64,000 nucleotides of DNA from Octopus vulgaris (taxonomy: Eukaryota), in assembly GCA_951406725.2 (NCBI GenBank), contig OX597817.1, positions 31,496,001 to 31,560,000 of the forward strand, in the 5' to 3' direction. The notes under the pieces are model-generated. The model saw only the letters and a program-made list of their open reading frames with translations. It was not told the origin of the DNA and did not search any database. Shown here in pieces: positions 1-64,000 of the stretch. The position numbers and the translations under genes were made by a program. Within the stretch, counting starts at the first letter, position 1. Every line of letters begins with the position of its first letter.

Positions 1-50
<50 letters not shown>

Positions 51-51
<1 letters not shown>

Positions 52-437
52 GAAAGAATGGAGTTGAACGACGATTTAACAAAATTCCTTTATTCTCGAC
101 ATATGTTTCGAAGGCTGCATATTCCTAATTTCGAAGGAATAAGGGTTGCATTGTTTTTCCTGATGAGAAGGCGGCATAATGCACCCCTTATTCCTTCGAA
201 ATTAGGAATATGCAGCCTTCGAAACATATGTCGAGAATAAAGGAATTTTGTTAAATCGTCGTTCAACTCCATTCTTTCACTTATTTGTATTAAAAAAACA
301 CACAAATATCCACACGAAAGCACGTGATCTCTGCCCTTGGCATGTAGCTTCAACCGTGTTTTTCTGACGTGAATTTGCTACCCAGGTACCGGTTAACCGA
401 ATTTTCCATACTAAGATAATTCATTCAACTACTTAAA

Positions 438-440
<3 letters not shown>
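51..440 (+). mobile_element. Non-coding Penelope-like (pLTR-type) element with a 5' inverted partial copy, inserted in (TA)n
   Basis: 102-bp inverted arms 51-152 / 178-279 (1 mismatch seen), hammerhead core spanning loop and right arm, (TA)n on both sides (1-47, 442-478). Confidence 0.65.
155..237 (+). ncRNA. Type-I hammerhead ribozyme motif (family H1)
   Basis: Stem I TTTTC 155-159 / GAGAA 233-237; CTGATGA 160-166; stem II GAAGGC 167-172 / GCCTTC 215-220; GAAA 221-224; palindromic CATATG 225-230; GTC cleavage triplet ending 232. Confidence 0.8.
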
Positions 441-481
<41 letters not shown>

Positions 482-789
482 ATAAAATGGGACAACAAAA
501 CATCCAGATAGACGATACAAAGAAAACAAGGACGGGTCATTCAAAGTTTTCTTTCCTCAGTGATGTACCAGCGGTGCTCCAGCGAAATGACTGAAACAAG
601 TAAAAGAATAAAAGAATATTTATATAGAAACATTGTTGTTCTTAAATCTCTCAACGAGAGATATTCAGTAGCAGCACTTTAAAGTGGCGATTTTTTAACA
701 ACCTAATGTGGCAGTCCCATTTTTGGGGCGAAAGCTGCTGTTGTTTAGCCCCAGAAGATATCGTCTCCAGCAGGCTATACGTTTCTATA

Positions 790-990
790 AAGTTAATCCA
801 AACAAGAAAACACAGAAAAACACAACAACGCGAGGACGTGGAACAAATATAGTATTATTGGACGCTCAGGAGAGAAGGGAAGAAGTAGGGTTTAACGTTT
901 CGAGCGGAGCTCTTCGTTGGAAACATAGGAAAGATCCCGAGAAGGGAAGACAGAGGAAAAAAATCGCCAACTTTACACACGAGGTCACAA
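790..990 (-). mobile_element. ~200-bp hammerhead-bearing repeat (family H2), core mutated
   Basis: Homologous to 32752-32946; minus strand reads CCAACGA-A-GAGCTCCGCTC-GAAACGTT instead of CTGACGA. Confidence 0.7.
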
Positions 991-1071
991 TGTATAAATT
1001 GTGTGTGTATGTGTGTTGTCTCTCAGACTCCATGATTTCGCGGTCTCGCAAGAGACCGATGGAATTACTCA

Positions 1072-1467
1072 TTTACTCTTTTACTTGTTTTAGTCATTTG
1101 ACTGTGGCTATGCTGGAACATCGCCTTTAGTCGAGCGTATCGACCCCAAGACTTATTCTTTGTAAGCCTAGTACTTATTCTATCGTCTCTTTTGTTGAAC
1201 CGCTAAGTTACGGGGACGTAAGCACACCAGATGCGGGGACAAACACAGATGCACAAACATACACACACACATATATATATTTATATATATATATATACAT
1301 ATATATACGACGGGCTTCTTTCAGTTTCCGTCTACCAAATCCACTCACAAGACTTTGGTCAGCCCGAGGCTATAACAGAAGACACTTGCCCAAGGTGCCA
1401 CGCAGTGGGACTGAACCCAGAACCATGTGGCTGGTAAGTAAGCTACTTACCACACAGCCACTCCTGC
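1072..1467 (-). mobile_element. tRNA-derived SINE, family A
   Basis: Head GCAGGAGTGGCTGTGTGGTAAG..GGTTCAGTCCCAC, internal (TA)/(CA) tract, tail GGCGATGTTCCAGCATAGCCACAGTCAAATGACT on minus strand. Confidence 0.85.
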
Positions 1468-2194
1468 ATATATGTACAAGGGTCGATTCGTTCGACTAAA
1501 ATTCTTGAAGAGACACTCCAGCTTGGCCGCACTGTAATGACTGAAACAAGTAAAATATAAAAGAGAAAATTGTTATTGAAACCATTCTACGAAGGTCTCG
1601 AAACAGTCGCTCGCCCAGTCAAAGAGAGAGAGAAGTCTAATTCCTTTCAACTCGCACCCTGCCGTCTTGGAGAAATACATTAACCGATACACGTGATATA
1701 CAAAAGAAAAAGGAATGGTCGTGGCTGGAACAGCTTTAATCATAGATTTATACATCAAGTTTGACCAGAAGCTAAATGTACCAACAAGCAAATAAACAAA
1801 AGAATAAATAAATAGGTAAATAAATAAAGTTGTTTATGTCCTGTTCATTGTATTTAATGGTCGACTCGGCAGCAGTGCCGGAAATGAATAGAATTGTATA
1901 TTTAGGTGTGACAGAATGCTGACCACCAACAAGCATACATTTTTTTATTCTTCTCAACCCAACCAACCCCACTTTCACTCACTCGATCCCTCATCCCTTC
2001 TCTCTTTTTCTTTCCTCTCTCTCTCTCTCTCTCTCTCATTAGTGAGTACTGCCGCCTGATTTTTTCAAATTCTAAGAATTCTTCTTAATGATCTGTCGCC
2101 AAAACATCCTGAATAATTTTAAGCCTAAAAACTCAAAGAAAAAAAAAATTGAAAGGTTATTCGAACGAAAAACTAAAAATAGGATAAGCAAATA

Positions 2195-2229
2195 TCATCA
2201 GCAGCAGCAACAGCACCATCATCATCATC

Positions 2230-2293
<64 letters not shown>

Positions 2294-2337
2294 CCACCAT
2301 CATCGTCGTCGTCGTCGTCGTCGTCATCATCATCATC

Positions 2338-2369
<32 letters not shown>

Positions 2370-2385
2370 CATCACCATCATCACC

Positions 2386-2417
<32 letters not shown>

Positions 2418-2446
2418 CATCATCAGGAGCAGCAGCAGCAGCATCA
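2195..2446. repeat. (CAT)n/(CAG)n/(CGT)n compound microsatellite
   Basis: Direct reading; source of the poly-His/poly-Met ORFs. Confidence 0.95.
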
Positions 2447-3072
2447 TAGGAGAAATAAATTTCAAATGACTTTAATTTTCGGTTTTTATTTCTAAACTTT
2501 CATTGCTGTTACACTACGGAGAATAAAATAGAAATTCGCAACCTAAATTTTCTACTCATTTTGTTATTTTCTCCAAATAAGTTCTGGGAAATATAGATTC
2601 CAGCCAATCATTGATGTATCACTAGCTACTGTTTCCCCGAAATGAAAAGCTGCATAATAAGGTCAAAACTTGAGTTTCATATGTTCATAGTTAATTAGTG
2701 GAGGTTAGTAATGCCTCGTGTTCCAGGACTCATCTGGCCAGTTACTCAGTTTCCATGACGTATAAGTGACCACAATCTCAACACTTCCTTTGAACGGGAC
2801 GCCAGTCCGTTGTAGTCTGACTCATTAAAAGCTTAGTGGATTGAAGCAACGTGAAATGAAGTGTTTTGCTCAAGAACACAATTCACCTCCTGGTTGGAGA
2901 ATAACTACGATCTTGCGACCATGAGTGCAACGCTCAGTTTTAGACGCAGCAAATGATTTTAGCTCAGTAGAGGCCATTGATTGGTTAAAATTCGAAACAT
3001 TAAACTACGTTAAACTTACAAATTACAATTTTCTCAAGAAAGCCAAGAGAAAAAAAATGTTTTATTTTGACA

Positions 3073-3450
3073 CTGGTAAGTAGCTTGCTAACCAACCATA
3101 TGGTTGCGGGTTCAGTCCCACTGCGTGGCATCTTCGGCAAGTGTCTTCTGCTATAGCCCCGGGCCGACCAATGCCTTGTGAGTGGATTTGGTAGACGGAA
3201 ACTGAAAGAAGCCCATCGTATATTTGTATGTGTGTGTGTTTGTGCGTTTGTGTGTCTGTGTTTGTCCCACCAACATCGCTTGACAACCGATGCTGGTGTG
3301 TTTACGTCCCCGTCACTTAGCGGTTCGGCAAAAGTGACCGATAGAATAAGTACTGAGCTTACAAAGAATAAGTCCCGGGATCGATTTGCTCGACTAAAGG
3401 CGGTGCTCCAGCATGGCCGCAGTCAAATGACTGAAACAAGTAAAAGAGTA
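3073..3450 (+). mobile_element. SINE family A
   Basis: TGGTAAGTAGCTTGC...GGTTCAGTCCCAC...AAGGCGGTGCTCCAGCATGGCCGCAGTCAAATGACTGAAACAAGTAAAAGAG. Confidence 0.9.
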
Positions 3451-4251
3451 TAGTTCTAAGCTCTTACGTATCGTTTGAGCTGCAAGATATTGCAGTCAAA
3501 TCTCGAACGACCACCATTACAAATACGACTCTGATATTGGTGTATTTGTCAGATATTCGTAGGAATACAATATACAGAGAGACAGACTGTTTTGTCGGCC
3601 ATTTGGCAGACGTGCTAGTTAATATTTTTCCTGAGAGTACGCCAATTTTAAGGACATAGGCACACAAAGGAAAACCAATGCTGGTGCATCTAATTACTGG
3701 GCGAAATGGCAGGATTTCAAGCTAAATCTCAATCTAATAGCAATGTATCTATTAATTAATTAATTACAGGATTCATGGGGAAGCTTTTTATGGTTTAAAC
3801 ATTTCATCAGAACAAGTGTGGTAATACAACATAGAGTTAAAACTATTAACTTCATTAAAAGTCACGCATTGAATAACTGCTTGAATGTAGATTCATATTA
3901 GTATAAGCGATGCGAGTTCAGCAAAATATTATTGCATGTTGAAGAACGGTGTTTGTCAAAGAAACAATATTTGAGAGACGCTTTAGACTTAGTGCTTGTT
4001 TTTAAGTTAAAACGACTTATTTTGTGATGAGAATTGGTATTAGTTCGAGTCTCTGCAAGAGGAGAAGACAAACATTCTCAATAAAACTGAAGCATTCAAG
4101 AATAAAATAAACGTAATGGAAACATTCGGTACAGAATGACAGTTTTGAAATGTATTACCATAGTGATTTATCTGTGAAAAAAAAATGACTTTTAATTCTA
4201 CTATGCAAATGATACATAATCAAACATAATGAGGAATTATGCCCATTATTT

Positions 4252-4739
<488 letters not shown>

Positions 4740-4807
4740 TTTGTATTAGACATCACCAAACGGAATCAATGGAACAAGGAAAGTTTATTATTATTATTAT
4801 TATTATT

Positions 4808-4886
<79 letters not shown>

Positions 4887-5984
4887 GTATTATTATTATT
4901 ATTACTTTATGAGTTTACATGCAGAGTTGTCTTGTGATTCAAGTCTCAAACTTGAATTTTTCAACAATTTTCAAGAACAAACATGAACAGTTTTTGGCTG
5001 AATATAAAATTTAGAATTTCCAATAGTATCTAGATTTGCAATGGCAGCTCTTCGACTATTTTACTTCAACATATTCATGTGAATCTGCTTTTTCAGCGCC
5101 AGTGACAATGAAGACAAAATACCGCTCAACTGTTATGAATGTAGAAATTCCCTTATGAACATCACTGACAAATGTTAAGCCACAGTTTGATATATTGTGC
5201 CCAAACAAACAAACAAACCCATTCCGTTGAAGATATTCATATAAAATATTTCTTTCTATTAGTAAAAGTTTTGTGTGGTCTTGTTTTATATTTTGTTAGC
5301 TTTTATTACGTATTTTATTATTGAATTTTTCTAACGGAAACTGGGTCGCGAAAAATATTTGTATGAAAATGGGTTGCAAGGAATGAATTTTAAGAAGCAG
5401 TTGGTATAGGGCACACTATTCTTTAAAATATAAGGGCTTGGTCGCACCTGAAAAGATCAACACGGGAACGATATTTTTCATGTGATTTTATAAGAATTGT
5501 GAGGTTTTGTTAGAAATATTTTTCGCTAGCGAATGAGCTTTCACATAGTGGTTCAGCCTGCTAGAAACAATTCACAAATCGTACCCTCTTAAATATATAT
5601 TAAATGATATAGGCTTTGATACGCAGTGCACGATAGTTGAGGACGGAATGTTTTTCTTTTATCATTGGCTTACTTAGACAGAACCGACTTGTAGCTAAGC
5701 AACGACAATATTTCCTCATAGGAAATTCCGTAAGAGACTAGTTCCTATCCAGGAGGAATATTACTTCACACGGGCTATATAAAACTGGAAATAACAATTT
5801 TTCTACATTCCAAATGAATAAATTCAATTACTTGTATACTGTAATAAAGTAAAATAATGTATCGCCAGAAATTAAGCCTTCAACGATAGATCTTAAATCA
5901 TGAAGAATATGCGTTCCAAACTGGTTGGTTTCTTTCAAAAAACATGGTTAGTACTATATCTATATATTTATTTATATCTCTTTT

Positions 5985-6394
5985 CTTTTACTCTTTTACT
6001 TGTTTCAGTCATTTGACTGCGGCCATGCTGGAGTACCGCCTTTAATCGAGCAACTCGACCCCGGGACTTATTCTTTTGTAAGCCCAGTACTTATTCTATC
6101 GGTCTCTTTTGCCGAACCGCTAAGTAACGGGGACATAAACGCACCAGCATCAGTTGTCAAGCAATGCTAGGGGGACAAACACAGACGCACAAACACACAC
6201 ACGCATATATATATATATATACATATATACGACGGGCTTCTTTCAGTTTCCGTCTACCAAATCCACTCACAAGGCTTTGGTCGGCCCGAGGCTATAATAG
6301 AAGATACTTGCCCAAGGTGCCACGCAGTGGGACTGAACCCGGAACCATGTGGTTGGTAAACAAGCTACTTACCACATAGCCACTCCTGCGCCTA
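5985..6394 (-). mobile_element. SINE family A, full length
   Basis: Reverse complement of the family A consensus from TAGGCGCAGGAGTGG head to GAAACAAGTAAAAGAG tail. Confidence 0.9.
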
Positions 6395-7118
6395 TATATT
6401 TATCTTCACTGACCAGCTAAGTTCTAATACGCATTGGTGGATATTTTAACATTATACATTTAATGAGAATTATATTATGAATGAAGAAATGGAAAAAAAA
6501 ACTTCCAATTTTTATTAAAACATCTATTTGAAGGACTAACTGATAATCCTTTAATATATAAAACATAAGGTCAGAAACATGATGGGAGGATAGAGTTGAT
6601 TATATCGCCCAAGTACTTCAATGGAGGAAGATGAAGCAAAACTGACCTCGACAGGATTAGAATTCAGAACGTAAAGAGTAGAACAAAGACGGGTATGTAT
6701 CTTACTCGGCGTAATAATGAATCTGCCTGTCCCCCCCCCACTCCACTCCTCACCAATGTTATTATAATCAAGGTTAATTATAATGACTCAGTGCTTTACT
6801 CGTTCCAGCGAAAGACCCAACCTGCTAGAAATTACAGTTAGATCTCTTTCAATCCACACACTAGTGCCTTAAAAGAATGCATGATATGAAAGTGTTGTCT
6901 TAGATACCCTTTGAAAAAACTAATTGATCACTGAATGCCTTCCACTATAACTATGCCCGTTCAGGGCTGACTTAAGTATAAACTAACAAGTGGCACTTAT
7001 CTATTGTCCCAGGGCGACAGTGTCTTTCATCCTCAATGGACCATAAGCACAAAATGTGTGGTTATGCGTCCATTAAAAATCACTGTTTATAAAAGCTGGC
7101 AGAATCGATAAAGGTATT

Positions 7119-7445
7119 GGTACTTTTTGGTTATCTCACCCCCATTAAAAAATTGGGTTATCTCCCCACTAAGAAGTTGAGTTTATGTGGCGAAAAGAGA
7201 TTGGATTAAAAAGGTTAAATACTTTTGATACAGTACTTCAACACATTGTTGACTTTTGGCCTCCTCAAAAGACATAGCATGATTTGTAATAAAAATGTTA
7301 TTAGATTCAATGATATTTTATTTTTTCAGTTTTCATGTTTATTAATTTTTCATATTTTTGGGTTTTATTGTGGGTTAAACAATCTTTTAGTTGGAGGAGA
7401 TAACGCATTTTCTTTTTAATGGGGGTGAGATATCCAAAAAGTACC
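7119..7445. mobile_element. MITE with ~60-bp TIRs and 8-bp TSD, Merlin-like
   Basis: TIR GGTACTTTTTGGTTATCTCACCCCCATTAAAAA / TTTTTAATGGGGGTGAGATATCCAAAAAGTACC; flanks AAGGTATT (7111-7118) / AAGGTACT (7446-7453); interrupts a degenerate family B SINE. Confidence 0.75.
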
Positions 7446-7734
7446 AAGGTACTTAAGGACTTAAGGACTCGCAGCATTTTATGTCATGGTTTTTTTACTT
7501 TCTAAGTTCAAATACTATCGAGGTCGATTTTGCCCTTAACAAGAATTTACAACCCATCTCGTACTGAAATCGATATAATCAATTCCAGTTCAGTTCAGTC
7601 TTTCCTTGGACAAGGTCCAAAAGCCATGGATTTTGGTACCTTCCTCCACGTGAAATCATTAAAAGAATTGTAAAAAGAAGAAATTATGTTGTAAACGAAG
7701 ACATTTTAAATGAATTCAAATTACAAGTTTAGTG

Positions 7735-8125
7735 ATGGCACAAGTATGGATGGATGTTTGGTTAAGGCATTTGCTTCGCAACCACATGACTACGTTCCAA
7801 TATGCGGTACTTTGAGCAAGTATCTCCAGCTATGATTCCGGGTCGGCCCATTCCTTGTGAGCGAATTTGGTAGACAGAAACTGTGGAAACACATCGTATG
7901 GATAGTATAAATTTGTATGTGTGTCTGAGTGCGGCGCGTGTGCACGCCTTTCTGTTTGTCTTGGTTTGTTTGCGTCCACGTCACTTAGCGGTTCAGTGAA
8001 AAGATACCGATAGATCGAGCACAGTTCATAAAAATAAATACTCGGGTCGATTAGTTCGATTAAACTCTTCAATGGAGTGCTCCAGCATGACCGCAGTTTA
8101 ACGACTGAAGCAAGTGAAAGAAAAC
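7735..8125 (+). mobile_element. SINE family A, diverged
   Basis: Degenerate head, body and GCTCCAGCATGACCGCAG tail. Confidence 0.7.
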
Positions 8126-8183
8126 AGTACGAAATTTCATTTCCTGAATGATTGCAAAATGAAAAAGCTTTAATTAATCCTTT

Positions 8184-8720
8184 GGCATTCTTTCGATATA
8201 ACTCGACAAAATCAAAACACTTCACCGGGTATTTCCGTGGAAGCAAATGACAGTTCGATTCTGTTTTCTGCTTGGAAATTTTCGGATTTTACATACACAC
8301 ATGACACAGGTAAGAACAAATATGCAAGGCTTTTTTTTCTTCAAGTTTAAAATGAGACATTGCTGGCATAATCTCATTATATCTATACCCCACAAGGTGC
8401 GTGCTTAGTCGTTAGGGTGTCAGCATTATGATCGTAAGATTGTGGTTTCGATTCCTGGACCGGGCGACGCGTTGTGTTCTTGAGCAGAACACTTCCTTTC
8501 ACGTTGCTCCAGTCCACTCAGCTGGCAAAAATGAGTAACGCTGGGATGGACTGGCGTCCCATCCAGCTGGGGAACACATACGCCACAGAAACCGGGAAAC
8601 CGGGCCCATGAGCCTGGCTAGGCTTTAAAGGGCGCATTTATTTATTATTATACTCCACAACTCACGGAAATACCCGAAGTGAAATGTCTCGACCTTGTCG
8701 AGCTGTATCGAAGGAATGCC
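8184..8720. mobile_element. 537-bp MITE (GGC..GCC ends, ~57-bp TIRs) carrying a nested tRNA-derived SINE (8396-8648)
   Basis: TIR GGCATTCTTTCGATATAACTCGACAAAATCAAAAC.. / ..GTCGAGCTGTATCGAAGGAATGCC; SINE TSD TATAC(C/T)CCACAA at 8384-8395 and 8649-8660; highly similar to 45535-46071. Confidence 0.85.
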
Positions 8721-9102
8721 AATTCTTTCTACTATAGGAACAAAACCTAAAATTAGGGTGGGGTTAAGTCAATTATATCGACTGCTACACATTTTCCCAA
8801 CCTCGAAAGGCAAAGCTGACCTCGGCTGAATTTGAAATCAGAGGGTTAAGATGAACGAAAGGCAGCAAAGCATTTGGCGTGCTAACGATTTTGCTAGCAC
8901 GCCTCCTTGCGAAGTTTTTTATCAATGAAATGAATATGTGACAGCTCCTCATGAATTTCCGGTCATATATTTCATATTAGTACTAATTATTTAGAATTAG
9001 CAGATTATTAATGGAGTAATAGATTCTTCAACAATAAGCTAAAAATATTGTCACCGTATCTAAGATAGGCAAATAAGCTCGGTCAACAAATAACAAATAG
9101 TC

Positions 9103-9485
9103 GCTGGAGTGGTTGTGTGGTAAGTAGCTTGCTTACCAACCACATGGTTCCGGGTTCAGTCCCACTGCGTGGTACCTTGGTCAAGTGTCTTCTACTATAG
9201 CCTCGTGCCGATCAAAGCCTTGTGAGTGGGTTTGGTAGACGGAAACTGAAAGAAGCCCATCGTATATTTGTATGTGTTTGTGCGTCTGTGTTTGTCCCAC
9301 CAACATCGCTTGACAACCGATGCTGGTGTGTTTACGTCCCCGTAACTTAGCGGTTCGGCAAAAGAGAACGATAGAATAATTCCTCGGATTACAAAGAATA
9401 AGTCCTGGGGTCGATTTGCTCGACTAAAGGCGGTGCTCCAGCATGGCCGCAGTCAAATGACTGAAACAAATAAAAAAAAGAGTAA
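9103..9485 (+). mobile_element. SINE family A
   Basis: Full head, body and tail match other copies. Confidence 0.9.
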
Positions 9486-9624
9486 ATATATGTATTTCCG
9501 TTTATACGAAGGCAAAATAGGTAATGACATGGCTATACTGTACATATTTTTCATTTGTTCATAAGTGAAAAAAATGCACGCTAAATATATGAAAAATAGA
9601 GCGATTCCATTTTCATATGCTCGA

Positions 9625-9661
<37 letters not shown>

Positions 9662-9662
<1 letters not shown>

Positions 9663-10568
9663 CTGAGGACAACAACATGCAGTTTAATGCAGGTAAGTTC
9701 CAGGCCCTGCGCTACTGGCACACAAAGGTAAATGACGTGAAGACTGGATACACTGGCCCAGGAAGAATTGCAATCCCTGAGTCAAAATCAGTGCGTGACC
9801 TGGGCATTGACATGAGCAATGATGCATCTTTCCAAATGCATATTGCTAATCTGGTGATAAAATGCAGACGGCTAGCTGGATGGATTCTCCGAACTTTCAG
9901 AACAAGAGAGAAGGAGACACTGATGGTCCTATGGAAAACATTTGTCCTCAGCCGCTTGGACTACTGCTCCCAACTTTGGTCACCACACAATATAAAACAA
10001 ACAGCAGAACTCGAAGCAACTCAGAGAAGCTACACAAAGAAAATCGTCTCAATGCAAAATGTCAGCTACTGGGAAAGACTGAAGGTATTAAACCTCTTCT
10101 CCCTGGAGCGGAGGCGGGAGAGATATGCAGTAATATACATCTGGAAAATCCTGGAGGGTCTTGTCCCAAACTTTGGCATTCAAAGTTACTCCAACCGCAG
10201 AACGGGCGCCGCTGCGTGGTGCCAAGGATTCCAACATCACCATCAAAATACAGGTCCAGATACTGCAACAGCTTGGGTTTCAGAGGACCACAGCTTTTCA
10301 ACATCCTCCCTAAATGCCTGAGAGACTTACATGGTGTGGATGTGGGTTTCTTTAAAACTAAACTGGATCTCTTCTTGTTGGGAGTCCCAGATGAACCTAC
10401 CTCACGACAGGAGACACGGATGCGGGCAGCAGCATCGAACTCCCTTGTTGATCAAGTGCCACGTATCAGAGGTGGATTCACAAACTAGTGTGGCTCATTC
10501 AGCGGTGGTGCCCCAGCATGGCCGCGGCCTTCGGGCTAAAACATTTTTAAGGATTTTTAAGGATTTAA

Positions 10569-10570
<2 letters not shown>
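9662..10570 (+). mobile_element. 5'-truncated CR1-group LINE (end of RT, thumb and C-terminus, 3' tail), frameshifted
   Basis: FNAGKF..RDLGI..SRLDYCSQLWSP..LEATQR..SYWERLKVLNLFSLERRRER (ORF 9617-10321) continuing in ORF 9862-10488 after a frameshift near 10205; tail GGTGCCCCAGCATGGCCGC plus TTTAAGGAT repeats; flanked by (TA)n. Confidence 0.9.
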
Positions 10571-10627
<57 letters not shown>

Positions 10628-10819
10628 AACAATTAAGGATAACTTCTTAATAAGGAATCTTAACAAGAAATTATCAGGTAGTTAGCGTGAAAAACCTCAT
10701 AAAAGAAAAGAATTCGAAAAGAATTTTTTTTCTTTTGAACAAATTAATTAGTGTAATTTTGGTAGTAATGACTTTGTCCCTCTTAGTGTGAGGCATTTAT
10801 GTGTAATAATGCCCTCTAT

Positions 10820-10868
<49 letters not shown>

Positions 10869-11352
10869 AGAAAACGTTTAGTAAATGTTTAGAAAAAATA
10901 AAACAAATAACCTTGTTTGCTTTGATGAGGTTTTATTTTATTTACTTCCAGGGCTACAGATGTTCAGCAGCTGGCCAAAAATACATTTCAATCAGGTCAG
11001 TATAGGTCGTGTCAGGTCATAACTCCGATACCTGCCAGCATGTTTAGAAATGAGGTTGTGTGGGGAAGGGACGGACGGCGGGGAGAAAGACATTCAGGGG
11101 GGCCCAATCGCATGAACGAAAGAAAGAGTGAAAGAAAGAAAGAAGTGGATGTAGAATATGCATGCGCTGTGTACTTAATTCATTCTGTTTTAACAAAAAG
11201 AAACGAGAATCATTCCAGTTCTATAAATGGTCTAATAATCATAAACTTTAAATATCTATCAGAGAGTTGTTAATTTTCATTTTGTTGCTTATATGTGAAG
11301 AATTGGCGATGGAGAAGCACAACTGTTACAGTGCTTTGGGGATATTTAATCA

Positions 11353-11755
11353 TAGGCGCAGGAGTGGCTGTGTGGTAAGTTGCTTGCTAACCAACCACAT
11401 GGTTCCGGGTTCAGTCCCACTGCGTGGCACCTTGGGCAAGTGTCTTCTGCTATAGCCCCGGGCCGATCAATGCCTTGTGAGTGGATTTGGTAGATGGAAA
11501 CTGAAAGAAGCCTGTCGTATATATGTATATATATATGTATGTGTGTGTGTGTGTTTGTGTATCTGTGTTTGTCCGCCTAGCATTGCTTGACAACCGATGC
11601 TGGTGTGTTTACGTCCCCGTCACTTAGCAGTTCGGCAAAAAGAGACCGATAGAATAAGTACTGGGCTTACAAAGAATAAGTCCCGGGGTCGATTTGCTCG
11701 ACTAAAGGCGGTGCTCCAGCATGGCCGCAGTCAAATGACTGAAACAAGTAATAGA
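11353..11755 (+). mobile_element. SINE family A, full length
   Basis: TAGGCGCAGGAGTGGCTGTGTGG head to GACTGAAACAAGTAA tail. Confidence 0.9.
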
Positions 11756-11954
11756 AAAAAAATATCCTTTATGTTCGAATTCAAATCCTACGGCTCTTAT
11801 CTTACTGAGGTGGGTTAAAGGAGTAATGCGTTTGATTTAAACGATTATATCTCTCCTACTAAATCCGTAGTCACCTGTATAGCAAATATGGGGTTAAGAA
11901 GTTCACTTCTAACCACGTGGTTTCAGGTTCAGTCCTACTGCATGGCACTTTCGA

Positions 11955-12372
11955 AAAATATCTTCATAGTGTACATTATGGAAGGACTGGTACCAAACTT
12001 TGGAATAAAGAGCTATACCAAACCACGAACAGGACGTCATTGTGCTGTCCCCACTGTTCCGACTGCTTCATCTCGGGCAAGGACAATGTACTGCAATAGC
12101 TTGGGTTTCAAGGGCCCGCGGCTGTTTAACTGTCTGCCGAAGCATCTGAGGAGCACCCATGGAGTGGATGTAGACGTTTTCAAACGTGAACTCTGGCTCG
12201 CCGAGATCCCGGATGAGCCAACATCTAAGCGAGAAACTCAAAAGAGGGCAGTAGCATCAAACTCCGTCCTTCACCAAAAGCCGCCCCGACAAAGGCGGAA
12301 AGTGGAAAGATGATTACAATGGCGGTGCTCCAGCATGGCCACAGTCATTGGACTGAAACAAATAAAAGAATA
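11955..12372 (+). mobile_element. 3' fragment of a second CR1-group LINE subfamily
   Basis: EGLVPNFGI..YCNSLGFKGPRLFNCLP..IPDEPT homologous to 10150-10490; tail GGCGGTGCTCCAGCATGGCCACAGTCATTGGACTGAAACAAATAAAAGAA. Confidence 0.85.
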
Positions 12373-12828
12373 TCCAGTGTGTACTGTTCTTTTTAAGACG
12401 GTAAAATGTGATCTGAGGAAGATTTAACTACTATTTTTAGCAGGGCTTGTGGCTACATAGAAGCAACCACCTTTGTTCGTAAATTAAATATTAATGCCGG
12501 AGATGGTACAACAGTTTTCTTTAAACATGGGGTGTTTCTAATCCTGCTTGATTTTCTGTTTTTTCAAAGCGCTTGCTCTGATGGCTAGTTTAAATGTTAC
12601 TAGTTCAAGCTAGATGTTTGCTTTAAATTGTAGAAATTAGCTGAGGTGAAGTTGTTATTGTTGTTGCTTAACCTCAGACGCTCCCTGAGTTGACAGATCT
12701 GATTATTTCGTCAGTATAGCCATAGGATTATATTGTGCCATATATCCTTCTTTATTAAATACGATAGGTTGCGGTATCAGAGAGATTTGGTTGATAACAC
12801 AAGAAGGTCGTGCAACCAGGTAATGAAT

Positions 12829-12862
<34 letters not shown>

Positions 12863-13331
12863 GGGGGCACCACCGCATAACAACCGGTGTTGGTTTGTTT
12901 ACGTCCCAAATAACTTAGCGGTTCGGCAAAAAGACCGACAGATTAAGTACCAGGCTTTAAAAATAAATAAATAAATAAGAACTGAAGTCGATTCCTTTGA
13001 AAAAAAAATATTCAAGGCAGTGCCGTAGCATGGCCGCAGTCTAACGACTGAAACAAGTAAAAGATAAAAGAGATGAGGATGACAATGGCCAAGGTCTTTG
13101 TTGGCCTTTGCATACTGGTGAGATTGTAGTGGTTGATGCTCAGTTTGTAACATCTGTAGAAAACCACAGATGTGGGGGTGGGGAATTCCACTGTTTATAC
13201 TTCTGAGAAAGACAACCTGGGTGATGTGTTTATTATTCGACATTATAGCTGTGGGGAAACAGCTCAGAGGAGCGCTTTGTATATTAAATACAAATACGGT
13301 AGAGTTTCACATATGCAATATAATGAGTTGA

Positions 13332-13718
13332 GTGGGGGCGCAATGGCCCAGTGGTTAGGGCAGCGGACCCGCGGTCATAGGATCGCGGTTTCGATTCCCA
13401 GACCGGGCGTTGTGAGTGTTTATTGAGCGAAAACACCTAAAAGCTCCACGAGGCTCCGGCAGGGGATGGTGGTGATCCCTGTTGTACTCTTTCACAACAA
13501 CTTTCTCTCACTCTTACTTCCTGTTTCTGTTGTACCTGTATTTCAAAGGGCCGGCCTTGTCACTCTCTGTGTCACGCTGAATATCCCCGAGAACTACGTT
13601 AAGGGTACACGTGTCTGTGGAGTGCTCAGCCACTTACACGTTAATTTCACGAGCAGGCTGTTCCGTTGATTCGGATCAACCGGAACCCTCGTCGTCGTAA
13701 CCGACGGAGTGCTTCCAC
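13332..13718 (+). mobile_element. tRNA-derived SINE, family C, with 12-bp TSD
   Basis: A box TGGCCCAGTGG, B box GGTTTCGATTCC; TSD ATAATGAGTTGA at 13320-13331 and 13719-13730. Confidence 0.9.
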
Positions 13719-14149
13719 ATAATGAGTTGAAATATTCCAGTCAACTTAGATTGTTCAAGCAATTAGGAGGTAAAAAGTCCCCTGTGAGTGTTTAAAATCT
13801 GAAAACTTCAAGCCTGAGAAGTAATTACTTCAATAGATCAGTCATGTTTATGAAAATAACATGTTTATGAAAATAACATTGTTCATAACTGGACAGATTG
13901 ATGAGTTAGGTAGTAGGAATGTTTAATGTTTAATACTGTGAATGAGAGAGGATCTTACCGTGGTTGCTTTCTGAAGTACAAATGCATGAGGTATTTGAGG
14001 ACACACCAAGTAAAAGGCGTTTATTTTTTTCAGATACCCCATATCAGGTAAAATACTAAACACAAACTGAAAAGACATGCAGTCATTGTTTCCGTATGTA
14101 CCGAACATAATGATCAAGAAACTGCCAACTTTTTAAATGTTACAAAATC

Positions 14150-14980
14150 TTTTGTATAGAAAGTTCAGACAGAATTGGAAGCTTTTGGCGGGAATGTTTC
14201 AACAGTATCAAAGAGGCAAAAAACATTCTAAATGTTCAGATATTATATGGACACTGCAATTCATCAAAAGAACTAGATGGTAGTGGTGGGATTCCAACTC
14301 AGAGAGCACACCCTGGAAAGTATTCGGTCTATCGTTTTCACAATTCCGCCAATCCACCGATCTTGAAAGAATTAAAAACAAAGTTGACTTCTGCAGGATT
14401 TGAAGTCGGAGCATAGAGAATCGGAGCGAGTACGTGAGGCATTCTGTCCGACACTCTATCATGTCTATCAGATCAGAATACCAGTATCTCATTCTAAAAG
14501 GATTTTTACAATCGGCTGATGAACCAAAACTGTCCATCAATAGTAATGAACGAATAGAGCGGGGAATAATTATTTCAGTTCAGTTATCTTGGGAAAAATT
14601 TTTAATTAGTTACAAATTAGGTTGTTATAGGCTTGGAAGTAAGGAACGACTTCGCGCTGGATCTGTATTAAGTCCAAGTATTGTTTCTTAAGTCCATAAA
14701 TGATATGACGCTGTTAATTGAAAGCATGTGCTGACTTTTTTCGCTGATGTCTCTAAGGTATTTAAAAATATGACACACAGTGGGAGCACTAAGTTACTGC
14801 AGGATGGTTTGTATAACTTACTGCTTCGTTTTAGTGATAGTAAATATGTGCGACTTGGAAAATAGATAAATGCATGCTTTCATTATAGTCTAATCAATCT
14901 GAACTATTCCTTGCGATTGATGGACCTCATCCTTGAAACTAAAAAAAGACTTAGTGTGGTCATTGATAAGGACAACTTTC
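14150..14980 (+). mobile_element. Highly degraded LINE reverse-transcriptase remnant
   Basis: FADVSKVF (FADD-like, ~14740) and KDLSVVIDKD (KDLGV-like, ~14945) in broken frames. Confidence 0.4.
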
Positions 14981-15651
14981 TCTTCCTCACAAATCAACAT
15001 CTGGTTACAATTGAAATACAGCTGCCTCAACTAACTCACTTTTTCACCAGCTTTGTATTAGCTGTTGTAATGTAAACTAACGTACACAACACATTTTACA
15101 ACAGCAGTTGGTTTTGAATTATCTTACAAGTATTAAAAAAAAAATCAACAAAAATGTGATGCCCAAATTACTATTGTTGCTGGCTTTTTTGTCTTTGTTT
15201 TTTTTTTTTTGGCGGTTGAAGGTGTGTTTTGTAACACATGCTGATCTTACCGATTTCAAGAATTTGGTATGAATTCACTCGAGTGCTTTATGTTGACTCC
15301 GCCAGGCCCAGGGGGAGGACAAGAACTCAAGTTTATAAGCTACCAAAATATTCTTTTTTAACTTATCAGTACTCTTGTTGATACAGTTGTGTAACTAACT
15401 GCTACCTGAACCAGGTTATAGATTAAAAAAATAATGCTTCGGTCATGATACTGTCTACATCGCCAAGAATGTCTCTCCTAAATTAAATAAAGAACTGGAA
15501 CACAATAATGTTAATAGGAACTACTGACGTTTGATTTTTCAAACTATTTTCCTTGCGTTGGATCTTCATTACAGATGCGAACAGAGCACTTCGATTGGTT
15601 GTCTGTCCAATCCTATTGTACTCCTATCGTAGTTATTCTGCTGTTCTATGT

Positions 15652-17113
15652 TTGCGATATTGAACCATGCTTCGGCCCCATAGTGTCTCACCATATACTA
15701 TTGATCGCTTTCTTACTTGCAAACCTAGCCTTTATTCTGCCTTGAAAATCTCTTCCTCAATAGGATCTTCTGACTATTTCCTAAAAAAGATTTCTACGTC
15801 CCATCAACGAACTGCACAATACCATCTACTGCCAGAATCTTCTGATGCTTTAGGTCAGTTAATTAGTTTAAACATTATATTTGGCAGCAAATATGTGCAT
15901 CATCATTTAATCTACGTGAAATATTTAAATGAATAACCGAAACCAGCCTCATTAATATATCCTTCCAAATGTCTCACACGACCAAAGGTAATGGTCGGCT
16001 CAGGGCTACAGTAGAAGGTACTTACTAAGGTACCGCGAGTGGGACTGAACTGGAAACCACGTGGTTAAGAAGCTTCTTAGCCATGAAGCCACACTATGTA
16101 TATAGCCTTATTGAAATCGCATCTAAGGCGGTGAGTTTGGCAGAATTGTTAGTACGCTTGACGAAATGCTTAACAGTATTTCGCCCTTCTGTGTTCAAAT
16201 TCTGCCGAGGCCGACTTTACCTTTCTTCTTTCCGGGGCCGATAAATTAAGTATCAGTGAAACACTGGGGTGGATGTAACCGCCTGACCCCTTGTCCCAAA
16301 ATTTCAAGCCTTGTGCCTATAGTAGAAAGGATTATGAAACTCTTCCTCTGAAAGGTAAGCCACTTTTGTTCAGAGCTAGGAATTAATTCAACACTGATCA
16401 ATTCACCAAATTATTTTATTATCTTAAATAGAACTACTGTAATATACAAGCACTCTAGAATGCATCTAAGCAATAAATGTCCAACCAAAATATTGGTTTC
16501 AAATTTTGGCACAAGGCCAACAGTTTCAGCTGGGAGGGTAAGTCGATCATATCGACCTCGAAACGATAAGAGGCAAGTCGACCACGGCGGCATTTGAATT
16601 CAGAACGCAACGACGGACGAAATGCTATCCAACATATTAGCTAACCTTTACTCACTAAAATACTGTAACTACCGGTATACTGAGGCGTTATGTCCTCCTC
16701 CTTCGGATTCTCTAACGTTACTGCAACAGCTCCCATTCATTAAAACTAGCAAGCTTACTGCTACCCCATCTAACATACCCGATTCACACAACAGATTTTT
16801 TAAAACCCAGCTATGTCTATTCCCAAGACTCAACACTGACACTCGTCACCTAAAGCTTTATTCCAAGAACTCTGCCTCAATATTTCTTTCTACTAATTAT
16901 TTTTGCGATATTGAACTATGCTTCGGCCCCATAGTGTCTCATCATATACTATTGATCGCTTTCTTACTTGAAAACCTACCCTTTATTCTGCCTTGAAAAT
17001 CTCTTCATCAATAGGATCTTCTGACTATCTCCTAAAAAAAGATTTCTAAGCCTCATCAACGAACTGCACAATACCATCTACTGCCAGAACCTTCTGATGC
17101 TTTAGGTCAGTTA
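15652..17113 (+). repeat. ~210-bp direct repeat pair (15652-15862, 16903-17113), probably a LINE endonuclease remnant
   Basis: Near-identical copies; translation IDRFLTCKPSLYS..SSIGSSDY resembles the APE C-terminal LD..LT...SDH motif. Confidence 0.6.
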
Positions 17114-17326
17114 ACACACACTCTTATTTCCTTATTGCCCACAAGGGGCTAAACACAGAGGGGACAAACAAAGACAGACAAAGGGATTAAGTCGAATACT
17201 AATTATTAGCCGTATCGACCTCATCACACTGGGAAGACATGCAAAGGACAAGGATATTGCCTGTTCTCAGACTAAAACAGAAACAAATTCCACACGTTTA
17301 CATACTCCTAGACACATAGAAATGCC

Positions 17327-17743
17327 TATTTCTTTACTACCCACAAGGGGCTAAACACAGAGGGGACAAACAAGGACAGACAAACGGATTAAGTCAATTA
17401 CATCGACCCCAGTGCGTAACTGGTACTTATTTAATCGACCCCGAAAGGATATACGGCAAAGTCGACCTCGGCGGAATTTGAACTCAGAACGTAGCGGCAG
17501 ACGAAATACCTATTTCTTCTCTACCCACAAGAGGCCAAACACAGAGAGGACAAACAATGACAGACAAACGGATTAAGTCAATTACATCGACCCCAGTGCG
17601 TAACTGGTACTTATTTAATCGACCCCGAAAGGATGTAAGGCAAAGTCGACCTCGGCGGAATTTGAACTCAGAACGTAACGGCAGACGAAATACCGCGAAG
17701 CATTTCGCCCGGCATGCTAACGATTCTGCCAGCTCGCCGCCTT
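17327..17743 (-). mobile_element. Dimeric tRNA-derived SINE, family B, with 18-bp TSD
   Basis: Head GGCGGCGAGCTGGCAGAA..GAGTTCAAATTCC; TSD TAGACACATAGAAATGCC at 17309-17326 and 17744-17761. Confidence 0.9.
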
Positions 17744-17877
17744 TAGACACATAGAAATGCCATCATATGAATACACTGTGACGCTCAGAATGAAAACATG
17801 CAGAAACTTCGACTTCAAATGGACACACCGATGTGTGTGTGTGTGTGTGTGTGTGTATACAGCGACGCAAACACACA

Positions 17878-18110
17878 TTCTTATTTCCTTATTGCCCACA
17901 AGGGGCTAAACACAGAGGGGACAAACAAGGACAGACAAAGGGATTAAGTCGAATACATCTACTCCAGTGCGTAACTGGTGCTTAATTTATCGACCCCGGA
18001 AGGATGACAGGCAAAGTCGACCTCGACGGAATTTGAACTCAGAACATAACAACAGGCGAAATACCGCTATTTCGTCCTGCGTGCTAACGTTTCTGCCACC
18101 TTGCCGCCTT
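17878..18110 (-). mobile_element. SINE family B
   Basis: Matches family B monomer. Confidence 0.85.
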
Positions 18111-18337
18111 ATACGCAAACACACACTCACGCACAGATATATTCATACATGAAAGATTATGAACTAAAAGCATACATCCACTGCGCTGCCACTTAAACGA
18201 TCTCTATCATTTGAAGTAAAAAGTATTTATTAATACAGCATTATGGTGGCTATTGCTACTCTTCTTTCTCTATTTCCTCCTTCTCAGCTAATACTACCAC
18301 CAACACCACCACCATTGCCCATCGCATTATTTATGAT

Positions 18338-18456
18338 TCTATTTTTTTAATCATCATCAGCATCACTACCATCATTCTTCTCATCCTCATCCCCATCTTC
18401 ATCATGATACTCTTCATCATCATCATCTTCGTTATCATCGTCGTTGTCGTCGTTAT

Positions 18457-18505
<49 letters not shown>

Positions 18506-18536
18506 GTCGTCGTCATCATCATCATCATCATCATCA

Positions 18537-18576
<40 letters not shown>

Positions 18577-18762
18577 TTCATCTTCATCACCCTTTCTGCT
18601 TTCCTTTCTCATCTATTTTTTTAACCATCATCAGCATCACTATCATCATACTTCTCATCAACATCCCCATCTTCATCCTCATACGCTTCATCATCATCTT
18701 CGTTGTCATCGTCGTCGTCGTCGTTATCATCATCCTCATCCTCTTCCTCCTCCTCCTCCTCC

Positions 18763-18821
<59 letters not shown>

Positions 18822-19249
18822 TTCATCTTCATCACCCTTTCTGCTTTCCTTTCTCATCATCACTCTTCACACTCCTTTCTCTCTTCTCTCTGTTCCTCCT
18901 CCATTTCTTCTTCTTCTTCTTCTTCAATCGCCGCCACCACCGCCACCACCACCGCCGCCACCACCACCACCGCCGCTGCCGCCACCATCGCCATCATCGC
19001 TATTGCCACCGTCACCTCCACCATTATCGTCTTCCTTCTTTTTTTTCTCTCCTCTTCTGCTTCTGCTTCTTCTTTTACATATGCTTTGAAATTTTCATAG
19101 TTTATATTTTATATTTTTTATTATTACACACACACACACGCACACACACTCACACACACACATACACACACACATACACACACACACGCACACACACACA
19201 CACACGCACATGCACGTACACATGCATACACACACATATACAAACATCC

Positions 19250-19280
<31 letters not shown>

Positions 19281-19313
19281 TATATATACGTGTATATATA
19301 CACACGTATGTAT

Positions 19314-19347
<34 letters not shown>

Positions 19348-19671
19348 TGTAAGTGCTTGTGTGTAATTTATTTTTTAATTTTACTCAGGATTTACTACAT
19401 CTCACAGTTCTCCATTATTGACGCTGTTCTATTAATGGAATCAAGTCGACACACCCAAAATGGCTGTACAAGAAAAAGCAACATTCTTCAAATGATTCTC
19501 TGCCCTAGTAAAAATCTGCTTGTCACACAAGGAAGTCGCTTGTGTTAATATCTTGGTAATTAAAACTGATATCATTGTATGAATGGTGTCAAAACAAACT
19601 AATAACCAGACAATTCCAGGCATGTTCTATTTTTTCCACTGCAAAAGTATACACATAACGCACACACACAC

Positions 19672-19734
<63 letters not shown>

Positions 19735-20640
19735 CAAACACACACACACACACACACACATTCACACATACACATACATATCACTCACACATACAAACAG
19801 CAACAACACACATGTACATTCAAAAACACATACACACACATGCATACGTATACACACACGCACGCACACACACACATACACACACACACACACACACACA
19901 TACACACACACGCACACACACACACGCGCGCACACACACATACACACACACACACGCACACACACACACACATATATATCAAACACACATACATACAACA
20001 ACAACACACATGTACATACAAATACACACACACATGCACACGTATACACACTGAGACATATTCACGCATGCACATACACATACACACATATATATGTACC
20101 ACACCATATATGTGTATGCGCGTATGTATGTATACATATATATATGTGTATATAAGTTTATATATGCATATATATGTATGTGTGTATATGTATATATGCA
20201 TACGTGTGTTTGTATATCTGCATGTATATGCATATATGTATATTCATTCATGCACATACACATGCACACATGCATATGTACCACACCATATATGTGAATG
20301 CGCGTATGTGTGTATACATCTATATGTGTATATAAGTTTATATATACATATATATGTATGTGTATATGTATATATGCATATGTGTGTTTGTATATCTGCA
20401 TGTATATGCATTTATGTATATATGTGCATATATATGTAAATATGCATATACATGTGTACATGCATATACATGTGTACATGCACATATAAACACACACATA
20501 CATATATAAACTTATATATATGTATGTGTGTGTTTGTATATGTGCATGTACACATGTATATGCATATAATTATAAGTATGTATGCATGTATGTATATATG
20601 TGTGCATGTAAGTATGTATGCATGTATGTGTGTGGGTGTG
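18338..20640. repeat. Compound microsatellite field (CAT, CCT, CCA, CA, TA, TATG) including a ~270-bp tandem duplication (about 18338-18611 / 18612-18860)
   Basis: Direct reading; unit TCTATTTTTTTAA..CACCCTTTCTGCTTTCCTTTCTCATC occurs twice. Confidence 0.9.
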
Positions 20641-21109
20641 GGTGGGTGGGGGTGGGGGGTTGTATTAGTGACTTTCAAAGCAACATGTATTTATATGTTT
20701 TTCAAGATAATAAGATTGGGAATGACGGGTACTGTTCAAGATCTTTTGCAGGTCCACCCACATTGTGATAGGGAAGTGGATGCAAAAAAAAAAGACATAG
20801 ATGATGGAGAAGGATTTCTATCGAAGTGCATTCTAGGAAAGAAAGAGTGGGAGGCATGTTTAACGAGGGTAAGGTTTGGTGAAAAGAAGGTGGGAGTGGC
20901 GGGTCCAAGAGAATGGTATATAGTAGCGTTCATTCAGAGAGCAGATGACGTTCTAGTAGAACAGAAAGAGGAAACGGCACTTAGTTTCAAGCGTGTTGAC
21001 AAGGAAATCATTATCACTCATTCGAAAGGTCTTAGAAAACGATCGAAGATCCCTGTGTGTGTAGCTGTATCATTCTATGTGTGTGTATGTGTGTGTGTGA
21101 ACAGTATTC

Positions 21110-21511
21110 TCTTTCTTTTACTCTCTTTTACTTGTTTCAGTCATTTGACTTCAGCCATGCTGGAGCACCGCCTTTAGTTGAGCAAATTGACCCCAGGACT
21201 TTGTAAACCTCGTACTTATTCTATCGGTCTCTTTTGCCGAACCACCAAGTTACGGGGACGTAAACACACCAGCATCGGTTGTCAAGCGATGTTGGGGGGA
21301 CAAACAGACACATAAACATATACACTCACATACATGTATATATACATATATACGACGGGCTTCTTTCAGTTTCCGTCTGCCAAATCCACTCACAAGGTTT
21401 GGTCGGCTCAAGGCTATAGTAGAAGACACTTGCCCAAGGTGCCACACAGTGGGACTGAACCCGGAACCATGTGGTTGGTAATCAAGCTACTTACCAAACA
21501 GCCACGCCTGC
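21110..21511 (-). mobile_element. SINE family A
   Basis: Reverse complement of consensus. Confidence 0.9.
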
Positions 21512-21846
21512 AATGATTTTTTTTTTTTTGTTTCAATTTTACTTCCCACAAAATATCAAATGTAGTCCATCCAAAAACACAAGGAAATGCTATACGACTT
21601 AGACTATAACGACAACACAAAAATTTGTAAGTGAGACAAAGTTAAAATATTCATAAACTTGGATAGAAACGAATCTAATGAAAGAATCAATAATTTACTC
21701 AGAAACAAAATGCTTTTGACTCTAAAATCCAGAAAGACAGCACCAAACAATTATGATTCTTATATCGCAGGCGACAAATGTCGCCTAAGAGGTTTTTATT
21801 TCCGGCTTAAACCGCAGAAGCTTGCCTGCTAACTGCATGTATACAA

Positions 21847-22017
21847 GTATGACATATAGACGACCATCTAATTTAATAGTGTTTCACTTGCACACACCAG
21901 ATTGTATATATATATATATATATATATATACAATCTGGTGTGTGCAAGTGAAACACTATTAAATTAGATGGTCGTCTATATCATCTAATTTAATAGTGTT
22001 TCACTTGCACACACCAG

Positions 22018-22061
<44 letters not shown>

Positions 22062-22115
22062 CTGGTGTGTGCAAGTGAAACGCTATTAAATTAGATGGTC
22101 GTCTATATGTCATAC
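21847..22115. repeat. Double palindrome centred on (TA)n tracts
   Basis: A-(TA)n-A' followed by partial A-(TA)n-A', arms ~40-58 bp, almost perfect. Confidence 0.9.
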
Positions 22116-22494
22116 CGCCCGGCGTGCTAACGATTCTGCCACCTCGTATATATATACACATGCATACATTCAAGGTGCGTGGCCTAGTGTTCAGGGTGTT
22201 GCACTCACGATCGCTAGATCATGGATTCGATTCCCGGAGCCGGCGATACGTTGTGTTCTTCAGCAAAACACCTCATTTTACGTTGCTCTGTGATTATTCT
22301 GATATTTAACGAGTGGCACACTTGTTTACCTGTACAGGCAATGTCGATTTGAAGGAGGAAGTGAGCTAAAATACAGCATACACAGTTGACCACTATAAAA
22401 AGACAAAAACCATTTGCGCAAGTCGTTCAACAAAAACTAAAACACTCATAAGTCGTCTACAATGGGAGATTCCATTTATATAATAACAACAATG

Positions 22495-22554
<60 letters not shown>

Positions 22555-22926
22555 GGGGGGAGCATCATAGCCATGTGTTGAGAGGGATTCTTTGGGGTTT
22601 GAATAATTCACCTCTGGAAACATGGGTGTTTCGTTCAACATCCTTAAACAACCCTTATTCAGGGACCTTTTGAGCGGGATGGGTTACTCAAACTGAAGAA
22701 AATTCTAACTGGGCCCCACCTGCAAGGTCATGTGCTGTTTATCTTTGATATGAGATCACCATGTCGCGCACATATGGTTGTGATGCATGTGCCTGGTGTA
22801 CCCTTATCAGACTGGTAGTCATGATGGGTATACTGGGCTTCGTATATTTTACCCCAGTGTCACTTTGATGGCACACACTGTAAAAAAAAAAATTTTTTTT
22901 AAATAATAATAATAATAATAATAATA

Positions 22927-23465
22927 GTGTCGATTCTATGGGACTTCCCCGTACATACAGACAAAAATATAAAAGCTAATAAACCGGATATTATTATAAA
23001 AGATCAGACAAAATGTGTTTATTAATTGACATTAGTATTCCTTGCGATCACAATATAGCGGCGAAAGAATTTGACAAGATCAGTAAATATAAAGACTTGC
23101 TAATAGAAATTGAAAAAATGTGGCATCTCAAGGCGACTACAGTACCAGTGATTGTAGGAGCTCTAGGAATGATAAAAAAAAAAAAAAGGTTCTGAAACCT
23201 ATTTGAAAATGATACCAAGCTTACCATTCCTACAGGAAGTGCAAAAAATTGTGTTAACTGGAACGGCTCATGTACTGAGAAGAGCATTATCGCTGTGAAA
23301 ACAACATCCATTCATGAATTTATTTATTTATTAATTTTTTAAATACATATTTTACCTGTGAATTTACGTGTGTAATCTGGGAATGCATACGATGAGCTTC
23401 TCTGCCCTAGGTGTACGGAAAACATTCGGCGAGAAACGGAAGAAAATTTGAAGAAAGAAGGAAAA
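22927..23465 (+). mobile_element. 3' end of an R4/Dong-like non-LTR retrotransposon (restriction-like endonuclease domain) within (AAT)n
   Basis: ILWDFPVHTDKNIKANKPDII..LIDISIPCDHNIAAKEFDKISKYKDL..VPVIVGALG..VQKIVLTGTAHVLRRAL*, frameshifted; (AAT)n at 22903-22926 and (AAC)n(AAT)n at 23465-23577. Confidence 0.85.
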
Positions 23466-23529
23466 TAACAACAACAACAACAACAACAACAACGACGACG
23501 ACGACGACAACAACAACAACAACAACAAC

Positions 23530-23578
<49 letters not shown>

Positions 23579-24751
23579 TGTGTGTTTGTGTGTGTGTATA
23601 TATATAAACACACACACAGACACACACAAAACAAGAAGCGTGTATAAAATATCATACAAGAGAAATACTGATTTATTGAAACTATCTTCTCTTCGCAAAA
23701 AGGAGCAAATCAAAAGCGCTTTGTGGAAATAGCGACCAACTACCAAACGAGAAGGGGAGATAATTTATAAATCAAGAATTTCCCAGATTAATCTGCCATA
23801 CCATTTGTGTAAGCGAAGTAAAGAGCTTGATGAGGTGGAAGGGGTGGGTATATTTGGAGAAGATTAGTAAAAAAAAAAAAAACTGTATTGCAGAGCTGGA
23901 TGCAACGAAGGTGAAGACTTTCTCCGTGGGAATATTATTTATGGACCCATTGTTGTTGAGTTGTCAAGAAAAAGAGGACCCTGCAAAGTTGTTGAACAGC
24001 GGAAATGAATTGTTGATAGGGGTTGAGATATTTGTGTCGCAAAGGGGAATAGATGTACCTTGGGTGTAAGAGGCGAAATCTATGATCTAGGTTGGAGAAA
24101 AGCCCTTCGATGTTTAAGAAGAGGAGAGAAGTTGGCCAGTGAATTAAGTCCCTATTTTTTTCTTTGCTTTTTCTTATGTTTTTGGCATCACATGGAAATT
24201 ACAAGGTAATGGGCCGTGGATAGGCCATGAAATCTCGAAGCTAGAGGTTTGGTTCCAATACTTGCAACGGACTAAGCTCCGCTGAAAAATATTGTATACA
24301 TCAAGAAACGTTTAAATTACGCATGTGAAATCTAAGAGGAAATCCATTATGCTGTAACAATATAATTCATTTTGATTTTTCGCCCATTGTTTCTTTTTTC
24401 TATCTATTTCTTTTTCTACGTGCAGGATGCAAAACTGGAAAGCGAAAGTCGAAGAAAACACTTATGCGATATCTATTCCGTTGCCATTGTGTTATAAATA
24501 TTGCCTACATATTACAGTCACGAATGTACAGATTTACTTGTTGGAAACCTGTAAGCAACGACGCCGTTTTGACCAATTGTAATATAAAATATATATATAT
24601 ATATATATATATAAAAACTACGAGCATTTTTTTTTTTTTTGGCGCTCAGAAAACCAAGATTCAAACAGATGATGAATTTTACCGGAATCTAAAAGATGGA
24701 AAGGAAATAAATAAATACACACACATACACACATACACACAATATATATAT

Positions 24752-24801
<50 letters not shown>

Positions 24802-24903
24802 TTGTGTGTGTGTATGTATGTATCTCGCTCTTTCTTTCATCTCTCTCTCTTCCCCTGATATATATATATACATACATAAACACACATATACACATTTGCA
24901 CAG

Positions 24904-24940
<37 letters not shown>

Positions 24941-25224
24941 CAGAAAGGGAGACCTATTAAAGCTTGCATCTGTTAATTAGCAATATTGGTGTGTAAAGTA
25001 AACTTAGACACAACTCTGCTTTACTTTGTGTTTATACTATTTTCACTCATATTTTTTTTAATTACTTTATACCCAGACTTACTGAAACGTGAAATTGAAT
25101 ACTTAGAAATAATAATAATTGTGTGCGCCTGTATGAATACATACTTAGATACGTACATACATTCATGCGTATACACACATACACACATACACATATATAT
25201 TTGTATGTATGTTTGTATATATAC

Positions 25225-25255
<31 letters not shown>

Positions 25256-25612
25256 CTCGCACACACTCACATATATACATGCTAGTGTGTATGTGTGTAT
25301 GTGTATGTATGTACATATATGTGTGTGTGCGTGTGTGTATGTGTGTGTGTCTTAAACGCAGATAGTATATGCTTTCCCAAGTCACACTTCAATTAGAAAA
25401 GAATTAAAGGAATTAATGACAACTTCAACAGCAGGAAATATATAATATATAAATATTGTTTCCCATTCAGATGATTCTGCGATGGGTGAGAAATGTTTCT
25501 GTGGTGATTTCTGCTGTACAAATGTTATGTATCTCTCCTTATTCTCCTCTTCTTTTTCTCACTCTCTCACTGATTTCTATCCTTAAATATTTATGCCTGT
25601 TTGACGGAATAT

Positions 25613-25830
25613 ATCATCATCATTATCATTGTTCGACCGTGGTCGAGACAATGGAATTTACCATGCTACGCCAGACTTCACGGTCCATCATGGCATTACG
25701 GAGGTCCTGTTGCTGGATGCCTGTATCCTTGGAGATTACATCAGGGTAGGAGAGTGTGCGCCTTCTGGTATTGCGAGTAGATGGCTTCCAGAGGAGAAGA
25801 GTAGAAATTACCTCTTTTCCACCTCTACAA
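25613..25830 (-). mobile_element. 3' end of an RTE-clade LINE
   Basis: Minus strand LLLWKPSTRNTRRRTLSYPDVISKDTGIQQQDLRNAMMDREVWRSMVNSIVSTTVEQ* followed by a short (TGA)n tail. Confidence 0.7.
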
Positions 25831-25939
25831 CAATATATGAATGTATCTGTATTTCTTGTTTGTCTGTGTCTTTTTCCTTATATATACACACATTCACACA
25901 CTTATCACTATCAGACCATGAAGTGTTATATAAGACATT

Positions 25940-27370
25940 TCTATCGTGGTAGAAACAAGAGTAGAAAAAAATGACAATCTTAGTTCGGTTGGATGAGCCA
26001 CTCCAACATTGTAGACGCGATATCAAGGTGAAGAAATATATCAGTCTATTCACAACGCAGGTGCTTGTTGAAAACATAGGCTCTGAAATAGAATAAAGCT
26101 GACACCACCGATAAGTGAGCGAGCTATTAAGAGCTGGCAGAACCGTTAAGCACGCCGGGCGAAATGCGTAGCCGTATTTCGTCTGCCGTTACGTTCTGAG
26201 TTCAAATTCCGCCGAGGTCGACTTTGCCTTTCATCCTTTCGGGGTCGATAAATTATGTACCAGTTAAGCACTGGGGTCGATGTAATCGACTTAATTCGTT
26301 CGTCTGTCCTTGTTTGTCCCCTCTATGATTAGCCCCTTGTGGGTAATAAAGAAACATATTAAGATCCTTGTGCGTATCTCTACACTCCCCTTATATATCA
26401 TGTGAAACCGAGGCCAATGTGATGCAAGAGCCTACAGGCATTAGCAGTTATATTCAAGACGTGGTCTCATCAGTAGGGTTATGCCGAAGCTCTTATGATC
26501 TCTCCGAATACATGAGATACTGTGGACAATATGAGAAGTCATGGTAAACTGTAGAAGCAAGTTTATATGAGGGTGGTCGCGGTTCCTTTATGTTTCATGG
26601 AAAATGGGGGACTATATAATGGCGTCTACAAAACTCTGTATAAGATGCCACTGGATTATGTGGATTTCATAGTTTGTATGAACCAGCTAATGATGTTACT
26701 GTGAAGAAAATATGAGTAAGAATAGCTGTTGAAGTGGTAGAGTCCGACTCGGAAGTGAATGTGGTGATCGGAGTTGGACAGAACACACTGAACGAACTGA
26801 GGGAGATACAAAGCAAATAGATATGTGAAAAATGAGGACCAATTCAATTCACCAAATAGGGACCAATTAAACTCACCAAATTGAAGAGGAAAAGTTTGCT
26901 GACAGAAACATTGGAAACAGAAAGTCTTTGCGCACGGGTAGCAAGGCAGAGAGTTGAATCTACGAAGTTATCGTGGAGAATGTTGATATGCGATTTCTCC
27001 CAAGATCAATGCATAGTGTTCTTCCATCCCTGAGTACTCTTAAACGGGAGACATCGATGTGCAAGGTATGGATTGTTAAAGAATATTCTAGTTGCAAAGA
27101 AATCATTACTGAATGACCACCGATGGCGACATAAACAAATCTTGGATATTCTTGCAAGCGTTCCGAAATATCATTGCAGTATCACAGAATCATAAATGCG
27201 ATGTGGGTGAACAATAAAGCTGAAAGCAGCGTTTTCCACAGGGATGGCGAGAAAGGACAACGAAAGGATAACGAAAGGACACATGCTGATGAAAATCAAG
27301 ACCCAGATTTTCGATTGGTGCTTCTACTAAGAGGTGAAGACCGATCTGGGTGGGAAAGCATGGTCTGATC
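25940..27370 (+). mobile_element. Degraded RLE-type (HERO/NeSL-like) non-LTR retrotransposon C-terminal half, interrupted by a SINE B (26130-26355)
   Basis: RFLPRSMHSVLPSLSTL (~26990), remnant Cys knuckle, WRHKQILDILA (~27124); VIGVGQ (~26764); many frameshifts. Confidence 0.5.
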
Positions 27371-27388
27371 TGATAAAAGATGAGTGGA

Positions 27389-28137
27389 AGGCGGCGAGCT
27401 GGCAGAAACGTTTGCACGTCGGGCGAAATGCTTAGCGTTATTACGTCAGCCGTTACGTTCTGAGTTCAAATTCCGCTGAGGTTGACTTTGCCTTTCATCC
27501 TTTCGGGGTCGATAAATCAAGTATCAGTTACGCACTGGGGTCGATGTAATCGACTTAATCCCTTTGTCTGTCCTTGCTTGTCCCCTCTATGTTTAGCTCC
27601 TTGTGGGCAATAAAGAAATAAGAAACGTTTGTACGCCGGGCGGAATGCTTAGCGGTATTTCGTCTGCCACTACGTTCTGAATTCAAATTCCGCCGAGGTC
27701 GACTTTGCCTTTCATCCTTTCGGGGTCGATTAAATAAGTACCATTTACGCACTAGAGTCGATATAATCTACTTTATCCGTTTGTCTGTCCTTGTTTGTCC
27801 TCTCTGTGTTTAGCCCCTTGTGGGTAGTAAAGAAATAGGTATTTCATCTGCCGCTACGTTCTGAGTTCAAATTCTGCCGAGGTCGACTTTACCTTTCGTC
27901 CTTTCGGGGACGATAAATTAAGTATTAGTTACACACTGGGGTCGATGTAATCGACTTAATCCCTTTGTCTGTCCTTGTTTGTCTCCTCTATGTTTAGCCC
28001 CTTGTGGGCAATAAAGAAATAAGAAACGTTTGCACACTGGGCGAAATGCTTAGATGTATTTCATCTGTCTTTATGCTCTGAGTTTAAATTCTGCCGAGGT
28101 CGACTTTGCCTTGTGTCTAGAGTAAAAAAGAATATAG
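27389..28137 (+). mobile_element. Tetrameric SINE family B array with 10-bp TSD
   Basis: Four tandem units; TSD GATGAGTGGA at 27379-27388 and 28138-28147. Confidence 0.85.
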
Positions 28138-28880
28138 GATGAGTGGACACATGAAAGGAAATACTTCAAATATAAGGGTATAAACGGTTGTACAGAGTCC
28201 AGCACTGACAGTGTGTATTACTTCCAATGAAGATGAAATCTTGTGCGTTTTAACTAAATCCACAATATCTTATTTAACTGGTATAGAACATAGGAAGAAT
28301 AGCAGGAATTCATCTATTCAAGTTGTTCTAGCCAAAATTATCTCGACTCCTTTTCCAAAACAGTGAATTAGGATTACATCATCCAATATATTCCTCGTGT
28401 TTTAAGTTAGTGTATGCGATTCAAGGGAAATTTTTGTTGTCCTGTTTCTAGCAAATCGGGAAACTACCTAGAGTTTTCCTATTTAGCTCGTTGAGACAGC
28501 CGCCCCTCTGTTGGCTTGGCACATTTACCATTTATTATTGTTATTATGGATGAGAATTTTTAGTCCTAGGTCATCACTGACCAAGCGGAATTATGGTCAA
28601 ATTCATCCTATTACGTCCGGCTCACTTCTATTGAGACAATTCTATTTCTACGAGCATATATATCCAATGTGTGTTTTCTTCCTCCTCATCTCTTCTCCCT
28701 TGCCTCCACCCCTTATTCTCCCCCGTCTCTCTTTCTCCCTCTCTCTTTCCGTCTCTTTCTCTAAACGGTAGGATGAAGACTGAGAGAATTTCGAATAGCG
28801 TGCTTTCGTTTCTCCTAAATTATAATAGGGTAGATTTCCAAATGGCCTCCAATAAGGACGGCCATTGGTAAAAAAATCAG

Positions 28881-28925
<45 letters not shown>

Positions 28926-29085
28926 GCTGATTTGTTTACCATTGGTCTCTATTGTCGAACCGCTAAGTTACGGGGACGTAAACACACCAACACAGGTTGT
29001 CAAGCAGTGATGGAGAGACAAACACAGATACAAAGACTGAAACCGGAGTCATGTTGTTGGGAAGCAAGCTTCTTACCACAGCCAC

Positions 29086-29142
<57 letters not shown>

Positions 29143-29198
29143 ATGTAAAGTGAGAGAGAGACAGGCAGGCAGACAGACAGACAGACAGACAGGCAGGC

Positions 29199-29253
<55 letters not shown>

Positions 29254-29262
29254 AAGCAAATA

Positions 29263-30489
29263 GAAAGAGTAACGATTTTTAAAAAATAATTTTTATCGAT
29301 GTAATGATTTTTTCCTTTTGACATTTGATAGCCGTTTCTTTTAGCTTACTTTAGAAGCAAATTGCGCGTAATTTTGTTTACAGCTGTTAGTTCAGTGTCA
29401 ATTTTAACATGCAGTGCAAAAGTGAACATTTTCATCATATTTTGCTTTTTTTATATTTCTGTAGCGGCAAGAAAGTTGCTGAGACTCATAAAGAGATATG
29501 TGAAGTTTATGGTGTTGATTGCTTAACAGAACGCACATATCGGAAACGATTTGAAAAGTTCTCTTCTGGAGATTTTTCACTCAAAGATGACCAACGTTCT
29601 GGTTGATATACTGAAGTTGATGATGACCGAATTAAAGCCATAATTGAATCTGATTGTCATATAACTGTGCGAGAGATTGCAGAGAGGTTAAATGTATCAC
29701 ACACTACAAATGAAAATCACTTAAAATTTCTTGGACTCGTTAAGAAGCTCGATATTTAGGTTCCACATAAATTGAAAGGGATTCACTTAACACAACGAAT
29801 TAATATTTACGATATGCATCTCAGACGCAATGAAATCGACCTTATTTTGAAATAAATCATCACTGGTGATGAAAAATCGATAGTCTACAAATCGAAAACG
29901 AACTAGCAGAAACCACATCAATCGAAAATGAACCAGCACAAAACACATCGAAAGCTTAATTGCATCAAAAGAATTTCATACTGTCAATTAGGTGGGATTA
30001 CAACGGTGCTGTGTATTTTGAGCTGCTTCCAAGGAACCAAACAATCAATTCAGATGTTTACTGTCAACAACTAATGAAACTGGAGGAAGCAATCAAAGAA
30101 AAACGGCCAAAATTGGCAAATCGTTAAGAAATTGTGTTGAACCATGACAACGTTAGATCACACACATCTTTGCTAGGTCGTGAAAAATTATTGGAGCTTG
30201 GATGGGAAGTGATGCCACATTCACCATATAACTCTGACCTTGCACCATCAGATTACTATTTATTTCGAAGTTTGCAAAATTCATTGAATAGTAAAACTTT
30301 CAATCATGGTAAAATTTACGATCATATCACATGAATGGTAAAATTTCCAATCATAAAGTCGCCAGAAAGATTGCAAAATATCGTCGAACAAAATGGAAAG
30401 CATACAACTGATTAAAGTTCATTCTTTGTATGAAAAAAATTACTTTTATTTCACACTAAAAAACCGAAATTACTTTCTTTCCAACCCAA
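29263..30489 (+). mobile_element. Mariner (DD34D) transposon with pseudogenised transposase
   Basis: MQCKSEHFHHILLF..ICEVYG..FSSGDFSLKDDQRSG*; DI*VPHKL; ITGDEK; HDN; HSPYNSDLAPSDYYLF; 3' TIR TTACTTTCTTTCCAACCCAA followed by TA; multiple stops. Confidence 0.95.
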
Positions 30490-30493
30490 TATA

Positions 30494-30956
30494 CAGGGTT
30501 ATTCAAAAAGAATGAACCGATTTCATTACGCAATATAATAATATGGAAAAGCAATAGAAAACTTCAGCCAAGTCACAGGTATTTACTCACAATCAACTTT
30601 TATTTCCTGTCTTACAAGTGTTCAATGTGGTCATCACCTACTGCACAGGCAGCATCAATGCGATAAGAGAATTCCTCCCAGACGCATATTAGCATATCAA
30701 AAGCAAGTTCATTATGGAACTAAAGAATAAATTTGCTTTGCTTGAAGCGGTTCCAGAAGATATTGACATAGAAGGGAAATGGAAAACATCGATGATGCAT
30801 TCAACCAGATAGCCAAAGAAGTACTCAGCGGATCGTGATATGCTGATACGCGTCTGGGAGGAATTCTCTTATCGCATTGACGTTGCTCGTGCTGCAGGAG
30901 GTAGCCATATTGAACATTTGTACGACAGACAGAAAATATGATTGTGAATAACCCTG
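30494..30956. mobile_element. Tc1/mariner-derived MITE built from two inverted transposase 3' ends
   Basis: TA-CAGGGTTATTCA ... TGAATAACCCTG-TA; internal inverted homology ~30607-30699 / 30836-30932; right arm encodes MLIRVWEEFSYRIDVARAAGGSHIEHL. Confidence 0.8.
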
Positions 30957-30959
30957 TAG

Positions 30960-31047
<88 letters not shown>

Positions 31048-31054
31048 GTGTGTG

Positions 31055-31342
31055 GAGGCGCAATGGCCCAGTGGTTAGGGCAGCGGAGGCGCGGTTTCGA
31101 TTCCCAGACCGGGCGTTGTGTGTGTTTATTGAGCGAAAACAACTAAAAGCTCCACGAGGCTCCGGTAGGGGGTGGTGGCGACCCCTGTTGTACTCTTTCG
31201 CCACAACTTTCTCTCACTCTCTCTTCCTGTTTCTTGAGTAACGGTGCGATGGACTGGCGTTCCGTCCAGCTGGGGGGAACACATACGCCGCAAAAACCGG
31301 GAAACCGGGCCCATGAGCCTGGCTAGGTTTGAATAGGGCGAT
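31055..31342 (+). mobile_element. SINE with family C head and family D tail
   Basis: Head as at 13337; tail GCGATGGACTGGCG..GGGAAACCGGGCCCATGAGCCTGGCTAGG as at 8543-8635. Confidence 0.85.
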
Positions 31343-32103
31343 GTTTATCGTATATATATATATATATATGAGAATTAAGGAGAAATAAGGAAAAATAAGT
31401 ATAAACTCAAATTTATATGATAGCTCCCACACGATTTCACAATTATAGTTGCTTGGAGCCCTGCAATAAGTGTTCCAAGTATATTTAGATATTCAACCAC
31501 AATGGATCATCAGTTTGTTGCATTAAGTTACAGATAAAACTCCCGCCATACAGAGATTAATTGCCATGAAAATTTAAAATAATACTCTTGTCTAAAATCA
31601 TCGAACTTCTACCCTGAAGAAAAAAAAAAAGAATAAAGATTAAAACAAAGAAAGAGACGAAATCCTTCAGCCACCCAACTGTTCTACGATTCTTAGAGAA
31701 CCTATCGTCCACAGAATCCAATATTTTCACAATCTAAACCTCTGTATTCCCCAAGAAAACAAGTTTATCAAAGTCTCTATACATAAGCTTTCTTCCCACA
31801 CGCATAGGCATCTGCGTGAAGGACAACTTACAAGCAGCATAAAGTGTTATATAATGATAAATGAGCACGCGTGTGTATATGTGTGTATGCGTATGCGTAT
31901 CTGTGTGGGTCTGTATGTGTATGTATGCCTATGTGTATAAGTTTGTGTGTGTGTGTTTGTGTGTGCTTGTGTGTGTTGGTGTCTGGATGTGCAGATCTGA
32001 ATGTAGGTCTAATGTACGGCTATGTACATATTTGCATGTGTTGTAATAACAAGGACCTCCCGGGTTTTACCACTGCATGTTTATGTATTATAGTCTGTAT
32101 GTA

Positions 32104-32143
<40 letters not shown>

Positions 32144-32751
32144 CGTGCACACGCGCGCGTCTGTGTGTGTCTATAAATCTGTGTGTACAATTGTGTGTGC
32201 CAATGATTTTATTTGTATATTTAAATGGTCTATAACTTAGTCATGGAAACGGCAATAAATAATTGTATGTATAACTACACACGCACACACATATACATAC
32301 ACACACACACACACACACACAGATGCATACATGCACACACACACACTCACTCACACACAAACATATATGTATGAATGCATGTATAACCACATAATTTATA
32401 CACATACAACAAACCAGTGGTATATTGTATAGCAATGGGGGTGGCCTCAGAATGGTTAGTTGTGTTATTTCAATACTTACTTCAAAATTCTCCACCTACC
32501 GAGAATGACGAAAAGAAAAGTAAATGATTACAAATTATTGTTTTTCTTTGTTCCTTTTTCATTGATATTTATATCGTTCATTTATTATCATACCGATAGT
32601 ATGATCTGTCATATTCTTCTTCGTTACTGTGTATTCTAATAAGAATTGATAACACGAACCGCTGTGAAGTGTGTATATGTATATACATTCAGAGCGAGAG
32701 AGAGAGAGAGAGAGAGAAAGAGAAAGAGAGAGGGAGAGAGAGATAGAATCA

Positions 32752-32946
32752 TGTAACCTCGTGTGTATCGTTGGCGATTTTCTTTCTCTGTCTTCCCTTC
32801 CTTGGACCTTTCCTTTTTCTAAGTTTCTGACGAAGAGCTCCGCTCGAAACGTTAAATCCTCCTTCTTTCTTTCCTTTCCTGAGCGTCCAATAACACTATA
32901 CTTGTTCCACGTCCTCGCGTTGTTGTGTTTTCATGTTTGGATTAAC
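32752..32946 (+). mobile_element. ~200-bp hammerhead-bearing repeat (family H2)
   Basis: Between (GA)n and (TACA)n; homologous to 790-990, 40678-40880, 60203-60383. Confidence 0.8.
32823..32857 (+). ncRNA. Minimal type-I hammerhead motif (H2), intact core
   Basis: GTTT-CTGACGA(32827-32833)-A-GAGC-TCC-GCTC-GAAA(32846-32849)-CGTT-AAAT. Confidence 0.75.
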
Positions 32947-33074
32947 CATACATACATACATACATACATACATACATACATACATACATACATACATACA
33001 TACATACATACATACATACATACATACATACATACATACATACATACATACATACATACATACATACATACATA

Positions 33075-33396
33075 GAAAACGTCTATGGACCATCGATAAG
33101 CAGTTTGCAAATCCACTCCCCAAGATACACTTCTCAGTTTTATACCAATTATCATTGGAGCAACAGGATATGTACAAACCCGCCTGAAGCAAAGTATGGC
33201 TGAACTTGGGTTCTTGGGGGAACGAATACTATTCCTTAATTCATACACTACAAATGATCTCGATATCTGGGACAATAAAAATCTGCTAGAGCCACTTAAG
33301 ATTTACTGGATGATGAAAGGCACAAAATGCTTTCTTTCACAACCTTACCAAGCTGGTGACCATTCGAGGTTAACTCTAAGTTAAAAAAAAAAATTA
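33075..33396 (+). mobile_element. 3' end of an RLE-type non-LTR retrotransposon within (TACA)n
   Basis: FIPIIIGATGYVQTRLKQSMAELGF..LIHTLQMISISGTIKIC in broken frames; A-rich end; (TACA)n upstream and CATAC repeats downstream. Confidence 0.6.
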
Positions 33397-33902
33397 ATGC
33401 ATACATACTTACATTCATACATACATTTTTCTCCCTCCTTTTTTCTCCGTTCTCTCTCCGTTTTTTTCTTCTCAACCCTTTCTGTCGAAGAGCGTTGGCT
33501 CAAAACGACAAAGGCATTTCGATTCTTCTCGAGCGTCAAACTAATACACTTGCTTGTGGTTCTCTCACCTGTCCTCGTCTTTTGTCACTTGACACACGTA
33601 AAATTCTGGGTTTCTAAATTACCTGTGGTGAAAAAAAAAACTGGCACTCCGTCGGTTACGACTACGAGGGTTCCAGTTCATCTGATCAACGGAAGAACCT
33701 ACTCGTAAAATTAACGTGCAACTGGTTTAGCACTCCATAGACATGCATACCTCTAACGTAGTTCTCAGGGAGATTCAGTGCGACACAGAATGTAACAAAA
33801 GCTGGTCCCTTGAAATACAGTACTACCCTAATCACTAAGCCATGCACCTTCACCAGTGGTGAAATATATTAACGAGCAAACAATCAATATTCAGCACCCC
33901 TT

Positions 33903-34298
33903 AAGACGGCGAGCTTGTAGAAACGTTAGCACGCCGGACGAAATGCTTAGAGGTATTTCGTCTGCCGCTACGTTCTGAGTTCAAATTCCGCCGAGGTCCA
34001 CTTTGCCTTTCATCCTTTCGGGGTCGATTAAATAAGTACCAATTACGCACTGGGGTCGATATAATCGACTTAATCCGTTTGTCTGTCTTTGTTTGTCCTC
34101 TCAGGGTTTAGCCCCTTGTGGGTAGTAAAGAAATAGGTATTTCGTCAGTCTTTAGTTCTGAGTTCAAATTCCGCTGACGTCGACTTTGTCTTTCAACCTT
34201 TCGAGATCTATAAATTAAGTACCGGTTGCGTACTGGGGTCGATCTAATTGACTGGACCCCTCCCCAAAAATTCGGGCCTTGTACCTATGGTAGAAAAG
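33903..34298 (+). mobile_element. Dimeric SINE family B
   Basis: Two units; imperfect TSD AATATTC(A/T)GCACCC at 33886-33899 and 34299-34312. Confidence 0.85.
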
Positions 34299-35008
34299 AA
34301 TATTCTGCACCCTAGCTGAGGGACGACTAACACTGAGCTTGTGAGACACGAATATCACCTTAGTCATCTCACTGCATCCCTGATATGCCCCAATCATTTT
34401 GGTCTAGTTTGCTAATTTTCTAGTAAGCTAGAGCCGAGAGACTGAGGTTGGTTGTCTAGTGCAGCTCTCCTATATTTGTAATCTATGTCCAGTACCTGTC
34501 AAGGCTTGTGCTTCTTGGAAAGACACACGACCAAACTCAAATTGCAGCAGTCGAGGTACTACCCGCAACAGTGAAAATAAAATATCGCTACTTCCGGACT
34601 TCCGCGCTCGTTACATCTCACAAAAGATGGAGATGCTAAGATTCTTCAGTCACCAGTATGGCTGTGACCTTCGATGCTGATGGTGCTCTTCGAATGACTA
34701 TAGAAGTTAGGGTCTTCGCCTTGGTCCTTTTCGAAAATGAAGATCAAAGAAATATGCGTTCATACATAGATGCACGCGCGCGCGCAAACGTGCGCGCACA
34801 AACACACACACACACACATATATATACACATACATACATGCCAATATATATATATATATATATATATATACGTATACATACGCACATACATATATAATAT
34901 ATGCATATGTATATATATGTACATACGCACATACATATATGTGTGTGTGTATGTGTGTATTTATGTATGTATATATGAATACAAACATATCTATACGCAC
35001 ATACACAT

Positions 35009-35052
<44 letters not shown>

Positions 35053-35842
35053 GTATATATAAGTATATATATGTAAATACACACACACACACGTCAGATC
35101 CTCGTATATGTGTGATAGCACGTGCGTGCGTGTGTATGTGTGTGTGTGTGTGTGTGTGTGCGTGTGTGTGTGCGTGTTTGTGTGTGTGTCGGCACATGAA
35201 ATGAAAATGAACGTCAGAAAGCAAATGAAAAGAAAAATATAGTTGTTCTTATTCGCCTTGGGCACTCTGTTGGCACTATCGTTGAATAAACATTATCAGT
35301 TCATTATAAACCACCACCGCCACGACTCCTATAACCACCACCACCACCACCTCTACAACAACTATTATCACGACTACCACCGCCACAATCATCACCTCCC
35401 ACCCACCCACCACACTCTTCCTTCCACGACAAAAAGGGACCCCCAAAGACACCGCTTGTATGGATCGGCACCAGGCGCAAGAACTAGTCGTCAAAGACTT
35501 TTCTATTATTTGTTTCAACCATAACTTTGTCGTGTGAGGAAGAGGAGGAGGAGGAGGTGGAGCGAGAGGATGAAGGAGGCATAAGAGACGTAAGCAAAAG
35601 AGGAAAGAGAGAGAGAGAGAGAGAGAAAGTAGGAAGAACAAGGTAATGTTCTGCCCTAAATCATCTCCCTCTTCCTTCTACCCCCTTCATCGTTTCCTGT
35701 CTCTTCCCCAGCCCGTTCCTTTCCTGCTTCTTTCCAAAATTCTACTTCTAATGTTTGTTATGCTGAAACTCCTTATTCCCCACCCATGTCAAAAATATGT
35801 GGCTACGCGCGTGTGTGTGTATATGACTGCATGTGTGTGTGT

Positions 35843-36177
<335 letters not shown>

Positions 36178-37479
36178 ATGCATCTGTCGTTATTTGTTTA
36201 TGCATATGTATATATATGTATACACACGTACATATATACATATAAACATATACACACGCACACATACATGCACACGTGTGTGTACAGTGATCGTTGCCAA
36301 CATTCCTCTTTGGTAAAGGTTTATGACCTGCTAGGGTTGACCTTCCTTTTCAGCGTTCGATAAATCAAGCACCAGATGACCAATAAAGTCGAACTAATCG
36401 ACTGTAGCCCCATCCTACAAATGCGAAACCTTACACTTAGGTATTACTTTTCGAAACAGGGGCTTGATAGAAAAATAGTAGGAAAATAAGACACTATGTA
36501 GTTTGGTCCGCCTCCTCTCTACGTCGATAAAAATAATTAGCAGTTATGTAATCGTTATCATAATTGCTATTATGTAACCTAATTTTATCAGTTTAATGTA
36601 TAAATGCATTTTTTTTTCTGTTTTCCTTCTGGATCTTTGTAATTAAAGCTTTAGTATGAACGATATCTTGGCAGAAACGTATAGTTCCGTGTAGAAATGA
36701 TTTACTGCACTTAGTTATGTCCCTTTAATGAAATCACGTTGACGTCGACTTTGTCTTTACTTATTCCGCGAGGTTGGGGTGCCGGGGGTTGATAAAAAAT
36801 AAAGTACTGTACCAGTCATGTACTGAGGGATAGATATAATCGTTTTATACCCATTATATTCCATGTGCCTATGTGAGAAATCAGTTTTAATGTCTATGAA
36901 AAAATAAAATAAAATAAAATACAACCGCAACAAATGTATTAGTCTTTTTTTTTTTTCTTTAATTGTTTTATTTATATTTATTTAATTTTTTGTTTGTTTT
37001 CATTCTTACACAGCTTCGCGTTTTCCTTGCCATCTCCAACTTTCTTCCACTCCTTTTTCTGCTCTGCCTTCCCCGTTCTCCCTCCTTCCCTCCACTACTT
37101 CTGCTGTCTTTCTTGCAACTCGTTTTGCCTTACACTTCCACCAACCAACCAACCCACCTACACAATTTTCTTGTTAGATTTCTTCTTTTTTTTTTTCTCT
37201 CTTTTCTCCTGCTATGCTGAGTTTTACCCTCATAACACTTCTGGTGCGACCAGCTGTTGTGTCAGGCGTTTCCGACGTAGCTCTCCTGAAACCATTATAA
37301 ACCGTCTTAGTTTGACAACATTACACACTGTCGTTGTCCTTCGTGAGTCTTATTTATTTTACGTATTTATTCCATCCGAATTCATCGAGGTTCTTTAAAG
37401 TTTGATATCGTTCAAAGATATTCTGAGTGTATGTGTGTTTTAAAGGCGCACAACGTACATTGATACATACATACATACA

Positions 37480-37547
<68 letters not shown>

Positions 37548-37559
37548 TCTCTCTCTCTA

Positions 37560-37602
<43 letters not shown>

Positions 37603-37870
37603 CTAAATATTTATATCATAACCGCCAGCTTAACACATACGGGTATGCACGTACATAACCGCACACGCAAACATTTTTAAGCAAGAGTAAAATATGCAAG
37701 AAAACTGAACGTAAAACATGGAAAAGCTTAAGAATAACGATGGGGCAGGTTCGTTGAGACAAGCGGCAATCATAAGTCATTCTGTGTTGCGACTTGACTA
37801 TTATTAATTCTTCGCGTCCATTTTTCTTACATATTTTTGTCCCATCAAATTCACTTTCTCGTAACTTTCT

Positions 37871-37906
<36 letters not shown>

Positions 37907-38270
37907 CTGAAAAGACAAAAACAAAAAAATAGCAATCACTTTTCATTCGCTTTACTTACCAACTACCTCTTCCTCCCCCATTATTACTACTACCACCACC
38001 ACCACTACCACCCAGTTCTTATTTAGATTATTTTTCTTCATTAATTTTGTCTTATTTCGTTTCTTTAAAATACATTTTTTTTTCCAAAACTTTGTAAACA
38101 ACTTTTACTGCCAACCGCTTCCTCCACCACCTCTCTCTCTCTCTCTCTTAGCTTTCTCTTTCTTTCTTTCTTTCTTTCTTTCTTTCCATCTTTTCTAACT
38201 TTCTTCTTTTCATTCTCTCTTTTTATTTATGTCAGAGTCTATTTCTAGCCATTCAGCATAGAAAACAAAT

Positions 38271-38317
<47 letters not shown>

Positions 38318-38532
38318 GTACACGTTTGTGTGTATGTAAACATCTGAAAGCCAAGTAAGTCTGCACACAGTCGCAGTAAATTCAACCGCACATACTAACA
38401 AGAAGACCGAAACTAAAAAAAAAAAAGAAAAAAAAACTAGTAGGAGTACATTCGGATCAGATTCCACCAGAGTAGTGCTTTTGAGTAATTTTAATTACTT
38501 CTAGTGCACTGCTTTCTAGCTGTTAGCCTGTG

Positions 38533-38592
<60 letters not shown>

Positions 38593-38636
38593 ATCCTCTT
38601 CTCCCTCTCTCCCTTTTAGTTCTTGCTCTCAGTAAA

Positions 38637-39201
38637 ATGGACCGCCGAGATCACATGGATACCGGAGGTTCACTACAAACATGTCACCCAAACACAGGAA
38701 ACCCCGGCTCGGACTATGGTAGCATGGCTATGCGTTATTTGTCACGGCCGTCACCTCGGACTTACGACTGTATGCAAGTAGGGGGTATGACTGCTGGGGC
38801 CTTAGGGTATTCTTCTTACCCGACAGATTTTGGGTTAGTGCAATCAGCTGCATATTTAAGGAATGTGTTCAATGCAACAAACAATTCGTTTCTGGCTCCA
38901 CCGCCGCACACCAATGCAGGTGGGGTTGGATCACTAGTGGACATACCCGACGGATATTGCGGGGTTAATGTAGCGGCTAAAGAAAATGCCACGAATCAAC
39001 ACCTCCACCCGGCTTATATGGGAGGACACAACAGCACACACAGTTCAGGTCTACCTACAATGGTGAAACATGATTACTATTCTGCACTCCAAGATGTAAA
39101 TACATATGGAGGACGCTTACCTGCTTCCCCCGGATCTAACCATTCTTCCAGAGAAGGTAGCCCCAACACAGACGGATATTGCAACACGGATAACGATAAA
39201 G
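38637..39201 (+). CDS. Coding exon (probable first coding exon, 188 codons + 1 nt) of a host gene; possibly a transcription-factor N-terminus such as a homeobox gene
   Basis: Only long non-repetitive, non-TE ORF; raised GC; aaaATGG start context; G/S/Y/H/P-rich protein ending SPGSNHSSREGSPNTDGYCNTDNDK; canonical donor AAG|GTAAGT at 39202; polypyrimidine tract with AG at 38618-38619 and 38631-38632 upstream. Product identity is inference only. Confidence 0.8.
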
Positions 39202-40646
39202 GTAAGTAGCTGGTTACAGGCAATCGAAATCCTTGATAACCATTTTTATCTCAAGTTGTCTCTCTTGCGCACATACACATATATACAATTTTTGAAAGGG
39301 AGATTTAGCTGCTATTTCACAGCATTGACTGTCTTAAATATCGAACGAAACGCAATGTTTTTTTTCTCAATGCCCTTTTTTTTTAGCATTCCCACAGTGA
39401 CAGACCCGTCCTTGTTGACATGGTTACAGATTAAGGCACATCCACTTCATTACGGGACATTATTTTCTTGTAACTTTTTTTAAATAATGCATATTTTTGC
39501 ATGCACAATGGTATCACCAAATTTGTTTCTATTTCAAAAACTTTGCTTCGGAACTTAAACTCCAAGATACCTTAACATGTTTATATGCATAAATACGTAT
39601 ATATACTTCTACGTATGCATGTGTTTAACATGCATCTGTGTGTGTGTGTGTGTGTGTAAGTATGCATATGTACATGTTTGACTAACACGTGCGTGTATGC
39701 CTGCATAACATCAGTGTTTGCATGTGAAACACGTGTGTGTGTGTGTGTGAATAACACGTGCGTATGTACGCAATGTATGAATAACACGTGAGCAAATGTG
39801 AATGTGTAGCAAAGTGACTAGATAGATAAGGTACTAAGGGTACCGGGTGTTTGAATTTGGTGCTGAGTGTTCTGAATCTCTTTGTATCTAGGGATAGTAG
39901 CAGGAATCCTTTTGAAGGTATTCGCCTTCAGTTCACTCAATAGGACATCTGATCATAAATTTATTTTAATTTTGTCACAAGCTAACGTCAGAACTATATA
40001 CATAACTATTATGAAGTAACACAAAATAAAGACGGTTTTCGAATTAACAATCCCAAGGTTTTAGAGAAGTTTTGATAGCAAAATTAAATTAATTATACAC
40101 ATACATGCATATATACACAAAGCATTAAGGGAGTCTGTGATCAAGAAAGGCAATCATACATTCAATTGATGCTACGTCAACCGATCACCGGAAGGTTTTA
40201 ATAAGTTATTAAGGTTGTTCCATTAAAACAGCATTTTCGACGTGGAACAATATTCGGCATGGAATATGAATTTCTGAACTAAATTTTCCCGCGTGACAAC
40301 CTTAATGACCAAGTTCACCCCCAGATGTTTTAAATTTCGAGTTGATTCGAGTTATTAGTCGCATCAACTAGTATTGTAGCATTCAGCTTCTCATGGGACA
40401 GCCACAACATCGATTCTTAGTGTTTTCTTTCTTCGTTCGTTTATAAGAAAAAATATGAAAGAGAAAAATGTCTGTTACGTTTATTCCTTTATAAATTTAA
40501 GCTTTCAAAGCTTTGAAATGTAAAGTGAAAAATAATTCATAAAAATTAGGTGCAAGCATAGTAGTGGGGTTTCGAGCAAGTGTCTTGTACAATAATCTTT
40601 GGCCGAGTAATATTATGTGAGTGAATTTGATAGACCCAAAATGTGA

Positions 40647-40677
<31 letters not shown>

Positions 40678-40681
<4 letters not shown>

Positions 40682-40880
40682 ATCCAAACATGAACAAAGA
40701 GAAAACACAACAACGCAGGACGTGGAACAAGTATAGTGTTATTGGACGCTCAGGAAAGGAAAGAAAGAAGGAGGATTTAACGTTTCGAGCAGAGGTCTTC
40801 GTCAGAAACATAGAAACAGGAAAGGTCCAAGGAAGGGAAGACGGAAAAAGAAAATCGCCAACGATACACACGCGGTCACA
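40678..40880 (-). mobile_element. Family H2 hammerhead repeat nested in the (TA)n of a diverged SINE A (about 40555-41120)
   Basis: Minus strand TTT-CTGACGA-A-GACC-TCT-GCTC-GAAA-CGTT-AAA; SINE A head upstream and tail downstream. Confidence 0.8.
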
Positions 40881-40889
40881 TATACGTGC

Positions 40890-40946
<57 letters not shown>

Positions 40947-43812
40947 GACACGCATATTTGTGTGTGTTCCACACCGATTGACAACCGGTGTTGGTTTGTT
41001 TACTTAGCGGCTTCAGCAACAGAAACTGCTAGAATAAGTTCCAGCGTTAAAAAATTAAGTATTAGAGCGGTGCCCCTGCATGGCCGCTGTCCAATAACTG
41101 AAACATAATAAAAGACAAAGAGGGTTCATGCTTCAGTTCTATTAACTATTTTGTTGTACGAAATATAGGTGTCGCATCCAACCCATGCCAGCATGGACAA
41201 CGGACGTTAAATGATGATTGTAGTGTCGGTTCGTGCCAGTCTATGACTATAGATTTATTTACATTCAAAACTTTTGGATTTCTTGAAGTAAATATTTTAA
41301 GAAAACAAAAGCAATATCAAATAAATGTATTTGTAAATATGATAAAAGATAACAATTAAGAAAAATTCAAAAAGCATTTTATGTTGCGTTTAAATTTACC
41401 AAAATGATGTGTATGAATGTATACACGCCACAAAAAAAAACCCCGACAGAACCAATATTTGACTGAGAGTCCCACTTTTGACAAACTTTATTAGTTAATA
41501 CCTTTTCGAACCTTTATTTTCAATAAAGGTTCGAAAAAGTATAAACTATTTGTCGTTTCTATAAGTTCTGATAGTATATTTAATATTGGGACTATTTAGT
41601 GTCTCAAGTATTAACTCGAAATATTCAACAAAATTCTATTTAGCATGACCTGGGGCATTGAACATTTTAAATAATACACCTGATAAAAAATTACCTTGAA
41701 TTTTTCTAATAGAGCGGCTCACCTCAGGATGAGCCGTGTCGCATGCGGGCCCGCTTCTTGACAAAAGATTGCCGATGCCTGTTTTAATGATTGAAAAAAA
41801 ATTATGAGAATATCTGCTAAATTATTAAAAACTTAAAAACAAATAATAATAATAATAATAAATCTCTTTATAGTTACTTCTTCATGGCATTTAAAATTTC
41901 AAAATTAAAACTATGTGACTGAGAAAACTTTACAGCTGAAAGGTGTTATTTAGTAAAAGCATATTATAACTGTCCAGCGAGATAAGTTAGGACTTCTGGT
42001 TTCTCTAACATACTCATAATTTAGGACGACTGAAATGTTATGGATCAAATGTATTATTCCAAAACCTTTGAATGAAACTGACCCTAGCGCAAGTCACCAA
42101 TTACAAGAATTCCCAGATCGCAAATATTAGAAATCTTTAACAATTTCAATTCCATTCAAGAAGTTTTTGGTATTAAGATTTTCTAAAAGAGATCATTTTG
42201 GTGTAACCAAATTCAACAGCACACATTGAGCCTTCTTTATAAGCACATCTACAATAGGTCAAAATTAAAATTTTAAACAAGCTGACTTTCTAGTCACAGA
42301 AAAAAGTATAATATTACGTCAGTTACATACAATTTTAAATTAGAAAAAAGAAAAAATGAATTACATTTTGCAAGTCATTTATTTATATAAATTAGGAAAA
42401 GATATAAATGATTTTGCCATAGGCCAATACATTAAACTGTGGCTGACTTAATACATCTAGCAGTAATTATCTACCATGTGTTGGTGTTACAGTGTATTTC
42501 AACATCACACAATCACATACAGAAATTACACGTGCACACACATACGCTTGTAGGAATTCCATCTCCTTCCCCACCATACATACAAATGCGCGCAATCAAT
42601 TACAACATAAAATGTTTTACAAACACTGTATCACCAGCTTATACACAGAGCCAACGAGAGTGCCTGTAAGTGGTCATTCGACCAGCTAGAAATAACAACC
42701 AAATCTCACTCAAATCACATCCTACCGTCTTAGAAAAAGACATGATAATGTCGTACTGAGCTTCAATTTCATAGTGAAAAAAAGGCATTGGTCACAGCTT
42801 AAACACCTTTAATCATAAGTATCTTTAAAGAACATAAGGATCCTATACACAGTATCTATGTCCCTCACGCATACGTCCGTTTCATAAACACACACGCACA
42901 CAGAATTGCCATACATACAATCACACATGACAAGGATCATTTCCTCTGCTTTTGTCTCTCACATTCACACACACAAACAAAAGTCTCAGTCTCTTTCCTC
43001 CTCTCTCCCTTCTCTCGCTTACACAAAATCTTCAACACCTTTTCACAGATACTTTACATGCGCAAATCAATTAATAGTACACAACATAGATACATAGATG
43101 TCACTCTCGGTTCTCATTCAAAATGAGGATAGGTAACCCGAACCTGAAAAGAATCCAGATTAGTTAAGAACAATAAAGTGTGGTCACTAAATAAAGTTTC
43201 TAAAGTGATTACAATATCTCATTTAGGGAGAGACAGGATGGGACAGGCTTATAGTCAGAATAATTGACCTGGTACTTATTTTAAAACCCCCAAAAAAGAA
43301 ATGAAGGCAAAGTCTTACATCAGCGGGATTTAATCTCTGAATACAAGACATTTTTGTCCATTGTTCTACCGATTTTGTCAATCCGCTAAAAGCCATGTTT
43401 CACATTGACACAGGCCCAGCTATTTCAAAAGAAAGTCCACAATAGACTGAATCGATTTCTGCTATATAATATATATTATCGAACCCCGTATCTATTTTCT
43501 CACACAAGATTCCACGTATATCCCTACAGTTAATTTGTAAATTGACTTTATAATAGAACCCCATCTACCTATCTTGTGACTGTTAAAAATCCTGCTGGGG
43601 TCAACTTTGCCTTTCATCCCTCCGAGGCTGATAAAACAAACTAGTAGTCATGAGTTCTCTTCCCCACAAAATCATTATTAAAAGTGGTAAGCTGGCGGAG
43701 TCGTCAGAGCGCCGGAAACAAATGTCCTATGACATCTGTTCAGGCTCTTTAACTTCCGAGTTCAAATCCTGTCAAGGTTATACTATTCTATATTTTTGAG
43801 ATGATATACTCG

Positions 43813-44053
43813 CCAGCCTTCATCAGATATTCTGGTGGAATTTCGAACCCAACCCTTTATTTGACTAATGAGATACTCTGTTCTCATTCTTAAGGTATTC
43901 TTTTTTTGCTGATGTTATTTTTTCTGTTCGTAACGGGTTGGGTTCGAAATCCCACCAGAACACCTGATGAAGGCTGGAGAGTACATCTGCCGAAACGTTG
44001 AAGTAACAACAAACAAGGTGAGGACACCTATCTGTCCATTGTAAATAATGTAC
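43813..44053. mobile_element. Diverged H3-related hammerhead element with inverted partial copy
   Basis: CCAGCCTTCATCAG..TTCGAACCCAACCC inverted against GGGTTGGGTTCGAA..CTGATGAAGGCTGG; core CTGATGA 43964-43970, GAAACGTT 43992-43999; tail AACAACAAACAAG..TGTAAATAATGTAC. Confidence 0.7.
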
Positions 44054-44631
44054 TGCCAAGGTTAACTTCGCTTCTTATTCTTTGAGTGTTGATAAAATAA
44101 AGATATACTCAAATACTAAATTTGCCATTCATCTTTCTAGTGTTGAGAAAATGAAGGGGCAAACTAAAGGGTTTGACCCGGGCTAGTTTTACACCTATTA
44201 AACATTTTTTTTTTTACCCGGGTCAAGCGCTTTCGGTACCAGTCAAGTACTGAGTCGATAAAATCAACTGTTCCCCTCTCCGAAATTCTTGAAAACAAAT
44301 CTTAACCCTGCCACGTCGTGTTACCACTATAGCGGGAATAGGTTAAATGTCATCTCTGCTGGATTCCATGTAAAGTGGTAATAAACAACAGACGTAGCCA
44401 AATCTGTCCATTAGGTCGCCTGCAATTGTTACTTGAGTTGTATACGGAAGTATTTACTTTTTTGCCCAGGAGCCCGGGTGGAGGGTAAAGTTAGACACAG
44501 GGGCCCAGATCTTAGGAGTTAATCTGTGCCTTTACAGATATTTAAAAAAATACCTTCAAAGTGTTGAACAAACAAGAGTTTTCTATCCGAGACAAATGTG
44601 TTTCTCCAACCCCGAAATTGAGAAAACCGTA

Positions 44632-44910
44632 ATGTATGCCGTTTGATAGGTATCTATATAAAATTTCATTAAAAGATATCCATTTTCCTCAAAGTTATGG
44701 GGAAAAAATCGGGACCATGTGAATTTTCCGAAAGTCCTCTCTCCACATCCTCGGAAAAGATTTTCCCCACAAATTTCTTTATAATTATAATCTATGTCGT
44801 TTGAAAGGTATTTACATTAAAATCTCATTAAAAAAAAAACATTTTCCAAAAAGTTAGGGAAAAACTCGGATCTTGTGAATTTTCCGAAAGCCCTCTCCTC
44901 ACTCCACCCC
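44632..44910 (+). repeat. Two diverged ~115-bp direct repeats, likely internal repeats of a non-autonomous DNA element
   Basis: CGTTTGA.AGGTAT..CATTAAAA..CATTTTCC..AAAGTTA..GTGAATTTTCCGAAAG.CCTCTC occurs twice. Confidence 0.6.
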
Positions 44911-45534
44911 CGTTGCTTTGCGCGCATTTTTTGTTTCATAAACATTTTTTTACACCCGTTGCACTATTTTTTAACCCATTGACAATGAAGTCCTGAATAT
45001 ATTGCCTGAGAATAAGAGGGGACGGCCATGATTGGAACGCTTCGCCTATAGGTCTATTTGATAAGCGCAAACGTATAGCTAAAAACCCACAATTGTATCA
45101 ACCTGAGACGAATTAGCACTTTTTATTACGATGAATGTATGCTTCCTATATAGAAACTTTTAATTAAACAAGCTTCCTGTGAGACCGTTTTCATATTTCT
45201 ATTAGGAGACATTAATTAAACAAGCTTCATAACCAAGAGACGAGATTTAGAAAATTAAATTATCTATTCCAACCAGATCTATATCTACTGTTAATATTAT
45301 GGTGTCAGCTTATTTCTATCATGATTCCATAATAAACTGTAATAAACCAATCGTTCGAATGTGACAATTCTGATTTCAATTTTCCGAAATATTGAACAGA
45401 ATTACGAATTAAATTTCGGGCCTTGTGCCTAGAGTAGGAAATATTATTTATTTGGACACATTCAATGATGTATTAGCGTTAAATTATACAAACATGCATC
45501 AACTGCCAACATATTGAATTTATGGCGACCAGTT

Positions 45535-46071
45535 GGCATTCTTTCGATATAACTCGACAAAATCAAAACATTTCACCTCGGGTATTTCCGTGGAAGCAAA
45601 TGACAGTTCGATTCTGTTTTCTGCTTGGAAATTTGCGGATTTTACATACACACATGACACAGGTAAGAACAAGTATGCAAGGCTTTTTTTTTCTTCAAGT
45701 TTAAAATGAGACATTGCTGGCATAATTTCGTTATATCTATACTCCACAAGGCGCGTGCTTAGTCGTTAGAGTGTCAGCATCATGATCGTAAGATTGTGGT
45801 TTCGATTCCTGGACCGGGCGACGCGTTGTGTTCTTGAGCAGAACACTTCCTTTCACGTTGCTCCAGTCCACTCAGCTGGCAAAAATGAGTAACGCTGCGA
45901 TGGACTGGTGTCCCATCCAGCTAGGGAACACATACGCCACAGAAACCGGGAAACCGGGCCCATGAGCCTTTAAAGGCTTTAAAGGGCGCATTTATTTATT
46001 ATACTCCACAACTCACGGAAATACCCGAAGTGAAATGTTTTGATTTTGTCGAGTTATATCGAAAGAATGCC
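45535..46071. mobile_element. Second copy of the 537-bp SINE-carrying MITE
   Basis: Same TIRs; SINE 45750-45999 with TSD TATACTCCACAA at 45738-45749 and 46000-46011. Confidence 0.9.
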
Positions 46072-46254
46072 GTATTTTTTTCGTTTGCGAAAGAAAGAAC
46101 GTGTGTTTATGTGTACACATCCACTAGTTGATCGTGTTTTTTCGATCTTCATTCAAAAGGCAAGAGATGTGTGTGTGTGTGTGTGTGCATAACCGAATTT
46201 CTTCATCTTTACATATGGGTTGAAGGACTATGTTGAGACTATTTCTTCTGACCA

Positions 46255-46655
46255 TATTCTACTCTAGGCACAAGACCCAAAATTTGGGGGGAGGGGGCCC
46301 AGTCGATTAGATCGACCGCAGTACGCAACCGGTACTTAATTTATCGACGCCGAAAGGATGAAAGGCAAAGTCGACCTCAGTGGAATTTGAACTCAGAATG
46401 TAACGAAGTACCGCTAGCGTTTCTTATTTCTTTACTACCCACAAGGGCTACACACAGAGGGCAAAAACAAAGACAGACAAACGGATTAAGTCGATTATGT
46501 CGACCCCAGTACGTAACTGGTACTTATTTAATCTACCCCGAAAGAATGAAAGGCAAAGTCTACCTCGGCGGAATTTGAACTCAAACGTAACGGCACACGA
46601 AATGCCGCTAAGCATTTTGCCCGGCGTGCTAACGTTTCTGCCAGCTCACCGCCTT
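46255..46655 (-). mobile_element. Dimeric SINE family B
   Basis: Two tandem family B units on minus strand. Confidence 0.85.
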
Positions 46656-47293
46656 TTTGTTGTTAGTATTTTGTAAGATGCTATATTATTGATGCGTTTG
46701 ATTGTACTTTTAGACAAGGCACATAACTCTGGTTGGCACATTCTAATTGGCAGGTGGCATTCCAATGTTCACAGTAAGGTCATCAATTTGATTCTAATTT
46801 TCAAAACTGATCCTGCTCATGCTAAAATGTAAAAGAAAAATGCCTAAATATTTTATACCTGCTTAATTGTTATACTTAGATCTATATACTCGTGCATAAG
46901 AATAAAAGAATATATAAAATATATAATATAAAGATCCAAGCAGGATTAATTTTATAAATGGGAAAAAAAGAACTCGATACATACTCAAAAGAATAGCAAT
47001 AAAGCTACATCTGACTCGAATGATCTAGAATGTCGTGTCAAAGTATCGTCGAAGTAGGCTTTTAGAGGTCAGTGTGGTATTGACTGAAAGAAGCCAACTA
47101 ATGGAAAAAAAGGGCTTAATGATGCACCTTACATAGTAATACTACAGGCAATTTGTGTTTCATATGGACATTTATATAGAGAGAAACTTGTGAAGTTATA
47201 GTTATTTACGGCATTCATCATTAGTAATTAGATCCTTAAACGACCATGAAGAAGCAGCTTTGTGATCAGAAGCCTTTAAACTATCTCTGTAGT

Positions 47294-47671
47294 ACAGTTC
47301 TATATTTAAGAGATAAGGAATTATGTACATTATTTACATTTGACGGATATTTGTCCTCATCTTGTTGTTAGCACAACGTTTCGGCTGATATGCCCTCCAG
47401 CCTTCATCAGGTGTCTTGGGGAAATTTCGAATTAACCATTAGCCATATGCCCACGGGCATATGGAAACGTGTTAACAACAAACAAGATGAGGACAAATAT
47501 CCGTCAAATGAAAGTAATGTACATCTCTGTAGTGTCAAAATACTTTAGGAATGAGAATCCAGGATCGAAATTTCCCCAAGACACCTGGTGAAGGTTGGGG
47601 AGTATATCAGTCGAAACGTGTTAACAACAAACAAGATGCGGACAAATATCCGTCAAATGAAAGTAATGTAC
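47294..47671. mobile_element. Second fold-back H3 element with TSD
   Basis: Inverted arms, same apex CCATATGCCC-AC-GGGCATATGG at 47443-47464; flanking ATCTCTGTAGT at 47283-47293 and 47672-47682 (also 47523-47533 through an internal duplication). Confidence 0.8.
47371..47415 (-). ncRNA. Minimal type-I hammerhead motif (H3), intact core and stem II
   Basis: Minus strand GACAC-CTGATGA-A-GGCTG-GAGGGCATAT-CAGCC-GAAA-CGTT-GTGC. Confidence 0.8.
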
Positions 47672-47867
47672 ATCTCTGTAGTGTCATATTTTTTGATATT
47701 GATTTACCCGAAATGCTAGAACATGGTTTGATGGTTATTTCTAGCAGGTCGAAGGACCATGGGGATGGTCTCTAATCGGCTCGTTATACAATGTGCTTTT
47801 GCATGGTGTGTATGTAACTTTATAAAACACAGATTGACATTTATTAATAATCATGGAAAAAATTAAC

Positions 47868-48235
47868 ATAAGAAGCTTGCTTCCCAACCACTGCATATGT
47901 CCCACTGCATAGCACCTTGGGCAAGTGTTTTCCACTATAGCCTCGTGCCGACCAAAGCCTTGTGAGTAGATTTGGTAGACGGAAACTGGAAGAAGCCCGT
48001 TGTGTGTGTGTCTGTGTATGTGTATGTCCCACTTCTCCGTCATCACTTAACAACCGATGCTGGTGCGTTTATGTCCCCGCAAATCAGCAGTTCGACAAAA
48101 GAGACCAATAGAATAAGTACTAGGCTTACAAAGAATAAGTCCTGGAGTAGATTTTCTTCAACTAACGCCCTTTACGGCGATGCTCCAGCATGGCCGCAGC
48201 CAAATGACTGAAACGAGTAAAAGAATAAAAGAATG
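47868..48235 (+). mobile_element. SINE family A
   Basis: Body and tail match consensus. Confidence 0.8.
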
Positions 48236-50236
48236 TAAACAGATTTGGTGCAAAGGAAGTGGCACCAACCCGTCATGATTACTGATACCTTAATTCAAGA
48301 GCCAATCAGTTGCTTAGTTTTAGAAGTGCTATCAGAAAACCTATGTAATGTATTTTTCATTTCTATTTATCTTTGAAAGCTCAGGCAATATCGAAGCAAA
48401 CACTCGACTTTGAATTACAAGTACACTCCACCCGGCAGGTTCTGATGCAGTTTCCTATTTCTTTATTGCCCACAAGGGGCTAAACATAGAGGGTTTTGAT
48501 GCAGTTTCCATCGACCCAAATCCACTCATAAGGTATGAATCGACCCGGGGCAGTTGAAAATAGCCTTCGCTGAAGATGCTTCATTCTTGGATTGAACCCA
48601 TGTCCTCGTGGTTGTGAAACATACAATTTTTAACCATTCGGCCATACTGTTCAAGAAACAAATGATACTTTTTCATTGCTTCTTTTCGAAATCGAACAAA
48701 ATAATCACCGGTATGAGGCATACTGAGCTGGATTCGATTATATCCATCCTTGTAACTAAGGCAAATTGTTTGGGAGAATGTTTTGAAATGGAAACTAGTA
48801 ATGTTTTTAATGGTGTAAAAACAGGTATTTTGACGTAAAAATGTTTTCTTATATAAATTTCTTTGGATTTGACTGTAATAAAATTTTGCTTGTATTTGTT
48901 GTTGCAAAATTCTTGATGTGAATTCTGTGTTGAAACCTGCATTTCAGGAGGGTCATTATACCAATAATAAACACACACACACTGGTTCCACTTCACTTTA
49001 TTTTTGTCAAATGGTTAGCCAACTGACAAATAATGAAGTAAAATTGAACGAGAGCGTTTGTTTATTATGGGCATAATGACCCTCCCAAGAAACAAAACAT
49101 GTCAAAGTTATTATGCTTATCGGTTGTTCTTCCCCTGGAAAATTCTTTAAAATATTCTTTAGGTTAATATTAAAATGTTAATAAAGATACTAAAGCCGAA
49201 ACCAGGAGTTGAAATATATAGCTACCTTGAACAAATAATGATTTTTCTAATTTAGGCACAAGGTAAGCAATTTTGAAGGGAGGGGGTTTTAGTCTGTACC
49301 AATGATTCTGGAGGGGAAGAAAGGCAAAGTTGACCTCTGCCAGATTTGAAATCAGAACTTGCAAAGAACCGGAAATGAACTAATATTATAAGATATTCGC
49401 TTCTTTATTTCTTCAAAGTATTTGTAGAATAGTCCTTACAATTCAGTTACTTTCGATCTTTCATAATTTGAGATATATTTCCACTGATGTAATTTATATA
49501 AACTAATTCATTTTTTTGAAGAAAATATTATCATTTCCATGCAAATAATAATTCTTAAAACTCTTACCGCTCACAGTTTGTATTGATTTCCAACTGAAAT
49601 TATTCCTACCCGTGACAGAGGAATTTAACATTTTTCAATTATCTCTATAGTAAATAAAGCACGCAGACTGGTTTAAACAAAATGTAAAAAAAAAAAAAAA
49701 AAGAAAACAAGAGGATCCAAGCAGTATTTCTAAACTACATCAAATTTATAAACTTTTAAGAGAAAATTTATTCAGTACATCGAATATTCTCCATTGTAGG
49801 AGAAATTTTAAAGTAATAGAAATATCGCATAATCATGCAGAAAAAAGTTTTAAAATTTCTAATGATGCTACATTTCCTAATGTAATCGGCTTCAGCAGTT
49901 TAACGAACCCTTTCCTAAAAAGAATGATAGTCAACCTCAGATAAATTTGATCTTAAAGCATAAAGGAATGTAACAAAATACTATATAGGGTATTAATTCG
50001 AATTGGCTACCCATTTTACAACATTGTTGCCCCGTTCGCTTTTTGGGAAATTATAATGGTTTAATTTATTAACTAGAACAGAGAAGGTTTAATCGATTAT
50101 ATCAACCTGATTAGTACTCTACTGCATCGACCCGACAAGACGAAACGCATACTAACTCGAACAGAATTTGGTTATATACATATATTTGTGTGTGTGTAGA
50201 TATTTAGGTAGACCACCCAACACCCATATATTCGAT

Positions 50237-50396
50237 AGGAGTGGCTGTGTGGTAAGTAGCTTGCTTACTAATCACATGGTTCCGGGTTCAGTCCCACTGC
50301 GTGGCACCTTGGGCAAGTGCCTTCTACTACAACCTCGGGCCGAACAAAGCCTTGTGAGTGGATTTGGTAGACGGAAACTGAAAGAAGCCCGTCGTA

Positions 50397-50442
<46 letters not shown>

Positions 50443-50660
50443 TGTGTGTGTTTGTGTGTCTGTGTTTGTCCCCCCTCCCAACATCGCTTGACAACCGATG
50501 CTGGTGTGTTTACGTCCCCGTAAACTAGCACTTCGGCCAAAGAGACCGATAGAATAAGTACTAGGCTTACAAAGAATAAGTCCTGGGGTCGATTTGCTCG
50601 ACTAAAGGCGGTGTTCTAGCATGGCCGCAGTGAAAATGACTGAAACAAGTAAAAGAGAAT
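50237..50660 (+). mobile_element. SINE family A, near full length
   Basis: AGGAGTGGCTGTGTGG head to GACTGAAACAAGTAAAAGAG tail. Confidence 0.9.
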
Positions 50661-50967
50661 ATTAACATCGATTTCAATTGAATAGGCACAAACTCTGCAA
50701 TAGTTTTAGGATAAAGAAGAGTAGAGGTTGTAATTTCCATGTCCTTCTAAGCTTGTGAGTGACACAACAGAAAAAGTTTTGACACAATTTGATATTCCAT
50801 TTACTTCGATAGAGTCTATTTACTGGTGAGTTTGTTTCTAAATATCGATTACATTACAAAATATCGATAATTTGTTCTTTGGTGTATATATGCATACAAG
50901 TAACAATAACTCAATACTGTACTGTTAAAGTGTATCTTTATATATACATATAGCCATACAAGTATAC

Positions 50968-51275
50968 AGCCTTTAGTGCTATTCGGTTCCCGGTCGTAAG
51001 GACGCGAGTTCGATTCCCGGCAGCGTGTTGTTCCCTTGAGTAAAGCACTTTATTTCCCGTTACTTCAGTCCATTCAGCAAACAAAAGTAAGTTGTACCTG
51101 TGATCCCAAAGTCCAGGTTTGTCCCATTGTGTTACGTCAATTCTCTTCCTGAAAAGTACACTAAGGGTACGTGTATCTGTGGAGTCCTCAGCCACTTGCA
51201 CGGCAATTTCATAAACAAGCTGTTCTGTTGATCGGATCAACTGGAACATGCATCTCCGTAACCGACGGAATTCCA
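50968..51275 (+). mobile_element. tRNA-derived SINE, D-like head with C-like tail, diverged
   Basis: B box GAGTTCGATTCC; tail TGTTGATCGGATCAACTGGAAC..CGTAACCGACGGA as at 13660-13710. Confidence 0.7.
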
Positions 51276-51451
51276 GTGAGTGATAGCCGTATAGATCTAT
51301 AATTAGATTTGATTCATTCTGATGTTTGTGATTGATTATATCCGTTTCTTTTTCTTTTTCGAACTTGTATGACGTGTATAGGCATGTGTCAATAAATCCG
51401 TGCATATATTATCATACATTCACATTCGATCGTATATGGGTATCTGACCAC

Positions 51452-51531
51452 GGCATTCTTTCGATATAACTCGACAAAATCAAAACATTTCACTTCGGGT
51501 ATTTCCGTGGAAGCAAATGACAGTTCGATTC
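51452..51531 (+). mobile_element. Left-end fragment of the 537-bp MITE family
   Basis: GGCATTCTTTCGATATAACTCGAC..GGTATTTCCGTGGAAGCAAATGACAGTTCGATTC. Confidence 0.85.
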
Positions 51532-51771
51532 ATGACAGTGTGGGGCATGAACGGATGTCGTTCACCTTTTATCGTTTATTTGTTTCACTCATTGGACTGC
51601 AGCCATGCTGGGGTGCCTCTTTGAAGGATCTAATCGAACATATCGACCCCAGTATATATTTTTATAAAAGTCAGGTATTATACCTTTGTTTTTTGCCGAG
51701 GCACTACGATACGGAAACGTAAACAAACCAACGCCGATTGTCAAGAGTTATGGTGTAGATACAGACACACG

Positions 51772-53291
51772 CATATATATATATATATATACATATATAT
51801 ACATATATGTATATGTATATATGTATATGTATATGCATATATGTATGTATATGTATATGTATATGTATATATGTATATATATGTATATATGTACATATAT
51901 TTATATGTACATATATTTATATGTACATATATGTATATATGTATATATATGTATATGTACATATATTTATATGTACATATATTTATATGTACATATATGT
52001 ATATATATGTATATGTATATATGTATATGTATATGCATATATATATGTATATGTATATATATGTATGTATATATATGTATATGTATGTATATATATATGT
52101 ACATATATTTATATGTATATATATGTATATATATATGTATATATATGTATATATGTATATATATATGTATATATATGTATATGTATATATATTTATATGT
52201 ATATATGTATATATATGTATATGTATATATGTATATATGCATATATATATGTATATGTATATGTATATATGTATATATATGTATATGTACATATATTTAT
52301 ATGTACATATATTTATATGTACATATATGTATATATATGTATATGTATATATGTATATGTATATGCATATATATATGTATATGTATATATATGTAATGTA
52401 TATATATGTATATGTATGTATATGTATATGTATATTATGGCACCCATCCACACACACACGTATATACATGGCTTCCATGCATTTCTATTTATTGATTCCA
52501 CTACAAGACATTGGCGGCTCGGTGTATATAGTGGAACTGAACTCCAAGCCACGTGGTTACAATGCAGCTTTGTAGCCTGCGTCCATAAAGTATGTATATT
52601 ATTTATTTATTTATATTAACTAGCATACCATTGCGTCTTTAAATTGGTTGCAGCAATTAAACTACCAGTTAACTAAGACATTTTCCGCGTCCTAGACCAC
52701 AAAACTCTTAGAAATAGATACAAGGATTGCTGGGGGAAAGTTACGGATAACCGACTTTCTTTTCTATCTAGTAATTAGTTCATTTATCGTTTTAAAGACT
52801 CAAGTTGCGTGCCTTCACTTTATACAAAATCGCCCACTTTTTAATAAATACAATAAATGAATAAATAAATAAATAAATAAAATAACGATAAAATTTTCAA
52901 ACCCAGTTTATGTTTAAATATTTGAAGCAAGGAATACGTTAATTACAAATAAATATACAGCGAGAAAGGGGGAAAAAGCAGTGAATGACTGACATTATTT
53001 TGATTAATTAGTTACAAATTTCTTCTGGTTTATTTATTTATTTTGGTAAAACATGTTTGTAGCTGAGTGGCTGAAGTAAATCGTAGAAAAATTACCGGGA
53101 AATATATTATAATGTAATATATTAAAATACGATAATGCCACGTAAATGTAAACAGACACACATACTCACTCACGTATACGTAAACTTGACGCAAGTTCAG
53201 GGTAACGTGTCAAATCCACTTAAAAAATAAAGTATTCAAATTATTAATGCTGACTGAACACACAACACAAACATACGTATATGTATATATG

Positions 53292-53362
<71 letters not shown>

Positions 53363-53488
53363 GTGTATAAGTAAATAATTCAGAACTGAATACGTTTCAG
53401 ACGCTGCACGAAGCTTTTCATTTACAAATATGTATGTATATATGTAAGAGTGTATGTATGTATATATACATATATATGTATGTATATA

Positions 53489-53539
<51 letters not shown>

Positions 53540-53622
53540 ATGTGTGTGTGTGTATGTGTATGTGTGTATATATATATATATGTATGTATATATGTATGTA
53601 TGTATGTATGTATATATATATG

Positions 53623-53683
<61 letters not shown>

Positions 53684-54100
53684 ATATATATATATGTATG
53701 TATATATATATGTATATATATATTTGTATGTATCCATATATATATGTATATATGTATATATATATATATGTATGCATGTATATATATTTGCATATATATG
53801 TATATATATTTGTATGTATGCATATACGTATATGTATGTATATATATATATATTTATATATTTGTATGCATGTATATATATTTGCATGTAGGTATATATA
53901 TGTTTGTATGTATGCATATATATTTTATGTATATATGTATATGTATATATATTTGTATGTATGTATATATATGTATATATATATATATATGTGTGTGTAT
54001 GTATATATGTATGTGTATATGTATGTGTTTATGTGTATATATATGTATGTATATATATATATGTGTGTGTGTGTGCGTGAGTATGTATGTATTTGTATAT
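51772..54100. repeat. Long (TA)/(TATG) degenerate microsatellite tracts (51772-52435 and 53275-54100)
   Basis: Direct reading; the first tract lies inside a minus-strand SINE A. Confidence 0.9.
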
Positions 54101-54427
54101 ATCGTTCGCGTTTCCTTGCCTGCATGACTCAGGGTATTTGTCGAGTCAGATTTTCTGCCACCGGATGCCTCTCCTATCACCAACCCTCACTTATTTCCAA
54201 ACAGGGTAACATTATCCCATGGCCAGAAACGTTTTTCACGGTAATTTAACATGTATAACGATGATGGTCATTTACAACAACCACGTGATGTAAATGGATA
54301 CACGCGCACGCACAGATACATATGACAGGCTTCCGCACAGTTGCGCCTGCGCGTATCCATCAATATAGAATATTGAAACGTGTATATCTAAAAAATATAC
54401 ATATATATACATGCATAAACGATGAAT

Positions 54428-54737
54428 ATGTGTTGTTGTTTGCTCCTTCTCGAGTCACGCCTGGCTCATAGGACCGGTTTCCGGTTTCCTTAGCGTATAA
54501 GTTCCCCACCTGGACGGGACGCCGGTCCGTCGCAGGTGAGCTGCAAGATGCAGGAGGAACTTGTGAAAGAAAGTTGTGGTGAAGGAGTGAGCAGAAGTCG
54601 GTCATTACCTTCTTCCGGAGCCGCATGGAGCTTAGGTGTTTCGCTCATAAGTACACACATCGCCTGGTCTGAGATTCGAACCCGCGATCCCTCGACCACG
54701 AGCCCGCTGCTCTAACCACTAGGCCCTGTGCCTCCAC
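54428..54737 (-). mobile_element. Family C-related SINE with (AAC)n tail
   Basis: Minus strand GGAGGCACAGGGCCTAGTGGTTAGAGCAGCGG..GGTTCGAATCTC; tail AAACAACAAC. Confidence 0.8.
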
Positions 54738-54994
54738 CATGATGAATATAGGTATAATAAATACCAGGCAATTCTCTTAACGAAAGATAAACAAACATGT
54801 GCCTTGTGACGATTACAACCCACACACTGCTTGACACAAATGTTGGTATGTTTACGTAGCCATAACATAGTGATTCGGCGTAAGAAATAAAAGGGGAGGG
54901 GTGATAATCTCAAGAATGAAATATACTCCGAAATTAGAGATATGGAGAATTAAGGAAGCGACACCTATGATGGCTTTTCATATATATATATTCC

Positions 54995-55176
54995 TTTATT
55001 CTTTCATTTGTTTCAGTCATTTGACCGGCCATGCTGGAGCAACACCTTTACGCGAACAAATCGAAACCTAGAACTTATTCTTTGTTAGCCTAGTACTTAT
55101 TATATCGGTCTCTTGTACCGAACCGCTAAGTTACGAGGACGTAAACATACTAACACCGGTTGTCAAGCAATGAGGG

Positions 55177-55231
<55 letters not shown>

Positions 55232-55630
55232 CGACGGGCTTCTTTCAGTTTCCGTCTACCAAACCCACTCAGAAATGTTTTGTCGGCCCGATGCTATAGA
55301 AGACACTTGCCCAAGGTGCCATGTGGTTGGTAAGCAAGCTACTTACCACACAGCCACTATTGCGCCTGGCCACATGGTTCCGTGTTCAGTGCCACTGCGT
55401 AGCATCCTGGGCAACACTCTTCTCAGGCCGACCAAAACCTTGCGAGTGGATATGGTAGCTGGAAACTGAAAGAAACCCGTCGTATATAAATAAATATGTG
55501 TGTGCATCATTTTGCGTCTGAGTGTGTCCCCTCCCCCTCTCAACCCACACACCGCTTGACAACCCGTGTTGGTCTGTTTACGTAGCCATAACAGTGGTCC
55601 GGCAAAAAACAAAAAACAAAGAATAAGTGT
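54995..55630. mobile_element. Head-to-head pair of SINE A copies
   Basis: Minus copy ~54995-55368, plus copy ~55369-55630. Confidence 0.7.
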
Positions 55631-55744
55631 GTATATACACACACACACACACACACATGCATATATATATAGGAATATACACGTGTATATGTCTATTTAA
55701 TACGTATGTCTGTGTAAATATACATGTTTATATTCATATGTAAT

Positions 55745-55780
<36 letters not shown>

Positions 55781-56654
55781 TATATACATATATATGTAAA
55801 TGTAAAAATACACACAAAATCGTAAAACATTTAGAAGACGATACAAAAAACACGGACGGGATATTCGAAGCCTAATCTTCAGTCAAGAACCGGATCATCC
55901 TCGCAATTTCGGCTGATTAATATATATATATATTTACACGGGTGTATATATGCTTGTGTGTGCATAGAATTATATACTTATATGCATCTATGTTTATGTA
56001 TAAGGGTATGTATTTGTTTCTTTAGAACACGAGTGTGCAATATGTATGTATGTATAAAATATATATTGTACCCAAATACATATATGATATATGTATGCAT
56101 ATATACATGTAGGTGAATGTGTGCCATTAACTGCGATTCTTCAAAAGAGGTCTTTAGAACGTGTACCAAACTTAAAAACTAAGTATTGGAATCGATTTGT
56201 TCGTCTCAACCTGTAAGATGGTGCTCCAGCGTGACCGCAATCTAATGACGGATACAAGTAAGAGATAATAATGTATGTATAAAGAGAGATTCAGAAACAC
56301 ATTGTTTGAATGCCAATAGTTCAAGCTGTCACACATTTGATTATCATATAGCTGAGAAAATAATATTTCAAGTCGTTATGTAACAATAACTAACTCATGA
56401 CTTACATAATTTATGTATTGTTATCTGTTATCCCAGTACTTGATATTTGTAAAGGAGCTACTTATTGTGTCGTTCTCTTTTGCCAAACTGCTAAGTTACG
56501 GAGAGAACAAACTAGCTATGGTGGTCAAGCGGTGGCAGACACACACACACACACACACAGAGCTTTGGCTAACCCAGGGCTATAAAATTGCCACGCAGCA
56601 GGACTGCACCCGGAACCATGTGTTTGGAAAGCAATGCATTTGTGTGTGTGTGTG

Positions 56655-56910
56655 ATCATCATCATGATCATCATCATCATCGTTTAACGTCCGTTTTCCA
56701 TGTTAGCATGGGTTAGACGGTTCGACAGGGGTCTGGGAAGCCAGGAGGCTGCACCAGGCTCCGGTCTGACCTGGCAGTGTTTCTACAGCTGGTTGCCCCT
56801 CCTAACACCAACCACTCCGTGAGTGTAGTGGGTACTTTTTACGTTCCACCGGCACAGGGGCCCGAGGAGGCTGGCAACGGCTACGATCGGTTGGTGCTTT
56901 TTACGTGCCA
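56655..56910 (-). mobile_element. SINE-like repeat with (GAT)n tail; other fragments at 41170-41220 and 62652-62815
   Basis: Shared CATG..AGCATGGA.AACGGACGTTAAA.GATGATG end and TTAGGA.G.GCA.CCAGCTGTAGAA body. Confidence 0.7.
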
Positions 56911-57703
56911 TACATATTCATATATTTATGTTTATGTATGTGTGCACACATATGCATATGTCTATACACACACAAATATATACATATAGGCTTATTGTTG
57001 CGAGTGAGTTTATTTCTACTGTAACTACTTTCTGTGGCTTTTATTTTTTCCTGAATTCATTTATTACATAGTAAAAAATATTATAGATTGTTAAGTGCAT
57101 TCAGTGTTGCAGTGAATACACAACAGTTACAAATATAACTGTGTGCACACAATTACAGACTCACACGTGCGCGCGCCGGCGTATATACATCTATTGTCTG
57201 TTCGTTGAATGTACGCTACTTGAATATTGCTTTACATTTTTCCGGTCAGCTGTTGAGACGACATTGAAAGCGATTCGCAGAACTCCTTGAATACTTTGTC
57301 ATGGACTTCTCGTTCAATCAAAGCAACCATTTTGCCAGGGTTTGGGGACCTGCTCTTTTGCAAGTGAAAGGTTGTGAGATTTGAACTCATAACGAAAAAG
57401 TTTACGGTAGATGTACCGCTACACTTCTACAGTACACATAACTAAACTGGTTCTTTACTTTTATCAAACTCGGAGGGTTTAAAAAAAAACAACGTTGCCC
57501 GAGGCAGGATTTGAACTACAATGTAAAGATATGAATACATACATATAAACATACCTTCTTATACATACACGATCACACACAGTTGTCTGAAATGTTTGTG
57601 TAAGCATTTGTATATATGTATGCGGATGCATATGTAAACACGGACGTGTATTTCTATGCATATAGACAGACATACAGGCAGGCAGGCAGGCAGGCAGGCA
57701 GAC

Positions 57704-57804
<101 letters not shown>

Positions 57805-59923
57805 TCTTCACATCCAACAGAATAAATTCTGAAGTTGTTTTGGACTAGAAGTTATTTCTCGTTCTTATATTAAGTGGCTGCTTTAATGCTTTGTCCGTTC
57901 CTGGCCAATTTCTGTTTCACCTAATTAAGATGAAATTAAGATGTCTACATGTGTTATATATTGATTATCTTTAGTTCAACAGCGGATAACAAATATACAT
58001 ACTCTAAATATCCTGTTAGGAACTGAACTTAAAACCTGTATTTTCTTCGTGTGTGAGATCTGACCTCCATTCCTCCCTTTTCTTCAATTTTTCTCATAAA
58101 CAAGAAGCCATAACACCAACTGTCAGATGAGTTTTACGCCCTAATATCTTGCGCAGATAATGTAAAATTATAATATTCTTGTTCATGTACGTCTACATAA
58201 TATAATGACATGCTTTGAGCGTCCCAACTTACAGATTCAATGTAACAACGTAACATCGTATATGATATTATACACACACGTCGTAACTTATATTTCTCCT
58301 TGCTGAGCACTCTGAAGGTATTTTTCAATATGTTTTGAATATCACTTCGTTCCTTTGTTCATTCCTGGCCAATTTACATCACAACCATTCATGATGTTAA
58401 CAAAGATTGTGTTGTACATCTAAACTGATTGCTATCTTTACTTCAACAGCGGCTGATAAGCTGAATAATAACCGAAATATCTAATGTTTCTTTATGTAGT
58501 ACATTTCAGGTTCATTCTTCCGTTTATTGAATTTAAATAGGCTTAAAGTTACAGCACCAACTAAATGTGTTAGTGTGCACTCTCAGAGTCTTAAATAGCT
58601 CATCTTTGTGAATTGTAATTGTACTAAGTTTCAACGAGATTTACAAATTCCATCTGCTCTTTATAAAGTTATTTTTGAGGTATTTAGTCATACTGCGATC
58701 ACTCGGAAATGAAATATCTCTCTTAGATGATATATATGTCTAATATCTACATTCATGTGCACATATCTTCTATACGCATAATGTGTTGTTTTCAATAGCA
58801 ATATAACAAGTCACTTCACCAAATGGAGCAGTTCTTATTGAAGATTACGCAAAGTGTTATCCACTTCATTAATAAGAATCAATTAAGTCAACGCGTGTTG
58901 ACCTCACATTGGCCACATCCAGCTTGACCAGATCTATGGTTTTCTTAGAGTTTTGTGACAAAAAAATATGCATCACAACATCTTATTTCTTTTAAAAGCA
59001 ACAGTAATAGAAATTAGTTGTTATAGCTTTGTTCATCCTCAAGTAAGCTTTGATTCTGGTGTTCTTGACTCAAGGGACGCACAAAAAGCAACTACTTCTT
59101 ACCTTTTTTCTTTTTCAGGTACTTAGGTTTACATTATCTAATTTATGCTACCTTTATTTTTAAGATGATAGTCTGTGGTATGTAGGAGACTTGGATGCTA
59201 TTTCTTGTCAATTAAACAATTGCGATGAGTAATTCGTACTTGATGTGAGAGAACTGATAGCGACAGATTTCAAATCGCACTATATAATCAGTTTTTTTTC
59301 TTTCATCATCCAGGGGTCGATAAAATAGAAAACAAAACCACCATTCTGGGACTGATTCAAACGACTATTCCTTTACTCCATAACAAATGCGGTTCTTGTA
59401 ATATTGGTTTCAAATTTTGGCATAAGGCCGGCAGTTTCGTGAGGAAAAACTAGTCGATTACATGGACCCCAGGGGTCAACTGATACGTATTTTATCGACC
59501 CCAGAATGGTGAAAGACAGTCTTACCACGGCGGGATTTGAATTCTGAATATACATCTGGAAGAAATGTGGCTAAGCATTTTCCGGCATGCTAACGGTTCT
59601 GCCTTAAGAAATCTATATAAAGACCAAATTAAATTGCAATAGATTTGCAGATTCAGTGGATAATAGGAAAAAAAATTGCCCTATATTTAGAGTTACATTA
59701 CTTTATATTGGTGAGTTCAGATCCCTCAGTCAACTTGGTAATTCCACATTCTCGGGCTGACAAAATAAATATCAGTCAACATTTGACTGTACTCCATCCA
59801 AATTGCACGGCGTCGTGCTTAAGTTCGAAATCAATATAAAGAATGAATTGTGAAAAGTATTTTCGTGCATTTTTTTGATACAGTTTGAATGGTTATATAA
59901 AATTATGAAAATATGTTCTATTA

Positions 59924-60379
59924 TAGGCGCAGGCATGGCTGTGTGGTAATAAGCTTATTTCCCAACCACATGGTTCCGAGTTCAGTCCCACTGCATGGCA
60001 TCTTGGGCAAGTGTTTTTACTATAGCCTCGGGTCGACCAAAGCCTTGTGAGTGGATTTGGTAGAGAGGAACTGAAAGAAGTCCGTCATATATATATATAT
60101 ATATATATAATTTTAATCCAAACGGGAAAACAAAAAAACAACAACAATGGAACAATTACAGTATTATTATTAATAGGCGCTCAGGAAATGGAAGCATATA
60201 TGAAGTTAATCCAAACATGAAAGCAAAAAAAAAACACAACGCGAGGACGTATTATTGTATATAGTATTATTGGACGCTCAGGAAAGAAGGGGGGTTTAAC
60301 GTTTCGAGCGGAGCTCTCCGTCGGAAATATAGGAGAAGGGAAGACAGAGGAAAAAAATCGCCAACGGTACACACGCGGT

Positions 60380-60431
<52 letters not shown>

Positions 60432-60620
60432 TTGTGTGTATCTGTGTTTGTCCCCCCAGTACCATCACTTGACAACCTATGTTGGTGTGTTTACGTCCCC
60501 GTAACTTAGCGGTTCGGCAAAAGAGACCGACAGAATAGGTACAAGTCCTGGGGATGATTTGCTCAACTAAAGGCGCTGCTCCAGCATGGCCGCAGTCAAA
60601 TGGCTGAGAGAACTAAAAGG
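59924..60620 (+). mobile_element. SINE family A with a family H2 element (60112-60383, minus strand) inserted in its (TA)n
   Basis: SINE head 59924-60086, (TA)n, H2 copy with partial duplication, (TA)n, SINE tail 60430-60620. Confidence 0.85.
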
Positions 60621-60722
60621 ATATTTAAATTGCAATTAAAATATCTTGCACACTAAATCTTTATATTCATACACATTAACCTTCTCTAATAGTATACTAC
60701 AATTTCGAAAGATTTGGTATGT

Positions 60723-60756
<34 letters not shown>

Positions 60757-61709
60757 CTTGGGTGTGTGATTGCGTAAGCGTGTAGGTTTGGAGTGGGAGT
60801 CAGTGTAGTGACGATTTTTCCCCTTCAGCCAGCATTAATTGGATACATGACCATAATTACGTGATTTAACACCGAACGCATTCACACGAGTACGTTTGGA
60901 ATACTGATGTTATTTATCCCCAAGTCAATGTGGCCTAGGCAATCTAAAAAAAACATTCCAGATGTAGCCATCCCGTCGATTAGCTGTGTAGGAGATCCAG
61001 GATCCATGACATTTAACGTGTCCATTTTTTTTTTATTAAACGATCGGGTATGATTTGAGGATAATTCAGCTGCTATATTCAGCAGATCGAGCGTCTATTT
61101 AGGGACTTTCTTATTAGCTGGAGGGTGGAAGGAATTTTTATGATGTATTCATTGATAGAAATAAATCGAGTGAACTGAAGTCTGCTTTATGTGAGTGTGT
61201 ATGTACGGATGTCGGTATGTGAGTGTGTGTTGAATTTTGTGTTTTGTGAATATTGCAACCTATTTCTTCTAAAAGTTCTAAGAAAGTGTCAAGGATTCTC
61301 TAATTCAGAAACACCCTAAAACAGAAGTAATTTCATCATTCACTCTCTCCACTCAAACCTTTTTTTTTTCTTTCCTATTTTTAATACAATTCACGTCTGT
61401 ACATATACGTGATATATGTGTGCACGTCTGTATATATATAATGTATGTGTACACATTATATATAGATATATTCAAATTATATATAATATTACATAAATAT
61501 ATATTTTATATAATATTACACATATATATTATATATGATATTATATATATATTAAACATGATATAACATATATTTTACATATATATTATATATGATGCTA
61601 CATATATATATTACATATATATATTATATATATTACATATGATATTACATATATATAGTATATATGATATTACATATATTATATACATATATATTACATA
61701 TGTATACTC

Positions 61710-62074
61710 TTTTATTTGTTTCAGTTATTTGACTACGGCCATGCTGTAGCACAGTTTTTAGTCGAGCAAATCGACGCCGGGACTTATTCTTTGTAAGTCC
61801 AGTATTAATTCTATCGGTCTCTTAAGCCGAATCGCTAAGTTACGGGGACACAAACACACTACAATCGATTGTCAAGCGATGTGGTGGGGGGACAAACACA
61901 GACACAAATATATATACACACACACACACATATATATATATACATATATACGACCGGCTTCTTTCAGTTTCCATCTGCCGAATCCACTCACTAGGTTTGG
62001 TCAGCCCGAGGCTATGGTAGAAGACCCAGATTCATGTGGTTGGTAAGCAAGCTACTTACCACACAGCCACTCCT

Positions 62075-62076
<2 letters not shown>
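61710..62076 (-). mobile_element. SINE family A
   Basis: Reverse complement of consensus with an internal deletion. Confidence 0.85.
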
Positions 62077-62132
<56 letters not shown>

Positions 62133-62589
62133 ATTATGATATTATATGTATATAATGTATATATAATATAAAATATAATATTACATATATATATTATATG
62201 TACATAATATATATAAAATATATATATATTACATATATATATCATATATATAATTATATATATATATTATATAATATATATCATATATACAAGATATATC
62301 ACATACAAAATATATATATATAATATGTATAATACATATATATAATATTCTATTTATATGTATATATTATATATGATATATATATATATAATATATAGAA
62401 TTACATAATATATGTATATAATAATATACATATAAAATATATGTATATTATATAATATATATTATATGTATATAATACATATATATATATATATATATAA
62501 TATATATATAAATATATATATGATATATAATAAATACATATATGTATAATATTATATATGTATATATATCCTGTATATGTATATATATC

Positions 62590-62645
<56 letters not shown>

Positions 62646-62855
62646 ATATTCACACTCTCGGAGTGGTTGGCATTAGGAAGTGCATCCAGCTGTAGAATCT
62701 CAGCCAGATCAGATTGGAGTCTTGTGCAGCCATTTCGTTCACTAGTCCTCAGTCAAATCGTCGAACCCATGCCTGCATAGAATGCGGACGATAAACCATG
62801 ATGATATTGATGATTATATAAAATATTATTTATCAAATATATGCAACATAATATG

Positions 62856-62918
<63 letters not shown>

Positions 62919-62926
62919 CATATAAT

Positions 62927-62957
<31 letters not shown>

Positions 62958-62988
62958 TAATACATATATAATATATATACATAATATA

Positions 62989-63019
<31 letters not shown>

Positions 63020-63575
63020 TAATATATATACATAATATATATAACATTATATATACACAATATATAAATATATTATAATATAATGTAATATATGTCTCTA
63101 TAATATATATAGATATATATAAGTTTATATAATTTATATCTATATAATGTCTATATAATTTTTTATAATATATATCTATATAATATCTATATAATTTTAT
63201 ATAATTTATATCTATACAATGTCTATATAATTTTTTATAATATATATCTATATAATATCTATATAATTTTATATAATATATATCTATATAATATTATATA
63301 TAATATATATACATATATATAATATTTATATAATATATATAATACTATATAATATATATATATATATACATATATAATTTTATGTATATAATTTCATATA
63401 TATAATTTTATGTATATAATTTCATATATATAATATTATATGTAATATATATATTATACATAATTTTATATAATATATATAACATTTTATATAAACTAAT
63501 ATTAATATACTTATATAATCAATATCTATAAATATCATATATTTACATATATAATGTATATATATATATATAGAT
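62077..63575. repeat. AT-only low-complexity field including a ~70-bp minisatellite (about 63090-63290)
   Basis: Direct reading. Confidence 0.9.
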
Positions 63576-64000
63576 ACACATCTATAGGCGCGCATAATTC
63601 TTCGGAATGAGTTTCGCGCAGAATTTATTCTAGATTTAATCGTTTTAAGTTTTTAATCGTTCTAAGTTCAAAAGTCACCGTGGTCTCCCTAAGTTTAAGG
63701 TTACCAAACAGTCTTGTATTCTTTCATGGAAACCACTGCTTCAAGCACTCGAGCTAGGTTCTGCGTTGAAGGACGCATCCCTTCCTCTCACTTACAACGT
63801 CTAAGTTACGGTCCTTCCATCTGACAAAAGAATATAAATAGTTGATTATATTTGATGAGAAATCATATATGTGTATATGAAAATATAAATAAATATATGT
63901 ATATGCAGATGCATCTCTTGATATAAATAAATGCATGCAAATATAAATATATAGTTAATGTGTATCTTAATATTTATATTAATATCTTAATATTTATATT

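What the first reader, a model, noticed from the sequence alone, without database searches (positions are those of the whole stretch)
47283..47686. Independent copy with the same palindromic apex, an intact hammerhead and a TSD: the fold-back belongs to the element
Seen: 43 kb from the first copy, the same apex (CCATATGCCC-AC-GGGCATATGG, 47443-47464) joins inverted arms. The minus arm has a fully canonical core and a perfect 5-bp stem II (47371-47415). ATCTCTGTAGT flanks both ends. Inference: the head-to-head form was mobilised as a unit, so it is not a locus-specific rearrangement or assembly error. This copy is the best candidate for an active ribozyme.
Basis: partly seen in the sequence, partly recalled or inferred. 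Interest (0 to 1): 0.75.

Follow-up and report, generated by a model that had tools for sequence, protein, structure and literature searches.

The report
Back-to-back Penelope retrotransposon ends
This mirror-image stretch is a pair of end repeats of a common Penelope-type jumping gene, flanked by a real insertion scar and likely stitched together afresh at each insertion around a small built-in hairpin; the layout is known, this copy is predicted to be a poor ribozyme, and the unusual part is a tRNA-like segment that may act as the element's promoter.

Summary
The apex, inverted arms, 5-bp stem II and flanking 11-mer are real, but the 11-mer also occurs inside (47523) and the hammerhead is the minimal dimer-type (extra A, no stem III loop, A-C mismatch in stem I). 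The arms are pseudo-LTR fragments of a protein-coding Penelope-like element (RT match; repeat runs into the ORF at both ends). GCCC-AC-GGGC is native sequence just 5' of a tRNA-like head. Duplications of 10 bp or more bracket 25 of 60 head-to-head loci (0 of 300 controls), so both arms arrive in one event. But breakpoints differ at every locus (15 of 15), the long arm and the 34-nt tail fall on either side, and one locus copies its own flank into the inverted arm: the pair is built per insertion, not moved as a unit. 1,721 copies have the same hammerhead core. Inverted pseudo-LTRs with junction palindromes, TSD and one-ended tail are published (PMC3846280, PMC8557442). The tRNA-like head was not found in my paper searches; this scan noted it before on other DNA of this genome.

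The parts
47283..47293 (+). Left target-site duplication ATCTCTGTAGT (last T also fits the element end)
47294..47326 (-). 34-nt PLE 'tail' (extension past the first 3' end point), present on this end only; in long copies it runs on into the ORF
47327..47431 (-). Left arm: 5'-truncated pseudo-LTR body (4 mismatches in 138 to the family majority)
47370..47415 (-). Minimal type I hammerhead: stem I 5' 47415-47411, CUGAUGA 47410-47404, extra A 47403, stem II 47402-47383, GAAAC 47382-47378, GUU to 47375, stem I 3' 47374-47370 with one A-C mismatch
   Evidence: architecture as in PMC4209133
47432..47452 (-). First 21 nt of the tRNA-like head (mutated A box; B box and TAA tract deleted)
47443..47464 (.). 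Palindromic apex; its centre GCCC-AC-GGGC (47449-47458) is native PLE sequence, the outer pairs come from the inverted copy
47464..47524 (+). Short right arm: jump from head position 10 to just after hammerhead stem II; no tail
47523..47537 (+). Internal copy of the TSD plus 4 flank bases (part of a 74-nt direct repeat, 99% identical to 47613-47686)
47538..47673 (+). Second right arm: pseudo-LTR body with a damaged hammerhead core (CTGGTGA, 47585-47591), 11 mismatches in 132 to the majority; no tail
47672..47682 (+). Right target-site duplication ATCTCTGTAGT
4240..4740 (.). The other apex copy: full head + TAA tract + body on the minus strand, short plus arm with a different breakpoint; no clear TSD
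43802..44053 (.). Third head-to-head copy of a diverged subfamily, joined without the apex

Best explanation
The locus is one insertion of two oppositely facing, 5'-truncated end repeats (pseudo-LTRs) of a protein-coding Penelope-like retrotransposon, bracketed by an 11-bp target-site duplication and likely assembled during integration rather than copied from a ready-made palindrome. Shown: the repeat reads 3' UTR - GCCC-AC-GGGC - tRNA-like head - (TAA)n - minimal hammerhead - first codons of the RT/endonuclease ORF; head-to-head loci carry TSDs, a 34-nt tail on one end only, and locus-specific breakpoints. Inferred: the element's enzyme cuts both target strands 11-14 nt apart and primes one cDNA from each, at the two internal start points that define the tail (as shown in vitro for the anole element, PMC11167929); a cDNA that reaches the native 10-nt hairpin folds back and primes on itself, making the apex, then anneals by microhomology to the other, shorter cDNA. 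The internal TSD copy here is a further template jump or a later local duplication. Predicted: the hammerhead works only as a dimer and this copy is among the weaker ones.
For: ORF link: 29 of 30 loci found with an ORF fragment go on into the same 3' UTR and about 25 into the head (by eye); RVT_1 match E 4e-9; DKG/YVDD motifs (motif names recalled); in 8 of 30 loci found with the ORF 5' part the tail runs directly into the ORF, one of them open for 309 codons across the hammerhead. Native hairpin: 459 exact UTR-hairpin-head junctions; spacer AC 63, AT 27, GT 0 in the first 100 listed. TSD: 25 of 60 vs 0 of 300. Tail on one end in 57 of 60, both ends 0; 40 of 42 in sets not chosen on the tail, P 2e-10 against independent ends. 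Built per locus: among 32 apex loci the long arm is on the AC side in 16, GT side in 9, neither 6, both 1; 15 of 15 short arms re-enter the body at different points, 10 of 15 with overlap; no site separates GT-long from AC-long arms (best P 0.09 of 216); 17 of 30 hammerhead-selected loci are head-to-head and none shows the full 22-nt apex (by eye). Paired arms share 17 non-CpG variants vs 5.9 +/- 2.3 in 2000 permutations (max 14). In L215 the right arm copies the left arm and runs on about 175 nt into an inverted copy of the locus's own left flank, as diverged as the arms (9/156 vs 7/138), before a short tailed arm and a 10-bp TSD; L073 is similar. Same architecture in print: PMC3846280, PMC8557442, PMC4209133.
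Against: At this locus the two arms share 0 non-CpG variants and the right arm is more diverged (11/132 vs 4/138), so they may come from two templates. Only 17 of about 400 arm variants are shared overall. A simple snap-back predicts AC on the long arm; 9 of 25 have GT, which needs an extra step (two hairpin-ended cDNAs annealing with a repaired mismatch, or later inversion). The internal 74-nt repeat is more alike (1 difference) than expected if made at insertion (P about 0.03 under 3.5% decay per copy). Inverted flank capture was seen in 2 clear cases of 181 loci screened and could be host replication slippage. The C-terminal endonuclease got no Pfam or PDB match; it is called GIY-YIG from recalled motifs. 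No empty site was seen, so the TSD is statistical, not direct.
Confidence: 0.8

Rival explanations
1. One reading: a pre-formed head-to-head palindrome with this apex is transcribed and mobilised as one unit.
For: 224 exact apices and 526 looser ones, all 50 loci listed with a 2-nt spacer; TSDs bracket both arms; GT-long arms could come from palindromic source loci.
Against: 15 of 15 breakpoints differ; long arm 16 vs 9 and tail 10 vs 8 on the two sides of the spacer; no variant marks either side; the constant spacer is explained by native sequence; head-to-head loci mostly lack the apex.
Confidence: 0.06
2. The short copies are a separate tRNA-derived SINE with a hammerhead tail, transcribed by polymerase III from solo copies and carried by the Penelope enzyme.
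For: 12 of the 17 hammerhead-selected loci whose arms reach the start of the head stop at -6 to +2 of it, 4 run on into the ORF (by eye); A and B boxes at tRNA spacing; one ORF copy also begins at head +4.
Against: The head is an integral part of the autonomous element's repeat, so the pile-up is equally explained by a transcript of the whole element starting there, or by polymerase stalling at the hairpin; no subfamily variant found.
Confidence: 0.2
3. Simple one-armed insertions were turned into palindromes later by host replication template switching at the hairpin.
For: The internal duplication here looks younger than the insertion and may be absent in one related species label; L215 and L073 could arise this way.
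Against: TSDs lie outside both arms and the tail is on exactly one end, which a later copy of one arm would not give; in L215 the inverted flank is as old as the arms.
Confidence: 0.1
4. Assembly error or segmental duplication.
For: Palindromes trouble assemblers; no listed contig spans the apex.
Against: Arms are only 86% alike; flanks of the two window loci are unrelated; a contig of another species label bridges the right junction 47633-47882 and 55-nt contigs ending at 47537 in two runs fit the internal duplication.
Confidence: 0.02

Closest known systems
Canonical EN+ Penelope/Poseidon elements with inverted pseudo-LTRs: Pen2a/Pen2/Pen3a of Adineta vaga (PMC3846280; 12 passages read)
   Same: Inverted pseudo-LTR at the 5' end, whole insert flanked by an 8-10-bp TSD, tail of about 31 bp on one inverted repeat, repeat includes the first ORF codons, palindromes (18 and 38 bp) at the inverted junction read as self-priming.
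   Different: There a TATA/Inr promoter and self-priming on an antisense RNA are proposed; here the repeat has a tRNA-like head and a TAA tract, TSDs are 11-14 bp, and capture of the target's own flank points to DNA-templated fold-back after joining.
Poseidon of Anolis carolinensis, PAc (PMC11167929; parts 1-2 of 4 read)
   Same: Hammerhead overlapping the ORF start; two internal RT start points delimiting the tail; both strands cut and extended; AC-rich stem-loop near the start points.
   Different: No tRNA-like head or fold-back junction described in the parts read; its hammerhead needed protein to cleave and was not needed for insertion in vitro.
Minimal type I hammerheads of metazoan PLEs (PMC4209133; parts 1-2 of 4 read)
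   Same: [quoted passage not shown]
   Different: Stem II here is 5-6 bp; this copy has an A-C mismatch in helix I.
General PLE insertion anatomy (PMC8557442; 12 passages read)
   Same: Inverted 5'-truncated copy adjacent at the 5' end; 30-40-bp tail often at one end only; formation stated to be unexplained.
   Different: The near-strict one-end rule and the hairpin hot spot are not given in the passages read.
Helenus/Ajax and Cassandra, non-autonomous LTR elements with small-RNA-derived heads (PMC10886601; abstract start and 2 passages seen); Schistosoma promoter+hammerhead SINE-like repeats (review PMC6765202, passages)
   Same: A small-RNA-gene-like segment placed in a terminal repeat or before a hammerhead.
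   Different: Those are non-coding; here the head is part of a protein-coding PLE.

Membership tests
EN+ Penelope-like element (Penelope/Poseidon type) | Single ORF with PLE-type reverse transcriptase | tested here: met
   RVT_1 E 4e-9 on L100; DKG, YGLPKIHK, YVDD in several copies (motif assignment recalled)
EN+ Penelope-like element (Penelope/Poseidon type) | C-terminal GIY-YIG endonuclease with CCHH | tested here: inconclusive
   VYSIPCSC...YKGE...R...H...H...E...N motifs at the ORF end (recognised from recall); no Pfam or PDB match
EN+ Penelope-like element (Penelope/Poseidon type) | Pseudo-LTR at both ends that includes the first ORF codons | tested here: met
   Repeat follows the ORF stop and runs in frame into the ORF start
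EN+ Penelope-like element (Penelope/Poseidon type) | Inverted 5'-truncated copy, one-ended 30-40-nt tail, TSD around the whole insert | tested here: met
EN+ Penelope-like element (Penelope/Poseidon type) | Placement within Poseidon versus other clades by RT phylogeny | not tested
   No reference RT set fetched
Minimal type I PLE hammerhead | Core CUGANGA-N-G...C-GAAA, palindromic 15.2-16.2, short helix I | tested here: met
   against PMC4209133
Canonical monomeric hammerhead | Stable stem III with loop; match to Rfam hammerhead models | tested here: not met
   No loop between AC and GU; no Rfam match at E<=10
Hammerhead ribozyme (activity) | Self-cleavage | not testable with these tools
   Needs an assay
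tRNA-derived polymerase III head | A and B boxes at tRNA spacing; collinear likeness to tRNA | tested here: met
   Both boxes in 14 of 30 copies and in the majority; 48 of 76 identical end to end with a tRNA-Arg(TCG) of this genome, score 15 vs shuffle mean 2.4, max 11 of 1000, best of 30 tRNA loci fetched. Against: no Rfam tRNA match, ARAGORN 0 of 30 at default, 13 of 30 vs 29 of 300 shuffles at relaxed cut-off
tRNA-derived polymerase III head | Transcription by polymerase III; no T4 terminators in the unit | tested here: inconclusive
   No T4 run shared by 15% or more of copies over 2.6 kb; 1 in the majority string vs 4.6, 2.5, 1.5 expected (P 0.04, 0.25, 0.5 for mono-, di-, trinucleotide shuffles). 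No transcript data
Independent SINE or non-LTR retrozyme | Non-coding unit not part of an autonomous element; tandem monomers each with a hammerhead | tested here: not met
   Part of the ORF-bearing element; the 149-nt repeat here is local and only one unit has a (damaged) core

The most novel reading that the evidence does not exclude
A protein-coding Penelope-like retrotransposon driven by a captured tRNA-type polymerase III promoter: its RNA starts at a 10-nt hairpin, a dimeric enzyme primes both target strands from two start points on one RNA (hence a tail on exactly one end), and the cDNA snaps back at the hairpin and copies itself, sometimes into the target flank. This would explain how the inverted structures typical of the whole class are made.
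Probability: 0.3. Interest if true: 0.65.

Novelty: new variant of a known kind. Interest (0 to 1): 0.35.

Why it matters
The finding as posed is a published feature of Penelope-like elements. What it adds is a high-copy natural data set on a step that reviews call unexplained: a near-strict one-tail rule, an 11-14-nt stagger, a sequence-defined fold-back point and in-place flank capture give concrete predictions for the existing in vitro system. If the tRNA-like head is a working polymerase III promoter, a protein-coding retroelement would be using SINE-type transcription, and thousands of SINE-like short copies would be by-products of it.

Tried and rejected
Rfam scans of the window, the locus and a full head+body copy gave no hammerhead or tRNA match; the miRNA matches are microsatellite hairpins below their cut-offs. 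ARAGORN found no tRNA in 20 loci. Pfam and PDB did not match the endonuclease part; the Atlas could not read it. Run search: no RNA holder listed, so nothing is said on expression. All runs laid were contigs; none listed spans the apex and no empty-site joint was among those shown (many rows not shown); left-junction contigs reach only 19-27 letters into the element, under the tool's 31-letter bar. My first reading, a separate SINE, was dropped when the ORF link appeared. A separate flipped-spacer lineage was tested and not found. T4 depletion was not significant under di- and trinucleotide shuffles. RNA cofolding of two copies did not give the double-hammerhead fold as minimum energy for this copy or a majority-like copy, so it does not rank them. 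The octopus genome paper and the dimer-cleavage paper were not held; the 1994 paper on three tRNA-derived octopus SINEs was seen only as a reference title, so the head may be one of those families, and Repbase/Dfam entries could not be checked. No supplements were read. In one search the 55-nt cut-off misfiles a few arms with indels (e.g. the 4.5-kb locus) as short; one TSD call (L076) overlaps element sequence.

Full report
Observation. The apex is at 47443-47464, with a one-mismatch copy at 4561-4582 and none in 100 shuffles. Inverted arms of 44-66 nt are 83-95% complementary. ATCTCTGTAGT occurs at 47283, 47672 and also 47523, inside a 74-nt direct repeat of 99% identity. On the minus strand the hammerhead reads GACAC CUGAUGA A [stem II, 47402-47383] GAA AC GU U GUGCU: an extra A before stem II, no stem III loop, a GUU site and an A-C mismatch in stem I. 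Rfam does not match it. This is the minimal, dimer-dependent form described for Penelope-like elements (PLEs), including the extra nucleotide and pairs on opposite strands 100-700 bp apart; a monomer did not cleave and dimers cleaved weakly (PMC4209133, parts 1-2 of 4).

What the arms are. G000 is a 2.8-Gb animal genome. Full copies read: head of 76 nt, (TAA)n, body with the hammerhead, optional 34-nt tail. One apex locus abutted an ORF fragment. Searching with it, 29 of 30 loci went on into one 3' UTR and about 25 into the head (by eye). [quoted passage not shown] Searching with the ORF 5' part, the tail ran straight into the ORF in 8 of 30 loci, in frame through the hammerhead, and one copy began at head +4. 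The arms are therefore pseudo-LTR fragments of an autonomous PLE.

The apex. The autonomous element reads CCATAATT GCCC-AC-GGGC ATATGG: 459 exact junctions, spacer AC 63, AT 27, AA 6 (one array), CA 3, GC 1, GT 0 in the 100 listed. The 10-nt hairpin and its spacer are thus native; only the outer pairs need an inverted copy. There are 224 exact apices and 526 with a free spacer, all 50 loci listed having 2 nt, against 651 exact heads and 1,721 exact hammerhead cores. Among 30 loci chosen on the hammerhead alone, 17 are head-to-head and none shows the full apex; 12 have an arm ending at -6 to +2 of the head and 4 run into the ORF (by eye). The hairpin is a hot spot for 5' ends and junctions, not a required part.

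One event, but not a moved unit. Of 60 distinct head-to-head loci, 25 have an exact TSD of 10 bp or more within 8 nt of both ends (mode 11-14) against 0 of 300 mismatched pairs; this locus is one of them. The tail is on one end in 57, neither in 3, both in 0; in sets not chosen on the tail 40 of 42, P 2e-10. Among 32 apex loci the long arm lies on the AC side in 16, the GT side in 9, neither in 6, both in 1, and the tail on the GT side in 10 and AC side in 8 of 20. All 15 short arms that rejoin the body do so at different points, 10 with overlap. No position separates GT-long from AC-long arms. Paired arms share more variants than permuted pairs (17 vs 5.9, max 14 of 2000), though this locus shares none. 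A screen of 181 loci for inverted repeats reaching into flank gave 13 rows, of which 2 are clear captures and the rest mostly microsatellite: in L215 the right arm copies the left arm, runs about 175 nt into an inverted copy of the left flank, then joins a short tailed arm ending at a 10-bp TSD, with flank and arm copies equally diverged; L073 is similar.

Mechanism. Established elsewhere: the anole Poseidon protein cuts and extends both strands and starts at two internal RNA sites that delimit the tail (PMC11167929, parts 1-2 of 4). Inferred here: one cDNA is primed from each strand of an 11-14-nt staggered cut, one from each start site; a cDNA reaching the hairpin folds back, copies itself for 0-25 nt or more, and anneals to the other cDNA. 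The GT-long class needs an extra step. The internal TSD copy is a further jump or a later slip: it differs at 1 of 74 positions (P about 0.03 if as old as the insertion), 55-nt contigs ending at 47537 in two runs fit two copies, and a contig of another species label matches the first copy and runs directly into the flank (weak hint).

Reality of the locus. The two window loci share no adjacent flank and their arms are 86-93% alike. A contig of a related species label bridges the right junction. No listed contig spans the apex, which proves nothing either way.

Ribozyme. 24 of 30 sampled copies have stem I fully paired; this one has 4 of 5. In a minus transcript of the whole locus the stem II pairs have probability 0.0 because the arms pair with each other; its own head lacks the B box; the plus-strand core is damaged. 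It is not the best candidate.

The head. It has A and B boxes at tRNA spacing (14 of 30 copies) and aligns end to end with this genome's tRNAs, best 48 of 76 with tRNA-Arg(TCG) among 30 fetched, but Rfam and default ARAGORN miss it. No T4 run is shared among copies over 2.6 kb, significant only against mononucleotide shuffles. Polymerase III use is untested.

Comparison. Inverted pseudo-LTR, TSD around the whole insert, one-ended tail, ORF start inside the repeat and palindromes at the inverted junction read as self-priming are all in PMC3846280 (passages); PMC8557442 gives the general layout (passages). A tRNA-like head in a PLE repeat did not appear in searches (listings only), but Repbase and the 1994 octopus SINE paper could not be checked. 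This scan recorded the same family reading and the one-end rule before, on other DNA of this genome; I had reached the reading before that look-up and took the lead to PMC3846280 from it.

Verdict. Real, mostly known anatomy; 'mobilised as a unit' and 'best ribozyme' are not supported. New variant of a known kind, interest 0.35.

Noticed in passing
L215 417-1425 (G000:C1:79963500-79965300): Inverted arm runs about 175 nt into a reversed copy of the locus's own left flank before a short tailed arm and a 10-bp TSD: in-place fold-back synthesis.
   Followed up: yes
L073 912-1814: Extra inverted copy of the right arm plus 58 nt of right flank (97% identical) about 90 nt left of a TSD-flanked head-to-head pair.
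   Followed up: partly
L137 1430-2000: Tail-to-tail pair, both with tails, separated by about 170 nt of flank that is itself an inverted duplication.
   Followed up: no
L182 500-2000 (G000:C2:16238300-16239100): Six-copy 150-bp tandem array of ORF end + 3' UTR + start of the head.
   Followed up: no
L037, L050 (long arms): The (TAA)n tract is followed by C-terminal fragments of what look like restriction-like-endonuclease LINEs (recalled: Dong/R4 type target such tracts); other repeats also insert there (L066, L093, L109, L120).
   Followed up: partly
window 43802-44053: Head-to-head copy of a diverged subfamily (about 80% alike), joined without the apex.
   Followed up: partly
window 32820-32870 +: A minimal hammerhead motif of an unrelated family (CTGACGA, extra A, 4-bp stem II).
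   Followed up: no
window 47899-48237 and at least 10 other places (1069, 3074, 5973, 9084, 11352, 21108, 50225, 54980, 61683): An abundant 400-bp tRNA-headed SINE-like repeat; the only long sequence shared by the flanks of the two apex loci.
   Followed up: no
window 47558-47575 + and family body: Just before the hammerhead the body has GGTTCGAAATTTCCCC, a second B-box-like motif.
   Followed up: no
window 38520-39209 +: 229-codon open frame of ordinary composition, likely a host exon.
   Followed up: no
window 9593-10488 +: Two overlapping open frames resembling the C-terminal part of a LINE reverse transcriptase.
   Followed up: no
window 8182-8720 and 45533-46071: A 540-bp repeat at 95% identity, 37 kb apart.
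   Followed up: no
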